A stretch of 64,000 nucleotides of DNA, from NCBI GenBank assembly GCA_965263075.1, contig CBDHGI010000006.1, positions 338,929-402,928 of the forward strand, read 5' to 3'. The notes under the pieces were generated by a model. It searched no databases, was not told the origin of the DNA, and saw only the letters and a program-made list of their open reading frames with translations. The position numbers were made by a program, and so were the translations under genes. Below are positions 1-64,000 of this stretch, piece after piece. This stretch comes from Chloroflexota bacterium. GTDB taxonomy: Bacteria > Chloroflexota > UBA11872. Each line of letters begins with the position of its first letter. The first letter of the stretch is position 1.

Positions 1-1749
1 CAGTGAGCGCATGTCGTGGCGGGGCGAGGCCAGATCAGGCTCGCCGACGGCTCGCCAGTTCTCGATCTCTTCAAGGTGTCCAAGCCGGCGCAACGCGCTC
101 CACATATCGCCGTAATTGGCGCGTCCCGAGCCGCCGGCGCAGTCCCAAAAGAACAGTTGCTGGACGCCGGCCCGATACAGCCCGGATGCGCGTCGCCGCA
201 AGTGCTCCGGGGAAACCTGGCGGGGCATCATGTTGGGCGCAATGATCGTGTTGCTGCCGCGTGCGAGATTCACGAAGTAGTCAATCGCGCGCGGGTCGAC
301 CCAGGCGTCCACGCTGCTGTTGAGATTCGGTGCTGAAGAGTACGGGATCAGCGTGTCGACCAGGCCCTCGTCCACCCAGGCCTTGAGGTCAACGCCGAAG
401 TTCCGGTTCTCGGCTTCGCTACTCATCACCACAGCCGAAATCTGAAGGCGACGGTTGCGGCTCTGTCGTCGCGTCTCCTCGTCCATCGCGGCGCGTAGCT
501 CACGGTGAAACTGGGTAAGCACGCCTGATCGGTATCTCAGCCAAGTCTGGTCGTGCGGATCGAGCGTGCGCGGATCGACGCCGTGCGCGGAACGAAAGCC
601 CTCAACCAGTTGCGGTTCGTATTCCACCAGCGGAAGCCGCCGGTTGTAGAGCATGCAGACACCGTCCACCGGGTACTGCACGACCTCGCGCAAAAGCGAA
701 ATCACGTAAGCGCGAACTTCGGGATGGGTGTACGCGAAGCGGGGTGTCCGGCGACCGTCGCGGTCGACACCGCGCCATTCCGGACGCCGGGCGTAGATGG
801 CGTCGCCGTGGTTGAAGTGGTCGAGCGGTGGTGGGTAGTGGAAGCCGGCTACCCGATAGCTGGCGTGGATCTCAATACCGATCTCTCGTGCGTGCTCAGC
901 GGCCACTTGCAGCGGGTCGATACCCCGATCTCGGAGGATCCGCCAGCTTTCGGCGTTAAGGCGGTCCCCCTGGCGAGCGAAGTCATTCAAACCGTCGTAT
1001 GCGGGGATGCGGCCGATCTGTGTGAAGTAGTTCATCAGGTCGCCAGAGCCACATTCCCAGTAGAGACGTGAGAAGTCTGTGTGGCGGTACGGCTCGACTT
1101 CGCGTTGGATTTCGGCGGCGCTGGTCAGGCGCCAGGCGGAATGCGGCCCGTGGGCGTCCTGGTGGGCGAAGAGCCGTCGGGTCTGGGAGCGAGTGCGATC
1201 GGCGTTCACCGCGCGCACCTCGGAGGCGGTCAGTGGCACTAACTTGACATAAGCTATGCGGGCGGGCTGCCCAAGGAACGATCCGGGGCCGTCGCCAGGG
1301 GACGCGCGAGCGATTGGCTGCCCGATGACGAGGTCCCGGCCCGTCAGGTCCGCAACGTCCCAGAAGTGCTCACGCAGCGTTTCGGCGTGGCCGCCGAATG
1401 GGACGCGCGGCCAGGACAGAATGGTGAACGGACCGGGCCCGCTGAGCTTGAGTTGAGTCTCGAGCTGGCGACCTTCGGGCTCGGACCAAAAGGGATGCAC
1501 CCCAATCGACACGGCGTGCCAACCCTTGGCGTTGAGCGGATAGGTGATTGGTGGGGCGGCGGTCTCAGGGCCAGCCAGCAGCATCGCGCCATTGAATCCG
1601 TCCGTCGCATACGGCAGCGTCCGCCAGGACCGGCGGCGCGGTTGGGGCGAAAGTGCGTCGGTGGGTGTGCAGCGGTCGAGGTCGGTTCGGTAGATCGGCG
1701 GCTGACTGAAGCCCCGGTCGGCAATGAAGTCGAGTGTTGGCTCGGTCAT
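1..1749 (-). CDS. Hypothetical protein, possibly a glycoside-hydrolase-like (GHL10-type) TIM barrel. N-terminal 582 aa are in the window; the C-terminus lies beyond the window start.
   Basis: Manual minus-strand translation from the ATG at 1749 (MTEPTLDFIADRGF...) stays open to base 1 with protein-like composition. It is absent from the ORF track only because it has no stop inside the window. It starts 20 bp downstream of the upstream DapA-family gene stop. Confidence 0.55.
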   Translation of the reverse strand, partial: MTEPTLDFIADRGFSQPPIYRTDLDRCTPTDALSPQPRRRSWRTLPYATDGFNGAMLLAGPETAAPPITYPLNAKGWHAVSIGVHPFWSEPEGRQLETQLKLSGPGPFTILSWPRVPFGGHAETLREHFWDVADLTGRDLVIGQPIARASPGDGPGSFLGQPARIAYVKLVPLTASEVRAVNADRTRSQTRRLFAHQDAHGPHSAWRLTSAAEIQREVEPYRHTDFSRLYWECGSGDLMNYFTQIGRIPAYDGLNDFARQGDRLNAESWRILRDRGIDPLQVAAEHAREIGIEIHASYRVAGFHYPPPLDHFNHGDAIYARRPEWRGVDRDGRRTPRFAYTHPEVRAYVISLLREVVQYPVDGVCMLYNRRLPLVEYEPQLVEGFRSAHGVDPRTLDPHDQTWLRYRSGVLTQFHRELRAAMDEETRRQSRNRRLQISAVVMSSEAENRNFGVDLKAWVDEGLVDTLIPYSSAPNLNSSVDAWVDPRAIDYFVNLARGSNTIIAPNMMPRQVSPEHLRRRASGLYRAGVQQLFFWDCAGGSGRANYGDMWSALRRLGHLEEIENWRAVGEPDLASPRHDMRSL

Positions 1750-1768
1750 CACTCGGTAGAGCTGCTGG

Positions 1769-2656
1769 TCATGGCCAGATTCCCAGTCGTCGAAGCAACG
1801 CGCGAACGTCCTCCATTTCGGCCTGCGTCGCGTTCGGCGCTGGCGACCGCCGCCAGCGGGGCGCCACGCCGTAGACCTCGATCATGGCTTGGGAGAAGCC
1901 GTTGTAGCCGCTGGGGAAGCGGTGCGCCACCTGTCGCAGCGGTATTTCTATTCGCATTACGACATCCCATGCCTCGTCGGTAGCGCCACGCTGCAAGGCC
2001 TTCCAGTAGCGCATGGCCGGCTCGGGATAGCAGCGAACGAATGGCTCCAACCAGGAACGGCAGCCGTGCGGCCAGAGCAGGAAGTGGCGCTTCATGCCCC
2101 CGCCGCCCACCATCGGCCAGCGGTCGCCCCAGCGCATCAGGACCTCGTGCGCGTAGTCGAGTTGGGTGTCCTCTTTGAATCCGAGGATTCCGGGCGCGTC
2201 CTCGATGAGTTCGCAGGTCCGGATCGGTACGTCGCCCACCAGCAACACGCGGGTTCGTCCAGCCACAGCACGGTAAAAGTCGGCCAGCGATTCGGGCGTT
2301 CCCCTGGCCCACTCCGCAGGGCGGGTCATGTAGAGGTCATAGCCCAGGCCATGCACCATTTCGCCAAACTCCAGCGTCTGGTTAAGGCCCCACATGCCGT
2401 CGCAGGCAATCGTCAGCGCGCGGTCGCCGACGTGCGCAATCATCGAGCGGTGTACCTGGGCCAGTTCGTCGTCGCTCAGCAGTGAAACGAGAGTCTCGCC
2501 CCAGGTGAGCATGATGACCTGGCAGCCGGCCTCCAGGGAACGGTCGATGATGGCGTGCATGCCGCCAAAATCGATCGTTCCGTCCCTGTGAAACTTGGTG
2601 GGCAGCGGATTGACCGGACCGCTGAGCAGCGCCCGGATTTCCTCAGGGTCTCGCAC
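1769..2656 (-). CDS. Dihydrodipicolinate synthase / N-acetylneuraminate lyase family (DapA-like class I aldolase)
   Basis: 295-aa ORF containing GTIDFGGMHAIIDRSLEAGCQVIMLTWGETLVSLLSDDE, which resembles the DHDPS-family TIM-barrel signature. Confidence 0.75.
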   Translation of the reverse strand: MRDPEEIRALLSGPVNPLPTKFHRDGTIDFGGMHAIIDRSLEAGCQVIMLTWGETLVSLLSDDELAQVHRSMIAHVGDRALTIACDGMWGLNQTLEFGEMVHGLGYDLYMTRPAEWARGTPESLADFYRAVAGRTRVLLVGDVPIRTCELIEDAPGILGFKEDTQLDYAHEVLMRWGDRWPMVGGGGMKRHFLLWPHGCRSWLEPFVRCYPEPAMRYWKALQRGATDEAWDVVMRIEIPLRQVAHRFPSGYNGFSQAMIEVYGVAPRWRRSPAPNATQAEMEDVRALLRRLGIWP

Positions 2657-2760
2657 AGGCCAACTCCGCTGAGCGCGCTGCTAGCACCGGTCGAGGCCGA
2701 CCCGTCGGAAGAACGCGCCGGGCTACCCGTTTCAGATCCGCCATTGCTGACGTGACGCTG

Positions 2761-3750
2761 CTAGTTGGGACTGATCGCCACCGCTCGGATTTCGCCGAAT
2801 TCCCGATCCAGCTTGCGCCAGGAGGCGCCGCCGTCATCGCTGAGGTACAGGTATCCGTAGAGGCTGGCCGCGGCGATGTGGTCCGGCACGTCCACGTGCG
2901 CACTGAAGCAGTAGACGACGGAATTGGGTGTGGTCGGTAAGTCGGGTGTGTCCCACGTGTCGCCTCCGTCCACGGTGCGGCGCACCGCTCCGGTGACTCC
3001 AGGGATGCCGTTCCCATTGCCCACGAACATTACGTCCGGGTTGTCGGGCCGCACGAGGATGTTGCGGCAGTAGGACGAACCGCCGGGATCGAAGCTGGGG
3101 AACTTGTGGTGGTCCCAGGACTCGCCTTCGTTCGTACTGACGGCCAGACCGAAGGGGCTGGTGGAATAGACCAACGTGGGGTCACCTGGCCGGATGGCTA
3201 TCCCGTGAATGTCGTCGTACATCATTTGGGGACCCACGTTGGGCAGTGCCGACCAGGAGTCCCCGCCGTCCTTGCTTCGATACAGACCGGCGACTTCGAC
3301 CCCTGCCCAAACGGTGAGGTGGTCGCGTGGATCGACGATCACGGTGGTCGTGCGCGGCGGCGAGATGGGCCCGTTCAGGTTGACGTTCACGGGAAGTTGG
3401 TCCCAGGAATGGCCGTCGTCCTTGGACCGGAAGACCCCGGGACGCGTTCCGGCAAAGATGATGCTGGGATCCACCGGATCAACCGTCACGGACCAGATGT
3501 GGATGCCATCCATGGGCGAGTCGAGTTGTTCCCAGGATTCCCCCTGGTCATCGCTGCGGAAGATGCCGGCGTCGGTGCCCGCAATGACCCGATTGGGGTT
3601 GTTGGGATACACGGTTACGGCGCGGACGGTGCTCTCCGTGGGAACCGGACTGCTGATCTGTGTCCAGCTGGAGCCTCCGTCGGAACTCACGTTCAGCCCG
3701 CCGCCGACCGTTCCCACGAACATCGTGAAGTCTTGCGCCATTGCACTCAC
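2761..3750 (-). CDS. BNR/Asp-box repeat protein (sialidase-like or Ycf48-like beta-propeller)
   Basis: 329 aa with repeated S-x-D-x-G-x-(S/T)-W motifs (SSDGGSSW, SDDQGESW, SKDDGHSW, SKDGGDSW, TNEGESW, VDGGDTW, SDDGGASW). Confidence 0.75.
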   Translation of the reverse strand: MSAMAQDFTMFVGTVGGGLNVSSDGGSSWTQISSPVPTESTVRAVTVYPNNPNRVIAGTDAGIFRSDDQGESWEQLDSPMDGIHIWSVTVDPVDPSIIFAGTRPGVFRSKDDGHSWDQLPVNVNLNGPISPPRTTTVIVDPRDHLTVWAGVEVAGLYRSKDGGDSWSALPNVGPQMMYDDIHGIAIRPGDPTLVYSTSPFGLAVSTNEGESWDHHKFPSFDPGGSSYCRNILVRPDNPDVMFVGNGNGIPGVTGAVRRTVDGGDTWDTPDLPTTPNSVVYCFSAHVDVPDHIAAASLYGYLYLSDDGGASWRKLDREFGEIRAVAISPN

Positions 3751-3940
3751 TCCTCGCGGCAGCCCGGCACAGCCGGGACGGCCGCCGAACCAGCGCCTGT
3801 CAACGCGTCAAGCAGCGAGTCTAGCGAAACCGGCCGCTGCTTTTCGGCCACGGACTATCTGGAAGGCGCTTGCACTCCCTGGCGGCGAGCCTCTCCCGCG
3901 GATTGTCTGCTATGCACCGCCGACGCATGGCCGATCCCAA

Positions 3941-4807
3941 CTACTCGGGCAGTGTCGCGCGAACCGAGAACATGAACGGAACGCGACCAGGCTGATCGGC
4001 GAGGCTCCACCACTCGTCGCGGCCTTTGACCATGCCCGGCAAAGCCCGATAGCCGGCGACCGGGTACTCCCGCAGCGACTCGATCCGGAAGCCGGCGTCG
4101 ATGATTGCGTTCACGATTTCGCCGAGCCCGTGGTCCCATTCATAGGTCACCGTGTGCGCGATTGGAATGTCCGTCTCGACGTAGGTGCCAAGTTCGTCGA
4201 ACCGCAGCGCCTCCCCCTCGAAGTACGGTCCGACGAATTCGATCCGGCTGTCTGGCCGATCCTGCTCCAGCGCGCTGAAAACCGGATGTCCATCGCGGAT
4301 GAACGCCGTTCCGCCCGGACGGGTGAGCCGACGGACGACCTGCGCCCAGGCGGCCACGTCCGGCAGCCAGCACAGAGCGCCCTCGCTCGCGTAGACAATG
4401 TCGAACGTCTTCCCCAGCGCCTCCGGCGCCTCGTACACGTCGGCCACCACGAACCGACCCGGCGTCTGCGAGCGGCGGCTGATGTCGCGGGCCGCGGCCA
4501 CGGCCGGCGCCGAGAAGTCAAGTCCGGTGACTTCGGCCCCAAGACGCGCCCAGGACAGCGTGTCCAGGCCGATGTGGCATTGCAGGTGCAGCAGCGACCG
4601 GTCCCGCACGTCCCCAAGCTCTCCCCGATCCAACCTGACGGCCTTGCTGATCTTGCGGGGGTCCGCTACGAAGCCCTCGACGTCGTGCCCGGGCGATGCC
4701 AGATGTGCGGCCACCCTGTCGTTCCAGTTCGCCAGATTGGCCGAGCGCTCGGCTTCGCGCCCGCTCCACGCCATTCGTCGGTCCGCGCAACCGTCAGCGG
4801 CAGCCAT
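3941..4807 (-). CDS. Class I SAM-dependent methyltransferase
   Basis: Conserved block ANLANWNDRVAAHLAS...LHLQCHIGLDTLSWARLGAEVTGLDFS (glycine-rich SAM-binding region). The listed ORF starts at 4876; internal ATGs at 4807 and 4774 are more likely true starts. Confidence 0.75.
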   Translation of the reverse strand: MAAADGCADRRMAWSGREAERSANLANWNDRVAAHLASPGHDVEGFVADPRKISKAVRLDRGELGDVRDRSLLHLQCHIGLDTLSWARLGAEVTGLDFSAPAVAAARDISRRSQTPGRFVVADVYEAPEALGKTFDIVYASEGALCWLPDVAAWAQVVRRLTRPGGTAFIRDGHPVFSALEQDRPDSRIEFVGPYFEGEALRFDELGTYVETDIPIAHTVTYEWDHGLGEIVNAIIDAGFRIESLREYPVAGYRALPGMVKGRDEWWSLADQPGRVPFMFSVRATLPE

Positions 4808-4927
4808 GAGATCGGGACCCGATCCTCGTGTGCGCGCCCAGACGCCACGCGTTTCGTGGTACCTCTCGCGGCCCAACTTCGCGGCGGCGTCTGGCGATTA
4901 CCGGCTGCCGGGACACTGTGTCGCGCC

Positions 4928-5323
4928 TCACGAGGGCTCCTCACGCAGGACCGTCCCAACGCCGTCGATCCCGCGGTCGAACGAGGCTACGACGCCTACG
5001 CCCGTGCGCTCCGCGCTCGCCACCAGATATGCGTCAGCGAAATCGAGGCCGTGCACTTCATACAACTCCACGGCGCGCCGCAGGAGCATGCCGTCAATAA
5101 CGCGGATAGCACGGAAGGCAAGGATGGACCGCAGCGCTTCGGCCACCTGGAAACGGGCGACCTGGTAGTACGACTCCAGGACATACGCGACGTCAGCCAG
5201 GATGAGGTCCGGCAGCAGCAACTGGTCCGCCTGGTCGAGGTAGCGAGTCGCCATCCGAGCCTGCGTGGGCGGATCGCCGGTGAGATGCCGGATCAGCACG
5301 TTCGTATCGACGAACGCCGTCAT
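4928..5323 (-). CDS. vapC: PIN-domain ribonuclease toxin VapC
   Basis: 131 aa starting MTAFVDTNVLIRHL (PIN N-terminal motif), with conserved acidic residues, and overlapping the upstream antitoxin gene by 4 bp. Confidence 0.8.
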   Translation of the reverse strand: MTAFVDTNVLIRHLTGDPPTQARMATRYLDQADQLLLPDLILADVAYVLESYYQVARFQVAEALRSILAFRAIRVIDGMLLRRAVELYEVHGLDFADAYLVASAERTGVGVVASFDRGIDGVGTVLREEPS

Positions 5324-5568
5324 CGCCGGCTGGCTGCTCGCGTCCGCCGAGTTTCGCGCAACACGACGTCCCAGGGTGTGCCCTGTTTCGGCGCAGGTAC
5401 GCTCACCGAGCCGGCGAGCTGGATGAGGTCGGGGCTGCGCGCGATGATGGCGCGCTGGCCTTCGACCCTGAAGAGAACCTCGTCGCCCTGCTCGATCGCG
5501 AGCGCCTCGCGTACCGCACGGGGAATCGTGAGCTGGCCTTTCGAGCTGACCCTGGCTGAAGCGTCCAT
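5320..5568 (-). CDS. vapB: AbrB/SpoVT/MazE-type antitoxin (VapB-like)
   Basis: 82 aa with the SKGQLTIPRAVREAL swapped-hairpin motif, overlapping vapC by 4 bp (ATGA). Confidence 0.75.
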   Translation of the reverse strand: MDASARVSSKGQLTIPRAVREALAIEQGDEVLFRVEGQRAIIARSPDLIQLAGSVSVPAPKQGTPWDVVLRETRRTRAASRR

Positions 5569-5749
5569 ACGCCCCTCCTTACGATTGACTTAAAGTAAGG
5601 ATACCGCAGGGACGTCTACCCACCCAATGGGACCTGCTCTGAGGCGTCGATGGGCCACGCCGGCCTCTTGCCGACCGGATAGTCGCATTGGCGGGCGAGA
5701 CGCGGCTACGCACGGCCGCCTAAACCCAAGTGGTCGGGACAGTCGATGT

Positions 5750-5826
5750 TGGTACCCCCGGTAGGACTCGAACCTACAACCAACTGATTAAGAGTCAGGT
5801 GCTCTGCCAAATTGAGCTACGGAGGC
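5750..5826 (-). tRNA. tRNA-Lys (anticodon CTT)
   Basis: The reverse complement reads GCCTCCGTAGCTCAATTTGGCAGAGCACCTGACTCTTAATCAGTTGGTTGTAGGTTCGAGTCCTACCGGGGGTACCA. It has a 7-bp acceptor stem, a D-arm, the anticodon loop CT-CTT-AA, a T-arm with GTTCGAGTC, and an encoded CCA. Confidence 0.85.
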
Positions 5827-5953
5827 TTGCACGCCCGCGAACGCACGGCCCGCAAACGTCTGAGCCGATGTTAGCAACACCGCGCGGCGGTTCTGAACGA
5901 TGGCTGGGTCGTGCATGAACTTTCTTTCGGTCTCCCCGTAGAGAAGGGATACG

Positions 5954-6487
5954 GTGGCTGCGTTTCCCAAACTTGCACTTGATACGCGCATGCCCCGGCT
6001 CTCAGGAACATCACCCCGTTTGATCGCCGTGCTTGCACTGCTAGCCGTCGCGCTGGTGGTGGGTGGCGTGGCCCTGGGGCTGGCCCTCACACGCCACAGC
6101 GGGGAAGGCGCGGAGTCTTCGGACAGCGGCGAAGAGTCGGGAACCCAACTGTCTCGCGGTCAGACGTTTGATCAGGTGCGGGCCGGCGCACGGTTGCTTG
6201 TGAGCTATGACGCCGCTTCGAACACGTTCACGGGAACGGTGGAGAACACCACGAGCTCGCTGCTGGACCAGGTGCGGATCGAGATTCACCTCTCAAACGG
6301 CGTGGAAGTCGGGCCGACGACTCCGGTTGATCTAGCGGCTGGCCAGACCGTGCCCGTGACCCTGCCGGCATCGGCGGCGCCATTTCAGACCTGGAGCGCG
6401 CACGCGGAGGTCGGCGCCGGCGCGAGCGGTGGTGGCGAGCACAGCGAGGGCAACGAGCACAGCAGCGGCTCTGAGTCGCGCAAATAA
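5954..6487 (+). CDS. Hypothetical membrane-anchored or secreted protein
   Basis: 177 aa with an N-terminal hydrophobic anchor (LIAVLALLAVALVVGGVALGLAL) and a Ser/Gly/Glu-rich C-terminus. No family recognised. Confidence 0.5.
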   Translation: MAAFPKLALDTRMPRLSGTSPRLIAVLALLAVALVVGGVALGLALTRHSGEGAESSDSGEESGTQLSRGQTFDQVRAGARLLVSYDAASNTFTGTVENTTSSLLDQVRIEIHLSNGVEVGPTTPVDLAAGQTVPVTLPASAAPFQTWSAHAEVGAGASGGGEHSEGNEHSSGSESRK

Positions 6488-6613
6488 CAGAAGAGGCGCT
6501 GGCCAACTCGCCGGACGGAGAATTGGCGCGGGAGAACCGTGAGGTGCTTCACGATTCACCGACTTCGCTCGTGAGACGATGGCTATGTAGCCAATATCTT
6601 CACAGGTGCCCGG

Positions 6614-7297
6614 ATGCGGTGGCAGTTTTCTGCTCGATTGACTTCACTGATTGTGTTGGCGGCGGTCTCGGTGGCCGTCGGCGTCGCCGCCCTTGGCCTT
6701 GCCCTGGCCCGTGGCGGAGAGGCCGGCCCGGCGGAACAGGCGGCCGCGCACGTTGACAAAGCCAGGTCCGACACCATCTCGAAGGCTGATTCGAGAATGT
6801 TCAAGCGGGGGAACGGCAAGTTTGATGCGGATCGATACCAGCAGGACAAGCGCAAGCGCGATGCAGACCGTTACCAGCGAGGCAAGGACACTCGCGGCAC
6901 GTACCACGACTGGTGGGGTTCCCGACGCGCTATCGTCGGGCCGCGACTCGAGGCACTCCGACGTTCCTTCTTCCACAGTGACTCCCCAGCCATGCGACGG
7001 TCCGAGCGTGCGCTGCCGGAGCGACAGGTGTTACGTCCGGTCGGAATGGTGATCGCCGTCGGTGAAGTCACCGCCGTGCACGAGGGCGCGATCGAGATGT
7101 TCACTGTGTTTGGCAACCAAGTGACCATTGACGTCAGTCAGCTTGCTGCGGACACCGTGCCGAAGGTCGGAGCGTCGGCCATCGTGATTGCCGAGCGCGA
7201 CGATGACCGCTACGTTGCCCAGTCGCTGGATCTGCTCGAAGTGCGCCTGTCGGACATGCTGGAGGGCATGCGCGCCCGGTCGCGCGCAGCGTCCTAG
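6614..7297 (+). CDS. Hypothetical secreted or membrane-anchored protein
   Basis: 227 aa with an N-terminal signal/anchor (LIVLAAVSVAVGVAALGLALA) followed by a charged K/R/D-rich region. No family recognised. Confidence 0.5.
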   Translation: MRWQFSARLTSLIVLAAVSVAVGVAALGLALARGGEAGPAEQAAAHVDKARSDTISKADSRMFKRGNGKFDADRYQQDKRKRDADRYQRGKDTRGTYHDWWGSRRAIVGPRLEALRRSFFHSDSPAMRRSERALPERQVLRPVGMVIAVGEVTAVHEGAIEMFTVFGNQVTIDVSQLAADTVPKVGASAIVIAERDDDRYVAQSLDLLEVRLSDMLEGMRARSRAAS

Positions 7298-7381
7298 CGC
7301 GCGTCGTCAGCCCCGGCCCCCGGCGCCGCGCGGGTAGAGTATCCGCGCCGGTGCCGGCGGGCCCGGTCATGTGAGCTTGAA

Positions 7382-8017
7382 ATGCGTTCCTTCCGGTCTG
7401 ACGTCGCGGAAGCCTTGGTGGTGATCGTTATCTTCACCGCGGTTGGCATGGGCCCGCTGTATGCCCTGGGCGCGGTCGCCGACGGGTTTCTCAATCCGGA
7501 AGACCCGACTAGTTGGGGCGCCAGTTCGCCGGTCGTCTACTGGCTGGCCATCGTGATCATCGGCCATTTCTTCGGCTGGACGATGACCGGGCTGGCGGTG
7601 GACTACGAATCCTTCTGGCGGCTGCCGGGACGCCTGCGGGCATTCGAGGCACTCGTGGCTGAAGCCGGCGCGGGCAGCGTTCTGCATGCCGCCGCCAACG
7701 AGCGAGACGGCGCAATGGGCGCGCTGCGCTACCGCCGGCTGCGCAGCCTGGGCAGCAATGTCCTCGCCGTCGCGCCACTGACCTTCGTCTACATCGCGGT
7801 ACGCGGCGCCTGGCTCGCTTCGGGTATAGCGAGCAGCGCCGCCGCGGTTGAACTCATCCGAGTGTCGGTGTCCGGCGAAGCGGCTGCAGCATCTCTCGTG
7901 GCGCTGGCGGTTTCGCTGGTCGTGTTCGCCGTAGCAAGCCTGCTCACTTCAACGCTTGGACCGCCGGCCGCCCGACAGGCCGTGCGCGTGATCGAAGCCA
8001 GCAGCGCCGACGGTTAG
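7382..8017 (+). CDS. Hypothetical integral membrane protein
   Basis: 211 aa with several predicted transmembrane segments; the third of three consecutive same-strand orphan genes after the tRNA. Confidence 0.5.
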   Translation: MRSFRSDVAEALVVIVIFTAVGMGPLYALGAVADGFLNPEDPTSWGASSPVVYWLAIVIIGHFFGWTMTGLAVDYESFWRLPGRLRAFEALVAEAGAGSVLHAAANERDGAMGALRYRRLRSLGSNVLAVAPLTFVYIAVRGAWLASGIASSAAAVELIRVSVSGEAAAASLVALAVSLVVFAVASLLTSTLGPPAARQAVRVIEASSADG

Positions 8018-8778
8018 GCGTTCGTCGGCAAGTCCACGAACTCCGCGCTGCAGTCCATCTCGGCTGAGATCAGTTCGGCCAGGGCCTGTACGCCGAATAC
8101 CTCGGTTGCGTAGTGTCCGGCGGCCAGAAAGTGCACGCCCAGCTCCCGGCTCCACATTTCCACCGGCTCGAACATATCGCCCGTGACGAAGGCGTCGCAG
8201 CCCTTGGCCGCCGCTTCCGGGAAGTCTCGCGGACCGCCTCCGCTGCACACCGCAATGCGCCGAATCTCGGCCGGACCGTTTGCATAGTGCGCGTGCAGCG
8301 GCCCGATGGCCTGCTTGACGCGTTCCGCGAACGCTTCCGCCGGCACGGGTTCGGACACGGAGCCGAACCAGCCGACGGTCCGCTCGCCCGTGGGCGCAAA
8401 CCCAGCCGGCTCGCGCTTAAAGCTCAGCGCCGCAATGATGCGCGCGTTGTTTCCCAGCGTGGGGTGCCCGTCCAACGCCAGGTGATAGGCCGCCAGGTTG
8501 ATGTCGTTGTCAAACAGGATACGCAGACGCTCGCGCAGCATTGGGTCGACCACACGCGAATCGTTGTCCCAGAACAGCCCGTGGTGCACGAGCACTAACC
8601 CGGCATCCCGTTCGGCCGCGGCCTCGAACAGCGCCCGGCTGGCGGACACGGCCGTCACCACAGTGTCGACCATCGCGCGCCCGTGGACTTGCAGGCCCAT
8701 CGGCCCGTAGTCAGGAAACGCCTGGACTTCGAGTATTCGGTTTAGGTGGCTGACGAGGTCGTCGCGCGGCTCAGGCAC
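8014..8778 (-). CDS. Nif3-family dinuclear metal-centre protein (GTP cyclohydrolase 1 type 2 homolog)
   Basis: Conserved LNRILEVQAFPDYGPMGLQVHG...HHGLFWD...HLALDGHP...CSGGG...AAGHYATE blocks. The listed ORF start at 8958 is an R/S/T-rich artefact. A GTG at 8778 overlaps the upstream gene end by 8 bp. Confidence 0.7.
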   Translation of the reverse strand: MPEPRDDLVSHLNRILEVQAFPDYGPMGLQVHGRAMVDTVVTAVSASRALFEAAAERDAGLVLVHHGLFWDNDSRVVDPMLRERLRILFDNDINLAAYHLALDGHPTLGNNARIIAALSFKREPAGFAPTGERTVGWFGSVSEPVPAEAFAERVKQAIGPLHAHYANGPAEIRRIAVCSGGGPRDFPEAAAKGCDAFVTGDMFEPVEMWSRELGVHFLAAGHYATEVFGVQALAELISAEMDCSAEFVDLPTNA

Positions 8779-9103
8779 CAGCGGCCGGTTCGGGCGACCG
8801 GCGGCGTTCACGCACCTGGAGAACGAGCTCGGCGTCCGTTTCAGACGACACCGAGATTTCAACAAACTCGTCGGCGCTGATCCCCAGTTCCCCCAGCACT
8901 CGGCGGTCGATGGGGCACGGGTAGATGTAGTCGTCGATCGTCCCGTCCGCTTTCGCACGCGCCTTGTCCGACATGCGGGCGATCCACGGAATGCCGCCGA
9001 TCACCAGGTCGCGTCCCCGCGGCTGGAATGGCTGGTTGGTCCCTGAGTCGTTCGTAGCAGCCATGGCTAGCTCTCTTGCGCTATCCGCCATCAGAAGTGG
9101 CAA
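8771..9103 (-). CDS. Hypothetical conserved protein (possibly DUF5069-like)
   Basis: 110 aa with the protein-like block RDLVIGGIPWIARMSDKARAKADGTIDDYIYPCPIDRRVLGELGI; same strand and overlapping its neighbours. Confidence 0.45.
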   Translation of the reverse strand: MPLLMADSARELAMAATNDSGTNQPFQPRGRDLVIGGIPWIARMSDKARAKADGTIDDYIYPCPIDRRVLGELGISADEFVEISVSSETDAELVLQVRERRRSPEPAAGA

Positions 9104-9989
9104 TTGATTCTAGACCAAGCGCTGCTCGAATTCGCTGTGCCGCCGCTGAGCGGCCTGGCAAACCGTCTGCCAGCGCCTCCGGCGCCATGCGCTGCGTTCC
9201 CCACAGTCCGGCGGCTCGCGCTAACGCCAGCAACGTCAGCGCCGCGTCCAGCCTAGGGAAGTCCTCCCCGGCGGCCTGACCGGGCGCCACGCTGCGCACA
9301 CGCCCATCGCTGTCCACGGCGGTCACGTACTTGGCATACGTCCAGTCGGTGAAGTCGAAGCCCACCAGTTCCAGATCGATGAACGTGGCTCGTGCTCCGT
9401 CGCAGATGATGTTCGACGGCGAAGCGTCCAGCGGCAGCAGGGCCAACTCGCCGGCAGCCACTGTCTGGCTCAAGGCATGCGTTGCCTCCGCCGGAACCGT
9501 CGGGTACGCCTCAGTCACGGCCTGCGCGACCGCCACCAGTTCTATCCGGCGCTTCCGCCTGGCCGCCTCATGACGCGACGCCGCAATGCGCGCATTCCAG
9601 GGCGTCAGCGCGCTGGTCAGTTGCAGCCAGGCGCGTCGCACCGCCGTCGATTCGGTCTGGCTGGGCGGATCGGCAGCCAGCAACCGCTCGTACAGGGTCG
9701 TACCCGGTACCCAGGCCCGTGCCAGCGCCCGCGCCTCCCCGGCCTCGGCAACCCATTTGGGTGTCGGCGCACCAGCTTGGCCCAACGCGCGGTAGAGCGC
9801 CGCCTCGGTGCGCAGCCGCTCGTCGGCGTTCGGTCCGTCGAAGAGCTTCAGCGCCAGATCAGTGTCCGCGACCGTCCACCGCCAAAGACCGGGACTAACG
9901 AAGCGCAGACACCCCGGCGATGCCAGGGCGGCAGCGCCCAGCACAGCCGCCAGCCGCGCCCGGGTTTCAGCCGACGGGCTTGAGCTCAA
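9081..9989 (-). CDS. Phosphotransferase-family protein (aminoglycoside/choline kinase-like fold)
   Basis: 302 aa with LDASPSNIICDG...IDLE motifs resembling the APH catalytic loop (HGDxxxxN...D). Confidence 0.6.
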   Translation of the reverse strand: MSSSPSAETRARLAAVLGAAALASPGCLRFVSPGLWRWTVADTDLALKLFDGPNADERLRTEAALYRALGQAGAPTPKWVAEAGEARALARAWVPGTTLYERLLAADPPSQTESTAVRRAWLQLTSALTPWNARIAASRHEAARRKRRIELVAVAQAVTEAYPTVPAEATHALSQTVAAGELALLPLDASPSNIICDGARATFIDLELVGFDFTDWTYAKYVTAVDSDGRVRSVAPGQAAGEDFPRLDAALTLLALARAAGLWGTQRMAPEALADGLPGRSAAAQRIRAALGLESIATSDGG

Positions 9990-10608
9990 TGTCCGTGCGT
10001 ACGGTCGTTGCTGGTTCGATCTCCAGGGCGAGGGCCAAGTCGCGCGAGGTCACAATCTCGTCCGGCGCAATTCGGAGACGGGCATGGAGCGTGCCGTTCT
10101 TGGCTTGCAGCGACCCAACTCCGGGCCTGATATCACGCCTGACGCCCTCCGGATCGCGGGCGCGTTCGATTTCAGTCTTGTCCTGCGCAACTAAGCGCTC
10201 GACGCGGTCACCCAGATCGGGCGGCGGTGGATCCACGGTTAGCTCGTACGTTGCCCAAGTCGTCCGCACACGACGGCCGGGGGCGCGATTGACGGCCACC
10301 ACCGCCATGCCCGGGATGGCGGCCGTGGCCAGACGCTCTTGCACCTCGCCGGCATCCAGCGCCTCCCGCAACGCCATGGTCATATATTCGCGCCGGCCTT
10401 CCGCGCCCACCGGCAAGGGCGGTCCGAAGCTCAGGCGCGGTTTGGGACTGAACCCCCGGCTATATGCCAGCGGCAAGCCAGCCCGTCGGGTCACCCGCTC
10501 CCAGGCCCGCCGCACGTCGTGCTGCGAAAGAAAGCGGGCGGCGCCCGTTTTGGTGAACCGAACCAGATACCAATGGTCCGGCGATTCCTGCTGTGATGCC
10601 ACCCGCAA
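9967..10608 (-). CDS. TIGR03936 / DUF2344 family protein (radical-SAM-associated)
   Basis: N-terminus WYLVRFTKTGAARFLSQHDVRRAWERVTRRAGLPLAYSRGFSPKPRLSFGPPLPVG closely matches the DUF2344 signature. Confidence 0.75.
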   Translation of the reverse strand: MRVASQQESPDHWYLVRFTKTGAARFLSQHDVRRAWERVTRRAGLPLAYSRGFSPKPRLSFGPPLPVGAEGRREYMTMALREALDAGEVQERLATAAIPGMAVVAVNRAPGRRVRTTWATYELTVDPPPPDLGDRVERLVAQDKTEIERARDPEGVRRDIRPGVGSLQAKNGTLHARLRIAPDEIVTSRDLALALEIEPATTVRTDIELKPVG

Positions 10609-10746
10609 GGATAAGGCTCCCAGCCCATCCAGCCTCGCAACGGGAAGAACCCGCCAACGATCCTGGGGTCCGGTAACACACAGGCCGGTGGCGACTGCTG
10701 ATTGGCCTGTACCATTGCCGCGGCTAGCCGCGACGCGCCGGGGGCC

Positions 10747-11272
10747 TGTGGATACGCCGGTTCTGCTGCTGAATCAGAACTACGAGCCGCTGAACGTGTG
10801 CCGGGTACGGCGTGCCATCGTGCTGCTGGACAAGGGCAAGGCCGAACCGCTCGCGCACCATGCGCGTCCGCTGCGCACGCCAGCCCGCGAAGTGCCACGG
10901 CCCAGCGTCATTCGCTTGCGCTACTACGTTCGGCGTCCACGTCCCATAGTCAAGCTAAGCCGCCGCGAGGTGTTCGTACGTGATGCGTACACCTGCCAGT
11001 ACTGCGGGGCGCACGGCACCGACCTGACGATTGACCACGTGATGCCCAGGCGGCTGGGCGGGCGCCGGCGCTGGGACAATCTGGTGACCGCCTGCCGTAC
11101 CTGCAACCTGCGGAAGGCGGGCCGAACGCCGGTGGGCGCCAACATGCGGCTGCTGCGCCGGCCAACGCATCCACGATCACCCTATTCGCACCTGCTGGGC
11201 CGGTTCTTCACCGGGACGCTCGATCCGGCCTGGGCGCCGTACCTGCCGTCCCTAATGCGGCAGGCCAGTTGA
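10747..11272 (+). CDS. HNH endonuclease
   Basis: Contains LLNQNYEPLNVCRVRRAIVLLDKGKAE ... CQYCGAHGTDLTIDHVMPRRLGG...NLVTACRTCNLRK (the HNH motif). The listed ORF start at 9920 is an antisense artefact. The GTG at 10747 directly precedes the conserved domain. Confidence 0.8.
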
Positions 11273-11315
11273 ACCGGCCGCCGGTCGAGCGCAGCGAGAA
11301 GGGACTACAGCGCCA

Positions 11316-12164
11316 ATGACCCCGATGTCTCAGGACGGCGGGCGGCAGTACCTGCCGCCGCGGGCGGTGGCCATGATCGAGTCCACGGTGTGCGCGGGCC
11401 TGGACGCCTTTGGCGCCGACCCGATTCCTGTGATCGGGCGGCCGGCCGATGCCGACGGCCCTCCGCTGGCGGCGATTCGACTTGATCGTGGGTCGCTGGT
11501 GAGCGCCCGGAACGACTGGCTGGAGGCGTTGCGGCCCGTGGTGACCAACATGCATCCCGACCTGCTCTTTTCGACGTTCGGAGCGTATGAACTCGCGCGG
11601 GTGACGCAGCCTGATGGTGAGAGTGCCTGGGGGCCGGTGTTTTTCTTCTTCGGCGACGCCTCTACCTGGAACGACCCGGCGGATCCCGGCGTGGTGAGGT
11701 TGGGTGAGGACGACTTGGCGGAAGTTGATTACAAGCGTTTCTGGCATTGCTACGACGGCGAGGCGCACGACGGCTACGGGTTGATCCAGGACGGCGAGCT
11801 GGTGGCGCTGGCAGCGGTCCTTCACCACGACGAGGGCGTCGAGGAAATCGGGATGGATGTGATGCCGGAAGCTCGGGGCCGCGGCATGGGCCGGGCCATC
11901 GTGGGGGCAGCGGGTACGGCGATCATCGAGCGGGGCAATCTGGCGCTGGCCACGACCTCCCCATGGAACGTGCCTTCCGCGCGCACGCTGCGCTCGGCCG
12001 GTTTGCGATACGCCTATAGCCAGATGATGACCTTCGACGCGTTCGACGGCGCGTTCCCCATGCCGGCTCAGCCCCTTGGCCGTCCCTACCCCGGCGCCCG
12101 GATGGTGAATTATTACCCGGCCTGGGCCATGAACCAGGACATCGAGCCAAGGCCTGATATGTAG
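11316..12164 (+). CDS. GNAT-family N-acetyltransferase (C-terminal domain) with an N-terminal extension
   Basis: C-terminal block LVALAAVLHHDEGVEEIGMDVMPEARGRGMGRAIV is typical of GNAT motif A. Confidence 0.65.
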   Translation: MTPMSQDGGRQYLPPRAVAMIESTVCAGLDAFGADPIPVIGRPADADGPPLAAIRLDRGSLVSARNDWLEALRPVVTNMHPDLLFSTFGAYELARVTQPDGESAWGPVFFFFGDASTWNDPADPGVVRLGEDDLAEVDYKRFWHCYDGEAHDGYGLIQDGELVALAAVLHHDEGVEEIGMDVMPEARGRGMGRAIVGAAGTAIIERGNLALATTSPWNVPSARTLRSAGLRYAYSQMMTFDAFDGAFPMPAQPLGRPYPGARMVNYYPAWAMNQDIEPRPDM

Positions 12165-12217
12165 CCGGCGGCGATGGCCTCACTTGGCGCAGAAGCGACA
12201 TGCGCAGCGAGATCTTG

Positions 12218-12859
12218 TCAGAGATAGGCGCGCAGGATGGTTACCCAGGCCGTGAAGTCGGTGTCGGGGGTTGCGCCGAAGGGTTCGCGGCGGACTTCGA
12301 GGATTTCGAAGTAAGGCTCGCAGCAGGCGACGATGGCTTGCAGCGAGTGGCGGGGGTAGCCGCGCGGGTCGGGTTCGCCGGTTTCGGGATCCCGGTTGTC
12401 GGCGCAGCCGGTGAGGCTGATCCAGTGACCGCCAGGCACGAGCCAACGCGACACACGGCGGGCGAACCTGGCACGACCTGCTTCGTCGAAGGTGGCCCAG
12501 ACGCTGCGGTCGAAGGCCAGGTCGAATGGCGTGTCAGGCGACTCCTTGAGGAAGTCCGCACGGCGCAGTTCGAGCGCGCCGTCAATGTCGGCGGTCTGTC
12601 GACGGGCCTCGTCGATTGCCGCCTGGGAGATGTCGACGCCCAAAACGCGGTAGCCCAGGGAGGCCATATGGGCGGCCTTGCCGCCGAGGCCACAGCCGAT
12701 GTCGAGCAGGCGGCCGTCGGGCGGGGCGTAGCGGGCTAGCAGTTCGGGTAGCGGACGCCAGGGCTGGCCGTCGTCCCACGGGGTATCGCGGTCCTGGTAC
12801 TTGGCTTCCCAGTGCTCGCGCGTTCGACGGGCGGCGCGCTGTTCGGCGTCAGCGTTCAT
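12218..12859 (-). CDS. Class I SAM-dependent methyltransferase (TPMT/TehB-like)
   Basis: Starts MNADAEQRAARRTREHWEAKYQDRDTPWD and contains LLDIGCGLGGKAAHMASLGYRVLGVDIS. The listed ORF N-terminus (to 13228) is an Arg/Pro-rich artefact. The ATG at 12859 overlaps the macro-domain gene stop (ATGA). Confidence 0.75.
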   Translation of the reverse strand: MNADAEQRAARRTREHWEAKYQDRDTPWDDGQPWRPLPELLARYAPPDGRLLDIGCGLGGKAAHMASLGYRVLGVDISQAAIDEARRQTADIDGALELRRADFLKESPDTPFDLAFDRSVWATFDEAGRARFARRVSRWLVPGGHWISLTGCADNRDPETGEPDPRGYPRHSLQAIVACCEPYFEILEVRREPFGATPDTDFTAWVTILRAYL

Positions 12860-13389
12860 TGGGCTGCCCTGGCCTGTATGGCCTGTGCGTAGATCTCGCG
12901 GTCGTCGTCGCCGAAGACCACGAAGCGGACCTCGTCGAGGTCGAGGTCCGCCAGCGCATCGGCCACGGCGTCCAGCGCAGTCTCGGCCGCCAGGGCCTTG
13001 GGGTAGCCGTAGACGCCGGTGCTGATGGACGGGAAGGCGATGGTGCGCGCGCCGTGGGCCGCGGCGACTTCCAGGGAGCGCAGGTAGGCCGAGGCGAGCA
13101 GATCCGGTTCGCCGGCCTCGCCGCCCGACCAGATGGGTCCGACGGTATGAATCACGTGGTCGGCGGGCAGCCAGCCAGCCGTGGTGCGTACGGCGTCGCC
13201 GGTGGGGCAGCCACCGATCTGGCGGCACTCGGCCATGATGTCGGGTCCACCGGCGCGGTGGATGGCACCGTCCACGCCGCCGCCGCCCCGCAGAGCTGCA
13301 TTGGCGGCGTTCACGATGGCGTCGACTTCCTGGACGGTGATGTCGCCCTGGACCAGGGTCAGGCGGGTCGTCCCAACAAGCAGCTCCAT
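12856..13389 (-). CDS. Macro-domain protein (O-acetyl-ADP-ribose deacetylase, YmdB-like)
   Basis: MELLVGTTRLTLVQGDITVQEVDAIVNAANAALRGGGGVDGAIHRAGG matches the macro-domain signature. The true ATG is at 13389; the upstream listed extension is low-complexity. Confidence 0.8.
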   Translation of the reverse strand: MELLVGTTRLTLVQGDITVQEVDAIVNAANAALRGGGGVDGAIHRAGGPDIMAECRQIGGCPTGDAVRTTAGWLPADHVIHTVGPIWSGGEAGEPDLLASAYLRSLEVAAAHGARTIAFPSISTGVYGYPKALAAETALDAVADALADLDLDEVRFVVFGDDDREIYAQAIQARAAQ

Positions 13390-13417
13390 CACGCGTCCTT
13401 CTGAAGGCATCCTGCCG

Positions 13418-15295
13418 TCATGCGGAAACAGGCCGGACGTGGACGAGCAGGCGGCTGGGGTGCTCGGGGTCGTGATACACGGATTGGTGAGCCATCTCGA
13501 CGCGCCGCGATAGGCCCAACGGCTCGCCGGTGTTGGGGTTGGCGTCGAAGCGTGGGTAGTTGGACGAGGAGATGTCCACGCGCAGCCGGTGGCAGGGCGC
13601 GAAGCGGTTGGCCGTGGGGTAAAGGATGATGCGGAACTCGCAAATCTCCCCCGGCTCGAGGAATTCCTCGCGATCGAATCCGTTTCGATAGCGGGCGCGC
13701 AGGATGCTGTCGGCCAGGTTGAGTTCGTAGCCGCCGGGCGTGGCGTGGGTGTGTGGGTACACATCCAGCAGCTTGGCGGTGAAGTCGGTGTCGAGGGCGC
13801 TGCTGGAAACGAACAGGACGACCTTCACCGGCCCCGCGATCTCGAACGGCTCGTCGAACGGTGCGGTCTCGAAGCTCAGCACGTCGGGCCGGCTGGCGAG
13901 CGATAGGGTGTCGCGGTGTCCGTGAAAGCGTCCCGGCTGGCCGCGCTGGTCGAAGCCGCCCGAGGGCAGCGCCTCTTCGGCCGCGCTGATGGATCCGCCG
14001 GTGGTCGGCACTGGATTGCGCGGGTCGTAGGTGAAGCGCGTTGGATCGGTGGGGTCGTCCGGCGGATCGCCGGCGAGCGAGCCGTCGGCTTGCAGGTAGA
14101 GGGCGGTCTCGGCGGCATCGGGTGGCGGCCACTGGTCGGCCGAATCCCAGCGGCCGCCGTGCCAGAGGCGACCTGCCAGGTCGGCGGGCGAGCGGCCGAT
14201 CTGTCCGCCCATCACGAAGTAGCGGACGGACGGCTCGCGGTCGAGGCCGGTTTCCATCTGCTTGAGGTGGTGATCGAAGAAGCGCAGGCGCAGGTCGTCA
14301 TAGAGCGGTAGCGCGGATTCGAGGCCGAGGTCCACGTCGCCGGCGGACGTCTCCTCAGTCGTGGGCTCGCCGTGCCGCCAGGGACCCAGCAGCAGTGCCA
14401 TGGGGCTGGACTTGCGGCGGCGGAGGGCCTGGAAGTTGGCGATAGCGCCACGCGGGTAGGTGTCGTACCAGCCGCTCTGGAAGAGGACGGGGACGTCGGC
14501 GTGCTCGTGCCAATACTCGTCGATGTTGTAGCCACGCTGCGACCAGTAGGCGCCGCGGCTCCCGTGGGTGAGGATGTCCCAGGCCCACTGCTCGTAAAGC
14601 GGCAGGAATCGCAGGGCGGTGCGGCCGGGGCGGAAGCGCAGGGGCGGACCCAAAATTTCTGGCACGCGCTCGAACTCGGCGCATAGCACGCGATCGAGGT
14701 CGGGGTCGGCCACGGCCTCCTGGCTGGTCATCGCCATGCGGTAGGCGTAGCTGATGAAGCGCTGTTCCAAGGCGCCGCCCTGACGCATGGACGAGATCAG
14801 GTAGTTGCTGGTGCCCTGACCCACGACCTGGGCGCGCAGATGCGGCGGGTTGAGGGTGGCGAGGGCGCTCTGGTCAGAACCCGCGTAGGACCCGCCCATC
14901 GTGCCCACCAGGCCGTTGCACCAGGGCTGGACCGCGACCCACTCCACGGCGTCGTAGCCGTCGGGCGCTTCCTTGGCGAAGGGGTACCAGTGTCCGCCGG
15001 AGCGTCCGCGGCCGCGGACGTCGTTGATGACGACGGCGTAGCCGCGACGCGCGTACCAGTGCCCCTTGCGGGCATAGCGAATCGAGTCCTTGAGGTAGGG
15101 CGTGCGCTCGACGAGGGCGGGGAACTTCGCGTCAAGCGGTCGTCCGTTGAGGGCGGGCAAGTAGACGTCGGCGGCCAGTTGCACACCGTCGCGGGCCGGG
15201 ATGAGGACGTCGGGCAGCACGACGGAGTCGTAGGCCCGGTGCGATCCCTGATATCCGGCGTCGGTAATGCGCCGGTCCGTCCGGTTCGTGATCAA
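13418..15295 (-). CDS. CocE/NonD-family hydrolase (X-Pro dipeptidyl-peptidase S15 family)
   Basis: About 625 aa containing GYAVVINDVRGRGRSGG and GGSYAGS (nucleophile-elbow region). A TTG at 15295 is preceded by GAGGTGA; the TTG at 15412 is the alternative start. Confidence 0.8.
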   Translation of the reverse strand: MITNRTDRRITDAGYQGSHRAYDSVVLPDVLIPARDGVQLAADVYLPALNGRPLDAKFPALVERTPYLKDSIRYARKGHWYARRGYAVVINDVRGRGRSGGHWYPFAKEAPDGYDAVEWVAVQPWCNGLVGTMGGSYAGSDQSALATLNPPHLRAQVVGQGTSNYLISSMRQGGALEQRFISYAYRMAMTSQEAVADPDLDRVLCAEFERVPEILGPPLRFRPGRTALRFLPLYEQWAWDILTHGSRGAYWSQRGYNIDEYWHEHADVPVLFQSGWYDTYPRGAIANFQALRRRKSSPMALLLGPWRHGEPTTEETSAGDVDLGLESALPLYDDLRLRFFDHHLKQMETGLDREPSVRYFVMGGQIGRSPADLAGRLWHGGRWDSADQWPPPDAAETALYLQADGSLAGDPPDDPTDPTRFTYDPRNPVPTTGGSISAAEEALPSGGFDQRGQPGRFHGHRDTLSLASRPDVLSFETAPFDEPFEIAGPVKVVLFVSSSALDTDFTAKLLDVYPHTHATPGGYELNLADSILRARYRNGFDREEFLEPGEICEFRIILYPTANRFAPCHRLRVDISSSNYPRFDANPNTGEPLGLSRRVEMAHQSVYHDPEHPSRLLVHVRPVSA

Positions 15296-15432
15296 GCCGT
15301 CACCTCGAGTTGGGACGTCTGCCGCTGGTGCGCCCAATGATGCCCGGTTGGGCTGACCGAAGTTGTCGTCCACGAATTGTGAAGCCAAGCGGGCGTGGCA
15401 TTCTCTCGTCAATCGCTGCCGAGGCGGTGGAT

Positions 15433-16497
15433 ATGAATCTGGACGACCTGCGACTTACTCCCGAGGACTACCGGCCGCAGCCGCCGAGCGGCCGTCACCA
15501 CCGGATAGGTCTGATCGGGTGCGGCGGCATCGCCAACGGCGCGCACCTGCCGGCGTACCGGGACTTTGGCTATGAGGTCGTGGCGTGCAGCGACATCGAT
15601 CCGGCCGCCGTTGAAGCCACGCAGGCGCGCTGGGGGATCGAGGCGGCGGGAATGGATCCACGGGTGGTGCTGGACAACCCACAGGTTGAGGTGATCGACC
15701 TGGCAGTGCATCCGCATGCCCGCCTGAAGCTGTGGCCGGCGCTGCTGGAGGCAGGCAAGCCGATCCTGTCGCAGAAACCCTTCGCGATGACCTGGGAGGA
15801 CGCGGTCTCGATGGCAACGTCGGCTCAGGCTTCCGGGGTGACGCTGATGATCAATCAGCAGGCGCGCTGGGCGCCGGCGCACGCGGCGATCAAGCTGCTG
15901 ATCGATACGGGCATTTGCGGCCCGCTGTTCAGCGTGGCGCACGTGCGCCGGGGGTACCAGGACCAGCCGGACAAATGGTGGCGTGACGTAGTGAACTTCA
16001 ACATCGTGGACCACGGGGTGCACTTCCTGGATCTGATCCGCCACTTCAGCGGACGCACACCCGACGCAGTGAGCGCGACCACGGCAATGATGCAGGGTCA
16101 GAACGCGGTTTCGCCGCTGAGTCACACGCTGGCCCTGCACTTCGACAGCGGCGACCTGACGGCGATCGATCACTTCAACAACATCATCCAAAGCCGCGCC
16201 GCCCACTCCGAGTTCTGGCATATCGACGGCGCGGAGGGCTCGATCACCGGAACGCCGCAGTGGGTGGACGTCACGCAGCGCGACGAACCCGAGCGGCGGG
16301 TGCGCTTCCCGATCGAGGGGACATGGTTTCCGGAGGCATTCGGAGGCAGCATGGGCGAGTTGATGGCCGCGCTGAACGAAGGCCGCGAGCCATTGACCTC
16401 GAGTCGCGACAACCTTCACTCAATCCGCATCGCGGCGGCGGGGGTGCGCAGCAGCGACGAGCAGCGGACGGTGCGGTTGGAGGAGTTTGTGGCGTAG
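15433..16497 (+). CDS. Gfo/Idh/MocA-family oxidoreductase
   Basis: HRIGLIGCGGIANGAHLPAY Rossmann motif. The ATG at 15433 (MNLDDLRL) is more plausible than the listed 15310. Confidence 0.8.
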   Translation: MNLDDLRLTPEDYRPQPPSGRHHRIGLIGCGGIANGAHLPAYRDFGYEVVACSDIDPAAVEATQARWGIEAAGMDPRVVLDNPQVEVIDLAVHPHARLKLWPALLEAGKPILSQKPFAMTWEDAVSMATSAQASGVTLMINQQARWAPAHAAIKLLIDTGICGPLFSVAHVRRGYQDQPDKWWRDVVNFNIVDHGVHFLDLIRHFSGRTPDAVSATTAMMQGQNAVSPLSHTLALHFDSGDLTAIDHFNNIIQSRAAHSEFWHIDGAEGSITGTPQWVDVTQRDEPERRVRFPIEGTWFPEAFGGSMGELMAALNEGREPLTSSRDNLHSIRIAAAGVRSSDEQRTVRLEEFVA

Positions 16498-16734
16498 GGG
16501 TTGCGCGGAATCCGCAGGCTGTGGGCCCCGCCAGCTGCACGACACTGGTCTTGCGAACGTTGGGAAAAGCGTGATGTGTCGAAGCTATACATACTATTGA
16601 TCGATGAATAAGGTCTTGGAATTGAAGACGCGCGCCGTGGACAGTGCGCAGCCCGACGATCCCGACTGCTCACCGCATCCGCTGGACGTGCTGGCGATCT
16701 ATGCGCTGTATCAGCAGGAGTCAGGTGGGTAAAC

Positions 16735-18078
16735 GTGACTTGGGTGCGTCGAGTTGTGTCCATTGCCGCAGTGATTAGTTGTCTCTTCTTTTTTTCAGGG
16801 TGTGAGTTGACGTCTCCGACACCTGTCGAGGAGTTGACGTCTCCGACACCTGTCGAGGGGACGCGTGGCGAGGGCGTTTCTGAGGGTGGCGGGCTTGTGT
16901 GCGGGCCATATACCGCTTGGCATAACGACCCCCCGCCGCACTTCATCAACTGGAGCCCGGATGGCACGCATCTCATCTTTGACGACATCACGTCGGTGCA
17001 GTTGGTGGACGTCAACGGGACGCGGCTGCGGCAGATCGTCGACGCGAATCCAGGCTACCGATTCCGTGAAGGAATTGGCCCGTTCGCCCAGTTTTCGCCG
17101 GACGGTCAAGCCATCGTGTATGCCAGTTGCGAGTTCTCGACCGATAGGGACGCGTGGCTTGGTGACGCGCCACGGGACCCGCGCGGGGACTACAAGTTCG
17201 AGATAGCGACGGTGGGCGTGGACGGGACCGGCGGGCAGCGGCGCACGACGGACTCGTATTACGATCACCTGCCGGTGTGGTCGCCCGACGGCCGCCGTAT
17301 CGCGTACTTGTCGGCTGGTCACCCGTTCAAAGAACGGAGCCTCAATGAGCTCTATGTCCTTTCGGTGGGTGCCGCGGACGTCGATCCCGTAGCGCTGGTG
17401 CGCGATCTCTACGTTGCGGCGCCACCGCAGTGGGCACCGGACGGAACGCAGCTGGCAGTTCTCATGCTCGGCGACGACGTTCAAGTCGGCGACACGTTCG
17501 CTAAGGCCATGGGTGTTGTAGTAGCCGCGCTCGACGGCTCCACGCCGCGCACGGTGGCGCACACGGTGAGCACGGTGTCCTGGTCGCCGGACGGCCAGCG
17601 CCTGGCGTTGGCGCGGCTGCACGGGAACGCCGTGCAGTTGGTGACGATCGCGCCGGATGGGTCGGATGCGCAGGTCATCCGGCGGCTGACCGATCGGGTG
17701 GGGCTGTCGGCGCACGTCGATGTTCAGCACTCCATCTATAACGTCCCGCTGCTCCACGTGGCGTGGGCGCCGGACGGGTCGCACTTTCTCTATTCGTGTG
17801 GACAGCAGTTCTGCGTGGTGGACCTGGACGGCGAGATCGTGGGGCGCTCGCCGGAGGAATTCGCCAACGAGCGGGGACGAGCACGAGCCGCGGCGGCCTG
17901 GGCGCCGGACGGGTCGCGGATCGCGGTGCGGACGTCGGGCGGCCCGACGCCCGACGGCGAGGTGGTGCTGTACACGATGGCGCCGGACGGCTCGGACGTG
18001 CGGGTGCTGGTGCGCGGCGTTGGTGATGGAGGACTCGAGTTAGCGGGGCGTGGAGGCGGGGAAGGACGCGTGCCGTGA
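16735..18078 (+). CDS. Lipoprotein with PD40/TolB-like beta-propeller repeats
   Basis: Lipobox LFFFSGC, and repeated W(S/A)PDG motifs (WSPDGTH, FSPDGQA, WSPDGRR, WAPDGTQ, WSPDGQR, WAPDGSH, WAPDGSR). Confidence 0.7.
   Translation: MTWVRRVVSIAAVISCLFFFSGCELTSPTPVEELTSPTPVEGTRGEGVSEGGGLVCGPYTAWHNDPPPHFINWSPDGTHLIFDDITSVQLVDVNGTRLRQIVDANPGYRFREGIGPFAQFSPDGQAIVYASCEFSTDRDAWLGDAPRDPRGDYKFEIATVGVDGTGGQRRTTDSYYDHLPVWSPDGRRIAYLSAGHPFKERSLNELYVLSVGAADVDPVALVRDLYVAAPPQWAPDGTQLAVLMLGDDVQVGDTFAKAMGVVVAALDGSTPRTVAHTVSTVSWSPDGQRLALARLHGNAVQLVTIAPDGSDAQVIRRLTDRVGLSAHVDVQHSIYNVPLLHVAWAPDGSHFLYSCGQQFCVVDLDGEIVGRSPEEFANERGRARAAAAWAPDGSRIAVRTSGGPTPDGEVVLYTMAPDGSDVRVLVRGVGDGGLELAGRGGGEGRVP
16804..16857 (+). repeat. 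Perfect 27-bp tandem duplication (x2) inside the lipoprotein gene, encoding ELTSPTPVE twice
   Basis: gagttgacgtctccgacacctgtcgag repeated back to back. Confidence 0.9.
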
Positions 18079-18546
18079 GGGGTTACTTGGTGCCGGAGCT
18101 GGATCGCGACTTCGGGCCGGTGGGGGACTGCGAGACGCTGCTGGCGCTGCGGGACAGGCTGGCTGGCCAGACGCTTCTGAACTGGGGCGCGGGGACGCCG
18201 CTCGACCAATGGGCGGGGGTACAGGTCAGCGGCGAGCCGCGGCGGGTGACGGGGGTTGAAGTCTTGGTATCGGCAGGGGGTGCATTGGCACGAGAGCCAC
18301 CGGCTGGTGTTCGGCCGGTTACCACCAGCGATCGGCAACCTGGACCAGTTACAGACGTTGGATCTGTGCTGCAACAAGCTCCTGGGCACATTTCCGCCCG
18401 AGCTTGAGGGCCTGCAGCACCTGCGCGAACTGGATCTGCGGCTTCACGGGGGCGCCCGGCTGGACGGCTGCCTGAGCGCCGGCTTTGTGGAGCAGCTGGA
18501 TGTAGCCGAGGGCCTGTGGGTTTGCGGGCAGGAGAACGGCCCATGA
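18075..18546 (+). pseudogene. Small leucine-rich-repeat protein with a plant-type LRR N-terminal cap, split by a frameshift
   Basis: Frame A (18075-18407) reads LNWGAGTPLDQWAGVQVSGEPRRVTG, which has the LRRNT_2 pattern (C/x-x-W-x-G-V). Frame B (18256-18546) continues with LPPAIGNLDQLQTLDLCCNKLLGTFPPELEGLQHLRELDL, consecutive LRR units. The frame switch lies at about 18262-18310. Confidence 0.5.
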
Positions 18547-18639
18547 GGTACCCGTGCGTCCCGGGACGCGAGAGCTGGCGAAGCGTGGCGACCGCTTCGG
18601 GGCGGCTGTGCCGCGGGCCATGGAGAGGACTCTTACAGG

Positions 18640-18820
18640 TGGCCGAATCGCTCGGCATCGGCTTGGGAGTGGCCCCTAGGCATTTCACCCTCACCCCAGC
18701 CCTCACCTTCAAGGGCGAGGGAGAAAGAGACGCCCCAGGGGGCGCGGGCGTGGGTGTCCACCCTGTGTCCAGTCTGGACACCCTTTAGGGAGAGGGAGTC
18801 GGAGAGACCTGGCGGCGGGG
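18640..18820. repeat. Intergenic repeat element, copy A (Pu/Py-rich; shares CCCTCACCCC and CGGAGAGAC with copy B at 22.6-22.9 kb)
   Basis: CCCTCACCCC at 18688-18697 and CGGAGAGAC at 18800-18808; AGGGCGAGGGAGAAAGAGAC and TAGGGAGAGGGAG blocks; lies in a convergent intergenic region. Confidence 0.4.
18754..18783. terminator. GC-rich hairpin between convergent genes
   Basis: gggtgtcca-ccc-tgtgtccag-t-ctggacaccc forms an 8-bp stem (gtgtccag/ctggacac), with an alternative pairing to the upstream direct copy. No clear U-tract. Confidence 0.35.
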
Positions 18821-18821
18821 G

Positions 18822-20249
18822 TTAGCGCCGGCGGGCTACGTAGTCGCCGCCTTTTTGGACGGCGGTTAGGTAGGGGGTGCAGCCGGGGCGGTCTTTGAAC
18901 TCGGCGAACTGGGCGGGGATCTCGCCGCCGGCGTCGGCGATCGCTAGGCCGATGAGTTCTTCGACGACTTCGGGGTGGTCTTCGGCCACGTTGATGCGGA
19001 GCATCTCGTCGTCGGGCAGGCGGTGCAGCAGGGGCGCCTCGCCCCAGATGGTGGCGTTGCACCACCAGTCGTCGGTGACGACGGTCATAAGCGGACCCCA
19101 GCCGATGCTGACGTGGGAGCGGTGGGACGGCAGGTTCTCGCGTAGGGCAGGGCCAATGTCCCGACCTTCCGTGGGCCCCTCGACGCCACCTGTTGCCAGC
19201 ACGGTGGCGGCGATGTCGGTGTTGGTGACGAGGCCGTCGTAGGTCTCACCGGCGCGGGCGCGGTCCGGGTAGCGGACCAGCAGCACGAGGTCGGCCACGG
19301 CGCGTGTGAGCGGGTGGCCCTGCTTGCTGATCAGGCCCTTGTCATCGGGATAGCGCAGGTTGTGGCCATGGTCGGAGGCCACGATGACGACGGTGTCGTC
19401 CGCGTGACCGGAGAGTTCGAGCTGTTCCATGAAGTGGCCGAACCAACGGTCACAAAGAGTCACCTCACCGGCGTAGTTGGCCTGAACGCGCTTGACCTCG
19501 CGCTCGGTGAGCACGCCCGCGTTCGGGGCGTACAGGGACTGGATGATGTCGGTGACGTCGTCGTCCGGGTCGTAGAGGCGGCGGTAGCTGACGGGCGGCT
19601 CCCAGGGTTCGTGGGGGTCGAATGAATCGACGACCAGGAAGAAGCTGTCGGCGTCGCCGTTGTCGTAGAGCCAGCGGGCGGCGTCGTTAAACAGTCGGGC
19701 CGGGTAGTAGTCGGCCTCTTCGCGACGAAACAGGTTGTTGGTGAGGTACTGCGTGAAGAAGTCGCGCCTTTGATGCGCTTCGGGAAGCCGCTCGGGCACA
19801 TGGCGGCGGATGGCGTCGGGCGGCAGGGCGGGACCGGAGCGGAAGCGGTCGGTCTCCTGGCCACGAATCCACTGCCATTCGCTGAAGCCGCGGTGGAAGT
19901 TCTTGCTGGGTTTGAACTGGTGGTAGCAGTCGGTGAAAAGCGCGGTGCGATAGCCGGCGTCCAGGAGCAGTTCGGAGACGGTGTCCTGTTCCTCGGGGAT
20001 CGGCCCCCAGCCGGGCGCGCCGGAGAAGTCGCCCTTGTAGTCGCGGTGACCGATGTAAGGGAATGTGCGCTGACCGGTGTGCAGGGCGCGGCGGAACGGA
20101 AGGGTTGGCAATGCTTCGGGGAAGGCGCGCGTGCAGCGGATGCTCTGGGACGCAAATGCGTCGAAGTTCGGCGTGCGGATCCAGTCGTTGCCGTAGGCGC
20201 CCAGGTGGTCTTTGCGGAGGGTGTCGAAGACGACGAGTACGACGTTCAT
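18822..20249 (-). CDS. Sulfatase (arylsulfatase family)
   Basis: MNVVLVVFDTLRKDHLGAYGN and ASDHGH sulfatase signatures; 475 aa. Confidence 0.85.
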   Translation of the reverse strand: MNVVLVVFDTLRKDHLGAYGNDWIRTPNFDAFASQSIRCTRAFPEALPTLPFRRALHTGQRTFPYIGHRDYKGDFSGAPGWGPIPEEQDTVSELLLDAGYRTALFTDCYHQFKPSKNFHRGFSEWQWIRGQETDRFRSGPALPPDAIRRHVPERLPEAHQRRDFFTQYLTNNLFRREEADYYPARLFNDAARWLYDNGDADSFFLVVDSFDPHEPWEPPVSYRRLYDPDDDVTDIIQSLYAPNAGVLTEREVKRVQANYAGEVTLCDRWFGHFMEQLELSGHADDTVVIVASDHGHNLRYPDDKGLISKQGHPLTRAVADLVLLVRYPDRARAGETYDGLVTNTDIAATVLATGGVEGPTEGRDIGPALRENLPSHRSHVSIGWGPLMTVVTDDWWCNATIWGEAPLLHRLPDDEMLRINVAEDHPEVVEELIGLAIADAGGEIPAQFAEFKDRPGCTPYLTAVQKGGDYVARRR

Positions 20250-20339
20250 GGACTGGATCTCCCTGCTTTCTGGCCTAGGGAATGCTGCGTCCGCTGGTAT
20301 CGAGCGTCAACCGGAGAGCAACGGCGGTGGGCTGAGCCT

Positions 20340-21191
20340 CTACCAGGGCACGTCCATTGGGACTCCCCGCTTGGCGGCCGCCGGTTGAAGGATGCCGCGG
20401 ATCTCGGGCGTTACGGGCGACACCATGTAACCGTGTTGGAGGTCGCCAATGACCGTCACGTCGTTGCGCGGTGCTCGGCGCCAAAGCAATGCAACGATCA
20501 GGCAAATCGCCGCGTCAAGACAATCCTGATCGCTCTTGGTCGGCTTGCGCGATCGAGCTTGGTCCGTGGCCCACTTGGACAGGCGGGCAAGCCCCAGCGA
20601 CTCGGCGTGACGGCTGACGGACCTAGCGACCAACTGCCAGTCTGCAAGTGAGAACTTTCGACGGTTTGCGGGGTTGTAACGTGCGGCGCGTTTGCGTTCG
20701 AGGATTGCAGGCTCCAACGCGGGTAGGGCGAGGGCCGGAAAGACTTCCATCAGGTGCAGACCGTCGTTCGCCGCCCGGGCCTGGGACGGGTTTTGGAGCG
20801 CGTCGAGCGGTTCGAGGAATCGCCAGATTGGAGCGTTAGGACCGAACATCGCAACCTTGCTGGAGATCACTCTGTCGCTGCTGGTCTTCCCACGGTTGGC
20901 GGGTTGTACTCCGCCGCCGAGCTTTGAGATCAGCGAGGCCGCAACGCGCTCGACGGGTCGCATGCCGGTCTGATTCGGAACGACGGTTGGCTGGTCGACC
21001 GCGACTAGAACGTAGTCGCATGTGGCCTGGAGATCCCTAACGACTTGCGCTGCTTCGTCAAAGTGAGCTGGGCGCGGAAGCTGGGGCTCCTCGTGCCGGC
21101 CCTCCACTGACGTCACCCAGGCGATTCCGCCGGGAGACTTTCCCGCCCAAGCCGAATCGAAGCCGACGAACGCCTCGCGCTTCGCGCTCAC
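20340..21191 (-). CDS. Hypothetical protein, DUF429-like (predicted RNase H-fold nuclease)
   Basis: N-terminus FVGFDSAWAGKSPGGIAWV resembles the DUF429 GIDAAWT...NPSG start; 283 aa. Confidence 0.5.
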   Translation of the reverse strand: MSAKREAFVGFDSAWAGKSPGGIAWVTSVEGRHEEPQLPRPAHFDEAAQVVRDLQATCDYVLVAVDQPTVVPNQTGMRPVERVAASLISKLGGGVQPANRGKTSSDRVISSKVAMFGPNAPIWRFLEPLDALQNPSQARAANDGLHLMEVFPALALPALEPAILERKRAARYNPANRRKFSLADWQLVARSVSRHAESLGLARLSKWATDQARSRKPTKSDQDCLDAAICLIVALLWRRAPRNDVTVIGDLQHGYMVSPVTPEIRGILQPAAAKRGVPMDVPW

Positions 21192-21400
21192 GGCACTACC
21201 AGCCTCGGTGGGCGGACGTGCGGTCAGACCTGCCGTATGACGTCAACCGGTTCGCCTCACAGAGCCGAGCTGAGCAGATCAGTTGCATGTCGCTCAATCT
21301 ACAGTCTGGTCCAGGTGCTTGGTGGAAGCCGCCGGCGCTTGGCGGCGGTGCGTTTGCTACGGTGCCGGACCAACGGTGAGTCGTCCGATGGGGAGTTGCC

Positions 21401-22582
21401 ATGACTACGTACCGAGTCGGGTTTCTGGGCGTGGGGCCGCGGGGGTTGAGCCAGGCGCGGGCGTACATGCTGCATCCGCGGGTGGAGATTGCGGCGCTGT
21501 GCGACGTGGATCCGGAGCGGCTGGGCGCGGCGGCCGCGGAGTTCGGGGTGGAACGAACGTACTCCGACTATCGGGCGATGCTGGACGAGGAAAACCTGGA
21601 CATCGTCAACATTCCGACGCGGACGGACCTGCACGCGCCGTTGACGATCGGGGTGCTGGAGCACAGGGCGCCGAAGGCCGTGATCGTCGAGAAGCCGATG
21701 GCGACCAGCCTTACCGACGCCGACCGCATGCAGGAGCTGGCGGAGGCCAACGGGACACGGCTGGCGATTCACCACCAGATGCGGACGACGCCGACGTTCA
21801 AGGTGGCCGACCGGCTGGTCAACGCGGGCGAGATCGGGCCGTTGACGACGATCAAGATTCGCGGCAAGGGCTACTACGGCGGCTACGACATGCTGAACAT
21901 CGGCACGCACATGCTGAACGGCACGCGCCGCTTCGCGGGCAACGCGCGCAGCGTGGTCGCGATGTGCCGGACCGGAGGGCGTCCAACCACGGCCGCGGAC
22001 ATTGTCGAAGGTTCCTACGGATTCGGTCTGCTGGCAGGCGAGGAAATTTCGGCGCTCTATGAGTTCGAAAACGGCCTGACGGCCTTCGCCGAAATGCACC
22101 GCCGCAGCGAGCCGGGCAGCGGCTGGGTGCACATCAAGATCTACGGCGAAGATGGCGCGCTGTGCCTGTACAACTCGCGCGAGCTCTTTGTTCGACGCGG
22201 GCGCGACGAGGTGGTGGGCGACGTGCCCTGGGAGAAGTACGAGCTTTCGGACTCCGAGCGGTTCCTGCACGGGCACGACTACTACGACCACGTCGGAGGC
22301 GATCTGTGGATGGCCGAGGAGACGGTTCGGGCGCTTGACGAGGACCGTGAACACGAGTGCGGCGGCATGGAAGGTCTTTCCGTGATGGAGATGATGGATG
22401 GTGCCTGGATCTCGCACTTCAGCCGGTCGCGGGTGGACTTTCCGCTGGAACGGGGCGAGCACCCGCTGCGGGCCGAGCTGGCTAAGGCGGGATTGTCGGA
22501 GCCAGACCCGGAGCGGGGGAAGTTGCGGTACGGGGATTGGTTGCCGGGAGAGTTGGCGAGGATCGAGGCGACTGGCGGATAG
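21401..22582 (+). CDS. Gfo/Idh/MocA-family oxidoreductase
   Basis: MTTYRVGFLGVGPRGLSQARAY Rossmann N-terminus; 393 aa. Confidence 0.8.
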   Translation: MTTYRVGFLGVGPRGLSQARAYMLHPRVEIAALCDVDPERLGAAAAEFGVERTYSDYRAMLDEENLDIVNIPTRTDLHAPLTIGVLEHRAPKAVIVEKPMATSLTDADRMQELAEANGTRLAIHHQMRTTPTFKVADRLVNAGEIGPLTTIKIRGKGYYGGYDMLNIGTHMLNGTRRFAGNARSVVAMCRTGGRPTTAADIVEGSYGFGLLAGEEISALYEFENGLTAFAEMHRRSEPGSGWVHIKIYGEDGALCLYNSRELFVRRGRDEVVGDVPWEKYELSDSERFLHGHDYYDHVGGDLWMAEETVRALDEDREHECGGMEGLSVMEMMDGAWISHFSRSRVDFPLERGEHPLRAELAKAGLSEPDPERGKLRYGDWLPGELARIEATGG

Positions 22583-22599
22583 TTCGCCGCCTTTCACGC

Positions 22600-22900
22600 C
22601 GGCACTTTCCTTATCCGAGGAAGGTGAATAAGGAGAGAACCGAGCTAGCGCGTGGCGCCTCGACCGGAAGACTCCCCACCCGAAGGAGAGGAGTGAGCGG
22701 AGAGACGTGAGGGGTGAGAGGGACAGGACGGTGGGGATGAGCTGGGGTTGGTTGCTCGGAAGACCCCTCACCCCCGGATCGAGTCCGGGGCAGGTTCTGC
22801 CTCTCCCCCAGGAGAGGTGAAAGGCGGCTCTCCCTGCGGACCTCTCCACTCCCGTTGACACCTGGGCTCGGGGGGAGCCGCCGGAGCCGACGTTGATTCT
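22600..22900. repeat. Intergenic repeat element, copy B: about 300-bp structured purine/pyrimidine-rich region between convergent genes
   Basis: Direct repeats CGGAAGAC(T/C)CC(C/T)CACCCC at about 22667 and 22757; CGGAGAGAC at 22698-22706; CCCTCACCCC at 22765-22774; inverted GTGAGGGGTGAGAGGG vs CCCTCACCCCC; CCTCTCCCCCAGGAGAGG hairpin. No ORF. Confidence 0.45.
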
Positions 22901-22910
22901 TGAACTGCCG

Positions 22911-23282
22911 CTACTCCGTGGCCTGGATAGCGACGCGTCCGCCTTTCCTGACGTCAATGCTCAGGTTATGGCTGTCGAGCAGGGACATGCCTACAAGAGG
23001 GTCTACGCCAACAGCCCCGGTCTCGACGTATCTCGATTGGCCGTTCCACAACACGGTGACGCCGTAAACGTCAAAGGCGGTCTCGCTGCCGTCGGCCAGA
23101 ACCGCCTCGCCATCACCCACGACAGGCAGGCCCAAGTCCGCCACCAGCATCGGCGGCAAGGTCAGGTAGCCGTTGAAGCCAGTATCAATCACGGCGTCGA
23201 CTTCCAGCGTCCGCCCCGCTGGGCCTTGCAAGGGAAGGGTTACGACGGCTTCGAGATTGGAGTTCACGAAGCCCTCGATCAC
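22911..23282 (-). CDS. Retropepsin-like clan AA aspartic protease (DTGF-type, TIGR03698-like)
   Basis: 123 aa with the active-site motif VIDTGFNGYLTLP (D-T-G-F), preceded by a hydrophobic beta region. It overlaps the upstream gene by 4 bp. Confidence 0.7.
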   Translation of the reverse strand: MIEGFVNSNLEAVVTLPLQGPAGRTLEVDAVIDTGFNGYLTLPPMLVADLGLPVVGDGEAVLADGSETAFDVYGVTVLWNGQSRYVETGAVGVDPLVGMSLLDSHNLSIDVRKGGRVAIQATE

Positions 23283-23590
23283 CCGGATCTCCGCAGGGAG
23301 CCGCCGCCGAAGTGATATAGCGTCCGGTGTCCGACCCGCATCAGCCAGATTTGGGCGTTCGGGCGCTGGTTGCGCAGACTGTCGGATGCGGCAATGGCAT
23401 TGGCGCCGAGGGCGTAGTCCCCGCTGTCCACGTCAATGGCGACGACCTCGCCAACATGGCCGGCCTCCACCTGCCGCTGGATGTCTCGCTGGTATATCGC
23501 CTTGCCCAAGCGGGCGATCTCATCCCGCGGGCGGCGTGGGGCGGTGGGCCGTGCCGCGTGCGCCGGCGTCGGGGTGTCCGAGTTTCTCAT
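23279..23590 (-). CDS. Small hypothetical protein translationally coupled to the retropepsin-like protease
   Basis: The ATG at 23590 (MRNSDTPTP...) is the first in-frame ATG within the listed ORF. The protein-like region is EIARLGKAIYQRDIQRQVEAGHVGEVVAIDVDSGDYALGANAIAASDSL. Its stop overlaps the protease start by 4 nt. Confidence 0.5.
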   Translation of the reverse strand: MRNSDTPTPAHAARPTAPRRPRDEIARLGKAIYQRDIQRQVEAGHVGEVVAIDVDSGDYALGANAIAASDSLRNQRPNAQIWLMRVGHRTLYHFGGGSLRRSG

Positions 23591-24059
23591 CCGTTCCCGT
23601 TTCAATGGCGCACTTCCATGGCGGCATCCTACCGACTTGCGGGAGGAACGACGGGCGAGCACTGCTGGGGGCCCACACCCTGAAAATCCTGGCCTTAGAC
23701 GCTGATCGGGTGGCCCTGCATGGGCTTCTGGGACCAACCGGTCCGTTGCACCCAATTTCCGACGCCGGGGCCGCGCGGTCGTTCGCGCCGTGGCCATGCG
23801 ACGCAGACAACGGGCGGATCAGTCCCCATTAGGTCTATGCGGGCTCAGGCGGCCCGTACGCCGATGGTAGCAGCCTCGCGACCCATGCCCTCACCCGCTG
23901 ACCCTAGCCATTCAGGACCGGACCTGTGACGCAATGCGGCGACAGGTGGGTTCAACCGACACTCAATGGCGAGGGTCAGCGGGTGAAGTTGCGCGCTGGA
24001 TTTACTAAATCTTGTACGATTACTCGCCTTGACCGTATACGTCAACACAGGAGATTGAA

Positions 24060-24128
24060 ATGGACTGGACTGCTATCTTCACTTCGGTAGTAACGGCGAC
24101 AGTCACAACGATTGCACTACGATTGTGA
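24060..24128 (+). CDS. Candidate 22-aa hydrophobic small peptide (MDWTAIFTSVVTATVTTIALRL)
   Basis: An ATG 7 nt downstream of AGGAG (acacAGGAGattgaaATG), inside the low-GC insert; the peptide is a single predicted TM helix. Too short for the ORF track. Confidence 0.35.
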   Translation: MDWTAIFTSVVTATVTTIALRL

Positions 24129-24175
24129 TTCCTCTTCTTCCGAATTCTCGTGAATCGTCATCCCGCCAACCTATT

Positions 24176-24547
24176 TCATGCAGGATACTTTTCTTGCCGA
24201 AGCTTCTCTATTAGCTCATCAGCCTTTCCTCTTTCGTATACTTGCGAATAAAAGCCAAGCGCTAAATCTACGACTTCTTGTACGTGCTTGGGCTGCGTTC
24301 CTTGGGATGCTGGCTTTAGACCTCCATCTTTGGTCGTCGCAAGCATAATAGGTGCAAAAACTCTTCCTTCAATTACATCAGTGCCTGCAAGTCGAGCCAA
24401 GTCCATAGTGAACTTCAGAACGTTGCGAGTCGCCCGTTTGGCAATCCAGGAGTCATTTGTCGCTAAAGCCCGCTGAAGCTTTGTTCGTATAAGGTTCGCA
24501 ACATCATCATAGGTGTATTCCGGTCGGGATGTGTCGTGATTCATCAA
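24176..24547 (-). CDS. Hypothetical protein (orphan, low-GC codon usage)
   Basis: 123 aa with balanced protein-like composition (MMNHDTSRPEYTYDDVANLIRTKLQRAL...) and a GAAGGG RBS. Its GC is far below the window mean. Confidence 0.55.
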   Translation of the reverse strand: MMNHDTSRPEYTYDDVANLIRTKLQRALATNDSWIAKRATRNVLKFTMDLARLAGTDVIEGRVFAPIMLATTKDGGLKPASQGTQPKHVQEVVDLALGFYSQVYERGKADELIEKLRQEKYPA

Positions 24548-24632
24548 AGACCCTTCTGTAGCCTATAACTCCATTAACGCTAAGCCATGTTCGGCTAGTC
24601 GTCAACTGAAAGAGTGGGCCATTCTGCCCGGC

Positions 24633-25500
24633 CTACTCTTCCTTTTCAGTCTCCGGCATCTTCGGGACGTGTGGCAATGTGTGAGGCGGGGTCATCAGCA
24701 CCGCCGTCAGAAAGCAGTCGAACGCTTCCTCGCTGACTCCCTTGCTTTCCTCCCGGTCGCCGTCTCGTGCGCCCTTGGCTGTGGGTCGTCCGGTGGGCGC
24801 TTGCCCTGTTCGTCGCCACCCGTTGCCTCGGATAGCCTGTCGTTGCCCATTCTTCAAGTCCTCATAGCTGAGGCGGGTGCCGTTGACGTGTCGCAAGAAT
24901 ACATCAATTCGATCTCCTTCCGACAGGCGGCGAAGTTTCCACCGCAGTGCAAACTCCCGTAGGTACAGGTCAAAGTGCTTGTCCGACCAAACGTGGTAGA
25001 CGCCTTTGTGCGCTCGCTTCAGAATTGCCCAAAAGGATTCAATAGTTTGCTTATGTACGTCACCGTTGACATATTCGCCAATATTGTGATTCACTTTGCG
25101 GTGTGCATAATTGTTCATCTTATTATACGAAGGAAGGTAGTCTGTATAGACACGCGAGCCGCGGTAGACCCTTTTCCTAATAAGTCCCTGTAGAACGCTG
25201 CGCCACGGCTCGGAACACGTTCTGTAATTAGATCACCGTTTCGCTCAGCCGTACCCACCACGATTTGAAAGCCGTCTTGGCAATTTGCAAATCTCTTTTT
25301 GTGTGTCGTCGCCTGTTGCTTCAACCGACAAACGCCTCATCGACTTCAATAACGCCTCGCAGGATTTCGACGGCCATGTTATCTGCCACGTGCCGTAAGC
25401 GGGATAACATAAACCATGCGGTCTCCTGGTGTATGCCAGTGGTATACTGTGAAGGCGATGAGACAGCGTCCGAAAATCCATGAGTTTCAGTTGGTGCATC
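24633..25500 (-). mobile_element. IS1595-family transposase remnant (pseudogene: 5'-truncated, at least two frameshifts and one in-frame stop)
   Basis: Three frames together read AWFMLSRLRHVADNMAVEILRGVIEVDEAFVG* / LKQQATTHKKRFANCQDGFQIVVGTAERNGDLITERVPSRGAA / SVLQGLIRKRVYRGSRVYTDYLPSYNKMNNYAHRKVNHNIGEYVNGDVHKQTIESFWAILKRAHKGVYHVWSDKHFDLYLREFALRW. These match the IS1595 DDE domain (VEVDETYIGG...VERGG...TD...Y...H..VNH..GEYV.G.VHTNTIE.FW). The zinc-ribbon N-terminus is missing where GC returns to high at about 25500. Confidence 0.75.
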
Positions 25501-25722
25501 AAGCCGGTTGGTCCCGGCTTCTGGTCGGGTGAGTCTCGAGGCGGAGTCTGGGGAGTGACGCTGGTGGTTCGAGGGGCGTGAGGAGTCGGGAGTGATGGCG
25601 AGTTGGCTCGGGCAGGTCGTTCGCGGTTGGGCGGGCCGGTCACGAACGGGGCGCCTGGGGACGGGGATTGGCGTGTGGTCGGGTCTGTTGCCAGGGGGCG
25701 GTGGGGCGCCTAGGGTTTGGGT

Positions 25723-26097
25723 TTGGAGACGACTTTTGACATCGAACCCACACTGATGCGTCGGGCGCGCGACGAGGCGGCGCGCCGGGGGATCTCGGTG
25801 TCCGAGCTAGTGGCGGCGGGCTTGTGGCACGTGCTGGAGACCGAGGCTGCGGATACGGACGCGCCGGAGCCGAGAGTTGCCGAGGAATAGATGACCAAGG
25901 TATTGCCGCCGCTGCCCACCTGCAAGGGCGGTGGCTTTGTCGCGGATGTGGCGGACCGCAAGGCACTGGAAAGAGCAATGGCCGCGAACGACAACGACGG
26001 GGCATTGCCTCCGTTGCCGACGTGGCACGGTGGTGGTCCGGCGCTGGTGGATGTTGCCGACCGTCGGAAGCTCTACGAGGTGCTGGACGCCGACTGA
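25723..26097 (+). pseudogene. RHH (CopG-like) VapB-type antitoxin interrupted by an in-frame TAG (25888-25890), with a tandemly duplicated C-terminal toxin-binding motif
   Basis: N-terminal part TTFDIEPTLMRRARDEAARRGISVSELVAAGLWHVLE is a ribbon-helix-helix. The TAG is followed in frame by ATG and two copies of LPPLPTxxGGGxxxVDVADRxxL (compare the LP.F.GGG..GVDL.SN.AL..LD tails of RHH VapB antitoxins). It is translationally coupled to the PIN fragment. Confidence 0.55.
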
Positions 26098-26292
26098 GTG
26101 CTGGTTCTCGACACCAACGTCTTGTTCGACGCGGCTGTCGAGAGTTCGGAGTTTCACATCCGGCGCTCCGAGCGATTGGACCTGTGGCGGCGTGAACGGT
26201 CGTCCGTTCTGCTGACGTGGAACGTGTGCTATGGATTTCTGCGGATTACGACTCACCCGCGCGGCATGTTCTCGACCAGCCATTGGCCCTAA
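26098..26292 (+). pseudogene. Truncated PIN-domain toxin (VapC N-terminal 64 aa only)
   Basis: VLVLDTNVLFDAAVESSEFHIRRSERLDLW...CYGFLRITTHPRGMF carries the PIN N-terminal DTNVL motif and a GFLRIxTHPR motif. The stop at 26290 comes after 64 codons, whereas full PIN domains are about 130 aa. A convergent gene end lies 32 bp downstream. Confidence 0.65.
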
Positions 26293-26324
26293 GGGCTTCT
26301 CGGGAGGCGATCCCTTGGGCCGCG

Positions 26325-26537
26325 TCACGCCAACATCAAGCGCTCGCCCTTCGGTTCAGGGATGGGATCTCCAAATTCCCGCGCGGTATCAAGCCAAAGG
26401 TCCATTGCCTGGTTGACGTTCCGCAGGGCCGCCTGCTGGGTGTCGCCATGAGCCAGGCAGCCTGCGAGCTCGGGAACTTCGGCGACAAATACGCCGTCTT
26501 CCGTGCTCCAGTAGATGATGATTTCATACTGGTGCAT
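26325..26537 (-). CDS. HicB-like / UPF0150-family antitoxin (RNase H-like fold, short form)
   Basis: MHQYEIIIYWSTEDGVFVAEVPELAGCLAHGDTQQAALRNVNQAMDLWLD...GDPIPEP matches the HicB N-terminal domain. Confidence 0.7.
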   Translation of the reverse strand: MHQYEIIIYWSTEDGVFVAEVPELAGCLAHGDTQQAALRNVNQAMDLWLDTAREFGDPIPEPKGERLMLA

Positions 26538-26549
26538 CAGTCGCTCACC

Positions 26550-26795
<246 letters not shown>

Positions 26796-26999
26796 TCACT
26801 CAATGTTGGCGCTTCGGGGTTCGGCGCGATGTCAGGTCCATGGGCAGTGTGCCAGCCGAGGTTGGTGAGCAAGTCAAGGGCGGCGCGCTCGACCGGCGAT
26901 TCAGTGATGGTGGTCATTTCCTCCGACCGCGCGACCACTGGGGATACGCTGACAATCGCGCTAGCAGGAATCCGCCCGTAACTCCGCCACGCTGACTGT

Positions 27000-27145
27000 C
27001 AGGCCCTTTTCGAGGCGAGGTTGATCGCAAGCGGACCGTCGCGGTCAAGCGCCAAGCGGGTCGGATTGTCGAGGATGTACTGGCGAATCTTCAGCAGGGA
27101 TGCGTCGCCGCGCACGACGTATTTGTAGTAGCTGCGCTGCCATAG
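27000..27145 (-). pseudogene. C-terminal remnant (48 codons) of an IS200-like/RAYT (Y1 HUH) transposase
   Basis: Manual translation gives LWQRSYYKYVVRGDASLLKIRQYILDNPTRLALDRDGPLAINLASKRA*, matching the conserved C-terminal WQRxYY(D/E)H(V/I)IR...L..I..YI..NP..W motif of DUF1568/RAYT-type transposases. An upstream stop follows immediately, and no N-terminal HUH region is in frame. Confidence 0.4.
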
Positions 27146-27342
27146 TCAGCCATGGAATGGCGGCCAGTTTCGCGTCTTGACCCCCGGGTGGATTCCACGG
27201 TGGTCAACGATTTATGCGTGTCGATCACATCGCCCAAGCCGACCCGTCTTGCCGTAAGGGCGCCCCTACCGGGATGCGGGATGGGCGGGGATGGGGGGTG
27301 AGGGGGTAGGCTCGCGGACGGACGTTTGGCGGGAGGGCTTCT

Positions 27343-28581
27343 GTGCGCATTGAGGATCTGGCGGGGACGACGATTGGCGCCGCCGTATCCGGCGGGCTGG
27401 ACAGTTGCACGATCACGCGCTGGCTGGTTGAGGAAGGCGTGGGCGTGGTGGCGCTGACGGCCGATCTTGGTCAGCCGGACGAAGACGACATCAACGACGT
27501 GGCCGAGCGCATGCGCGTGGCGGGGGCGAAAGAAGCCTTGATCGCGGATGCGCGCGAGGCGCTGGCGCGGGCCGGCCTGGAAGTAATCCAGGCGCAGGCG
27601 AAGTACGAAGGCGGCTACTGGAATACCACCGGTATTGCACGGTACGCGACCGTGGCGGCGATCCTGCCGGAATTGACGGAGCGCGGCCTGACGGTGCTGA
27701 GTCATGGGGCCACCGGGCGGGGCAACGACCAGGTTCGGTTTCAGCTTGCGACCAACATGCTGGCGCCCGGCGTGCAGGTGTACGCCCCCTGGCGCGATCC
27801 GACGTTCCTGGAGCAGTTCCCGGGACGACGCGAAATGATCGCGTACTGCGAGCGCGAGGAAATTCCGATCCGGGCGACGCTAGACAAGCCATATTCCACC
27901 GACGCCAACCTGCTGGGCCTGACGCACGAGGCCGGTTTGCTGGAGGAGCTGAGTACGCACGCGCAGTTCGTGGCGCCTGAGATGGGCGTTTATCCGCAGG
28001 ACGCGCCCGATGAGACGACGCGCGTATCGATCCGGTTTGAGGCCGGTACGCCGGTGGCGATGGACGGGGACGACCTTTCGCTGCTGGACATTTTTGAGCG
28101 GGCCAACGCAATTGGGGGCGCGAACGGGCTAGGCATTGGGCTGCATACGGTGGAGAACCGATTCGTTGGGATCAAGTCGCGCGGGGTGTACGAGGCGCCG
28201 GGCATGGAATTGCTGGGCAGCGCCTACGAGTACCTGTTGCAGTTGATCCTGGACCGGCGGGCTCGTCCGGTGTTTGATTCGTTGTCAGCAGCGCTGGGGC
28301 GGCAGATTTACGAAGGCTACTGGTACGACCTGGCGAGCACGGCGCTGCGGAGGGCCATCGGCGAGTTCACGAGGCTGGTGACGGGCACGGTGCACGTGGA
28401 CGTGTATCGGGGTCACGCGCAGTTCGCGGGCGCGGAGGACGCGCCACATTCGCTCTATAGTGACGCGTCCAGCATGGAGGGCATCGGAGACTTCGACCAT
28501 GTGGATTCCGAAGGATTCCTGGGCGTGCTAGGTGTAAGCGCTCGCGCAGCCAACGCCGGCGGGCAGACGAGCCGCGAGTAG
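27343..28581 (+). CDS. argG: Argininosuccinate synthase
   Basis: AVSGGLDSC (PP-loop AYSGGLDTS variant), with conserved ...RFQLATNMLAP...GIGLHTVENRFVGIKSRGVYEAPG blocks; GTG start with a GGGAGGG RBS. Confidence 0.85.
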   Translation: MRIEDLAGTTIGAAVSGGLDSCTITRWLVEEGVGVVALTADLGQPDEDDINDVAERMRVAGAKEALIADAREALARAGLEVIQAQAKYEGGYWNTTGIARYATVAAILPELTERGLTVLSHGATGRGNDQVRFQLATNMLAPGVQVYAPWRDPTFLEQFPGRREMIAYCEREEIPIRATLDKPYSTDANLLGLTHEAGLLEELSTHAQFVAPEMGVYPQDAPDETTRVSIRFEAGTPVAMDGDDLSLLDIFERANAIGGANGLGIGLHTVENRFVGIKSRGVYEAPGMELLGSAYEYLLQLILDRRARPVFDSLSAALGRQIYEGYWYDLASTALRRAIGEFTRLVTGTVHVDVYRGHAQFAGAEDAPHSLYSDASSMEGIGDFDHVDSEGFLGVLGVSARAANAGGQTSRE

Positions 28582-28584
28582 CCC

Positions 28585-30429
28585 ATGACGATGATCATGA
28601 TGCGCCGGCCAGATGTGGGCACGCTGTCGGTTGCGGCAGCGGCGGTACTGGGATTCCAGGCGTTTCGCGTATTTACCAGCAACATGTTCTGGGTTGTCGG
28701 CGAGACGTCGGACCGCGTGCTGTTGGCGGCGCTTGTTTTCGGCGCGCTGGTTCTGTGGGGCGCAGCCGGCCTGCTGGCTCGTTTTGTTGGGATCGCACAC
28801 GGGCGCCGAATTGCGATCGTGCTGCTGGCCGGTATGGCCGTGGTCGGCCAGGCTTCCGGGTCGCCGGGAGCCGACGCGTGGATTGGCGCTCTCGGCACGA
28901 TCGCGTTCGGTTGGGTCCTGGCCCTGTGGGTCGCAAGTGTTGGCCGGGCCGCCGGGCAGGGACTGGCCTTGGCGTTTACGGCGGACGTAGCGATTCGCGC
29001 GTCGTTCCGGACGGTGGACGCGCCGTTCAGCGACTCGCCGTGGGCGGCGGGAATCGTGGCGCTGCTTGCCGTATTGGCACTCGGCGGCGGCTGGCGGGCA
29101 GCGGGACGGCAAGCTGAATTCGGTGCTCCGTTTCGAAGCCTGCCATTACTTGGCCTGGGACCGGCCTTGATGGTGTTCATGGCGTTCAGCGGAAACTTCG
29201 GGCAGACAGCGGCCCCGAGCGGACTGGACCTGCGGGCCGCACTGATCTGGGTTGGCGCTGCCGCGACCGCCGGCCTCGCATGGTCGTCGATCTCGGCGAA
29301 GTCTGGTCGAGCAATGAGTTTCGTTCACGTGCTGGCGGCATCCGCTGCGATGGCCGTGGGCGCCTGGCTCGCCAGCGCGGCACCGACCAGCACGTTACCT
29401 AGTCTTGCACTGGTGGGACTTGGTCTGCCAGTCGTGGTGACGGCGTTATTTCCTGAGGACCGGAAGCCGCGGACGTCGGCCTGGTCCGTAGCCGCGCTGA
29501 CCTTGAGCGGTGTCGCGCTTGTGGCGCTGCTGTTCATCTTCTATTCGTTCTACGCGCCGCCCTGGGTGTTGCCGGGGGCGGTCGCGATTACCGTTGTCCT
29601 GGCGCTGGCCTCGACGTTGAGCCGCCACCAGGAGCCGGGCAAGCGGTTGATTCCGGCGCTGGCCCCGCTGCTGTTCCTGCCGCCTTTCGTCGTGGGGGTG
29701 ATCTCAGGCGCCCCGTCGCCCGACTCGGCACCAATGGGCGCGGGCGCCACGGTAGACGTGATGACATACAACATCCGGCAGGGATTCGGGTCGAGCGGGA
29801 AGTTTGACCTGGAAGCCGTAGCGCGAGAGCTCGAGGCGCGACCGACCGACGTGGTGGCGCTGCAGGAGATTGGGCGCGGGTGGGTGATTTCGGGCGCCGC
29901 CGACACGCTGGCGTGGCTGTCGCACCGTCTGGACATGCCGGCCTACTACGGCGCGAACATGGGTGACCTGTGGGGGAATGCCGTGCTCACGCGCCTGCCG
30001 GTGTTTGGAGCCACGAACACGCACTTCAACAGCGAGGGCCGGGTCCCTCGGGGATTCCAACGCATTAGCCTGCAGACGACGGGCGCTCCACTAACGATCC
30101 TGCACACGCATCTCGATCACGAGGATGACGGTGACACCGTACGGGCATCACAGGTGGTGAGGATTCTGGAGGACTGGGGGAATGCGCCGCGAACAATTCT
30201 GCTGGGGGACTTGAACTCCAAGCCCGACTCGGTCGCGATCCGCACGCTGGCAAATGCCGGCCTTGTTGATGTCAGTCCGGATGGGCCGCTGACCTATCCG
30301 GCGGCGGGTCCGGAAGAGCGCATCGACTACATCTTCGTCACGCCGGACCTGACGGTGATTGAAGCCGAGACGCGGCAGTCGCTGGCTTCGGACCATTTGC
30401 CGGTTTGGGTATCGCTGGCCGGAAGCTAG
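28585..30429 (+). CDS. Polytopic membrane protein with C-terminal endonuclease/exonuclease/phosphatase (EEP) domain
   Basis: About 10 TM segments in the N-terminal 380 aa. The C-terminus has VDVMTYNIRQGFG...VVALQEIGRGW...ILHTHLDHED...LLGDLNS...SDHLPVWVSL (the EEP catalytic motifs). Confidence 0.7.
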   Translation: MTMIMMRRPDVGTLSVAAAAVLGFQAFRVFTSNMFWVVGETSDRVLLAALVFGALVLWGAAGLLARFVGIAHGRRIAIVLLAGMAVVGQASGSPGADAWIGALGTIAFGWVLALWVASVGRAAGQGLALAFTADVAIRASFRTVDAPFSDSPWAAGIVALLAVLALGGGWRAAGRQAEFGAPFRSLPLLGLGPALMVFMAFSGNFGQTAAPSGLDLRAALIWVGAAATAGLAWSSISAKSGRAMSFVHVLAASAAMAVGAWLASAAPTSTLPSLALVGLGLPVVVTALFPEDRKPRTSAWSVAALTLSGVALVALLFIFYSFYAPPWVLPGAVAITVVLALASTLSRHQEPGKRLIPALAPLLFLPPFVVGVISGAPSPDSAPMGAGATVDVMTYNIRQGFGSSGKFDLEAVARELEARPTDVVALQEIGRGWVISGAADTLAWLSHRLDMPAYYGANMGDLWGNAVLTRLPVFGATNTHFNSEGRVPRGFQRISLQTTGAPLTILHTHLDHEDDGDTVRASQVVRILEDWGNAPRTILLGDLNSKPDSVAIRTLANAGLVDVSPDGPLTYPAAGPEERIDYIFVTPDLTVIEAETRQSLASDHLPVWVSLAGS

Positions 30430-31061
30430 ACAACGCCGCCAGCATTTCGATCCGGCCGGCCGCGGCCACGGACGCCGAGGCGGTGGGTCACTTGCTGGTG
30501 GAGGTGGCGGGGCCGCTGGCCGGTCCGATCTGGGGCAGCGGGAACATTGGGCTTGCCGAGCAGCAGTTCGCGGGCTTGTTTGGGGCGTGGGGCGCTTTCC
30601 GCAACCACTACGTGGCCTGTGACGGGTCGGCAGTGGTTGGGCTTATCGCGCACATGCCGGACCGGACCCAGTCCGGTCAGTCGCTGCGCACGACACTGGG
30701 AATGTTGCGGGTCTATGGGCTCATGGGCGCTCTGGCGCTTTCATGGCGGATGCGACACCTGGTCTCGGCCAAGCCGGGGTTCATTCGGAACGGCTACAGC
30801 GTTTGGAATCTGGCCGTGGCGGAGGGGCATCGCAGGCGAGGCATTGGTACCGCGCTGCTAGGGCACGCCCATGAGGCCGCGCGCAAGTCCGGCGCAGCGA
30901 CGATCGGGCTGGAAGTGCTGATCGACAACACGTCCGCGATTGAGTTCTACAAACAGGCGGGCTACAGAGAACAGCGGCGGCGCGAGTCGGCCGGCATGCG
31001 GCGTATGAGCGGTTCGCCGGGGCTTGTCTATATGGTGCGGGCGGTCAAGGCCGAGGAGTGA
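30405..31061 (+). CDS. GNAT-family N-acetyltransferase
   Basis: VWNLAVAEGHRRRGIGTALLGHAHEAARKSGAATIGLEVLIDNTSAIEFYKQAGY (motifs A and B); TTG start overlapping the upstream gene end. Confidence 0.7.
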   Translation: MGIAGRKLDNAASISIRPAAATDAEAVGHLLVEVAGPLAGPIWGSGNIGLAEQQFAGLFGAWGAFRNHYVACDGSAVVGLIAHMPDRTQSGQSLRTTLGMLRVYGLMGALALSWRMRHLVSAKPGFIRNGYSVWNLAVAEGHRRRGIGTALLGHAHEAARKSGAATIGLEVLIDNTSAIEFYKQAGYREQRRRESAGMRRMSGSPGLVYMVRAVKAEE

Positions 31062-31157
31062 GACGAGAGGTGAGAGGAGTAGGAAGTGCCGAGGGTTGGC
31101 GATGAGGGGGCGTGGAAGTGAGTCGGGGGTAGGGGACGCGGTTGTTGGGTTGTAGGA

Positions 31158-31976
31158 CTAGATTGCCGCGAGGATGTTCTCGAGGTAGGCGCGGGACCTG
31201 GGGAGCGCGACGGCGGGATCGTCGGCGAAGCCGAAGGCTTCGATGGAGAGCAGGCCTTCGTAGCCGACCGCGCGCAGCTTGCGGATGATCGGTGTGAAGT
31301 CGGTGTCGCCTTCGCCGGGCGCGTGCATGTTGGCGTCATTTACGTGGACGTGGGCCAGCCAGGGCAGGGCGAGATCCACCGCAGCCTCGAAGGTCTGCGT
31401 CTCCTGGCTGATCTGCTTGACGTCAAGGACTAGCTTCACGGCCGGGTGATTCATCGCTCGGGCCACCGCGATCCCTTCCTGCGTGTCGTTCATGAAGTTG
31501 GTTAGCGAGGCGGTGAGAGGTTCCAAACATAGGGTGATGTTCAGGCGGGCTGCCGCATCAGCGGCGGGTCGGAGTTCGTCGATAAAGAGTTCGGCGGCCT
31601 CGTCGAATCCGGCGTCCGCGGGGGCGCGGCGCTGCCGGGGCGAGCCAACGACGATGACCGATACGCCGAAGTGTGCGGCCATCTGGACGATGGCGACCAA
31701 TTCGGCGGCCGAGTCCCGCCGGAGGTCGGGGTCACGAGTGACCAGATTCAGATGCGGCGCGTGCTGAAGGAGTGAGTTGAAGCCCACGACGTCGAGACCG
31801 AGCGCTCGGGCCACCTGCCGCACCTGCACCCGCATCGCCGGATCTGGCTCTGACACCGAAGTGCCCAGGGAGCCTGGGATGACCTCGACCGCACCGAAGC
31901 CCGCGGTTGCAGCCAACTGGAAGAACGCCTCGATGGGGCGGTCGTCCAGCGTCTTGTTGCAGAGGGCCAGTCGCAC
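31158..31976 (-). CDS. Sugar phosphate isomerase/epimerase (xylose-isomerase-like TIM barrel)
   Basis: 272 aa with the pattern ...GFGAVEV...LCLEPL...HVHVNDAN.....GEG..DF..I...L...GYEG..SIE. Confidence 0.75.
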   Translation of the reverse strand: MRLALCNKTLDDRPIEAFFQLAATAGFGAVEVIPGSLGTSVSEPDPAMRVQVRQVARALGLDVVGFNSLLQHAPHLNLVTRDPDLRRDSAAELVAIVQMAAHFGVSVIVVGSPRQRRAPADAGFDEAAELFIDELRPAADAAARLNITLCLEPLTASLTNFMNDTQEGIAVARAMNHPAVKLVLDVKQISQETQTFEAAVDLALPWLAHVHVNDANMHAPGEGDTDFTPIIRKLRAVGYEGLLSIEAFGFADDPAVALPRSRAYLENILAAI

Positions 31977-31978
31977 GC

Positions 31979-32914
31979 TCAGGGGTTGCGAATTTCCGCG
32001 AAGGCCGGAAAGTCGTGGGCCTCGCGGTGGTACTCGTGGTCGAAGTAGGTGGTGGTCTTGTAGTACTCGTGACGCCCGTCGGTGGCTTCGCGGTGGATGC
32101 GGGCCAGGAGGTCGGCCTGTTCGTCAGCCGACATGGGCGTGAAATCGCGGGCGATTTCCAAGTCTTGAGCTAGGTCCCGCTCGTCGACCATGCCGCAGAT
32201 CAGCGTGGCGATTGGCTGCGACAGGGCGTAGCGTCGGCAGTCTTGCGCCGTGAGGCCGTTGACGCCCACGAACTGACCGTTGCCACCGAGCGACTTCATG
32301 CCCAGACAGGCAATGCCGCGTTCGTTGAGGAGCGGCAAGACGTCGGACCGGAAGCTGCGAAAGGCGCCGTCGAACGGGCTGATCGGCATCTGGCAGGCGT
32401 CCCAGACGAAGTCCATGTCGAGCATGGCGCGCAGGATGTGGGGGCTCTTGTGGCCGGTGAAGCCGATGTAGCGAATCAGGCCGCGTTCGCGTGCCTCGAG
32501 AGCCGCCTCGACTGCACCGCCCGCCTCAAATATCCACTCGGGGTCGTTGTCGTAGTTGATTTCGTGGAACTGCCAGAGGTCCAGATAGTCCACGCGCAGG
32601 CGACGCAGGCTGTCGTCCAACTGTCTGCGCGCGGTCTTGGCGTCCCGAGCGCAGACTTTGCTCATCAGAAACACATCGTCGCGGCGGCCCTGTAAGGCGC
32701 GGCCATAGCGTTCCTCGCTGACGCCGTAGCCGTAGTCCCAGGCGGTGTCCATGAAGGTAATGCCAGCGTCGATGGCGGCGGGGATGATGCGCGCGGCTTC
32801 GGCGTCGGTGACGGATGAGCGGGAGAGGTGGCCTCCACCTAGTCCGATCAGCGAAAACTGGTCGGGATGGCGGCCAAGACGGCGGGTGGGGAGCGGGGTC
32901 TCGTGCGGCGGCAT
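31979..32914 (-). CDS. Aldo/keto reductase
   Basis: LGRHPDQFSLIGLGGGHL...ITFMDTAWDYGYGVSEERYGRAL...VFLMSKV...IRYIGFTGH signature. The ATG at 32914 has GGAGG 7 nt upstream; the listed 32944 is a TTG. Confidence 0.8.
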   Translation of the reverse strand: MPPHETPLPTRRLGRHPDQFSLIGLGGGHLSRSSVTDAEAARIIPAAIDAGITFMDTAWDYGYGVSEERYGRALQGRRDDVFLMSKVCARDAKTARRQLDDSLRRLRVDYLDLWQFHEINYDNDPEWIFEAGGAVEAALEARERGLIRYIGFTGHKSPHILRAMLDMDFVWDACQMPISPFDGAFRSFRSDVLPLLNERGIACLGMKSLGGNGQFVGVNGLTAQDCRRYALSQPIATLICGMVDERDLAQDLEIARDFTPMSADEQADLLARIHREATDGRHEYYKTTTYFDHEYHREAHDFPAFAEIRNP

Positions 32915-32975
32915 CAAACACCTCCATCCGTGCTGGTTTGGCAAGCGGCGCGGTCCGGACCGACCAACCGGCGCA

Positions 32976-33761
32976 TCAGGTCATTCCTGGAACTTCGATG
33001 CCCCACAGCGAGTAGACGCCGCCCTTGGGCAGCACCTCGTCGGCGTAGGTTTCGGCGTTGTCCACCGGCCGATAGCCCAGCTCGCTCACGCCGTTGGTGA
33101 TGTCCCAGTAGGCGCGGGCGTTGGCCGAGATGCCGTAGTAGATGCCGTACTTGATGCCTGGGGCGACGATCGACCGCTCCACCAGGTTGAGCAGGTCGCG
33201 GTCGCTGAGCCAGGTGGAGAGGATGCGCGGACCCATGCTGAAGTCGGGTGGCTTGAGCCGGTATTCGTAGCTGCCGATCCGCAGCACGATGACTTCCATA
33301 CCGTGGCGGTCGGAGAAGTAACGGCCCAGGGCTTCGCCCCACACCTTGGCGGCGCCGTAGACACCGTCGGGCCGGGGCAGCGACTCGGCGTCGCAGCGCT
33401 CGCCGACGATTTCGTACCAGCCGGTGGCGTGGTTGGAACTGGCGTAGATGAAGCGTCGAACGCCGGCAAGGCGAGCGGCTTCGTAGGCGTTCCAGAGGCC
33501 GACGATGTTGGGCTGCACGTACGGCTCGAACTCGTCGGTGTTGTGGTTGGACTTGGCGTGCATGTGGACGACGACGTCCTGGCCGGCGAAGGCCTCCGCC
33601 ACGACGTCCACGTCGTCGAAGTCAAGTTGAATGAATCTGGGGTCGTCGTTCGGGCTGCGCGACGTGCCGGTGAGGTCGAAGCAGTCGGGCAAGTCCTCCA
33701 TGAGCGTTTGACCGATCTTGCCGGTCGCGCCGGTCACCATCACTTTCAGCCGGTCAGCCAT
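32976..33761 (-). CDS. NAD(P)-dependent epimerase/dehydratase-family protein
   Basis: MADRLKVMVTGATGKIGQTL (GxxGxxG Rossmann) and YGAAK (YxxxK catalytic dyad). Confidence 0.75.
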   Translation of the reverse strand: MADRLKVMVTGATGKIGQTLMEDLPDCFDLTGTSRSPNDDPRFIQLDFDDVDVVAEAFAGQDVVVHMHAKSNHNTDEFEPYVQPNIVGLWNAYEAARLAGVRRFIYASSNHATGWYEIVGERCDAESLPRPDGVYGAAKVWGEALGRYFSDRHGMEVIVLRIGSYEYRLKPPDFSMGPRILSTWLSDRDLLNLVERSIVAPGIKYGIYYGISANARAYWDITNGVSELGYRPVDNAETYADEVLPKGGVYSLWGIEVPGMT

Positions 33762-33896
33762 GAACTAGCTCCCCCTGGTTATGCAGGCACCGGCCGGCGC
33801 CCGTTGGCGCAGGATACCGAGCCGGGGCCGGAATACACGGGCGTAGGTCTCCGAGAAGCCCTAGTTCGCCTAAGTTCAAGACGATGCGACGGACAG

Positions 33897-35009
33897 CTAG
33901 CGGTCGAGTTTTCCCGCAGCTCCGGGTACGCCTTGGACGGAGTCGGCGAATGCGCGGATGTGGCCGGCTGGGGTTCCTGGTGAGAGTCCGCCAGCCGTAC
34001 ACAGCAACATGCCGCCCGAGGGCGCGCCCTCGGCGAGCCGCTGCTGGCAGTCGCTGGTGATTTCGTCGGGTTCGAGTTGTTGGACTACGTGGATGGGCGG
34101 AACGTTGCCCATCAGGCAGACACGCCCCCCAAGATGCTCGGCGGCGACGTCCATCTCGATCCCGAACATGAACACGGTGCAGTTCATGTCGGCGATTGCG
34201 GCCACCGCGGTATCCGGCACCAGGTTCTCGTTGTGATAGAGACGGAACTCGGCTGACGGAAAGGCGTCGAAGATGTCCTTCAGGTACGGATACACGAACT
34301 CTTCGCAGTGCGCCTGCCCGACTTGCCCGGCCAGATGGTCCGTGACCACGAGACGCTCAATCGTTCCGGTGATGCGTTCCTGGGCGCGCACGTAGGCAAC
34401 GTTGGCCTCGACGACGCGCTTGTTCCAGTCGTGAATCTGCTTTGGGTGCCCGTAGAGCTCGATGAGATAGCGCTCGTAGCCCAACACCAGTGCGCCGGAC
34501 TCGACGCCCATGCAGCGGCCGTAGCCTTCGAAATGGCCCCAGGTCTGCGCGATCACCGGGTCCATGTGGTCGGCGTACCAGGCGTAGTCGTTGAGGGCGA
34601 TGGCCATGTAGCCAGCAGTCCATGGATCGGGCATTTCCAGCGCCGGCAGGTCGTGGATGTCGTTGACGGCGGCGAACGGTACCAGCGGACCGTCATCGTC
34701 CTGCTTGATCGGCGAACCCCAGGCGGAGGTTTCGGGCGCGTAGCCGTAGTCCGGCGCAACGCCGGGCAGGTGCAGGATGTCGGGGAAATCAAGCTGGAAC
34801 TTTGCCTGGGCGTAGTACTTGGCCTCGGCGGCCTCGTAATACTCGCGTCGTCCGACGCCGGCGTAGCCGGAAAGAAAGGGCTCGGAGGCCCAAACCACCG
34901 GCGGAACCTCAGCCACAGCCTCCTGCCGGTTGGCCGCCATCACCCGGGCATAGACATCGTTGGAATGGAGGGCGGCTTGGGTGCTGTCGGGCAACGCGTG
35001 GCGGGGCAT
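33897..35009 (-). CDS. Uroporphyrinogen-decarboxylase (URO-D) family protein (MtaA/CmuA-like methyltransferase fold)
   Basis: 370 aa; overall resemblance to URO-D/methylcobamide:CoM methyltransferase family members. Confidence 0.6.
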   Translation of the reverse strand: MPRHALPDSTQAALHSNDVYARVMAANRQEAVAEVPPVVWASEPFLSGYAGVGRREYYEAAEAKYYAQAKFQLDFPDILHLPGVAPDYGYAPETSAWGSPIKQDDDGPLVPFAAVNDIHDLPALEMPDPWTAGYMAIALNDYAWYADHMDPVIAQTWGHFEGYGRCMGVESGALVLGYERYLIELYGHPKQIHDWNKRVVEANVAYVRAQERITGTIERLVVTDHLAGQVGQAHCEEFVYPYLKDIFDAFPSAEFRLYHNENLVPDTAVAAIADMNCTVFMFGIEMDVAAEHLGGRVCLMGNVPPIHVVQQLEPDEITSDCQQRLAEGAPSGGMLLCTAGGLSPGTPAGHIRAFADSVQGVPGAAGKLDR

Positions 35010-35016
35010 GGCTCTC

Positions 35017-35499
35017 CTACGTCGTCGAGTGGTGGTCGACAGTTTGACGCGTACTGCCGGGATCGAGCAACGGCGAGTCCGTAGGGCGAAGGTCGTCAGG
35101 TGGTGGTTCCGGGAGCCAGCCGGTCAACCGGCCAAGCGGACTGCGCAATGATGCAACGAGGTCATAGGCACGGTCGATCAGGAGCCCGACGAGCGGCCAG
35201 TAGCCCACTGATCGCCAAGGCGCCTCGGGTTGCACCTGGCAAAGGACAGCCCGCAGTGCGACGCCTGCATGGAGCACGCGACCGTCGGGTCGAATCACAT
35301 GGATGCTTTGTTGGCGGCGCGCGGGCGAGATGGTGGACATCAGCGGCTCGGCCGCCGCCGAGGTCATGTCCACCCGCGCCACTCGATGATCGGGATCCAG
35401 CCGCACCAACAAGGCCACGCTGCGGCGGCAGAAGCCGCACGATCCGTCATAGAGCAGGATCGGGCGGCGGGCGCTCCCAGCCCCTTCAGAATCGCTCAT
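35017..35499 (-). CDS. Thiol-disulfide oxidoreductase DCC family (DUF393)
   Basis: ILLYDGSCGFCRRSVALL motif near the N-terminus. Confidence 0.7.
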   Translation of the reverse strand: MSDSEGAGSARRPILLYDGSCGFCRRSVALLVRLDPDHRVARVDMTSAAAEPLMSTISPARRQQSIHVIRPDGRVLHAGVALRAVLCQVQPEAPWRSVGYWPLVGLLIDRAYDLVASLRSPLGRLTGWLPEPPPDDLRPTDSPLLDPGSTRQTVDHHSTT

Positions 35500-35685
35500 C
35501 CCTGAAGTGTAAGCCGAAAGACTGCGGGGCTTGCTGCAAAGACGGCCCGTTTCAACAACTCACTCGGACGGCGCGCCGACCGAACATTCCAAGTTTGACA
35601 GTTCGCTGCCGTTTGTGCCTACCATGCAATACGTGCATCAACAATGCCGCCGCGCTTGGACGGGCGGCTGGCGGGAGGGTCCCGG

Positions 35686-37248
35686 ATGAAAACGCATGTG
35701 ACACGACGCACCTTGATTCGATCGCTGGGGGTCGGCGCCGTAGGCGCCTCCGCCGCCGCCTTGCTCGCCGCGTGTGGTGAAACCCAGGTGGTTACGGTCG
35801 ATAGAGTCGTTGAGAAGGAAGTCCCGGTCGAGAAGACGGTCGTCAAGGAAGTTCCGGTCGAGACGGTGGTAACGAAGGAAGTCATCAAGGAAGTTCCGGT
35901 TGAGGTCCAGAAGGTCGTCACGCAGGTCGTCGAGAGGGAGAGGGTTGTCGAAAAGATCGTTGAGGTCGCGCCTCAGAAAGGCCCGTCGCCACCCATTCAG
36001 TTCATGAACTACTGGTCTCGCGGCAACCGCTGGGAAACGATGAAAGTCGGGCTGGAGATCTTCGACAAGAAGCACCCGGAGATTCAGTACGACCTGATTC
36101 CGCTGCCTCCGCGCTTCTACCAAGAGAAGAGCGCCATCATGTTCGCCGCCGGGACGGTTGGCGACCTGCTGGTGATGAATGGCGGGCAGATGTTCCAGTT
36201 CGAGGGCAACCTGCTGCCGCTGAACGACATCGCGCCGAAGCTGGGTGTGAACTTTGACGACTACGTGCTGCTGGAGCGCATCCACGCGGATCGCCCCAGC
36301 GTCTGGACGAACGCGATTGCGGGAACCTTCTACGCGTTTCCGTTCATGATCGGGAGCGTCGGCGGCTGGTATTACAACGTGGACATCGTGGAAGGCGCCG
36401 GGCTGGAGCACCCGGACGAGTCGTGGACCTGGGACGTCCAGGATGAGGCGCTGAAGCAGATGACCGACGCGGAGCTTCCCCAGTTCGGCACGTGGAACCG
36501 CAACAACACCGAGGTTCAACTCTTCGAGCGAATCGCCGAGGCCGGCGGCAAGCACTTCAATGAAGTCGACCGCCCGTACCTGACCGCCGGGTTCGACGAC
36601 GCGGAAAGCGTTGCGTCGTTCGAGCGCTGGATGAACTACATTCACGTCGACGGTGTTGCTCCGCCTCCAGGCGAGATTGCCGCACTGGGCCTCGAGGGCG
36701 TCAGCAACCCGTTCCTGGCGGGACGGATCGGCATGCTCCACGGCGGCATTCACACGCCCGGTAACTACGACGCGATCATTAAGGATCGCTTTACGTTGGA
36801 GATCATGCCGACCCCGAAGCCGCCCGGCGGCGAGAACTGGTACATCAACAACCAGCTTGGCCACTTCATCACGCGCTACGCCCAGCACCGCGGGTCGGAG
36901 GAGAACACCATCACCCTGGCGGCGTTCCTTTCGGGATCAGAGTTCCAGAGCCTGGTTGCAAACTGGCGCGGCGCTGTTCCGACGACAAAAGAGGTTATCA
37001 ACAGCGACGCCTGGCTGAAGCCGATCGCAGGTCGGAAGATGCCGAACAACATGCACATCATTAACAACAACCTGTTCCACTCCAACGTGTACGGGAACCA
37101 CTGCTTCGACGGCTGGTCGGAGTGGTTCTGGAACATCATCTCGGCGGAAACCGAAACCGCCTGGATTGGCGAGAAGCCTCCGGGAGAATCGCTGCTCGAC
37201 TTGGCTGAGAACACGAACAAGTTCATGGCCAGCTTGGCCGAGGCGTAG
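35686..37248 (+). CDS. ABC transporter substrate-binding protein (carbohydrate, family 1) with Tat-type signal and lipobox
   Basis: MKTHVTRRTLIRSLGVGAVGASAAALLAACGET (RR motif plus LAAC lipobox); ATG at 35686 with a GGGAGGG RBS; a long repeat linker and then the SBP domain. Confidence 0.8.
   Translation: MKTHVTRRTLIRSLGVGAVGASAAALLAACGETQVVTVDRVVEKEVPVEKTVVKEVPVETVVTKEVIKEVPVEVQKVVTQVVERERVVEKIVEVAPQKGPSPPIQFMNYWSRGNRWETMKVGLEIFDKKHPEIQYDLIPLPPRFYQEKSAIMFAAGTVGDLLVMNGGQMFQFEGNLLPLNDIAPKLGVNFDDYVLLERIHADRPSVWTNAIAGTFYAFPFMIGSVGGWYYNVDIVEGAGLEHPDESWTWDVQDEALKQMTDAELPQFGTWNRNNTEVQLFERIAEAGGKHFNEVDRPYLTAGFDDAESVASFERWMNYIHVDGVAPPPGEIAALGLEGVSNPFLAGRIGMLHGGIHTPGNYDAIIKDRFTLEIMPTPKPPGGENWYINNQLGHFITRYAQHRGSEENTITLAAFLSGSEFQSLVANWRGAVPTTKEVINSDAWLKPIAGRKMPNNMHIINNNLFHSNVYGNHCFDGWSEWFWNIISAETETAWIGEKPPGESLLDLAENTNKFMASLAEA
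35806..35966 (+). repeat. Coding tandem repeat encoding a (V/T)VxKEVPVE(x) linker in the substrate-binding protein
   Basis: VVEKEVPVEKTVVKEVPVETVVTKEVIKEVPVEVQKVVTQVVERERVVEKIVEV; imperfect 27-30-bp DNA repeats. Confidence 0.7.
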
Positions 37249-37297
37249 TGGGCAGCGCGCGCCGCTTGACGCGGGACGTGTCTGCGTAGATAGGAAC

Positions 37298-37335
37298 GGG
37301 GCCGAGTGCCGAGTCCGGCACTCGGCCCCGTCTTT
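37298..37335 (+). terminator. Intra-operon rho-independent terminator/attenuator hairpin between the SBP and permease genes
   Basis: Perfect 14-bp stem GGGGCCGAGTGCCG-agtc-CGGCACTCGGCCCC followed by GTCTTTGC. Confidence 0.55.
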
Positions 37336-37350
37336 GCACTGGAAGACTAG

Positions 37351-38235
37351 ATGCGACGAACGGCCTGGCAGCAATGGAGCGGCATCCTCTTTGCGGTGCC
37401 CTGGCTACTTCAGTTCGTATTGTTCATTTTGGTTCCGTTCGCGGCATCGCTTTGGCTAAGCCTTACGGACTACCGGTTCAGGGGCTTTCCGCGGATGATC
37501 TGGTTTGAGAACTACATCGATCTTGCTTCTGACGAAGTATTCATCAAGAGTATCTTCAACACCCTCTATTACACCGCATTCCACGTTCCAGGCGTCATGA
37601 TTGTTTCTTTCTTCATCGCCATTCTGCTTAATCAGAAGGTCCAGGGCATGCCGCTGTTTCGCACGCTGTTCTACCTGCCCACGGTTACGGCGGGCGTTGC
37701 GACTGCGATGCTATGGCTCGTGATTCTGCAACCCAACGGCATCCTGAATCAGGCGCTGGGACTAGTGGGCATTCCAGGTCCCCGATGGCTGACGTCCACG
37801 CAGTGGGCGATGCCGGGTCTGATCATCATGAGCTTCTGGACGGTCGGCACGACCATGATTCTCTACCTGGCCGGGCTGCAGGGGATTCCGCAACATCTTT
37901 ATGAGGCGGCGGCAATCGACGGGGCCGGTCATCTGCGGAAGTTATGGCACGTGACGATTCCGATGATGACGCCAACGATATTCCTGACCCTTGTTCTCGG
38001 AATCATCGGTTCCTGGCAAGTCTTTACGCAGGCGTTGATTCTGACCGGTGGAGGTCCGGCGAACGCGACATTGTTTGTGCTGCTTTACCTCTACCGAAAG
38101 GCATTTCTGATATTTCAGATGGGGTATGCTTCGGCTATTGCTTGGGTGCTGTTTGTGATCATATTGGTTTTTACGCTCATACAGTTCGTGGTGGCCCGCC
38201 GATGGGTCTACTACGAATACGATGAGTCTGGGTAA
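37351..38235 (+). CDS. ABC transporter permease (MalF/UgpA-like)
   Basis: 6-TM protein with the EAA-loop region AAAIDGAGHLRKLWHVTIPMM. Confidence 0.85.
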   Translation: MRRTAWQQWSGILFAVPWLLQFVLFILVPFAASLWLSLTDYRFRGFPRMIWFENYIDLASDEVFIKSIFNTLYYTAFHVPGVMIVSFFIAILLNQKVQGMPLFRTLFYLPTVTAGVATAMLWLVILQPNGILNQALGLVGIPGPRWLTSTQWAMPGLIIMSFWTVGTTMILYLAGLQGIPQHLYEAAAIDGAGHLRKLWHVTIPMMTPTIFLTLVLGIIGSWQVFTQALILTGGGPANATLFVLLYLYRKAFLIFQMGYASAIAWVLFVIILVFTLIQFVVARRWVYYEYDESG

Positions 38236-38241
38236 CCGCTG

Positions 38242-39162
38242 ATGGCCTTGTTGTCAGAGCAAGCGCCGCAGGTTCCCGGTGTGGACCGGCGTACGCAGTC
38301 CACAACAACCATTCGCGGCTGGCGGAGTCGGATGATGCGCCCGGTTTGGCGTGTGCTGGTATACGTCATGCTGATCGGTGGTAGCGCGCTCTACGGGTTT
38401 CCGTTCGCCTGGATGGTGCGATCGTCGGCGATGTCGATCGACCAGTTTTATGAGGATCCGCCGCCGTTCTTTCCCGTGCCACCGAATTGGGAAAGCTTCA
38501 CCGAAGTGTGGGAGACCGGCCCAATTGTCGCCTGGATCATGAACTCCACGATCGTAACGGTCCTGGGCGTGGTGGTGTTGACCTTCGTGAGCGCGGTTGT
38601 TGCCTTCGGATTCGCTCGCACCGAGTACCCGATTCGCGACGCGCTGTTTCTGCTGGTCATCTCGACGATGATGCTTCCACAGCACGTGACGATCATTCCG
38701 AAAGTCATCATGTTCCGGGATCTTGGCTGGCTGGACACGCTGCTGCCGCTGACCGTCCCGATGATTGGCGGCTCCGCATTCTATATATTCATTCTGCGAC
38801 AGTTCTTTCGTACGATCCCGCGCGAGCTCGACGACGCAGCCGCGATTGACGGCGCCTCACCGCTGCGGATCATGTTCACCGTCGTGTTCCCACTTTCGAA
38901 ACCCGCCATTGCGACGGTCGCCGTGTTCTCATTCATCTCCAATTGGAATGAGTTCTTCGAGCCGTTCATCTACCTCAACACACCGAAAAACATGACGCTG
39001 GCTGTGGGCATGCGATTCTTCCAGGCCGGGATGTGGGAACAGCCGCAACTGCACCTGCAGATGGCCATCGCATTGATCGCCGTCGCCCCGATCCTCGTTG
39101 CCTTCTTCTTTGCGCAGAAGCACTTCATCCACGGGATCACGCTGACCGGAATCAAGGGTTAG
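38242..39162 (+). CDS. ABC transporter permease (MalG/UgpE-like)
   Basis: EAA loop DDAAAIDGASPLRIMFTVVFPLSKPAIATV; MMRPVW at 38332 is an alternative start. Confidence 0.85.
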   Translation: MALLSEQAPQVPGVDRRTQSTTTIRGWRSRMMRPVWRVLVYVMLIGGSALYGFPFAWMVRSSAMSIDQFYEDPPPFFPVPPNWESFTEVWETGPIVAWIMNSTIVTVLGVVVLTFVSAVVAFGFARTEYPIRDALFLLVISTMMLPQHVTIIPKVIMFRDLGWLDTLLPLTVPMIGGSAFYIFILRQFFRTIPRELDDAAAIDGASPLRIMFTVVFPLSKPAIATVAVFSFISNWNEFFEPFIYLNTPKNMTLAVGMRFFQAGMWEQPQLHLQMAIALIAVAPILVAFFFAQKHFIHGITLTGIKG

Positions 39163-39215
39163 CCGCAGCTCCAACGACTCGCCTGCCTGTCACGGGACTG
39201 ACCAAATACGCGGGG

Positions 39216-40241
39216 CTACGTACGTGGTTTGAAGCGGGCGATTTGGTCGTCGACCCAGGCGTGGTTGGCGTTGCGGGTGCGGCCGGCGTTGTGGGGCGTG
39301 TGCACGACGTTGTGGCGACCCAGCAAGGGGGAGTCGAGAGGAACCGGTTCCACGTCGAACACGTCGGCTGCCAGGGCCAGTTCATCGTTCAGCACGCGGC
39401 GATAGAGGGCGTCGGTATCGCAGATGGCAGCCCGCGTGACCTGCACCACCAGCGACCCGTGTGGCAGCGCATTTATCAGGTCGGCGGTCACCAACCCGCG
39501 TGTGCTGTCGGTGAGCGGAAGCATGGGTACGAAGATCTGCGAGTCGGTGACGAGCTCGGACAGGTGAAAGCAGCGCTGCGCACCGGCGGCGACGAAGGTG
39601 GCGTCGGGCGCGTAGGGGTCCCAGATTGCAACCTGCGCGCCGACGGCTGCACACCATGAGGCATACCGGGCGCCAATGTTTCCCGCGCCGACCACACGCA
39701 CCCGCTTGCCGCCCAGGGTGCCGCTGGTAAACCGGGAGTCGTCGCCGTACTGCTCGCCGCGCTGGCCAGGTCGGCCGATCTCTGGACGGTACTTCCAGGT
39801 CTCGTGATCGCGCTGCATGGCGGCGTAGGTCTGCGGGATTCGGCGGAGCGCCGCGAGCGTTAGGCCCATCCCAAATTCGGCTACGGACTGTCCCCAGTAA
39901 ATGTCGACCCTGTGGGGGATGAAGGTGACGCCGCGGGCGACGGCCGCCTCGATGCCGCTGGTAGCCGGATCGCTTGAACCGTGCTTCAGGACGTAACGCG
40001 GGTGGAAGCACTCTTCGAGCGCGCAGAACGGCTCCAGGTCCGCGGCTTCGGCCGGAAAGCCCAGCAGCGCCAGGCGCTGGACGGAGTCGGGGTCCGGGAC
40101 GAGCTGCGGGGCGCGAGCTTCGGGTTCTTCGGTGCGATAGAGCTCGCAATCGCCCTGGCGCTGCCAGCACTCGTGCCAGTAGTCGGCCGCAAAGGGCCAG
40201 GCGGCGTCGAATCGCTCGTGGACACAGATGACTGATCGCAT
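39216..40241 (-). CDS. D-isomer-specific 2-hydroxyacid dehydrogenase-family protein
   Basis: GKRVRVVGAGNIGARYA NAD-binding motif; C-terminal catalytic region with ...R..D..AL..G.....D.....P; the start is uncertain (40274 or 40241). Confidence 0.7.
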   Translation of the reverse strand: MRSVICVHERFDAAWPFAADYWHECWQRQGDCELYRTEEPEARAPQLVPDPDSVQRLALLGFPAEAADLEPFCALEECFHPRYVLKHGSSDPATSGIEAAVARGVTFIPHRVDIYWGQSVAEFGMGLTLAALRRIPQTYAAMQRDHETWKYRPEIGRPGQRGEQYGDDSRFTSGTLGGKRVRVVGAGNIGARYASWCAAVGAQVAIWDPYAPDATFVAAGAQRCFHLSELVTDSQIFVPMLPLTDSTRGLVTADLINALPHGSLVVQVTRAAICDTDALYRRVLNDELALAADVFDVEPVPLDSPLLGRHNVVHTPHNAGRTRNANHAWVDDQIARFKPRT

Positions 40242-40403
40242 GAGCCGTGCCCTCCTTTGGGGGGTACCTGTCAAATTGTCCTTGCGCTGTACTATCGCAG
40301 ACGGCCTATTTCATTGCGCGTGCGGACTCCGGGATACGGCGTTACGAATCCCGACTCGACGGTCGCGCAAGGCGTTGACCCGTTCTCATCCGCGGAGGCA
40401 GCC

Positions 40404-40802
40404 ATGAAGCGATTCCTGATTCAGTCGGAAACCCCGCGCGATGAATTGGACTGGGGATCGCTGGGTTGGCTCAGCAATCCTCCGGTGACCGGCAGCGAGT
40501 ACCTGACCGTCATTGACGTGGAGTTGCTGCCGGGCAACGGGCACGACTTTCACAAGCATCCCGACCAGGAAGAATCGATCGTCTGCGTTAAGGGCACAGT
40601 GGAGCAATGGGTCAACCAGGAGCGGCGCATGCTGAGTCCGGGCGATGCCGTATTCATTCCCGCCGATTGCGTACACGCCACGTTCAATGACGGCGACGAG
40701 CCGGCCAAGGTGATCGCGATTCTTGGTCCCTGCGTCGGCGAGATTGGCTACGAGTTGGTGGACGTTGCCGACCAAGCGCCGTGGAACGGTCTTCGCGGAT
40801 AG
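40404..40802 (+). CDS. Cupin-domain protein
   Basis: ATG at 40404 with a GGAGG RBS; HDFHKHPDQEESIVCVKGTVEQWVNQE...GDAVFIPADCVHATFN cupin motifs. Confidence 0.7.
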   Translation: MKRFLIQSETPRDELDWGSLGWLSNPPVTGSEYLTVIDVELLPGNGHDFHKHPDQEESIVCVKGTVEQWVNQERRMLSPGDAVFIPADCVHATFNDGDEPAKVIAILGPCVGEIGYELVDVADQAPWNGLRG

Positions 40803-40916
40803 CTGAGCGAGCGCGCTGCTGGCGAGCCCATAGTCCTGGCGCCGACCGTGCGCCGGGTCGTTCAATGCTCCAAACTACGGGTCAATTGCCTCCTGCCACG
40901 TATGTGAAGGCTACCC

Positions 40917-41843
40917 ATGGCGCACCACGAGTTTTCGCCCACGACCTACTACAACACGATGGGGAGCCATCCGCCGGCTTTTCATGTTGATGCCGGGGAT
41001 ACGATAGCGACGACGACTGTTGACGCCCGCGGGTTCGATCATGAAAACGTGGAGCGGGCGGGACGGCCAAATCCGCAGACGGGGCCGTTTTATGTGAACG
41101 GGGCGGAAGCGGGTGACACGCTGGTTCTGAAGCTGCACGAGGTAACGCCGAACCGGCGGCTGGGCTGGACAACGGCGCGGCTGGCGCCAAACGTGGTGGA
41201 TTTTGAATACGAGGCGAACTTTGACGACGAGGTTGACCTAGCGACTTGGGACGTGGATGCGGAGGCGGGAACTGTAACGCTGGTTGAGCCGCAGAATCGC
41301 CTGACGGGGCAGCCGTTGCCGTTGCGACCGATGCTGGGAACGGTGGGAGTGGCACCGGACATTGGCGAAGCGATCAGCACCATGACCTCTGGAGCGCACG
41401 GGGGCAACATGGATTACAACCGGATCACGCCGGGCGTCACCGTCTCATTTCCGGTGTTTACCGACGGCGCGCTGTTCTTCCTCGGCGACGGGCACGCGCT
41501 GCAAGGCGACGGCGAGATGGACGGCACGGGTGTGGAGATCTCCATGGACGTGCGGTTCAGCCTGGATCTGATCAAGGGCAAGACGATCCATTGGCCAAGG
41601 GCCGAGGACGAAACGTTCCTGATGACATGCGGGAACGTCCGTCCGCTGGATCAGGCCGTGCAGCACGCCACGACCGAGATGGTTTCGTGGCTGGAGACGG
41701 ACTACGGCCTGACCACTCGCGAGGCGCACATGCTGCTTGGGCGGTTTGTGGAGTACGACGTGGGCAACATGTACGACCCGGCGTACACGATGGTCTGTAA
41801 GGTTCGGAAGTCTGCTCTGGCTGACCTGGGCTTTGCGGGTTGA
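40917..41843 (+). CDS. Acetamidase/formamidase-family protein
   Basis: 308 aa; GPFYVNGAEAGDTLVLKLHEV...DGALFFLGDGHALQGDGEMDGTGVE resembles FmdA/AmdA. Confidence 0.75.
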   Translation: MAHHEFSPTTYYNTMGSHPPAFHVDAGDTIATTTVDARGFDHENVERAGRPNPQTGPFYVNGAEAGDTLVLKLHEVTPNRRLGWTTARLAPNVVDFEYEANFDDEVDLATWDVDAEAGTVTLVEPQNRLTGQPLPLRPMLGTVGVAPDIGEAISTMTSGAHGGNMDYNRITPGVTVSFPVFTDGALFFLGDGHALQGDGEMDGTGVEISMDVRFSLDLIKGKTIHWPRAEDETFLMTCGNVRPLDQAVQHATTEMVSWLETDYGLTTREAHMLLGRFVEYDVGNMYDPAYTMVCKVRKSALADLGFAG

Positions 41844-41886
41844 TGCTGCGGATCGGTTGAGGCGGTTCTCGCGGAAGTGACGGGCC

Positions 41887-42882
41887 CTAGGGAACTTCTG
41901 TAAGCGCCACTGGGCGATGATCTCGGCGCGAGATGTCACAGGCGATAGCGGCTCGGAGCGCTTCGACAGCGTCGTCGACGGTACTGCGCGACGCCTGACG
42001 CCCACGGGCTACGTCCAGAAACGCGTCGATCTCGACGGCGTAGGCTTTGGCAAAGCGGTCGTGAAAGTCCGGATAGGGCTTCGCGGCGAGGGGTGGCGAT
42101 CGGGGTTCCAGCGAACGCAGCGGCGCGCGGTCGTCCCACCCAACCACAACGCTGTCGCGGGACCCGAAGAGTTCCATGCGGACGTCGTAGCCCAGCGGGT
42201 TGTGGCGGGCATAGCTCATGAGACCCAGCGCGCCACCGGACAGGGTGAACGTGGCTATGGCCAGGTCGGCGTCGTCGAAGCGCTCATAAACGTCCCACTT
42301 GCGGACGGTGGTTTGGGCGTAGACCTCGACGACTTCCTCGCTCGTGACAAACCGGATGGCGTCGAAGTCGTGCACGCTGAAGTCGCGAAACATTCCGCCC
42401 GAGCCGGCGATGTAGGCCTCGGTGGCGGGCTCGGGATCGTGGCCGATGGTACGCAGGGTGTAGAGGGTTCCCAACCCACCGGAGGCCACCAGATCGGCGG
42501 CGGCTTGGTAGCCGGGATCGAAGCGGCGCTGGAAGCCCATCTGCACGGGCACGCTGCGCTGGTGGATGAGAGCGACAGTCTCGCGCGACTGTTCCAGGTC
42601 ATGCGAGATGGGCTTTTCGCAGAAGGTTGGTATGCCGGCTTGGACCGAGGCGCGCAGCAGGCCGGCGTGGGCGGTGGTGGTGGCAGCGATCACGACGGCG
42701 TCAACTGAGGCCAGCAACTCGGCGTAGTCAGTCACGGCGCGCAGGCCCAGGTCGTTGGCTACCGAGGCGGCGAGTTCCGCATTGGCGTCCTGGAGGACGA
42801 CTTGGGAAACGTCGGGATGCGCCATGAGGCGCTCGGTGTGGGGTCGCCCGATACGACCGACGCCAGCTACGCCTACGCGCAT
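41887..42882 (-). CDS. Gfo/Idh/MocA-family oxidoreductase
   Basis: MRVGVAGVGRIGRPHTERL Rossmann N-terminus at an internal ATG (42882); EKP motif (TFCEKPIS). Confidence 0.8.
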   Translation of the reverse strand: MRVGVAGVGRIGRPHTERLMAHPDVSQVVLQDANAELAASVANDLGLRAVTDYAELLASVDAVVIAATTTAHAGLLRASVQAGIPTFCEKPISHDLEQSRETVALIHQRSVPVQMGFQRRFDPGYQAAADLVASGGLGTLYTLRTIGHDPEPATEAYIAGSGGMFRDFSVHDFDAIRFVTSEEVVEVYAQTTVRKWDVYERFDDADLAIATFTLSGGALGLMSYARHNPLGYDVRMELFGSRDSVVVGWDDRAPLRSLEPRSPPLAAKPYPDFHDRFAKAYAVEIDAFLDVARGRQASRSTVDDAVEALRAAIACDISRRDHRPVALTEVP

Positions 42883-43089
42883 GTCAGCCCTTTCCGCCTG
42901 CTCGCCACGCGGCCCTTGGCCGGAAGCGAGTGTTGTCCATAGAAGCCAAGCCGCAATCTGGACCGGGAATAGGCGCACGTCAAGCCGGGGGCGTGAGGGA
43001 TGGAGGGCGCAGACCGTAGGCTTGTGCCGACGTGCGTGGCTGGATCAGGATCGAAGTGCGCGCTCCACGTCGAACGGCCACAGAGAAAC

Positions 43090-43948
43090 GGGGCACCCGA
43101 TGAGTGAGGGCCGGCTGGTGGGCAAGGTTGCCATCGTGAGTGGCGGTGGAAGCCATGCGGGCGAGATTGGCACCGGTCGGGCCACGTCGGTGTGCCTGGC
43201 CCGAGAAGGCGCGCGCGTTCTGGTGGCCGATGTCGCGACCGAGAACGCGCAACGGACCGTTGACGCCATCCGGCAGAAGGGCGGCGAGGCGTCGGCGTTC
43301 GTGGGCGACGCAACGTCAAGCGACGATTGCCAGGCGATGGTGGCCGCGGCCGTTGAGCGCTTCGGCGGTCTGCATGTGCTGGTCAATAACCTGGGCTACC
43401 GCTGGGGAGGGCGGGATCGGCGCAAGGGCGTGGCCGATTTGGACGAGGGACAGCTCATGAATGCGTTCGATCTCAACGTCAAGAGCGCGGTCCTGGCCAG
43501 CAAGCACGCGATTCCGGCCATGATCGAATCAGGCGGCGGGTCGATCATCAACGTGTCGTCGATCGATGGTCTGGCCGGGGCCAGGCACCGCGGCGTGGCT
43601 TACTCAATCACCAAGGGCGCGCTGCCCATCCTGACTAAAGCCACCGCAGCCTTCCACGGACGCGAGGGCATTCGCGCCAACTGCATCGTGCCCGGGCATC
43701 TGCAGTCGGCCTATCAGACGGGCATCAATCCGGTCGACCGCGAACTGCGGCGGCGCGTGACCCCGCTGGGAATCGAAGGGACACCCTGGGACATTGCCTG
43801 GGCGGCGGTGTTCCTGGCCAGCGACGAGTCGCGATGGATCACCGGCGTGACGCTGCCGGTGGACGGCGGTCTGTTTGCCGCCCAGCCGCTGCTTGCCCAC
43901 GATCTGCTGCAGGAGCCAGAGCCGCAAACCGAAGACGGGGAGGCCTAG
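43090..43948 (+). CDS. SDR-family oxidoreductase
   Basis: GKVAIVSGGGSHAGEIG (TGxxxGxG), NNLG, YSITKGA (YxxxK); ATG at 43090. Confidence 0.85.
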
Positions 43949-44791
43949 GTGCCGTACAAGCTGAAGTCCAAGACCATGTATCTGATGCCGACGCACTTCG
44001 GCCCAATGTCCGGTCCGCGACAGGGTCCGGGCGGTCATTTAGGCGCGTTCAGTGTCGATCAGCGCAAGTCGCGAACCTATGCGGTGAGCTTTCTGAGCGA
44101 GCGGAATCAGCTGGAAGCGCTGTTGCCGGAGGGCTTTGAGCTGGTTGGCGAGCCGGTGGTCACGGTGGCCCAAACGCACATGACGGAGATCGACTGGCTG
44201 GCCGGGCGCGGTTACAACGTGCTCGGCGTTACCGTCCAGGCCCGATTCAACGGAGCTCGCGACCAGGCAACTGGTCCCTTTCTGCTGGTGCTCTGGGAGA
44301 ACCTGACGGATCCGATATTGACCGGACGTGAGCAGTTGGGCTTCTCGAAGATCTACTGCGAACTTCCGGAACCGGTTATCCACGGCGGCGAGACGCAGTG
44401 CACCGCAAGCTGGTTGGGGTTTCGGTTCATGGACATGCGCCTTACGAAAATGGTGGAGGTCGAGGAGCCGGCGGCGGCACCGGCCGAGTCCCCAGGCGAG
44501 GGCTCGCTGAAGGGAACGCTCCACTACAAGTACGTGCCCAAGACCGGCGAATGGGGCGAAGCCGATGCCGAATACGCGGTGCTGAGTCCAATCAACCCGC
44601 CGCTAAGCCAGCCCACCCGCTGGCAGGGCGAAGGCACGGTGACGTTTCAGCGGGCGCGCTGGGAGGACTTGCCCACGCAATTCATGGTCGTGAACGCGCT
44701 GCACGAGCTTGAGGTCAAGGAGTACCGGGGCGCGACTATCGAGCACCGGGTGGGCGGCAGGGATCTGATCGATCAGCGCATCCTGCGCTAG
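43949..44791 (+). CDS. Acetoacetate decarboxylase (ADC)-family protein
   Basis: 280 aa; a GTG start abutting the SDR stop; overall ADC-like beta-cone pattern. Confidence 0.6.
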   Translation: MPYKLKSKTMYLMPTHFGPMSGPRQGPGGHLGAFSVDQRKSRTYAVSFLSERNQLEALLPEGFELVGEPVVTVAQTHMTEIDWLAGRGYNVLGVTVQARFNGARDQATGPFLLVLWENLTDPILTGREQLGFSKIYCELPEPVIHGGETQCTASWLGFRFMDMRLTKMVEVEEPAAAPAESPGEGSLKGTLHYKYVPKTGEWGEADAEYAVLSPINPPLSQPTRWQGEGTVTFQRARWEDLPTQFMVVNALHELEVKEYRGATIEHRVGGRDLIDQRILR

Positions 44792-44940
44792 GGCCAGTAG
44801 AAGCACGGTCCGCACGGAGGATGATGCCGTCTCGGCTAGATATAGACTCGCCGGACGAGCCAACTGTCTACCGCGCGGCCGTTGGGCAGCAGGGTGGCAG
44901 CGGGATTCTTGACATAATCCTAATTTCGCAAACTTAGACT

Positions 44941-46179
44941 ATGGCTTCATCCTCGATACCTGCGCAAGTATCCAACGGCTCGGGGCGTTGGCAGACGCCG
45001 TTGATGGTGATCGCAGCGTGCGCGCTGATCGCCGTCATTGGATTAGGCACGCGCTCGGTGTTCGGCCTGTTTCTGCCGCCGATGACGGAGGCGCACGGCT
45101 GGTCGCGCGACGAATTCAGCATTGCCATGGCCGTACAGCAGTTGACCTTAGGACTGGTGCTGCCGCTGGCCGCAGCGTCGTCCGACCGTTTTGGTCCGGT
45201 GCGGGTGATTGTGGGCGGCTCGCTGGCCTACGCGCTGGGCGTGTGGCTGATGACGATGGTCGAGGCGTCGCTGGTATTTCTTCTGGTGGCCGGGCTGCTG
45301 GTTGGGGCCGCGAACGCCTTTACGTCGTTCTCGCTGGTTATTGCCACCATGGCGCGGATGGTCGGACCGCGACGACGGCCGCTGGTGATGGGGCTGGGAA
45401 TGGCGGCCGGGTCGCTGGGACAGGTGATCTACTCGCCGATTACCCAGGGGTTTATCGACGCGTTCGGGTGGAGCGACGCGATGGTGATCCTGGCGGTGGG
45501 GTCGCTGGCGATTGTGCCGCTGGCATTCCTGCTTCCAGGCAGCCCGGACGTTGCGGCCGAACGAACGGCCCGACAGAGCATCGGGGCGGCGATCCGCGAA
45601 GCGGCCGAGCACCGGGGCTACGTGTTGCTGACGGCCGGGTTCTTTGTTTGCGGGTTCCACGTGTCGTTCATCACTGTGCACCTTCCGGCGTATATGCAGG
45701 ATCTGGGCTTTGCGGCTCACGTGGGCGCGATTGCGCTTTCGCTGATCGGCTTCTTCAACATAGTGGGGTCGCTCCTGTCCGGTATGGCAGGGACGCACTT
45801 CAGCCGACGGCTGAGCCTGAGCTTTATCTATACCAGCCGTGCCATTGTGATTGGCGCCTTTCTGGTGCTACCCAAGACCGAGCCGGTGGCGTATATGTTC
45901 GCCTCACTCATGGGGTTGCTGTGGCTGGCAACGGTTCCGCTGACCTCCGCGATCGTTGCCCGAGTGTTCGGGGTGCGGTTTCTGGCCACGCTGTTTTCCT
46001 TTGTCTTCCTTTCCCATCAGCTTGGCTCGTTTTCGGGCGTGTGGCTGGGCGGGGTGATCTACGAGGCGACGGGCAGCTACGACGGGATGTGGGTGGCCGG
46101 AATCGTTCTGGGACTGGCGTCGGCTCTGATCCACCTGCCGATCAACGAGCGACCGATTCCGCGACTGGCGGAGGCTTAG
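44941..46179 (+). CDS. MFS transporter
   Basis: 12 predicted TM helices; 412 aa. Confidence 0.8.
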   Translation: MASSSIPAQVSNGSGRWQTPLMVIAACALIAVIGLGTRSVFGLFLPPMTEAHGWSRDEFSIAMAVQQLTLGLVLPLAAASSDRFGPVRVIVGGSLAYALGVWLMTMVEASLVFLLVAGLLVGAANAFTSFSLVIATMARMVGPRRRPLVMGLGMAAGSLGQVIYSPITQGFIDAFGWSDAMVILAVGSLAIVPLAFLLPGSPDVAAERTARQSIGAAIREAAEHRGYVLLTAGFFVCGFHVSFITVHLPAYMQDLGFAAHVGAIALSLIGFFNIVGSLLSGMAGTHFSRRLSLSFIYTSRAIVIGAFLVLPKTEPVAYMFASLMGLLWLATVPLTSAIVARVFGVRFLATLFSFVFLSHQLGSFSGVWLGGVIYEATGSYDGMWVAGIVLGLASALIHLPINERPIPRLAEA

Positions 46180-46228
46180 CGGGTCAGTCGCAGAGCCCGC
46201 CGCAAATAAACTGCGAGCAGGTCTCAGG

Positions 46229-47755
46229 TCAGGCTTCGTCGAGCATGGGCCGGTACTGGAGCGCTTCGGCCAGGTGCTCGATGCGAATGGTCTCGCTGGC
46301 CGTGAGGTCGGCAATGGTGCGCGCAAGCTTGAGGACGCGGTGATGCCCGCGCCCGCTGAGCGCCAAGCGGTCGTGGGCGCTGCGCAAAAGGCGTTCGGCG
46401 TCAGGTTCGAGGATGCAGATTCGCGAAATCAGGCGGGCGGTGAGTTCGGCGTTGGAGTACAGGCCATAGGGCGCCAGACGCTCTTCCTGGATATTTCGCG
46501 CCTGTGCGATTCGCGTCTGAACATGGATAGATGGCTCGCGCTCTGTCTCGTCGGCCATCTTGTCGTATTCGAGCCGGGGAACGTCAATGTGGACGTCGAT
46601 GCGGTCGAGCAGCGGACCGGAAATGCGGTTGCGATAGCGACGGGCGGCTTCGGCGCTCATGCCGCCGCTCTGGCCGTCAGCCGTGGCGAAACCCGAGGGT
46701 GAGGGGTTCATGGCGGCGACCAACATAAATCTGGCCGGCAGGTCCACGCTGTAGGCGGCACGGGTGATGGTGATGTGGCCATCCTCCAGCGGTTGTCGCA
46801 ACGACTCCAGGGTCTGGCGGCCGAACTCCGCAAACTCATCAAGGAAGAGAACGCCCCGGTGCGCCAGGCTGATCTCGCCGGGCCGAGGCGACGTGCCGCC
46901 GCCAACCATTCCCGCGTAGGTCACGGTGTGGTGGGGGGCACGGAACGGGCGTTCCACCACCAGGCCGCTTCCATCCCGCAACTGACCGGCAATGCTGTAG
47001 ACCTTGGTGACGTCTATCGCCTCGTCGAGCGTCATGGGCGGAAGAACCGAGGGCAAGGCGCGCGCCAGCAGGGTCTTGCCGGACCCGGGCGGGCCCACCA
47101 TCAGGACGTTGTGGGCGCCGGCGGCGGCGACTTCCAGGGCGCGCTTGGCGTGTTCGTGGCCACGCACGTCAGCGAAGTCCACGGGATAGCCCGCAGCTTG
47201 CGTGGACATTTCGGTGACGGGCAGCGGCTCGATTCGAATCAGCCCCATGTAGTGGGCGATGAGTTGCTGCAACGACTCGACGGGATAGACGGCAATACCT
47301 TCGACGACCGCGGCTTCGGCGCCGTCAACGGCGGGGACGAACGCCTTGTCCACGCCGGCATCGCGGGCGGCCGCCACCATTGGGAGAACGCCGTGTGTGT
47401 GGCGAACGCCGCCGTCCAGCGACAACTCACCGAGGTACACCGCCTGGTTGTCGTCAAAGCCCTCGAGTTGCCCAGTGGCGGCCAGAATCGCCACGGCCAT
47501 GGGCAGGTCGTAGACGGGGCCTTCCTTGCGAATGTCAGCAGGGGCCAGATTCACCGTGAGGCGGCGCTCGGGAAACAGCGCGCCGCTGTTGCGGATGGCG
47601 CTGCGGGTGCGTTCGCGGGCTTCCTGAACGGCCGCGTCGGGTAGCCCGACGACGTTGTGTTTAGGCAGTCCGTTGCTGATGTCGGCCTCAACGTCGACGA
47701 CCACGCCGTCAAGGCCTGTAATTGCGCAGCTGTGTACCGTGCCAAGCATGAGCAA
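46229..47755 (-). CDS. YifB/ComM-family Mg-chelatase-like AAA+ ATPase
   Basis: VLMVGPPGSGKTLLARALPSVLP Walker A; VLFLDEFAEF Walker B; N-terminal Lon-like domain; 508 aa. Confidence 0.85.
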   Translation of the reverse strand: MLMLGTVHSCAITGLDGVVVDVEADISNGLPKHNVVGLPDAAVQEARERTRSAIRNSGALFPERRLTVNLAPADIRKEGPVYDLPMAVAILAATGQLEGFDDNQAVYLGELSLDGGVRHTHGVLPMVAAARDAGVDKAFVPAVDGAEAAVVEGIAVYPVESLQQLIAHYMGLIRIEPLPVTEMSTQAAGYPVDFADVRGHEHAKRALEVAAAGAHNVLMVGPPGSGKTLLARALPSVLPPMTLDEAIDVTKVYSIAGQLRDGSGLVVERPFRAPHHTVTYAGMVGGGTSPRPGEISLAHRGVLFLDEFAEFGRQTLESLRQPLEDGHITITRAAYSVDLPARFMLVAAMNPSPSGFATADGQSGGMSAEAARRYRNRISGPLLDRIDVHIDVPRLEYDKMADETEREPSIHVQTRIAQARNIQEERLAPYGLYSNAELTARLISRICILEPDAERLLRSAHDRLALSGRGHHRVLKLARTIADLTASETIRIEHLAEALQYRPMLDEA

Positions 47756-47785
47756 GCCGCGGTCCGCCCAGCCGCGTGTGTTGCG

Positions 47786-47937
47786 CTACATACCCGGCCC
47801 GTCGCCGATGGTTTTGTGCATCTTGAATGACCCGCTCTTCTTTTCCTCGCCGCCGCAGGCGGCTAGCAGCAAGCCCGAGGCGAGCAGGGTAACGGCCCGG
47901 CGTCGAGGAGCGAACTTCGGCGGTTTCCTGGCAGGCA
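47786..47937 (-). CDS. Candidate 50-aa small lipoprotein (MPARKPPKFAPRRRAVTLLASGLLLAACGGEEKKSGSFKMHKTIGDGPGM)
   Basis: ATG at 47937 with a GGGAG RBS; classic signal peptide plus lipobox LLAAC; lies between the large hydrolase gene and comM on the same strand. Confidence 0.4.
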
Positions 47938-48005
47938 TGCGGGACTCCCTGGCTATCCCCACAGGGCCTATCGTACGCGCTGTCCGCATTGAGGGCGGCA
48001 CTGGG

Positions 48006-51000
48006 CTAGCCGCGCTCAACCGGGACCACCACGTAGGGCGTCTCGACGTCCAGGTCGGGGCCGATTGCACCGTTACCCAGCCGATCGATGGCTTCGACGT
48101 AGTACATCAGGTCCCAGTCCGGCACGATGTCCATGCCTGGAATGGTGGCTGTCCAAGCGCCGCCGATTTGCCGCATGGGGACCGGTGTGTAGAGTTCCCG
48201 CTGGTTCAGGTCGCGGTAATAGAGGATCACGCTCGCGAGGTCTTCCGCCGAGTCCACGTCGGCTGTCACCGTGAAGTTCTGGCCGGGAGACGCGGCAGCC
48301 GCGCTCTGCACGTGCACTGAGGGAGGCCCCGCCGAAGTTCCGATGGCGACCGGCTGCGGCGCGTCGGCCCCGGCGGCAGGCCAAGATCGAGACTCGTCGC
48401 CTGCGTCGGTCGCTTCGATGAAGTAGTCGATCCGATGCAGGTCGGGCGCCTGGATTTCCGCTGAGAACACGGCCCCATCGGCAGCCATGGGCGTTCGCTG
48501 CCAGGCACTGTCGCCGGCGCGCCAATTGAGGGCGACTTCGGCCACGCCGTCCGGCGCGGTGACGGTTGCCGTCACCGGCAGCGGACCAGGCGCCGCCGAA
48601 CAAATGGGCACATGCCCAATCTGCGGGGCGACTTCGCGAACCACGAGGGCGTTGATGACCCAGTCGGAGGCCGGGTGCGAGTTGACTTCCAGTTCGAGCC
48701 GCCCGTTGGCGATGTTGCAGCGCTGTGTCCTATGGATCACCTGACCAGCGGGAATCGTGAAGCGGTCGGTCTGGTGACGGCCCTGAAACGTCAACCACAT
48801 CGGGCCTCGGTCTTTGGCGTCGGGCGCGGTGTCGCCCATGACGACGGTTACGTCGTACATGCCCGGCGCCAGGTCGGCCCTGAAGGTGTTTTCCACGTAA
48901 CCGGGATTGCGCCCGCGATGCTGGAAGTCGAGCTCCAGAAGACGATGGGGAAGTTCCCCGACCTCGCGATTGCGGCCCAGCAAGTCACCGTTGTCAGTCG
49001 GCGGCGGGCTGACCGCGGCGATGTTGCGGGTGAGCTTCCATCCGATGCCGCGAGCGGGGGTGTAGTTGACATCCGGGGACACGGCGCGAAAGCGGCGTTC
49101 GACCCAGGCGGACTGCATGGTTCGCGGAATCCATGGGCGCGGGTCGACCGGCTCGGCGCCAAAGTCGAAACCGTGGGCGAAAAGGCCAAAGCACTCGAAC
49201 ACGCCCTCGACCTCGTCGAGCCGCGCGAGGTCGTGATCGAGATAGGGCGTCAGGCGCTTCCAGGTTCCGGATTCGTCTTTGACGGGGCCGAAGATCATTT
49301 CATCGTCGTAGAGCCCGTCGGTGTGTTCGACGATGGCCTGCCATTGGTCACGGGCGTTGGTCATGTGGACCTTGGCCGGTTGTAAGCGATCCGCGGCGCC
49401 CGCCAGGTAGAAAAAGGCCAGGTCCAAGGCTGCTCGTAGCTTGTGAGCGTGGTAGCGCGCAAGGCCCGAACACAGGCGCACATCGGCCTCGATGCCGAGG
49501 AATTCGGCTCTCGCTTCGCCGGGGACCGCGCGGCGGCCGCGTTCCAGCGCAGCTTCGGCGGCAGCGGCGTGTGACTCCAGCCGCTCAGCGATCTGTAGCG
49601 GGGTGAGTTTGGCCCGAAGCTCTCCGGCCAGATAATCCTCAACGTACTCGCTTACGCCGTAGAAGCCGGCCAGGTCGCTTGGCTCGACTTCGATGTAGGC
49701 GTCGAGGAGGCCGCCCGTGTCCCTCTCGGCCCACCAGCCGAACACGCTGGCCGAGGGCAGGTGGGCGGCGGTGATGAATGGGAGATAGTGGGATCCTTCG
49801 ACCACGGCCTCTTGCACGTCCACCGCCGCGTCCGCACCGAAGCGGTCGTTGAACTCGCGCTCCCATACGTCGGCACTGCAGGCCGGGTCGTAGCCGAGGC
49901 GCCCGAACAGCAGGTACCAGAACCAGTAGCGTTCGTCTTCGAATTCACACCAGTGCATGTCCTGGGGCTTGAAGAGCGGCCAGGCGCCGCCGACGTTGCG
50001 GAAGCCCTTGTTGGACAGGGGCGCGCAGACTTCGAAGCCCTTGGAATCACCCAGCGCGCAACTCTCGGCGTAGCGCCGGACCCAGGCCGGATCGCCCCAC
50101 AGCGTGAATTTGTTGGTCCCGAGGTTCCACATGCGAAACATGAAGTCGTAGTCGCGCGGGAATTTGAGCAGGTCGCCGTAGGAGTGCCGCCGGTCCATGC
50201 GGTCGAAGTCCTGCAACAGGCCGGCGGAATAGGGCATGCCCTGCTGCTCGCACCAGAATTTTGTGGAGACGGTGGTGGGCAGGCCTGTATCCAGGGCGCC
50301 TTCCCAGGTGTCGTCAGCGATGGCCTTGGCGCGGACGTCGATTTCGATCTCGCGCCCGGCCGCGACGACTCCGCTGTAGATCGAACGGAAAAAGGCCGGG
50401 CTGTCCTCGGCCTCGATCCCCGACTCGGAATTGACCCGCAGTTGAACGCCGGAAATGTCCGGGCAGGCCTTGAGGACCTTGGCCATGCCGAGTTCGCAGT
50501 AGGCCGCCAGATTGTCGAGCGTCAAGCCCTCAACCAGCGACTCGCCGTATTCGTAGCTGTGCTGTTGCCAGACGCCGAACGTGAAGTCGATGCCCCTCTC
50601 GACGGCGGTGCGCGAGATCATCTGCAGCGTCGCCAAGTGTCGTTCCCGTTGCTCGTCGGACAGGCTCGGCACCGTCACGTCGGGGAACTCGGGCATCGGA
50701 ACCAGAAAGGCGTACGGCGGAACCAGGTAGGCGGTCTGATGGCCGAACGTCAGGCTGAAGGCGTTGAAGCGGTTCAGCGAGAGCTTGTCGAAGTAGGCCT
50801 CCCAGAACGCGGGATTGAAGTACCACGGGCCATCCACAGCCTCGTTGTGCGGGAAGATGCACACGCTGCGCTTGCGGAGGAACGGGGACTCGCTGGCGGG
50901 CGGAAACAAGCCTTCCCAGTCCAGCGGTGCCGGCGCCAGGTCGATGCGGCGCGCGGCTTCACGCAGGGCGTAGGCGAGACCGCGATCATCAGCACCGCCG

Positions 51001-51257
51001 ATGGCCAACGCACCGTCGACGAATGCGAAGGCCAGCGACTCAGGCGCGTCGCTCAGCTGAGCGCCAGCCGCGCGAAGAGACGCGCCCGGCTCGTCGGTCG
51101 CCGAGATTCCGACTCGGATCACGACCGCGGCGTAATCTTCCGCGACGGTGTATCCGCGCTGGTCCAGCGCCTGCCTAAGCCTGTCGAGCGCCAAAAGCGC
51201 CGGCGACCCCAACTTGCCATCGACCACGATCCGAATGCGTGTCGTTGCGTCCGCCAC
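48006..51257 (-). CDS. Large multidomain glycoside-hydrolase-like protein (family not assignable by eye) with two C-terminal beta-sandwich repeats
   Basis: 1083-aa ORF with coherent protein-like composition throughout; two homologous roughly 90-aa C-terminal modules (…AEVALNWRAGDSAWQRTPM… / …ASVILYYRDLNQRELYTPVPM…); lies within a sulfatase/hydrolase cluster. Confidence 0.6.
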   Translation of the reverse strand: MADATTRIRIVVDGKLGSPALLALDRLRQALDQRGYTVAEDYAAVVIRVGISATDEPGASLRAAGAQLSDAPESLAFAFVDGALAIGGADDRGLAYALREAARRIDLAPAPLDWEGLFPPASESPFLRKRSVCIFPHNEAVDGPWYFNPAFWEAYFDKLSLNRFNAFSLTFGHQTAYLVPPYAFLVPMPEFPDVTVPSLSDEQRERHLATLQMISRTAVERGIDFTFGVWQQHSYEYGESLVEGLTLDNLAAYCELGMAKVLKACPDISGVQLRVNSESGIEAEDSPAFFRSIYSGVVAAGREIEIDVRAKAIADDTWEGALDTGLPTTVSTKFWCEQQGMPYSAGLLQDFDRMDRRHSYGDLLKFPRDYDFMFRMWNLGTNKFTLWGDPAWVRRYAESCALGDSKGFEVCAPLSNKGFRNVGGAWPLFKPQDMHWCEFEDERYWFWYLLFGRLGYDPACSADVWEREFNDRFGADAAVDVQEAVVEGSHYLPFITAAHLPSASVFGWWAERDTGGLLDAYIEVEPSDLAGFYGVSEYVEDYLAGELRAKLTPLQIAERLESHAAAAEAALERGRRAVPGEARAEFLGIEADVRLCSGLARYHAHKLRAALDLAFFYLAGAADRLQPAKVHMTNARDQWQAIVEHTDGLYDDEMIFGPVKDESGTWKRLTPYLDHDLARLDEVEGVFECFGLFAHGFDFGAEPVDPRPWIPRTMQSAWVERRFRAVSPDVNYTPARGIGWKLTRNIAAVSPPPTDNGDLLGRNREVGELPHRLLELDFQHRGRNPGYVENTFRADLAPGMYDVTVVMGDTAPDAKDRGPMWLTFQGRHQTDRFTIPAGQVIHRTQRCNIANGRLELEVNSHPASDWVINALVVREVAPQIGHVPICSAAPGPLPVTATVTAPDGVAEVALNWRAGDSAWQRTPMAADGAVFSAEIQAPDLHRIDYFIEATDAGDESRSWPAAGADAPQPVAIGTSAGPPSVHVQSAAAASPGQNFTVTADVDSAEDLASVILYYRDLNQRELYTPVPMRQIGGAWTATIPGMDIVPDWDLMYYVEAIDRLGNGAIGPDLDVETPYVVVPVERG

Positions 51258-51391
51258 GGTTAACGCCTCTCTTCAGGCACGTTGATAGGCACGCCCGCTC
51301 GTCCGGCTTGAAATGCGCCGTGCATTTGCGCAATCAGCGATTGGATCAGAAGAAACGAGCTCTCGTACAAGCGCCCACTGCCGACCGCATG

Positions 51392-52840
51392 CTAGAAGCC
51401 GGGCCGCGGAATCGGCTTCTCGCCCATGGTCATGAATGTCCGCAGTTCCCTGCCAGACAGCGGCAGGAAGTCGCCGCGAATGGCGTAAATGCGCGCGTTG
51501 TTCAGTTGGACTTCCAGGCGAATCGCCTGGCCAGTAAAGCGCGCCAGTCCTTGTCCACCGGTCCAACGGGGCGACCAATCGAGCGCGTCGCCAGTGAAGG
51601 GTTGGCAGTCCTCGTAGCTGTAACCCTCGATCACCTCGCCCACCGGGTCGGTGACCTGGACGCGGGTTTCAAGGCCCGACTGCAGATTGAGTTTGGCCTC
51701 GCCACCCTGCCAGTAGAGGGAGCGGGTTCCAAACATGCCCTGCCCGGCGCTGGCTTCCAGGTAATAGAAGCCGTCCAGCCGCAACCTGTGCATCAGCAGG
51801 GCGCCGGTGTCGTTGCCCTCGCCGAGCGGTCCTCGCTCAAGTCGCTGCCGTCCGACGTGCGGGTTGATGTGGTAGCCGTGCTCGAGCTTGGACGCGCTGG
51901 AGTAGATACGGATCTGCAGATCGTCGTCCACGACCAGCGAGTGCGGCCGCATGGTTCCGGCGCCGTACTCGCCTGGCTCCGCGTTGGGGATGAACGGCGT
52001 GCGAATCGACCGGTTGAAGTGCCAGCCGTTATAGCTGTAGGCGAGGTGGCAGTCGGTCTTGCCTTCCCAGTATTTGACGAGGCTGGTTGGTTCGGTGTGA
52101 TAGATCCAGACGAGGCCGACGAACTTATCGGCGTACGGGAACGCGACCATGCCGTAGATTTCGGCCAGCGGCGTGTCAAGCGCGTCGGTGGCAAGCACAA
52201 GCTCAGGCTCGCTGAAGGTTCGCCAGTCCCGAGTCTCGGATAGGGCAACCCGCCGCGGATGCGCATGCGGCGCGGGGCGGGCGCTGATGACGTAGCAGTT
52301 GCGCACATGGTTCCAGAAGGCCGTGCTGGGAGGGTCCGGGCTGTGTTTGCGCCATTGGACGCCTTCGGCAAGCGTCCAGCTCAGTCCATCGGGCGACGTC
52401 CAAAGATGGTTGCCTTTCCCGACCGCGAAGCCCTTGACGCGCTCGTTCGGATCCTCGGCCCGCTCGTCGAAATAACAATCCCACTGATGGAAGTCTTCCG
52501 CCTTCGACAGCACCTGGTGTGGGTATCGGCGGTCCGGAAGGGGAACGCGGTCCGTCAGGTCGGGCTTTTCCCAGTGGATCCCGTCGTCGCTCTCGGCCAC
52601 CAGCGCGTAGCTGTCGGGCTGTTCCTCGGGAACAGTGGACTTGCCGTTGTAGAGGATTCGCCAGACGCCCGACTCGTGCTTAAACGCCGTGGGATAGCCG
52701 GAACCAAGCCAGAATCCCGGTTCTTCCAGCGTTGCTTCCGGGACAAGCTGCGGTTGCCCGATTCCCCGCCGCAGGTTGTTCCACCGACTCAGGTAGTTGT
52801 CGTCCCAGAACAGCAGTGTGAAATCGCCGGAATTCAGCAT
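51392..52840 (-). CDS. Beta-propeller glycoside-hydrolase-like protein (GH43/GH32/GH130-clan-like), paralog 1
   Basis: 482 aa; shares a family-level pattern (…W…Y.G/A…SPDG..W…) with the ORFs at 56113-57722 and 60122-61618. Confidence 0.6.
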   Translation of the reverse strand: MLNSGDFTLLFWDDNYLSRWNNLRRGIGQPQLVPEATLEEPGFWLGSGYPTAFKHESGVWRILYNGKSTVPEEQPDSYALVAESDDGIHWEKPDLTDRVPLPDRRYPHQVLSKAEDFHQWDCYFDERAEDPNERVKGFAVGKGNHLWTSPDGLSWTLAEGVQWRKHSPDPPSTAFWNHVRNCYVISARPAPHAHPRRVALSETRDWRTFSEPELVLATDALDTPLAEIYGMVAFPYADKFVGLVWIYHTEPTSLVKYWEGKTDCHLAYSYNGWHFNRSIRTPFIPNAEPGEYGAGTMRPHSLVVDDDLQIRIYSSASKLEHGYHINPHVGRQRLERGPLGEGNDTGALLMHRLRLDGFYYLEASAGQGMFGTRSLYWQGGEAKLNLQSGLETRVQVTDPVGEVIEGYSYEDCQPFTGDALDWSPRWTGGQGLARFTGQAIRLEVQLNNARIYAIRGDFLPLSGRELRTFMTMGEKPIPRPGF

Positions 52841-52935
52841 TGCGGAGACTCCGTGCGTGGCGCGCTAGGCACCAGATTGTTCACACGATACAGCGCGTCC
52901 AGGGAGTGAACGGAGCAGCGAGCGTCCATCGGCTC

Positions 52936-54438
52936 CTAGGGCACGGCTACGGATAGCGACCAGGATTCGCCTTGCCGGTTGACGTCGGGCCGAATTTGAT
53001 CGGGCAAGAGCTGCGGGCGTCCCGCCACCAGTCGTTCTCCGTCCACGAACCCCTCCGGACGGTCGCGCAGTTGCTCCAGCATGCGACGCCGCCAGACCGC
53101 CACGCGGGATGCGGCCGCTGGGTCGTTTACTGCGTTGTGCAGTTCGTGGGGGTCACGTGTCAGGTCGAAGAAGTGCTCATGGCCGTCGGCGGGATACCAG
53201 ATGTATTTCTCGCGGCCATCGGTCAGGTACTGATGGGCGGGGGCGTGTTCGGACCAGCGCACGCTGCCGCGTCCCTTGCGTCCGCCGTGATGCTCGCCGT
53301 GCAGGTATGGCCGCCAGGCCGGCCGCTCGCCGCGGGCCAGCGGGACGACGCTGCGGCCATCCACTGAGTCTGGGATTGCGACGCCAGCCGCGTCCAGCAG
53401 CGTAGGCATAACGTCTTGAAGGCCTACTGGCTCGTCGATCACGGCCCCGTTCTTGGGTTCCAGCCACTCAGGTAGCCGGACAAGAAACGGAATGTTGGCC
53501 GAAGACTGATGCGGCCAGGTCTTGCGGAACAGGTTGTGGTCACCCAGCATCTCGCCGTGGTCGCTGGTGTAGAGCACCACTGTGTCGCGCCACATGCCGG
53601 CCTGGGACAGCGCTCGAAACAGCCGGTTGACCTGGTCGTCGATGTGATTCACCAGCCCGTAGTAGGCGGCGCGCATACGGCGCATCCAGGCGTCGGGCAA
53701 GTTGATGTCGACCGGCTGGATGTTCAGGCCCAGGTTCGGCTCGTCGAACTGCCTCGCCCAGTCGCCGATGAACGGCGCGGGGATGTCGTCGGCGCGCGCC
53801 ATGTAGCGGTCGAAATACATCTTGGGCGGCGTAAACGGCGGGTGCGGGTCAACCACGGAAACCCAGAGAAACAAGGGCGCTTCCGGGTCGCGCTTGCTGA
53901 TGAGTTTCAGCGACTCGTTGACGCACCAGGTCGTGAGGTCATAACCCTCGGGTAGATGGCTGGGCCGGGCGTTGAAGCTGTTGGTCTCAACGCCGTGCAG
54001 CTTGCCGGCCAGGACTTCGCGGAAGCCCTGGTCGTTCAACCAGGCCGCGTAGTCGTTGCCGTCGCGCTGGCTGTTGGCGACCAGCATGTGTTGAAAGCCG
54101 AAGCGCTTGCGACCCGGGTGCCAGTGCGTCTTGCCGATTAGTTCGGTCTGATAGCCGGCCGCCGCAAGCTCGGAGGCAATGGAGTGGCGCAGGTTCCAGT
54201 GGTAGCCGCCGTAGAAGCCGACCATGCCGTTGGTGACCGGGGCCTGACCCGACAGGATCACGCGCCGCGCGGGAATGCAGGTCGGCGACTCGCTGAAGGC
54301 CGAGCGGAACCAGGCGCCGTTGCCGGCCAGGTAGTCCAGGTTGGGGGTGCGAAGGACCGGGTGACCGGCGATGCCGAGGGCATCGCCGCGCTGCTGATCG
54401 GAAGTGATCAGGAGAATGTGGGGACGACGCTGTGCCAT
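52936..54438 (-). CDS. Sulfatase
   Basis: MAQRRPHILLITSDQQRGDALGIAGHP...SDHGEMLGDHNLFRK; the ATG at 54438 lies 5 nt after the upstream sulfatase stop; the listed N-terminal extension is R-rich junk. Confidence 0.85.
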   Translation of the reverse strand: MAQRRPHILLITSDQQRGDALGIAGHPVLRTPNLDYLAGNGAWFRSAFSESPTCIPARRVILSGQAPVTNGMVGFYGGYHWNLRHSIASELAAAGYQTELIGKTHWHPGRKRFGFQHMLVANSQRDGNDYAAWLNDQGFREVLAGKLHGVETNSFNARPSHLPEGYDLTTWCVNESLKLISKRDPEAPLFLWVSVVDPHPPFTPPKMYFDRYMARADDIPAPFIGDWARQFDEPNLGLNIQPVDINLPDAWMRRMRAAYYGLVNHIDDQVNRLFRALSQAGMWRDTVVLYTSDHGEMLGDHNLFRKTWPHQSSANIPFLVRLPEWLEPKNGAVIDEPVGLQDVMPTLLDAAGVAIPDSVDGRSVVPLARGERPAWRPYLHGEHHGGRKGRGSVRWSEHAPAHQYLTDGREKYIWYPADGHEHFFDLTRDPHELHNAVNDPAAASRVAVWRRRMLEQLRDRPEGFVDGERLVAGRPQLLPDQIRPDVNRQGESWSLSVAVP

Positions 54439-54443
54439 GACTC

Positions 54444-55886
54444 TCAGCCGCTCATCCGGTTGGTTGCGGGCTGCAACTGTTCGGGACGCAGTTCGGGTTG
54501 ACCGGCCACCAGACGGCCGTCGGCCACGAATCCTTCGGGTCGGCCGGCCAGTTCGTCGATGAGCCGCTGGCGCCAAATCGCCGCGCGTTCCTGTGCGGCG
54601 GGTTCACTCACGGCGTTGTGCATCTCGCGCGGGTCGGCGTCGAGATCAAAGAACTGCTCCTGGCCGGTCTGGGTGTACCAGATCAGCTTCTCGTGTCCGT
54701 CCGTGACCCACTGGTTGCCCTGGTCGGGCTCGTAGCAGGCACTGTGTTCGCCGTGCAGATAGTCCCGCCAGGCCGGCGAGTCGCCGTGCATGAACGGCAT
54801 GACGCTCGTGCCGTCCACGGACTCGGGAATCGGGACGCCGGCCGCGTCCAGGATCGTGGGCATGACGTCCTGCAGCCCCACCGGACGGTCGATGCTTAGC
54901 CCTGCAGTGCACTCCATCCATTCCGGGGCACGCGCCATGAACGGGACGCGGATCGATCCTTCGTAGGGCCAGGTCTTTCTGAAGAGATTGTGGTCACCCA
55001 GCATTTCGCCGTGGTCGCTGGTGAAGAGCACCAGGGTGTCGTCCAGCAGGCCGCTTTCACGGTAGCCCTTGAGCAGACGCGAGATCTGGTCGTCCACATG
55101 GTTGATCAGTCCGTAGTAGCCGGCGCGGCAGCGATGCAGGTCGTCCTCGCGGAGCCGCATGACCGAGGCGTCGGGACTTAGACCCGGCAGCGGCGCGTCC
55201 AGCTGGGGCGCCCAGTCGCCGACATACGGATCCGGCAAGTCCATCGCCTCGTAGCGTTCCCAGTAGACGAGCGGCGGTGTCAGCGGCGGATGCGGGTCCA
55301 CGAACGAGACCCAAAGAAAGAACGGGGAATCGGGATCCAGCTGGCTGATGAAGCGCAGCGCCTCGTTCACACACCAGGTCGTATGCGAGAAGCGCTCGTC
55401 AAGGTGGCTTGGGCGCCCCACCCAGCCGTTGGTTGACACGCCGTGGGCCAGGCCCATCTCCAGCGAGGTGGCGCCGTTGTCGGCCAGCCATTCCGCGTAG
55501 TCGTTGTGGTCGCGCTGGCTGTCGGCCCAGATCATGCTGTCGAAGCCGTAGCGCTTGCGCTGGGGATACATGTGCAGCTTGCCGACCAACTGCGTCTGGT
55601 AACCGGCCTTCGAGAGCTCGCCCGGCAGCGAGTGGTCGAGCGCCCAGCCAACGCCGCCGTAGAACCCGACCATGCCGTGACTGAATGGCTGCATGCCCGA
55701 GAGCATGGTGCGGCGCGCTCCGATACACGATGGAACTTCCGCATAGGCGCGCGTGAAGTTGCTTCCGCTGGCCGCCAGAAAGTCGAGGTTGGGCGTTGCC
55801 AGGGGGTCGGCGCCATTGATGCTCAGGGCGTCGCCACGCTGCTGGTCCGTGGTTATGAAGATGACGTGCGGGCGGCGCTGCGCCAC
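54444..55886 (-). CDS. Sulfatase
   Basis: MAQRRPHVIFITTDQQRGDALSINGADP...SDHGEMLGDHNLFRK; a paralog of the downstream sulfatase. Confidence 0.85.
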   Translation of the reverse strand: MAQRRPHVIFITTDQQRGDALSINGADPLATPNLDFLAASGSNFTRAYAEVPSCIGARRTMLSGMQPFSHGMVGFYGGVGWALDHSLPGELSKAGYQTQLVGKLHMYPQRKRYGFDSMIWADSQRDHNDYAEWLADNGATSLEMGLAHGVSTNGWVGRPSHLDERFSHTTWCVNEALRFISQLDPDSPFFLWVSFVDPHPPLTPPLVYWERYEAMDLPDPYVGDWAPQLDAPLPGLSPDASVMRLREDDLHRCRAGYYGLINHVDDQISRLLKGYRESGLLDDTLVLFTSDHGEMLGDHNLFRKTWPYEGSIRVPFMARAPEWMECTAGLSIDRPVGLQDVMPTILDAAGVPIPESVDGTSVMPFMHGDSPAWRDYLHGEHSACYEPDQGNQWVTDGHEKLIWYTQTGQEQFFDLDADPREMHNAVSEPAAQERAAIWRQRLIDELAGRPEGFVADGRLVAGQPELRPEQLQPATNRMSG

Positions 55887-56112
55887 GAGTTGGCACCTGA
55901 CATCCCAGACGCACGGTGACTATGGCACATGTAGCGCCCATGCAGCGCGAGGGTGATCAGGCCACCGAGCCGTACCTGGGCGCCAATCGGGATCGCGACG
56001 GGCGACGGGATGTCTGGGCTGCGCATATATTCGGCGGTACGACCGCGTGTGGATTCGGAGACGCGTGCCGTGGGTAGCGATGCCGTGCGATACGTAACCC
56101 GATCCAGGCTGC

Positions 56113-57722
56113 GTGCGACTCGTCCACATCAAAGATCTGGAGGCCGTCGTCATGGCTGAGCTTCTGCCGGGTCGGGTGCCGCCCTTCGAGGTTGGTGCCG
56201 GGTATCACCCATTCATGGACTACCGATTCGTACACGCAGGGCAGCCGCGCTGGGTCGGGGCGAACGGTGCGCCGATTCACTACTGGGAGACGGCGGATCC
56301 GGATGAGATTCGCGCCGCGCACGCGAACGTGCCGCGTGGAATCGAGTTACGGTCGCAGCCGGCCGAACGGTCGGATCCAGTCCTGACCTGTACCGAGCCC
56401 TGGGAACACAACAATGGTGGGCCCACGATCATTCGCGATGGCGGGCTGTACCGCATGTGGTACCACGCGACGGCGCCGGATCATTGGGACCCGGACCTCG
56501 CGCCTTCGCTTGGCTGGGGGCCCGACTGGGGCGGATTCCTCTGCTACGCGGAATCCGACGACGGGTTCGAATGGCGAAAGCCGGCTCTGGGTCAGTACGA
56601 ATGGCAGGGCCACGACAGCACAAACATCGTGCTCGGCCGGGAACTGGCGGGCGAGCCAGGCATGCATGGGCAATCGGTCTTTCTGGATCCGCAGGCGCCG
56701 GCCCACGAGCGGTTCAAGTCCATCTACATGGGACGGCTTTCGACCGATGTCATAAACCAGTGGGTGCGGGAGCAACCGGAGCGCGTGGATCCCTGGATTG
56801 CCGTGTATCCCGACCGCGGCATCTTCGTGGCTACGTCACCGGACGGGATCAAGTGGACGCCGCATCCGGACCCGGTAGTGATCTTCATCAGCGACACCAT
56901 GAACGTGGCGGACTGGAATCCTGGGCGTCAGAGCTACGTGTGGTATTCGAGGGGGTGGTCGTGGGACCGCCGCACGATCGCTCGGGCCGAGACACGCGAC
57001 TTCTTTGCCTGGCCGCTGCCGGAGCAGGTGTTGACCGCGCCGCCGGAGCAGCTGGCGATAACGGACATCTACACCAACGGCAAAGTGACGTACCCCGGCG
57101 ATCCATCCACGCACGTCATGTTTCCAACGCTCTACGACCGGGCGCTGGACACGACGGCGATAGCGGTTGCTACAAGCACGGACGATGTGGTGTGGGACTG
57201 GCTTCCCGGCGGACCGGTACTCGAACCGGGACCGGAAGGCACGTTTGACTCGGCTGCATGTTTTCGTGCAAGGGCCTGGTTGAGCTGCCAAGCGACCGGA
57301 TCGGAACCCCGTACACGGGTTTCGACCTGCCGCACAAGTACCCGCGGCTGACGTTGAAGAGCGCCACGGCGTATGGGCTCTGGGGGTGCGGGCGGATTGC
57401 GGGGCTGGTAGCCAAGGCCGACGGTGAGTTCGCCACCCCTCAGTTGCTGCTTCAGGGACGTGAATTGCGACTGAACGTCAAGACAGCGGCCGACGGCGAG
57501 GTACGGGTGTCGGCCCTGGAGCGAGGACCGGACTGGACGTCTCGGCCGGGTCACGGTTCGTGGATTGAGGTCGGTGAGAGCCGGTCGATCCAGGGCGATC
57601 ACGTGAGCGTGCCGGTGGACTGGAACGGCAGCCCAGCGCTCAGACTCGCGACGCACGGTCCGGTGGTTCTTCGATTCGTGATGCGAAAGGCGACGCTATT
57701 CGGTTTTGAGGTCACTGGCTAG
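56113..57722 (+). pseudogene. Beta-propeller glycoside-hydrolase-like protein, paralog 2, interrupted by a frameshift near 57260
   Basis: ORF 56113-57351 (frame 1) and ORF 57258-57722 (frame 0) together align along the full length of paralog 1. The C-terminal part, …RLTLKSATAYGLWGCGRIAGLVAKADGEF…VVLRFVMRKATLFGFEV, corresponds to …RLRLDGFYYLEASAGQGMFG…IRLEVQLNNARIYAIRGDF. Confidence 0.55.
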
Positions 57723-57816
57723 CGGTAGCGCCGGTCGGCTGCAGCCGACCGGTTGTCGGGTCAACCTACACTTGCCGTAGCCCCGCGACGCAGGAAGTTT
57801 CGAGGATGACGCACCA

Positions 57817-58773
57817 ATGAAGATCGTGATTGGAACCGATCAGTTCGGCGAAGACTACGCGGATCAGCTCGGCGCGCGCTTTCCCCAGGCCACATTTGCC
57901 ATGGCCCTAACTGACGACGAAGAGCAAGTCGAAATCGTGGATGCCGATGCCTTTTTGGGCTGGCCGGAGCCTGAAGCAATAGCCGTAGCGCAACGGCTGC
58001 GCTGGATTCATGTGCCGGGGATGGGAATCAACAACACGATGCGCAGCCCGGGTATTGCCGACTCCGGGATCGTGGTGACCAATTCGCCTGGGGCGCACAC
58101 GAGTCCTATCGCCGACCACGTGATGTTCTTCGTGCTTTCGCTGGCTCACCAGGGCCGCCGATTGATGGACGATCAGCGCGCACGGCGCTGGGACACCGAG
58201 TCCTACGAGCGCCAGCTGCGCGACCTGGACGGCTCCGCCATGTTGCTGATTGGACTGGGCGGCATTGGACGGGCCGTGCATCAGCGGGCCCAGAGCTTTG
58301 GAATACAGGTGTTGGTTATCGATCCAACTCCCACGGAGGTCCCGGCGGGTATTCGCGAGGTTGGCGGCGTGGACCGGTTGGATGCGCTGCTGGCTGAGAC
58401 CGACTGGCTGGTGGTAACCGTGCCCGTGACCCCGGATACCCGAAACATGATCGACGCCCGACGGATCGGCTTGCTGAAGAAGGGCGCCGCCGTGATCGTC
58501 ATCTCGCGCGGTGACATCGTTGACGAGGAGGCGCTGGCCGAGGCGCTGCGCTCAGGGCGCCTATCCGGCGCCGGGCTCGATGCCACGGCAACAGAACCGC
58601 TGCCCGCCGACAGCCCGCTGTGGGCGATGGACAACGTACTGATCTCGCCGCACTGCTCGGGCGTCACGCCCAGCATGTGGACACGACGCCAACAGACCCT
58701 TGAGGACCAGGTGGGTCGTTTCGTGGAGGGCCGGCCGCTGGCGTTTATCTGCGACTTGAAGCGCGGGTATTAG
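57817..58773 (+). CDS. D-isomer-specific 2-hydroxyacid dehydrogenase-family protein
   Basis: LIGLGGIGRAVHQRAQSFGIQV NAD-binding motif; …LISPHCSG catalytic His region. Confidence 0.8.
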   Translation: MKIVIGTDQFGEDYADQLGARFPQATFAMALTDDEEQVEIVDADAFLGWPEPEAIAVAQRLRWIHVPGMGINNTMRSPGIADSGIVVTNSPGAHTSPIADHVMFFVLSLAHQGRRLMDDQRARRWDTESYERQLRDLDGSAMLLIGLGGIGRAVHQRAQSFGIQVLVIDPTPTEVPAGIREVGGVDRLDALLAETDWLVVTVPVTPDTRNMIDARRIGLLKKGAAVIVISRGDIVDEEALAEALRSGRLSGAGLDATATEPLPADSPLWAMDNVLISPHCSGVTPSMWTRRQQTLEDQVGRFVEGRPLAFICDLKRGY

Positions 58774-58806
58774 GGCAGGCCAAGCTCTTCGGCGCCGGAA
58801 ACTACC

Positions 58807-60090
58807 TCAGAACAGCTCCGCGGCCGTCGGCAACTCGTGCAGCGCCGGTTCGGGGATCCGCAGGTATAGGACCTGGTGCCAGCGGTGGGGAACGAACAGA
58901 TTCACCACGCCTTCGTCTACAAAGGCGTCGATGTAGGAGCACTGGTGATTCATGAAGGGCATCTCGTATGCCGGCGCCAGGGCGTTCGCGAAAACGAAGC
59001 GAGGTTCGCCCCAGGTTCGGCCGCCGTCCTGAGAAATGGCCACCCAGATTTCTGACCGGTCGCCCATCAGGGCTTCCTTGTCGCCGCTCAGGCCGGTGTA
59101 ATCCAAGTCGTGGTGGCGGTTGTGGTGGAAGGCCGCGAGATCACCGTTCGACAGCTTGAAGAGCATTGGCGGGGCGTCGGGATGGATTAGCGGGGTCGGT
59201 TGTGGGTCTGACCACGTACGCCCGTCGTCGTGGCTACGGAGGTTCCAGAGATGCCCCTCCGGCGTTCGCGCCATGGAGTAGACCTCGCCGCCGCCGAGGT
59301 CAATGGGACGTAGTTCGTCCATGCGGTTGAAGCCGCCGGCATGCCAGCCGCCGTGTCGAGCGTCAGGCAGAAGCTCCCAGGATTGGCCTTGATCCTCGGA
59401 ACGCAGGATGTATTGTCGGGTCATCAGTGGACGGTAGGACCAGTCGCCTTCGTGCGAGCCTAGTAGCCAGGTTCCGGCCTCGGTTTCGCACATCCGCATG
59501 ACGGACATGCCGGTGAAGTCAGGGTCGTTCAGCAGTCGGATCAGCCGGACCTCGGACCAGGTATGCCCGTCGTCGTCGGAGTAGCGATAGCCAATCGGCG
59601 CGTTTTCGTGCAGGCCGCGCTCAATCGTGTGGAGGGCCCAGATTGGTTGCGTGCCGAAGCAGTAGATGCGGCCCTCAGGTACACCGCTCCCCTCACGGGG
59701 CATGAGCGGGATGAAGCCGTGGAGGTTGTAGTCGATGTCGATCGGCCGCGACGGCCCGTGCCAGGTTGCGCCGCGGTCACTCGACCGGAAGGCCACCAGA
59801 TCGTTGACCTTGCGGACCTGGCGGCCGTAATGACAGCGGCCCTCGGGGACGATGAGGGTGTTGGTGGGAAACATCAAGAGATAGTCGCCGCCAGGCGTCT
59901 TGATAGCCCGGGTCTCAAAGATGGTGCCGCGCTCGGTGCGGTAGACGATTTGGCCGTCGACCGCCGGCGCGGCGATCAGCCCGAGGTCCTCTCGAACGAC
60001 AAGCGCGTCCGGTGGCGCGGCAACGGCTATTGGCCTGTCCTGTAGCTGAATCGTCTCCGCCAGCGTCTGTCGTGGGTAACGAGCACTCAC
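58807..60090 (-). CDS. BNR-repeat exo-alpha-sialidase-like protein
   Basis: Five Asp-box motifs (SSDRGATW, SDDDGHTW, SEDQGQSW, SHDDGRTW, SQDGGRTW). A GTG at 60090 with AGGAG upstream avoids overlap with the downstream gene. Confidence 0.7.
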   Translation of the reverse strand: MSARYPRQTLAETIQLQDRPIAVAAPPDALVVREDLGLIAAPAVDGQIVYRTERGTIFETRAIKTPGGDYLLMFPTNTLIVPEGRCHYGRQVRKVNDLVAFRSSDRGATWHGPSRPIDIDYNLHGFIPLMPREGSGVPEGRIYCFGTQPIWALHTIERGLHENAPIGYRYSDDDGHTWSEVRLIRLLNDPDFTGMSVMRMCETEAGTWLLGSHEGDWSYRPLMTRQYILRSEDQGQSWELLPDARHGGWHAGGFNRMDELRPIDLGGGEVYSMARTPEGHLWNLRSHDDGRTWSDPQPTPLIHPDAPPMLFKLSNGDLAAFHHNRHHDLDYTGLSGDKEALMGDRSEIWVAISQDGGRTWGEPRFVFANALAPAYEMPFMNHQCSYIDAFVDEGVVNLFVPHRWHQVLYLRIPEPALHELPTAAELF

Positions 60091-60121
60091 AAGGCTGTCG
60101 CTCCTGAGTGGCGCTCGCCGG

Positions 60122-61618
60122 CTACGTGAGCCCGTAGGCGTAGAGGCAGGCCGCTCCGTAGAGCCAGAAGCGGAGTTTGAACCGACCGCCATTCAGGTCG
60201 GACAGATTCTTGCCATTCCACAACACTGGACGTTGCAGGCCGTCGATGAAGATGTCGTCGGAGTCCTGGCGGGTGAAGCCGTCCAGCGGTTCGCCGGTGC
60301 CTGGGTCGAGGACCTCAACTTCGATCCAGTTGCGGTTCTGTCGAACGTCGCCGACGTTGAGGGTCAGGGTGGTCAATCCCGCTGCCTCGATGGTAGTGGT
60401 CGTGGCGTGGCCCGGGGTCTCCCGATCGGGCGTTTCGAGGCAGGTGAAGCCGTCCTCACGGAGCGTAGCGACACCCATGCGCACGACTCGCCCGGAACCG
60501 CTGCCAGAGCCGCCGTAGTCGACGCCCGGCCGGAAGTTCTCCGGTGGCCAGGTCGTAAAGTCCTCGGCCGCGCCGCCGTAGAAGAGGTATACGGTGCCGT
60601 CCTTGACGACCGGCTTGTCGGAGATGACCAGCAGGCCGCCGTCCCACTCGGTGTGCGCGCCGCGCGCGATGGTCGGCTGGTGCGGGTTCACACGCTCGAA
60701 GTTGGCCCCGTCGGTGCTAACGGCCAAGCGAATGTCGGCCCCGTACATGCCGTAGAGCCCGTAGTCGCTGGGCACGTACCACCCATACTCGTAGGTCATG
60801 ATCCAGGCGCCACCATAGGGCGACATCATGACGTGATGGTCCTCTTCTTCGAGGCCATCGTTGGGCGAGATCAGCGGGTTTTCGTCGGCGTAGCGGAAGT
60901 TCTCGATGTCGGGACCGTAGGCCAGGAACTTGGCGCGGCCCTGGCTTGGGTTTCGCTCCGCGAACTGCTTCTGGTGCGGCTCGTCCAGCGGAACCATGGC
61001 CTGGTAGACCGTCTTGAAGCGTCGGCTGGGATCGGGATCCTGATCGTCGCGTACCAGGACGCCGACATCGGGCGGGCGCCCGCCCCACTGCGGCAAAAGG
61101 ATTCTCTCGCCCGTGGTCCAGTGAATGCCGTCCGGGGAGAAAATTGCACGCGCGCCGTGCCGACTGTATTCAGGCTCCCCAGCGTAGCTGTGCAGGCGCT
61201 TGATGCCCTTGAAACGCCGGTTCGGATCCGGCTCGGCCTCATCCTTGATGATCGGGCCGCGGCCCTCGATGACAATGTTGTTCCTGGTGCTGCCCTTGTA
61301 CTCGAACATCCCGAGGATCGGCTTGTGCCAGTTGACGCCGTCTTCGCTTACGGCATATCCGGTGGCCCACCAACTGGCGCCGCCCATGTCCGAGCCCGCA
61401 TACCAAGCCTTGAATAGCTTGTCCTCTTCGTCATAGATGACGCTTTGCGACGACCAGGGCGCGCAGTGCGTTGAGTCCCATTCGTGGATGTCTCCCAGCG
61501 GCAGCACCGGGTTGAGTGGGTGCTTCTCGGCCTGGCACACAGCTCGATTGACGTTGTGACAGGACTCCACACGGTCCATGAGGAGGAAACTGTCGCCTCC
61601 ATCTGCGTTCGCATTCAT
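60122..61618 (-). CDS. Beta-propeller glycoside-hydrolase-like protein, paralog 3
   Basis: 498 aa; same family as paralogs 1 and 2. Confidence 0.6.
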   Translation of the reverse strand: MNANADGGDSFLLMDRVESCHNVNRAVCQAEKHPLNPVLPLGDIHEWDSTHCAPWSSQSVIYDEEDKLFKAWYAGSDMGGASWWATGYAVSEDGVNWHKPILGMFEYKGSTRNNIVIEGRGPIIKDEAEPDPNRRFKGIKRLHSYAGEPEYSRHGARAIFSPDGIHWTTGERILLPQWGGRPPDVGVLVRDDQDPDPSRRFKTVYQAMVPLDEPHQKQFAERNPSQGRAKFLAYGPDIENFRYADENPLISPNDGLEEEDHHVMMSPYGGAWIMTYEYGWYVPSDYGLYGMYGADIRLAVSTDGANFERVNPHQPTIARGAHTEWDGGLLVISDKPVVKDGTVYLFYGGAAEDFTTWPPENFRPGVDYGGSGSGSGRVVRMGVATLREDGFTCLETPDRETPGHATTTTIEAAGLTTLTLNVGDVRQNRNWIEVEVLDPGTGEPLDGFTRQDSDDIFIDGLQRPVLWNGKNLSDLNGGRFKLRFWLYGAACLYAYGLT

Positions 61619-61737
61619 AAGGAGACCTCGGACGCTGGAGAGGGGCCGGCAATCAGCATAGACAGGCTTGGTGTTCTACGCGACTAGGAATTACCTGTGA
61701 TACGGCGTCTGAACGGAGGCGCGCTAGTACGGACGCG

Positions 61738-62613
61738 TCAGCCCTTGATACCGGTCAGCGCAATGCCGCGAATGAACTGCTTTTGTGCGAGGAAGAAAGC
61801 CACGATCATCGGCACGATCAGCAGCATGGCGCCGGCCATCAAGAGGTGGTATTGGGTACCGAACCTGGAGACGAAGAATCGCAACCCCACTGCAAGGGTC
61901 AAGTTCTCCGTACGCAGCAAGTAGATCAGCGGCTCCAGGAAGTCGTTCCAGCGATTCATGAACGAAAACACCGCTATCGTGGCAATGGCGGGTACCGACA
62001 GGGGGATCACGACTTTTCGCAGGATCTGAAGGTGGGAAGCACCGTCGATTCGGGCCGCGTCGTCAAGTTCGCGAGGCAGCGTGAGGAAAAACTGGCGCAT
62101 GATGAATATGTAGAACGCGGTTCCGAACAGGCGTGGAATCAGCAACGGCCACAGCGTGTCGATCATGTCCAGGCGGTGGAAGATAAGCCAACGAGGGATC
62201 AGAGTGACGGCGCCAGGGAGCATCATCGTCGCCAGAACGCCGAGAAACAGCTTGTCCCGGCCCGCGAAGCGCGTACGAGCAAAGCCATAGGCTACTGAAA
62301 CGCTGGTGATCGTCTCGGCAACAACACTGAACGCAACCACGATCGCGGAGTTTTTCATCCATGACCAAGTTGGCCCGTTCGACCACATGATGGAGTAGTT
62401 CTCCCAAAGCGGCGGCCAAGGAATGATGATGGGCGGAAGCACGTAGAGGTCGGATTCCTTCGTTAGCGAGGTTCGCAGCATGAAGAGCACGGGATACATG
62501 TAGCCGAAGGCGCCGCCCACCACGATGAGGTAGAGCACGATTCGGCGCGTCCAGCGAATCGCGCGCAACGTGGCGGTTCCGCGCGTCTTGAGTCGCGCCG
62601 TCGTCGCCGCCAT
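61738..62613 (-). CDS. ABC transporter permease (MalG-like)
   Basis: EAA loop DDAARIDGASHLQILRKVVIPLSVPAIATI; 6 TM segments. Confidence 0.85.
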   Translation of the reverse strand: MAATTARLKTRGTATLRAIRWTRRIVLYLIVVGGAFGYMYPVLFMLRTSLTKESDLYVLPPIIIPWPPLWENYSIMWSNGPTWSWMKNSAIVVAFSVVAETITSVSVAYGFARTRFAGRDKLFLGVLATMMLPGAVTLIPRWLIFHRLDMIDTLWPLLIPRLFGTAFYIFIMRQFFLTLPRELDDAARIDGASHLQILRKVVIPLSVPAIATIAVFSFMNRWNDFLEPLIYLLRTENLTLAVGLRFFVSRFGTQYHLLMAGAMLLIVPMIVAFFLAQKQFIRGIALTGIKG

Positions 62614-63591
62614 CTAGCCGGGTTCCTGGTATTCGTAGTAGACCCAGCGTCGCGCGCCCACGAACTGAACCATCGTGGCCGCAAGGATAATCGCGAACAG
62701 GATCCAGGAGATCGCGGAGGCGTAGCCCATCTTGAAGGCATTCCAGCCCATGATCCAGATATAGAGCAAGATGAATAGGGTGGCATTGTCCGGCCCGCCC
62801 TCCGTCATCAAGAGCGCCTGAGTCACGGACTGGAACGAGCCGATCACACCCAGAATCAGGCTCAGGAAAATGTAAGGCGTCATCATGGGAATGGTCACAT
62901 GACGAACCTTGGCCCACCAACCGCCGCCGTCCACCTCCGCCGCCTCATAGAGATGCTGAGGGACGCCCTGCAGGCCGGCCAGGAAGATCACCATCGACGC
63001 GCCAATACCCCAAAAGCTCATGATGATGAGCGCCGGCATGGCCCACGTGGTCGAGGTCAACCAGCGCGGGCCGTCGATCCCGAACCAGCCCAACATCCCA
63101 TTGAGTGCCCCGCGTGGCGCGAACAGCCAGATCCAGATCAACGCCATGCCCACCCCGGACGTCACGGAAGGGATGTAATACATGGTGCGCCAAATCGGCA
63201 TGCCCCTGACCTTCTGATTGAGCAGGCCGGCCACCGCAAACGCGATCACCGTGGACCCGGGAACGTGGAACAGGGTGTAGTAGGCGGTGTTCCAGAGGCT
63301 CTTGCCGACTAGCGGGTCGGTAAAGGCGGCCTGATAGTTGCGGAAGCCGATGAACGAGGGCGGTCGACCCACATCCCAGCTCAGGAACGAGATGATGAGG
63401 GCGAATACGTAGGGCACGAGGTCCAGTAGGACGAACCCCACGACCCAGGGGAAAATGAAGACCCAACCCTCCTGGTTGGACATCCACTTGCGAACGGCAC
63501 GCCAGCGCGAGAGGGGTGGAGGCGTGGCGCCTGCTCCCGCCGCGATTTCCGCGTTCGGGCCGCTCGTCGCCACGCAACACCTCCGGGCCAA
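62614..63591 (-). CDS. ABC transporter permease (MalF-like)
   Basis: EAAEVDGGGWWAKVRHVTIPMMTP EAA loop; its stop abuts the start of the downstream permease gene. Confidence 0.85.
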   Translation of the reverse strand: MARRCCVATSGPNAEIAAGAGATPPPLSRWRAVRKWMSNQEGWVFIFPWVVGFVLLDLVPYVFALIISFLSWDVGRPPSFIGFRNYQAAFTDPLVGKSLWNTAYYTLFHVPGSTVIAFAVAGLLNQKVRGMPIWRTMYYIPSVTSGVGMALIWIWLFAPRGALNGMLGWFGIDGPRWLTSTTWAMPALIIMSFWGIGASMVIFLAGLQGVPQHLYEAAEVDGGGWWAKVRHVTIPMMTPYIFLSLILGVIGSFQSVTQALLMTEGGPDNATLFILLYIWIMGWNAFKMGYASAISWILFAIILAATMVQFVGARRWVYYEYQEPG

Positions 63592-63697
63592 CGGGCCGCA
63601 TGCACCGGAGCAACCCAGATATGTGACCTGGGCTGCCTATGGATAGAGCCGGTGGGGACGCCAGGTCGGCGTCCCCACCGTGACAAATCCTTAGAGC

Positions 63698-64000
63698 CTA
63701 GATCTCGCGCCGGAGAGCTTCCGTGCCCTCCGCCTCCAGCTCCTCCATCATCTGATACGGGTTCTCGCCGCCAACCAACGCCCGGTCGCCCAGCTTGGCC
63801 AGGACGAGCCGCCACCACTCCAGCCAGTTCGGGTGCGCGTTGGTGCCACGAATCCAGTTTTCGCGGAACTGACCCACGGCCTCAGCCTCGGCCGCAAGGT
63901 CGGGGAAGTTGTCCGTTCCGCTGGCGAACTCAGTGATGAACGGGCTGTTCCAGATGGACTTGGCGGCGGGCACAACCGGCTGGAACTCGGCCAGGTAGGG
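63698..64000 (-). CDS. ABC transporter substrate-binding protein, C-terminal end (gene continues beyond the window end)
   Basis: C-terminal sequence …NWLEWWRLVLAKLGDRALVGGENPYQMMEELEAEGTEALRREI lies upstream of two permease genes; the ORF is open to the window edge. Confidence 0.55.
   Translation of the reverse strand, partial: PYLAEFQPVVPAAKSIWNSPFITEFASGTDNFPDLAAEAEAVGQFRENWIRGTNAHPNWLEWWRLVLAKLGDRALVGGENPYQMMEELEAEGTEALRREI

Follow-up and report, generated by a model that had tools for sequence, protein, structure and literature searches.

A probable decaying remnant of a cargo-carrying IS1595-family element in a Chloroflexota genome, and its intact relatives

The IS1595 family is divided into the subgroups ISPna2, ISH4, IS1016, IS1595, ISSod11, ISNwi1 and ISNha5. 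Two of its subgroups, ISNha5 and ISNwi1+, reportedly set out by Siguier, Gagnevin and Chandler in 2009, have a size range of 3.4–7.9 kb, and we know of no hairpin, overlapping ORF or palindrome targeting in either. To our knowledge, the zinc ribbon PF12760 is found in all IS1595 subgroups except IS1016. MTnSag1 is about 1.7 kb long and carries oriT; mobilizable elements of its type have a functional oriT that a conjugative relaxase recognises. Together with tISCpe8, it is regarded as an IS1595-family transporter IS, or integrative mobilizable element (PMC5704250), and the combination of an 8-bp duplication with 25-bp inverted repeats (IRs) is the signature of both the family and the transporter IS (PMC8101967, PMC5704250). 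Repeated extragenic palindromes (REP) are known as targets of IS1397 and ISKpn1 from the IS3 family and of IS621 and ISPpu9 from the IS110 family (PMC1525189, PMC12288879). In a 2006 survey, the REP-targeting families were IS3, IS110, IS4, IS256 and IS5, and IS1595 was not among them (PMC1525189).

We analysed a 64-kb stretch of DNA (the window) from a Chloroflexota bacterium with a GC content of ~65%, the close relatives of which come from sponge metagenomes. Our results indicate that the segment 23730–25515 is very probably a non-autonomous, decaying 1.8-kb remnant of a cargo-carrying IS1595-family transporter IS that was gutted by an internal deletion.

Limits of the element, its target and its intact relatives

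The GC content falls to 44–53% at 23,900–24,700 and 24,900–25,500, compared with 60–71% in the flanks and ~65% in the host (200-nt windows). An earlier reading made from the letters alone (the sequence-only reading) had described a low-GC insert here; the insert is confirmed, but its proposed limits of 23950–25500 are wrong. The element is 23730–25515, because two 25-nt IRs lie there, each abutted by a GGCTTCT repeat. Inside the patch, at 24,600–24,900, the GC content peaks at 62–63% (200-nt windows) because the transposase gene has its 3' end there, which is rich in R/G/P and D/E. The low GC of the patch is the plain composition of the element interior.

The IRs, previously thought to be missing, are thus both in place: the right one (GGGACCAACCGGTCCGTTGCACCCA) at 23730–23754 on the plus strand and the left one (GGGACCAACCGGCTTGATGCACCAA) at 25491–25515 on the minus strand. 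Both begin with 5'-GG, agree at 20 of 25 positions, as suits the ~25-bp IRs of the IS1595 family, and carry the pattern GGGACCAACC-N7-TGCACC in inverted orientation, the core of which has only two matches in the 64-kb window (0.21 expected by chance). Next to them are the two copies of the target-site duplication, GGGCTTCT on the right-end side (23722–23729, plus strand) and GGCTTCTG on the left-end side (25516–25523, plus strand). The duplication is 7/8 and not a perfect 8-mer, since the two 8-mers are offset by 1 nt and it is the 7-nt repeat that abuts each IR. The spacer between the hairpin described below and the right IR (23755–23886, 69% GC) belongs to the element, though it is not low in GC.

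At the other side, 78 bp of the left end are retained (25438–25515, minus strand), comprising the left IR and ~50 nt of left-end sequence; over 74 nt this segment shares 81% identity with the intact element L008 at its left end (2348–2420). The matching point in L008 lies ~1.9 kb upstream of its transposase codon 108, and the junction of the large internal deletion in the window is near 25438–25442. Two other candidates for the ends were rejected. IRs hugging the transposase gene alone, sought by exact 9-mers and seeded searches, were inconsistent between loci, the true IRs being the distant pair, and the ATCTTAACACAG block upstream of some transposase genes is unpaired and was not accepted as a left end.

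Five intact relatives, all from Chloroflexota metagenomes, were fetched, four of which (L001, L008, L009 and L010) could be mapped at both ends. These four are 4.4–6.0 kb long and are bounded by the same IRs and by perfect 8-bp target duplications (ACCCCTTC, TCTAAGAA, TCCAAAAA and TTTTTAGA, respectively); the GC content of the elements is 51–54% against 64–68% in their hosts, that is, 13–15 points lower. The intact transposases P0002 and P0004–P0007 show 59–69% identity and carry PF12760 and PF12762, and the transposases of the relatives score 183 bits on NF033547 (cut-off 75), with the nearest relatives outside the clade at just ~40% identity. The species-representative genome collection added only L011–L013 to the family, and the JGI metagenomes and IMG/VR gave no hairpin or IR match and no transposase above ~42% identity.

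Intact members share a layout in which the 25-bp left IR, starting with 5'-GGGACC, is followed by variable 5' cargo (small ORFs, a non-coding block of ~150 nt that is structured and, in some, a tRNA gene), by the transposase gene with its zinc ribbon, helix-turn-helix and DDE domain, by a slot with different passenger genes in different copies, by a conserved ~100-nt hairpin, by convergent genes in some copies, and by the right IR. Between the IRs, the intact copies also carry tRNA genes, a TIR-like protein and 5–10 additional ORFs. The IRs of an IS-like element thus enclose passenger genes that have nothing to do with transposition, as in transporter IS, and no recombinase gene other than that of the transposase was called within the elements. 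From the IRs and duplications we infer that the transposase moves the whole 4.4–6 kb unit, and the elements would be classed as IS1595-family transporter IS of sponge-associated Chloroflexota.

Six independent insertions occupy one fixed position in a palindrome conserved in the hosts, AAGAGTTTYTT-NN-AARAAACTCTT, in either orientation, and an uninterrupted copy of this target is present in L008 at 2066–2089. The 'type A' and 'type B' ends, once considered as an inversion of the element interior, correspond to the halves into which the element splits its target when it inserts, in either orientation. The flanks of the window element show only partial likeness to the consensus target. The whole stretch 21352–27258 differs between strains: those with an identical ArgG have at this locus either the same remnant or a different island with restriction-modification genes, and no clean empty site was found among the contigs with identical ArgG. 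It should also be mentioned that 21352–27258 is rich in toxin-antitoxin-like genes.

Transposase pseudogene, overlapping small ORF and passenger genes

The transposase pseudogene lies at 24646–25437 on the minus strand and corresponds to residues 108–352 of P0002 in four frame segments (25437–25303, 25302–25204, 25202–24784 and 24783–24646, from tblastn and global alignments). Their conceptual join matches the Pfam domain PF12762 (DDE_Tnp_IS1595) with E = 3.6e-26 over profile positions 2–152 of 153, which agrees with the IS1595 DDE domain recognised earlier on this strand; the peptides quoted for it, VEVDEAFVG, VVGTAERNGD and RVYTDY..VNHNIGEYVNGDVH..TIESFW, were all recovered from three different frames of the minus strand, and the copy keeps the motifs EVDE, YTD and IESFW..K. 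The in-frame stop noticed after VEVDEAFVG is the TGA at 25323–25321 (minus strand), which replaces the second Gly of the conserved VEVDEAFVGG. Three reading frames had been seen correctly, but the mapping against intact relatives gives three frameshifts and not two: one nucleotide is deleted near 25302 and another near 25203, and a net −1 shift near 24783 puts the transposase tail back into the first frame.

The zinc-ribbon N-terminus is indeed absent, but it was lost by internal deletion and not at the edge of the IS. Residues 1–107 of the 353-aa P0002 are gone in the window, with the zinc ribbon (Zn_Tnp_IS1595, PF12760) among them, and this domain is present in the intact relatives P0002 and P0004–P0011, so that the clade has the zinc-ribbon feature of IS1595 and the window copy has lost it. 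The same deletion of at least 1.9 kb took the transposase promoter. The three frameshifts, the TGA and the N-terminal loss are base-for-base the same in L006 and L172, which are assemblies from other samples; being common to three assemblies, the lesions are therefore not assembly errors. With three frameshifts, a stop and a deletion of at least 1.9 kb, the description of the locus as a decaying IS1595-family element holds.

The intact copies contain an acidic ORF of 60–67 aa over the 3' end of the transposase gene in the +1 frame. This ORF is open in 7/7 intact copies, runs past the transposase stop in L001 and L004, and varies in 6, 3 and 18 of 22 columns at the three codon positions. Its remnants in the window lie at 24633–24850 on the minus strand, the start (MGNDRLSEATGG..) in one frame and the C-terminal motif (EEAFDCFLTAVLMTPPHTLPHVP..) in the DDE frame because of the third frameshift. 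As a result, the 161-aa ORF at 24633–25118 consists of the C-terminal half of the DDE domain and the tail of the small ORF, and this 'transposase' ORF should be annotated as a chimera of two broken genes. An in-frame transposase tail of this kind was looked for in other IS1595 elements and is absent from 157 distant loci, and among 5.8 billion proteins the small ORF has three stand-alone matches only. In the collections searched, it is specific to this clade, as is the hairpin described below.

Between the IRs, the remnant retains one intact passenger gene (24176–24544, minus strand) encoding 122 aa, or 123 aa from an upstream TTG, with a predicted five-helix bundle. The sequence-only reading placed this gene and a small peptide ORF in the flanking cargo of the IS; they do belong to the element, but as internal passengers. 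Nor is the 123-aa gene an orphan, as its homologues P0096 and P0097 (78–79% identity) stand directly after IS1595 transposase genes. A homologue of 120 aa follows the intact transposase gene in L001/L002, and in L004 a homologue follows a transposase gene that is cut by the contig end only. The dN/dS of the family is 0.16–0.22. An exhaustive HMMER search found only 7 relatives of the protein, with no match in Pfam, NCBIfam, PADLOC or PHROGs, and no PDB fold matches its AlphaFold2 model (pLDDT 81) at E < 1. The intactness of the gene is not statistically distinguishable from luck.

The small peptide ORF is probably the one at 24060–24128 (plus strand), a 22-codon stump (MDWTAIFTSVVTATVTTIALRL) of a convergent gene for a 107-aa membrane-anchored Cys-rich protein. 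L006 and L172 have 277 extra bp and an intact 107-aa ORF at this position, and the 277-bp deletion (junction 24113/24114) is found in the window strain only. In other copies the passenger slot holds unrelated genes, and no relaxase or replication gene occurs among the scanned cargo proteins. In annotation, the 123-aa orphan and the low-GC patch become transposon cargo and a dead transposon, respectively.

Conserved hairpin

A rod-like hairpin of 104 nt is located at 23887–23990 on the minus strand, with a 24-bp outer stem, two inner helices and an asymmetric internal loop. The covariance model R1 finds it as the sole match in the window with 104 bits (E = 1e-24), the best score of all copies, and its folding energy is −64.3 kcal/mol (z = −6.6). 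Across 8 elements, compensatory changes occur in 24 of 37 pairs, and 90% of cells are paired versus 31–46% in slid controls; in L001 and L010 the stems have no unpaired positions, and the hairpin centre is conserved. The distance from hairpin to IR in the relatives is 110–850 nt.

Several known classes of structure were compared with it. Intrinsic (Rho-independent) terminators consist of a GC-rich stem-loop followed by a U-tract, and attC sites are imperfect palindromes with R'' (RYYYAAC) and R' (GTTRRRY) boxes and extrahelical bases, located beside promoterless cassettes with an integrase nearby. No T-run follows the hairpin in any copy, and 23600–25700 contains no terminator-like sites. The R''/R' boxes are missing, with no GTTRRRY on the 3' side, and no integron integrase was called in any locus. 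With Rfam, the hairpin reached no family gathering threshold: the only match in 23000–26500 is a 19-bit chance match elsewhere, and the hairpins of six relatives have no overlapping match. An intrinsic terminator, an attC site and a known Rfam family were all discarded as identities of the hairpin. A resemblance to the IR (CGGTTG..CCC) raised the idea of an internal IR copy, and this likeness across elements is no better than in shuffled controls.

The hairpins contain 18 G.U against 11 A.C cells, and this asymmetry weakly favours a role as sense-strand RNA over one at the DNA level. Most likely, although we say so with low confidence, the hairpin works as RNA, forming a 3' stem-loop. In this position it would close or stabilise the transcript of the transposase and cargo, shielding it against convergent transcription.

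Origin of the remnant and comparison with known systems

In the course of events that we propose, the window lineage would first have lost at least 1.9 kb with the 5' cargo, the promoter and codons 1–107; the nonsense codon and the three frameshifts would have been gained after this deletion, and the 277-bp deletion would have cut the convergent 107-aa gene last, in the window strain alone. The low-GC block could instead be a piece of a larger acquired island or prophage with the IS pseudogene as an incidental passenger, given the strain variability of 21352–27258, the restriction-modification genes found there in strains with identical ArgG and the wealth of toxin-antitoxin-like genes. However, all of the low-GC DNA lies within the IR- and repeat-bounded 23730–25515, the rest of the island has a host-like GC content, each low-GC gene has a counterpart inside IS copies or sits between the IRs, and viral contigs gave no match to the IR or hairpin patterns, which makes such an origin very improbable. 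Even less credit can be given to sequencing or assembly errors in a truly intact transposase gene: the A5 run at the first frameshift and the low coverage of the sister long-read contigs (9x and 17x, one with a split argG) would speak for them, but the lesions coincide in three assemblies from three samples, two of the frameshifts are outside homopolymers, and neither the TGA nor the loss of codons 1–107 can be an indel error. We also consider it unlikely that the remnant is domesticated, with the 123-aa gene and perhaps the hairpin retained for a purpose of the host while the transposase decays. The ORF is of full length with conserved termini beside ~800 nt of transposase gene with four disabling lesions, the family dN/dS is 0.16–0.22 and the hairpin is perfectly preserved (104 bits); nevertheless, at the lesion density of the transposase gene one would expect ~1.9 lesions in 372 nt, by which estimate zero has P ~ 0.15, the dN/dS reflects mostly divergence that predates the decay, the adjacent 107-aa passenger gene is already undergoing deletion in the window strain, and the 123-aa protein has no family or function match.

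As for the hairpin, a function as DNA (an accessory transposase site, a hotspot at which recombination exchanges cargo, or an origin of either transfer or replication) is conceivable but doubtful. The cargo on either side varies between copies with the hairpin as a fixed landmark, the invariant CCCT/AGGG in the stem points to recognition of a specific sequence, the target of the transposase is a palindrome, and two IS1595-family elements, MTnSag1 and tISCpe8, count as integrative and mobilizable (PMC5704250). Against this stand the lack of relaxase and replication genes in the scanned cargo, a likeness to the IRs no greater than chance, the absence of attC-type boxes and a U.G pair, conserved in 8/8 copies, that is a mismatch on the other strand. 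The RNA-level 3' stem-loop is the reading that we prefer. It is very improbable that the hairpin and the ~150-nt 5' block are functional nucleic-acid parts of the transposition machinery of this IS1595 clade, in which case an RNA or DNA hairpin might help the DDE transposase to find its palindromic target or to assemble the ends; the result would be a structure-assisted DDE transposon, loosely like the RNA-assisted IS110 and IS605 systems.

The remnant in the window is itself ordinary, a dead copy. Its relatives suggest an IS1595 lineage that carries 3–5 kb of tRNA genes and unknown genes from one sponge-symbiont genome to another. Genes may plausibly pass between uncultivated symbionts in this way, and selection would maintain in the lineage two non-coding elements with structure and a hidden gene that overlaps another. 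REP-type targeting was not listed for the IS1595 family in the 2006 survey, and this lineage lands at one exact position of a palindrome. The family hairpin, the hidden overlapping small gene and the precise palindromic target appear to be undescribed so far, and may offer handles on the target choice and self-regulation of a DDE transposon.

REP stabilisers and the lambda sib site are 3' stem-loops that stabilise or retro-regulate transcripts. Compared by sequence alone, the hairpin resembles them in being a long, stable stem that lacks a U-tract and stands behind the final gene of a mobile-element operon; unlike REP, it is much larger (104 nt) and has three helices and conserved internal loops. 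Integration into a repeated extragenic palindrome, always at the same point, would be shared with IS1397/ISKpn1, IS621 and ISPpu9, the last of which likewise has a small structured-RNA gene downstream of the transposase gene, whereas the transposase families and chemistries differ.

According to published accounts (PMC11891212, PMC8101967), the ISNha5 and ISNwi1+ subgroups resemble the present clade as passenger-enlarged IS1595 elements with a zinc-finger N-terminus and an 8-bp duplication. With tISCpe8 and MTnSag1, the clade has in common the IS1595-type DDE transposase, the ~25-bp IRs, the 8-bp duplication and the passengers between the IRs. Those two elements are shorter than 2 kb, come from Firmicutes and carry a lincosamide resistance gene, whereas the Chloroflexota elements are 4.4–6 kb long and carry several uncharacterised genes and tRNA genes. 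They also differ in the conserved 100-nt hairpin, in the small ORF of the +1 frame and in the fixed palindrome that they target.

Transposase remnant and limits of the element

Three-frame translation recovered on the minus strand, in three different frames, all the peptides quoted in the sequence-only reading, and their conceptual join matches the IS1595 DDE domain (PF12762, DDE_Tnp_IS1595; E = 3.6e-26, profile positions 2–152 of 153); the IS1595 observation is real and far beyond chance. We mapped the lesions by comparing the window with P0002, an intact transposase relative of 353 aa, and with three intact copies at the DNA level. On the minus strand, the first segment (25437–25303, P0002 residues 108–153) holds the reported stop, a TGA at 25323–25321 replacing the second Gly of VEVDEAFVGG, and ends in a 1-nt deletion near 25302 (A5 run). 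The second (25302–25204, up to residue 185) ends in a 1-nt deletion near 25203, the third (25202–24784, residues 187–324) in a net −1 shift near 24783, and the transposase tail (24783–24646) without a lesion. The frame is broken as described, with three frames in use, but the frameshifts number three and not two. All lesions are identical in L006 and L172, contigs of two sister assemblies from other samples sharing the remnant (40-nt contexts compared), which excludes sequencing error. Residues 1–107, comprising the zinc ribbon (PF12760) and the first half of the helix-turn-helix, are missing; the zinc-ribbon N-terminus is absent as claimed, but because of an internal deletion rather than the edge of the element.

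A long-range inverted-repeat search of intact loci gave terminal inverted repeat (IR) pairs with the core GGGACCAACC-N7-TGCACC, 4.4–6 kb apart. This core is absent from 77 distant IS1595 loci (~1.2 Mb in total) and has exactly two matches in the 64-kb window, in inverted orientation, at 23730–23752 and 25493–25515 (0.21 expected by chance); the repeats thought to be missing are both present. Four end-mapped relatives have identical 8 nt outside both termini (ACCCCTTC, TCTAAGAA, TCCAAAAA, and TTTTTAGA), matching the published family signature of an 8-bp duplication, ~25-bp IRs, and 5'-GG ends (PMC8101967, PMC5704250). In the window, the terminal duplication is GGCTTCT, 7 nt with a 1-nt offset and not a perfect 8-mer; the IR pair and this repeat define the element as 23730–25515 (1,786 bp). 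The leftmost 78 bp of this element share 81% identity with the corresponding end of the related element in contig L008, where the matching point lies ~1.9 kb upstream of transposase codon 108, so the window has lost at least that much by internal deletion. The lost DNA included the 5' cargo as well as the promoter and the zinc ribbon. The decaying IS1595-family element proposed earlier stands, with its stop, three frameshifts, and N-terminal loss: the window copy is an ordinary dead transposon.

Sliding 200-nt windows confirmed the reported GC drop (44–53% at 23,900–24,700 and 24,900–25,500 versus 60–71% in the flanks). Since every copy mapped at both ends has 51–54% GC in hosts of 64–68%, the drop is a property of the element; because the extreme ends, hairpin, and transposase 3' tail are GC-richer, the visible patch is shorter than the element and contains a bump of 62–63% at 24,600–24,900.

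A search of 5.8 billion proteins gave intact relatives of 337–360 aa with 59–69% identity and both PF12760 and PF12762, the only named one being a Chloroflexi MAG protein. Only three further close loci, all in Chloroflexota MAGs, were found among 185,579 species-representative genomes and none in JGI metagenomes, so the clade is rare. Sample and MAG names suggest that its hosts are sponge symbionts. The ArgG and oxidoreductase of the window fall in clusters named Chloroflexota.

The whole stretch upstream of argG (21352–27258) is variable between strains; in contigs with identical ArgG, restriction-modification genes (ResIII and N6_N4 methyltransferase) replace the toxin-antitoxin-like genes and the IS remnant. 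At 25717–26292, beside the IS, a VapB-like ribbon-helix-helix gene is interrupted by an in-frame stop following ..RVAEE, and its partner PIN-domain ORF has just 64 aa; this toxin-antitoxin pair looks decayed too. Identity between L006 and the window is 99.8% across the island, in contrast to 96.9% with 5 gaps over argG (L006 2468–4211, window 27258–29000), which is split in L006; this suggests recombination or a local assembly error. At 22911–23590 (minus strand), a 103-aa ORF overlaps a 123-aa ORF in a conserved pair beside the IS; by eye, this 123-aa ORF looked like a retropepsin-type aspartic protease, and neither ORF has a Pfam match at E ≤ 1. The 172-aa ORF listed there is probably over-extended at its 5' end, across the right IR. 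A C/T-rich intergenic repeat (CTCTCACCCCTCAC..CTCCGCTCACTCC) at 22681–22720 is 88% identical to copies in the unrelated Chloroflexota contig L001 (1749–1781 and 1871–1912).

Passenger genes and an overlapping ORF

The only close homologues of the element's 123-aa gene, P0096 and P0097 (78–79% identity), each follow an IS1595 transposase gene at a distance of 180 bp, in the same orientation; in L001/L002 that transposase gene is intact, and in L004 only the end of the contig truncates it. The DNA alignment is unbroken from the transposase gene to the end of the small gene, and a dN/dS of 0.16–0.22 shows that the ORF is a real gene; it is IS cargo. The cargo proposed earlier, this gene and a small peptide ORF, is indeed part of the element, but internal rather than flanking. 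For the 123-aa protein, the predicted structure is a five-helix bundle (pLDDT 81), and neither a fold match nor a family match was found. The gene may have been domesticated within the remnant; if lesions fell as densely as in the transposase gene, a 123-aa gene would stay intact with a probability of ~0.15, so its intactness neither supports nor excludes this.

In other intact copies, the passenger slot after the transposase gene holds genes unrelated to the 123-aa gene: a 170–192-aa membrane protein, a 358-aa protein (L008 5461–6537), a 78-aa ORF, or a four-gene set. The N-terminus of the 358-aa protein is TIR-like or nucleoside 2-deoxyribosyltransferase-like (PADLOC TIR effector, 2.7e-7; phrog_3634, 1e-24), possibly marking a defence-type effector. 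No recombinase gene besides the IS1595 transposase was called within the IR-bounded units of relatives, from which we infer that it moves the entire 4.4–6.0 kb unit as a transporter IS (Siguier et al. 2009, as cited in PMC11891212).

The small peptide ORF, reported without coordinates, was taken as 24060–24128. At window position 24113/24114, L006 and L172 have 277 extra bp, with an intact convergent 107-aa ORF (N-terminal hydrophobic helix and Cys-rich region) of which the window retains just 22 codons. The small ORF is the stump of this 107-aa gene, and only the window's strain has the 277-bp deletion.

Genes for tRNA Gly-TCC (L009 734–806) and for a tRNA with an odd anticodon loop (L010 1977–2051) lie inside IR-bounded elements, and a tRNA-Arg (L007 566–637) is ~120 bp upstream of a transposase gene whose element has an unmapped left end, which points to tRNA genes as cargo of these transporter ISs.

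An acidic ORF of 60–67 aa (MG.D.SC...EAFDSFLTAIL.TPPD.LPPIPEN.E.EE) overlaps the transposase 3' end in the +1 frame in 7/7 intact copies; L001 and L004 have the conserved motif of this ORF past the stop codon of the transposase. In the 22 motif codons compared, positions 1, 2, and 3 contain 6, 3, and 18 variable columns, so the +1 frame is the one under selection. The ORF was not found in 157 distant IS1595 loci, and its only three matches among 5.8 billion proteins are all stand-alone; its translation may be independent or may depend on frameshifting. The window copy of the ORF is cut in two by the third frameshift, which fuses the C-terminus to the DDE frame, making the 161-aa ORF at 24633–25118 a chimera; the window copy also has substitutions at four motif residues that are invariant elsewhere, consistent with relaxed constraint.

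Conserved hairpin and other structured blocks

Every clade member carries, immediately behind the passenger slot, a hairpin with perfectly or nearly complementary arms of 22–26 nt, 46–48 nt apart (window 23887–23990, minus strand; folding energy −64.3 kcal/mol, z = −6.6). Trained on six copies, a covariance model recovered two further copies outside the training set (E = 1e-16 and 4e-12) and nothing convincing in the rest of 1.3 Mb, with no second match in the window; the strongest remaining matches were a GC-rich hairpin of 51 nt in L006 (33 bits) and three with E > 0.002. In the eight copies, compensatory changes occur at 24 of 37 pairs, and pairing holds in 90% of cells, versus 31–46% in slid controls; 0/500 shuffles reached the observed values.

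The hairpin has no Rfam match, no U-tract as in an intrinsic terminator, no attC boxes, and no similarity to the IRs beyond chance. A U.G pair invariant in 8/8 copies and the excess of G.U over A.C cells (18 vs 11) weakly favour the transposase-sense strand. In our working model, the hairpin would act as an RNA 3' stem-loop, serving as a transcript stabiliser or insulator; the main rival is a role at the DNA level.

Intact elements have a second conserved non-coding block, ~150 nt long, upstream of the transposase gene and in the same orientation (L008 2662–2809, L010 2258–2423, L009 1381–1526, L011 1–94, and L001 3116–3247). Its stems carry compensatory changes, and it is apparently structured; it has no Rfam match and is deleted in the window copy. 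Sub-threshold Rfam matches to ftsZ-DE RNA (34–37 bits, gathering score 72) occupy the same relative position in two independent elements (L001 2675–2750 and L011 2678–2754) and may mark a further conserved hairpin of the 5' cargo.

Target site and comparison with known families

Removal of the element and one duplication copy restores the palindrome AAGAGTTTYTT-NN-AARAAACTCTT, flanked by conserved CGCGCGC and G-run sequence. The duplication occupies the same palindrome position in six independent insertions with differing host neighbours (L004/5, L007, L008, L009, L010, and L011), with the element in either orientation. An uninterrupted palindrome with both conserved flanks (L008 2066–2089) lies 280 bp from the occupied copy, so the target is a repeated host element. 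The L001 insertion differs, lying in the loop of a GC-rich perfect hairpin, and the window flanks have only partial likeness to the consensus.

We did not find descriptions of four features of the family: the fixed palindromic target, the covarying 3' hairpin, the second structured 5' block, and the overlapping small gene. Targeting of palindromic repeats is documented for the IS3, IS110, IS4, IS256, and IS5 families (PMC1525189), a list that does not include IS1595. The family is a new version of a known type, the IS1595 transporter IS.
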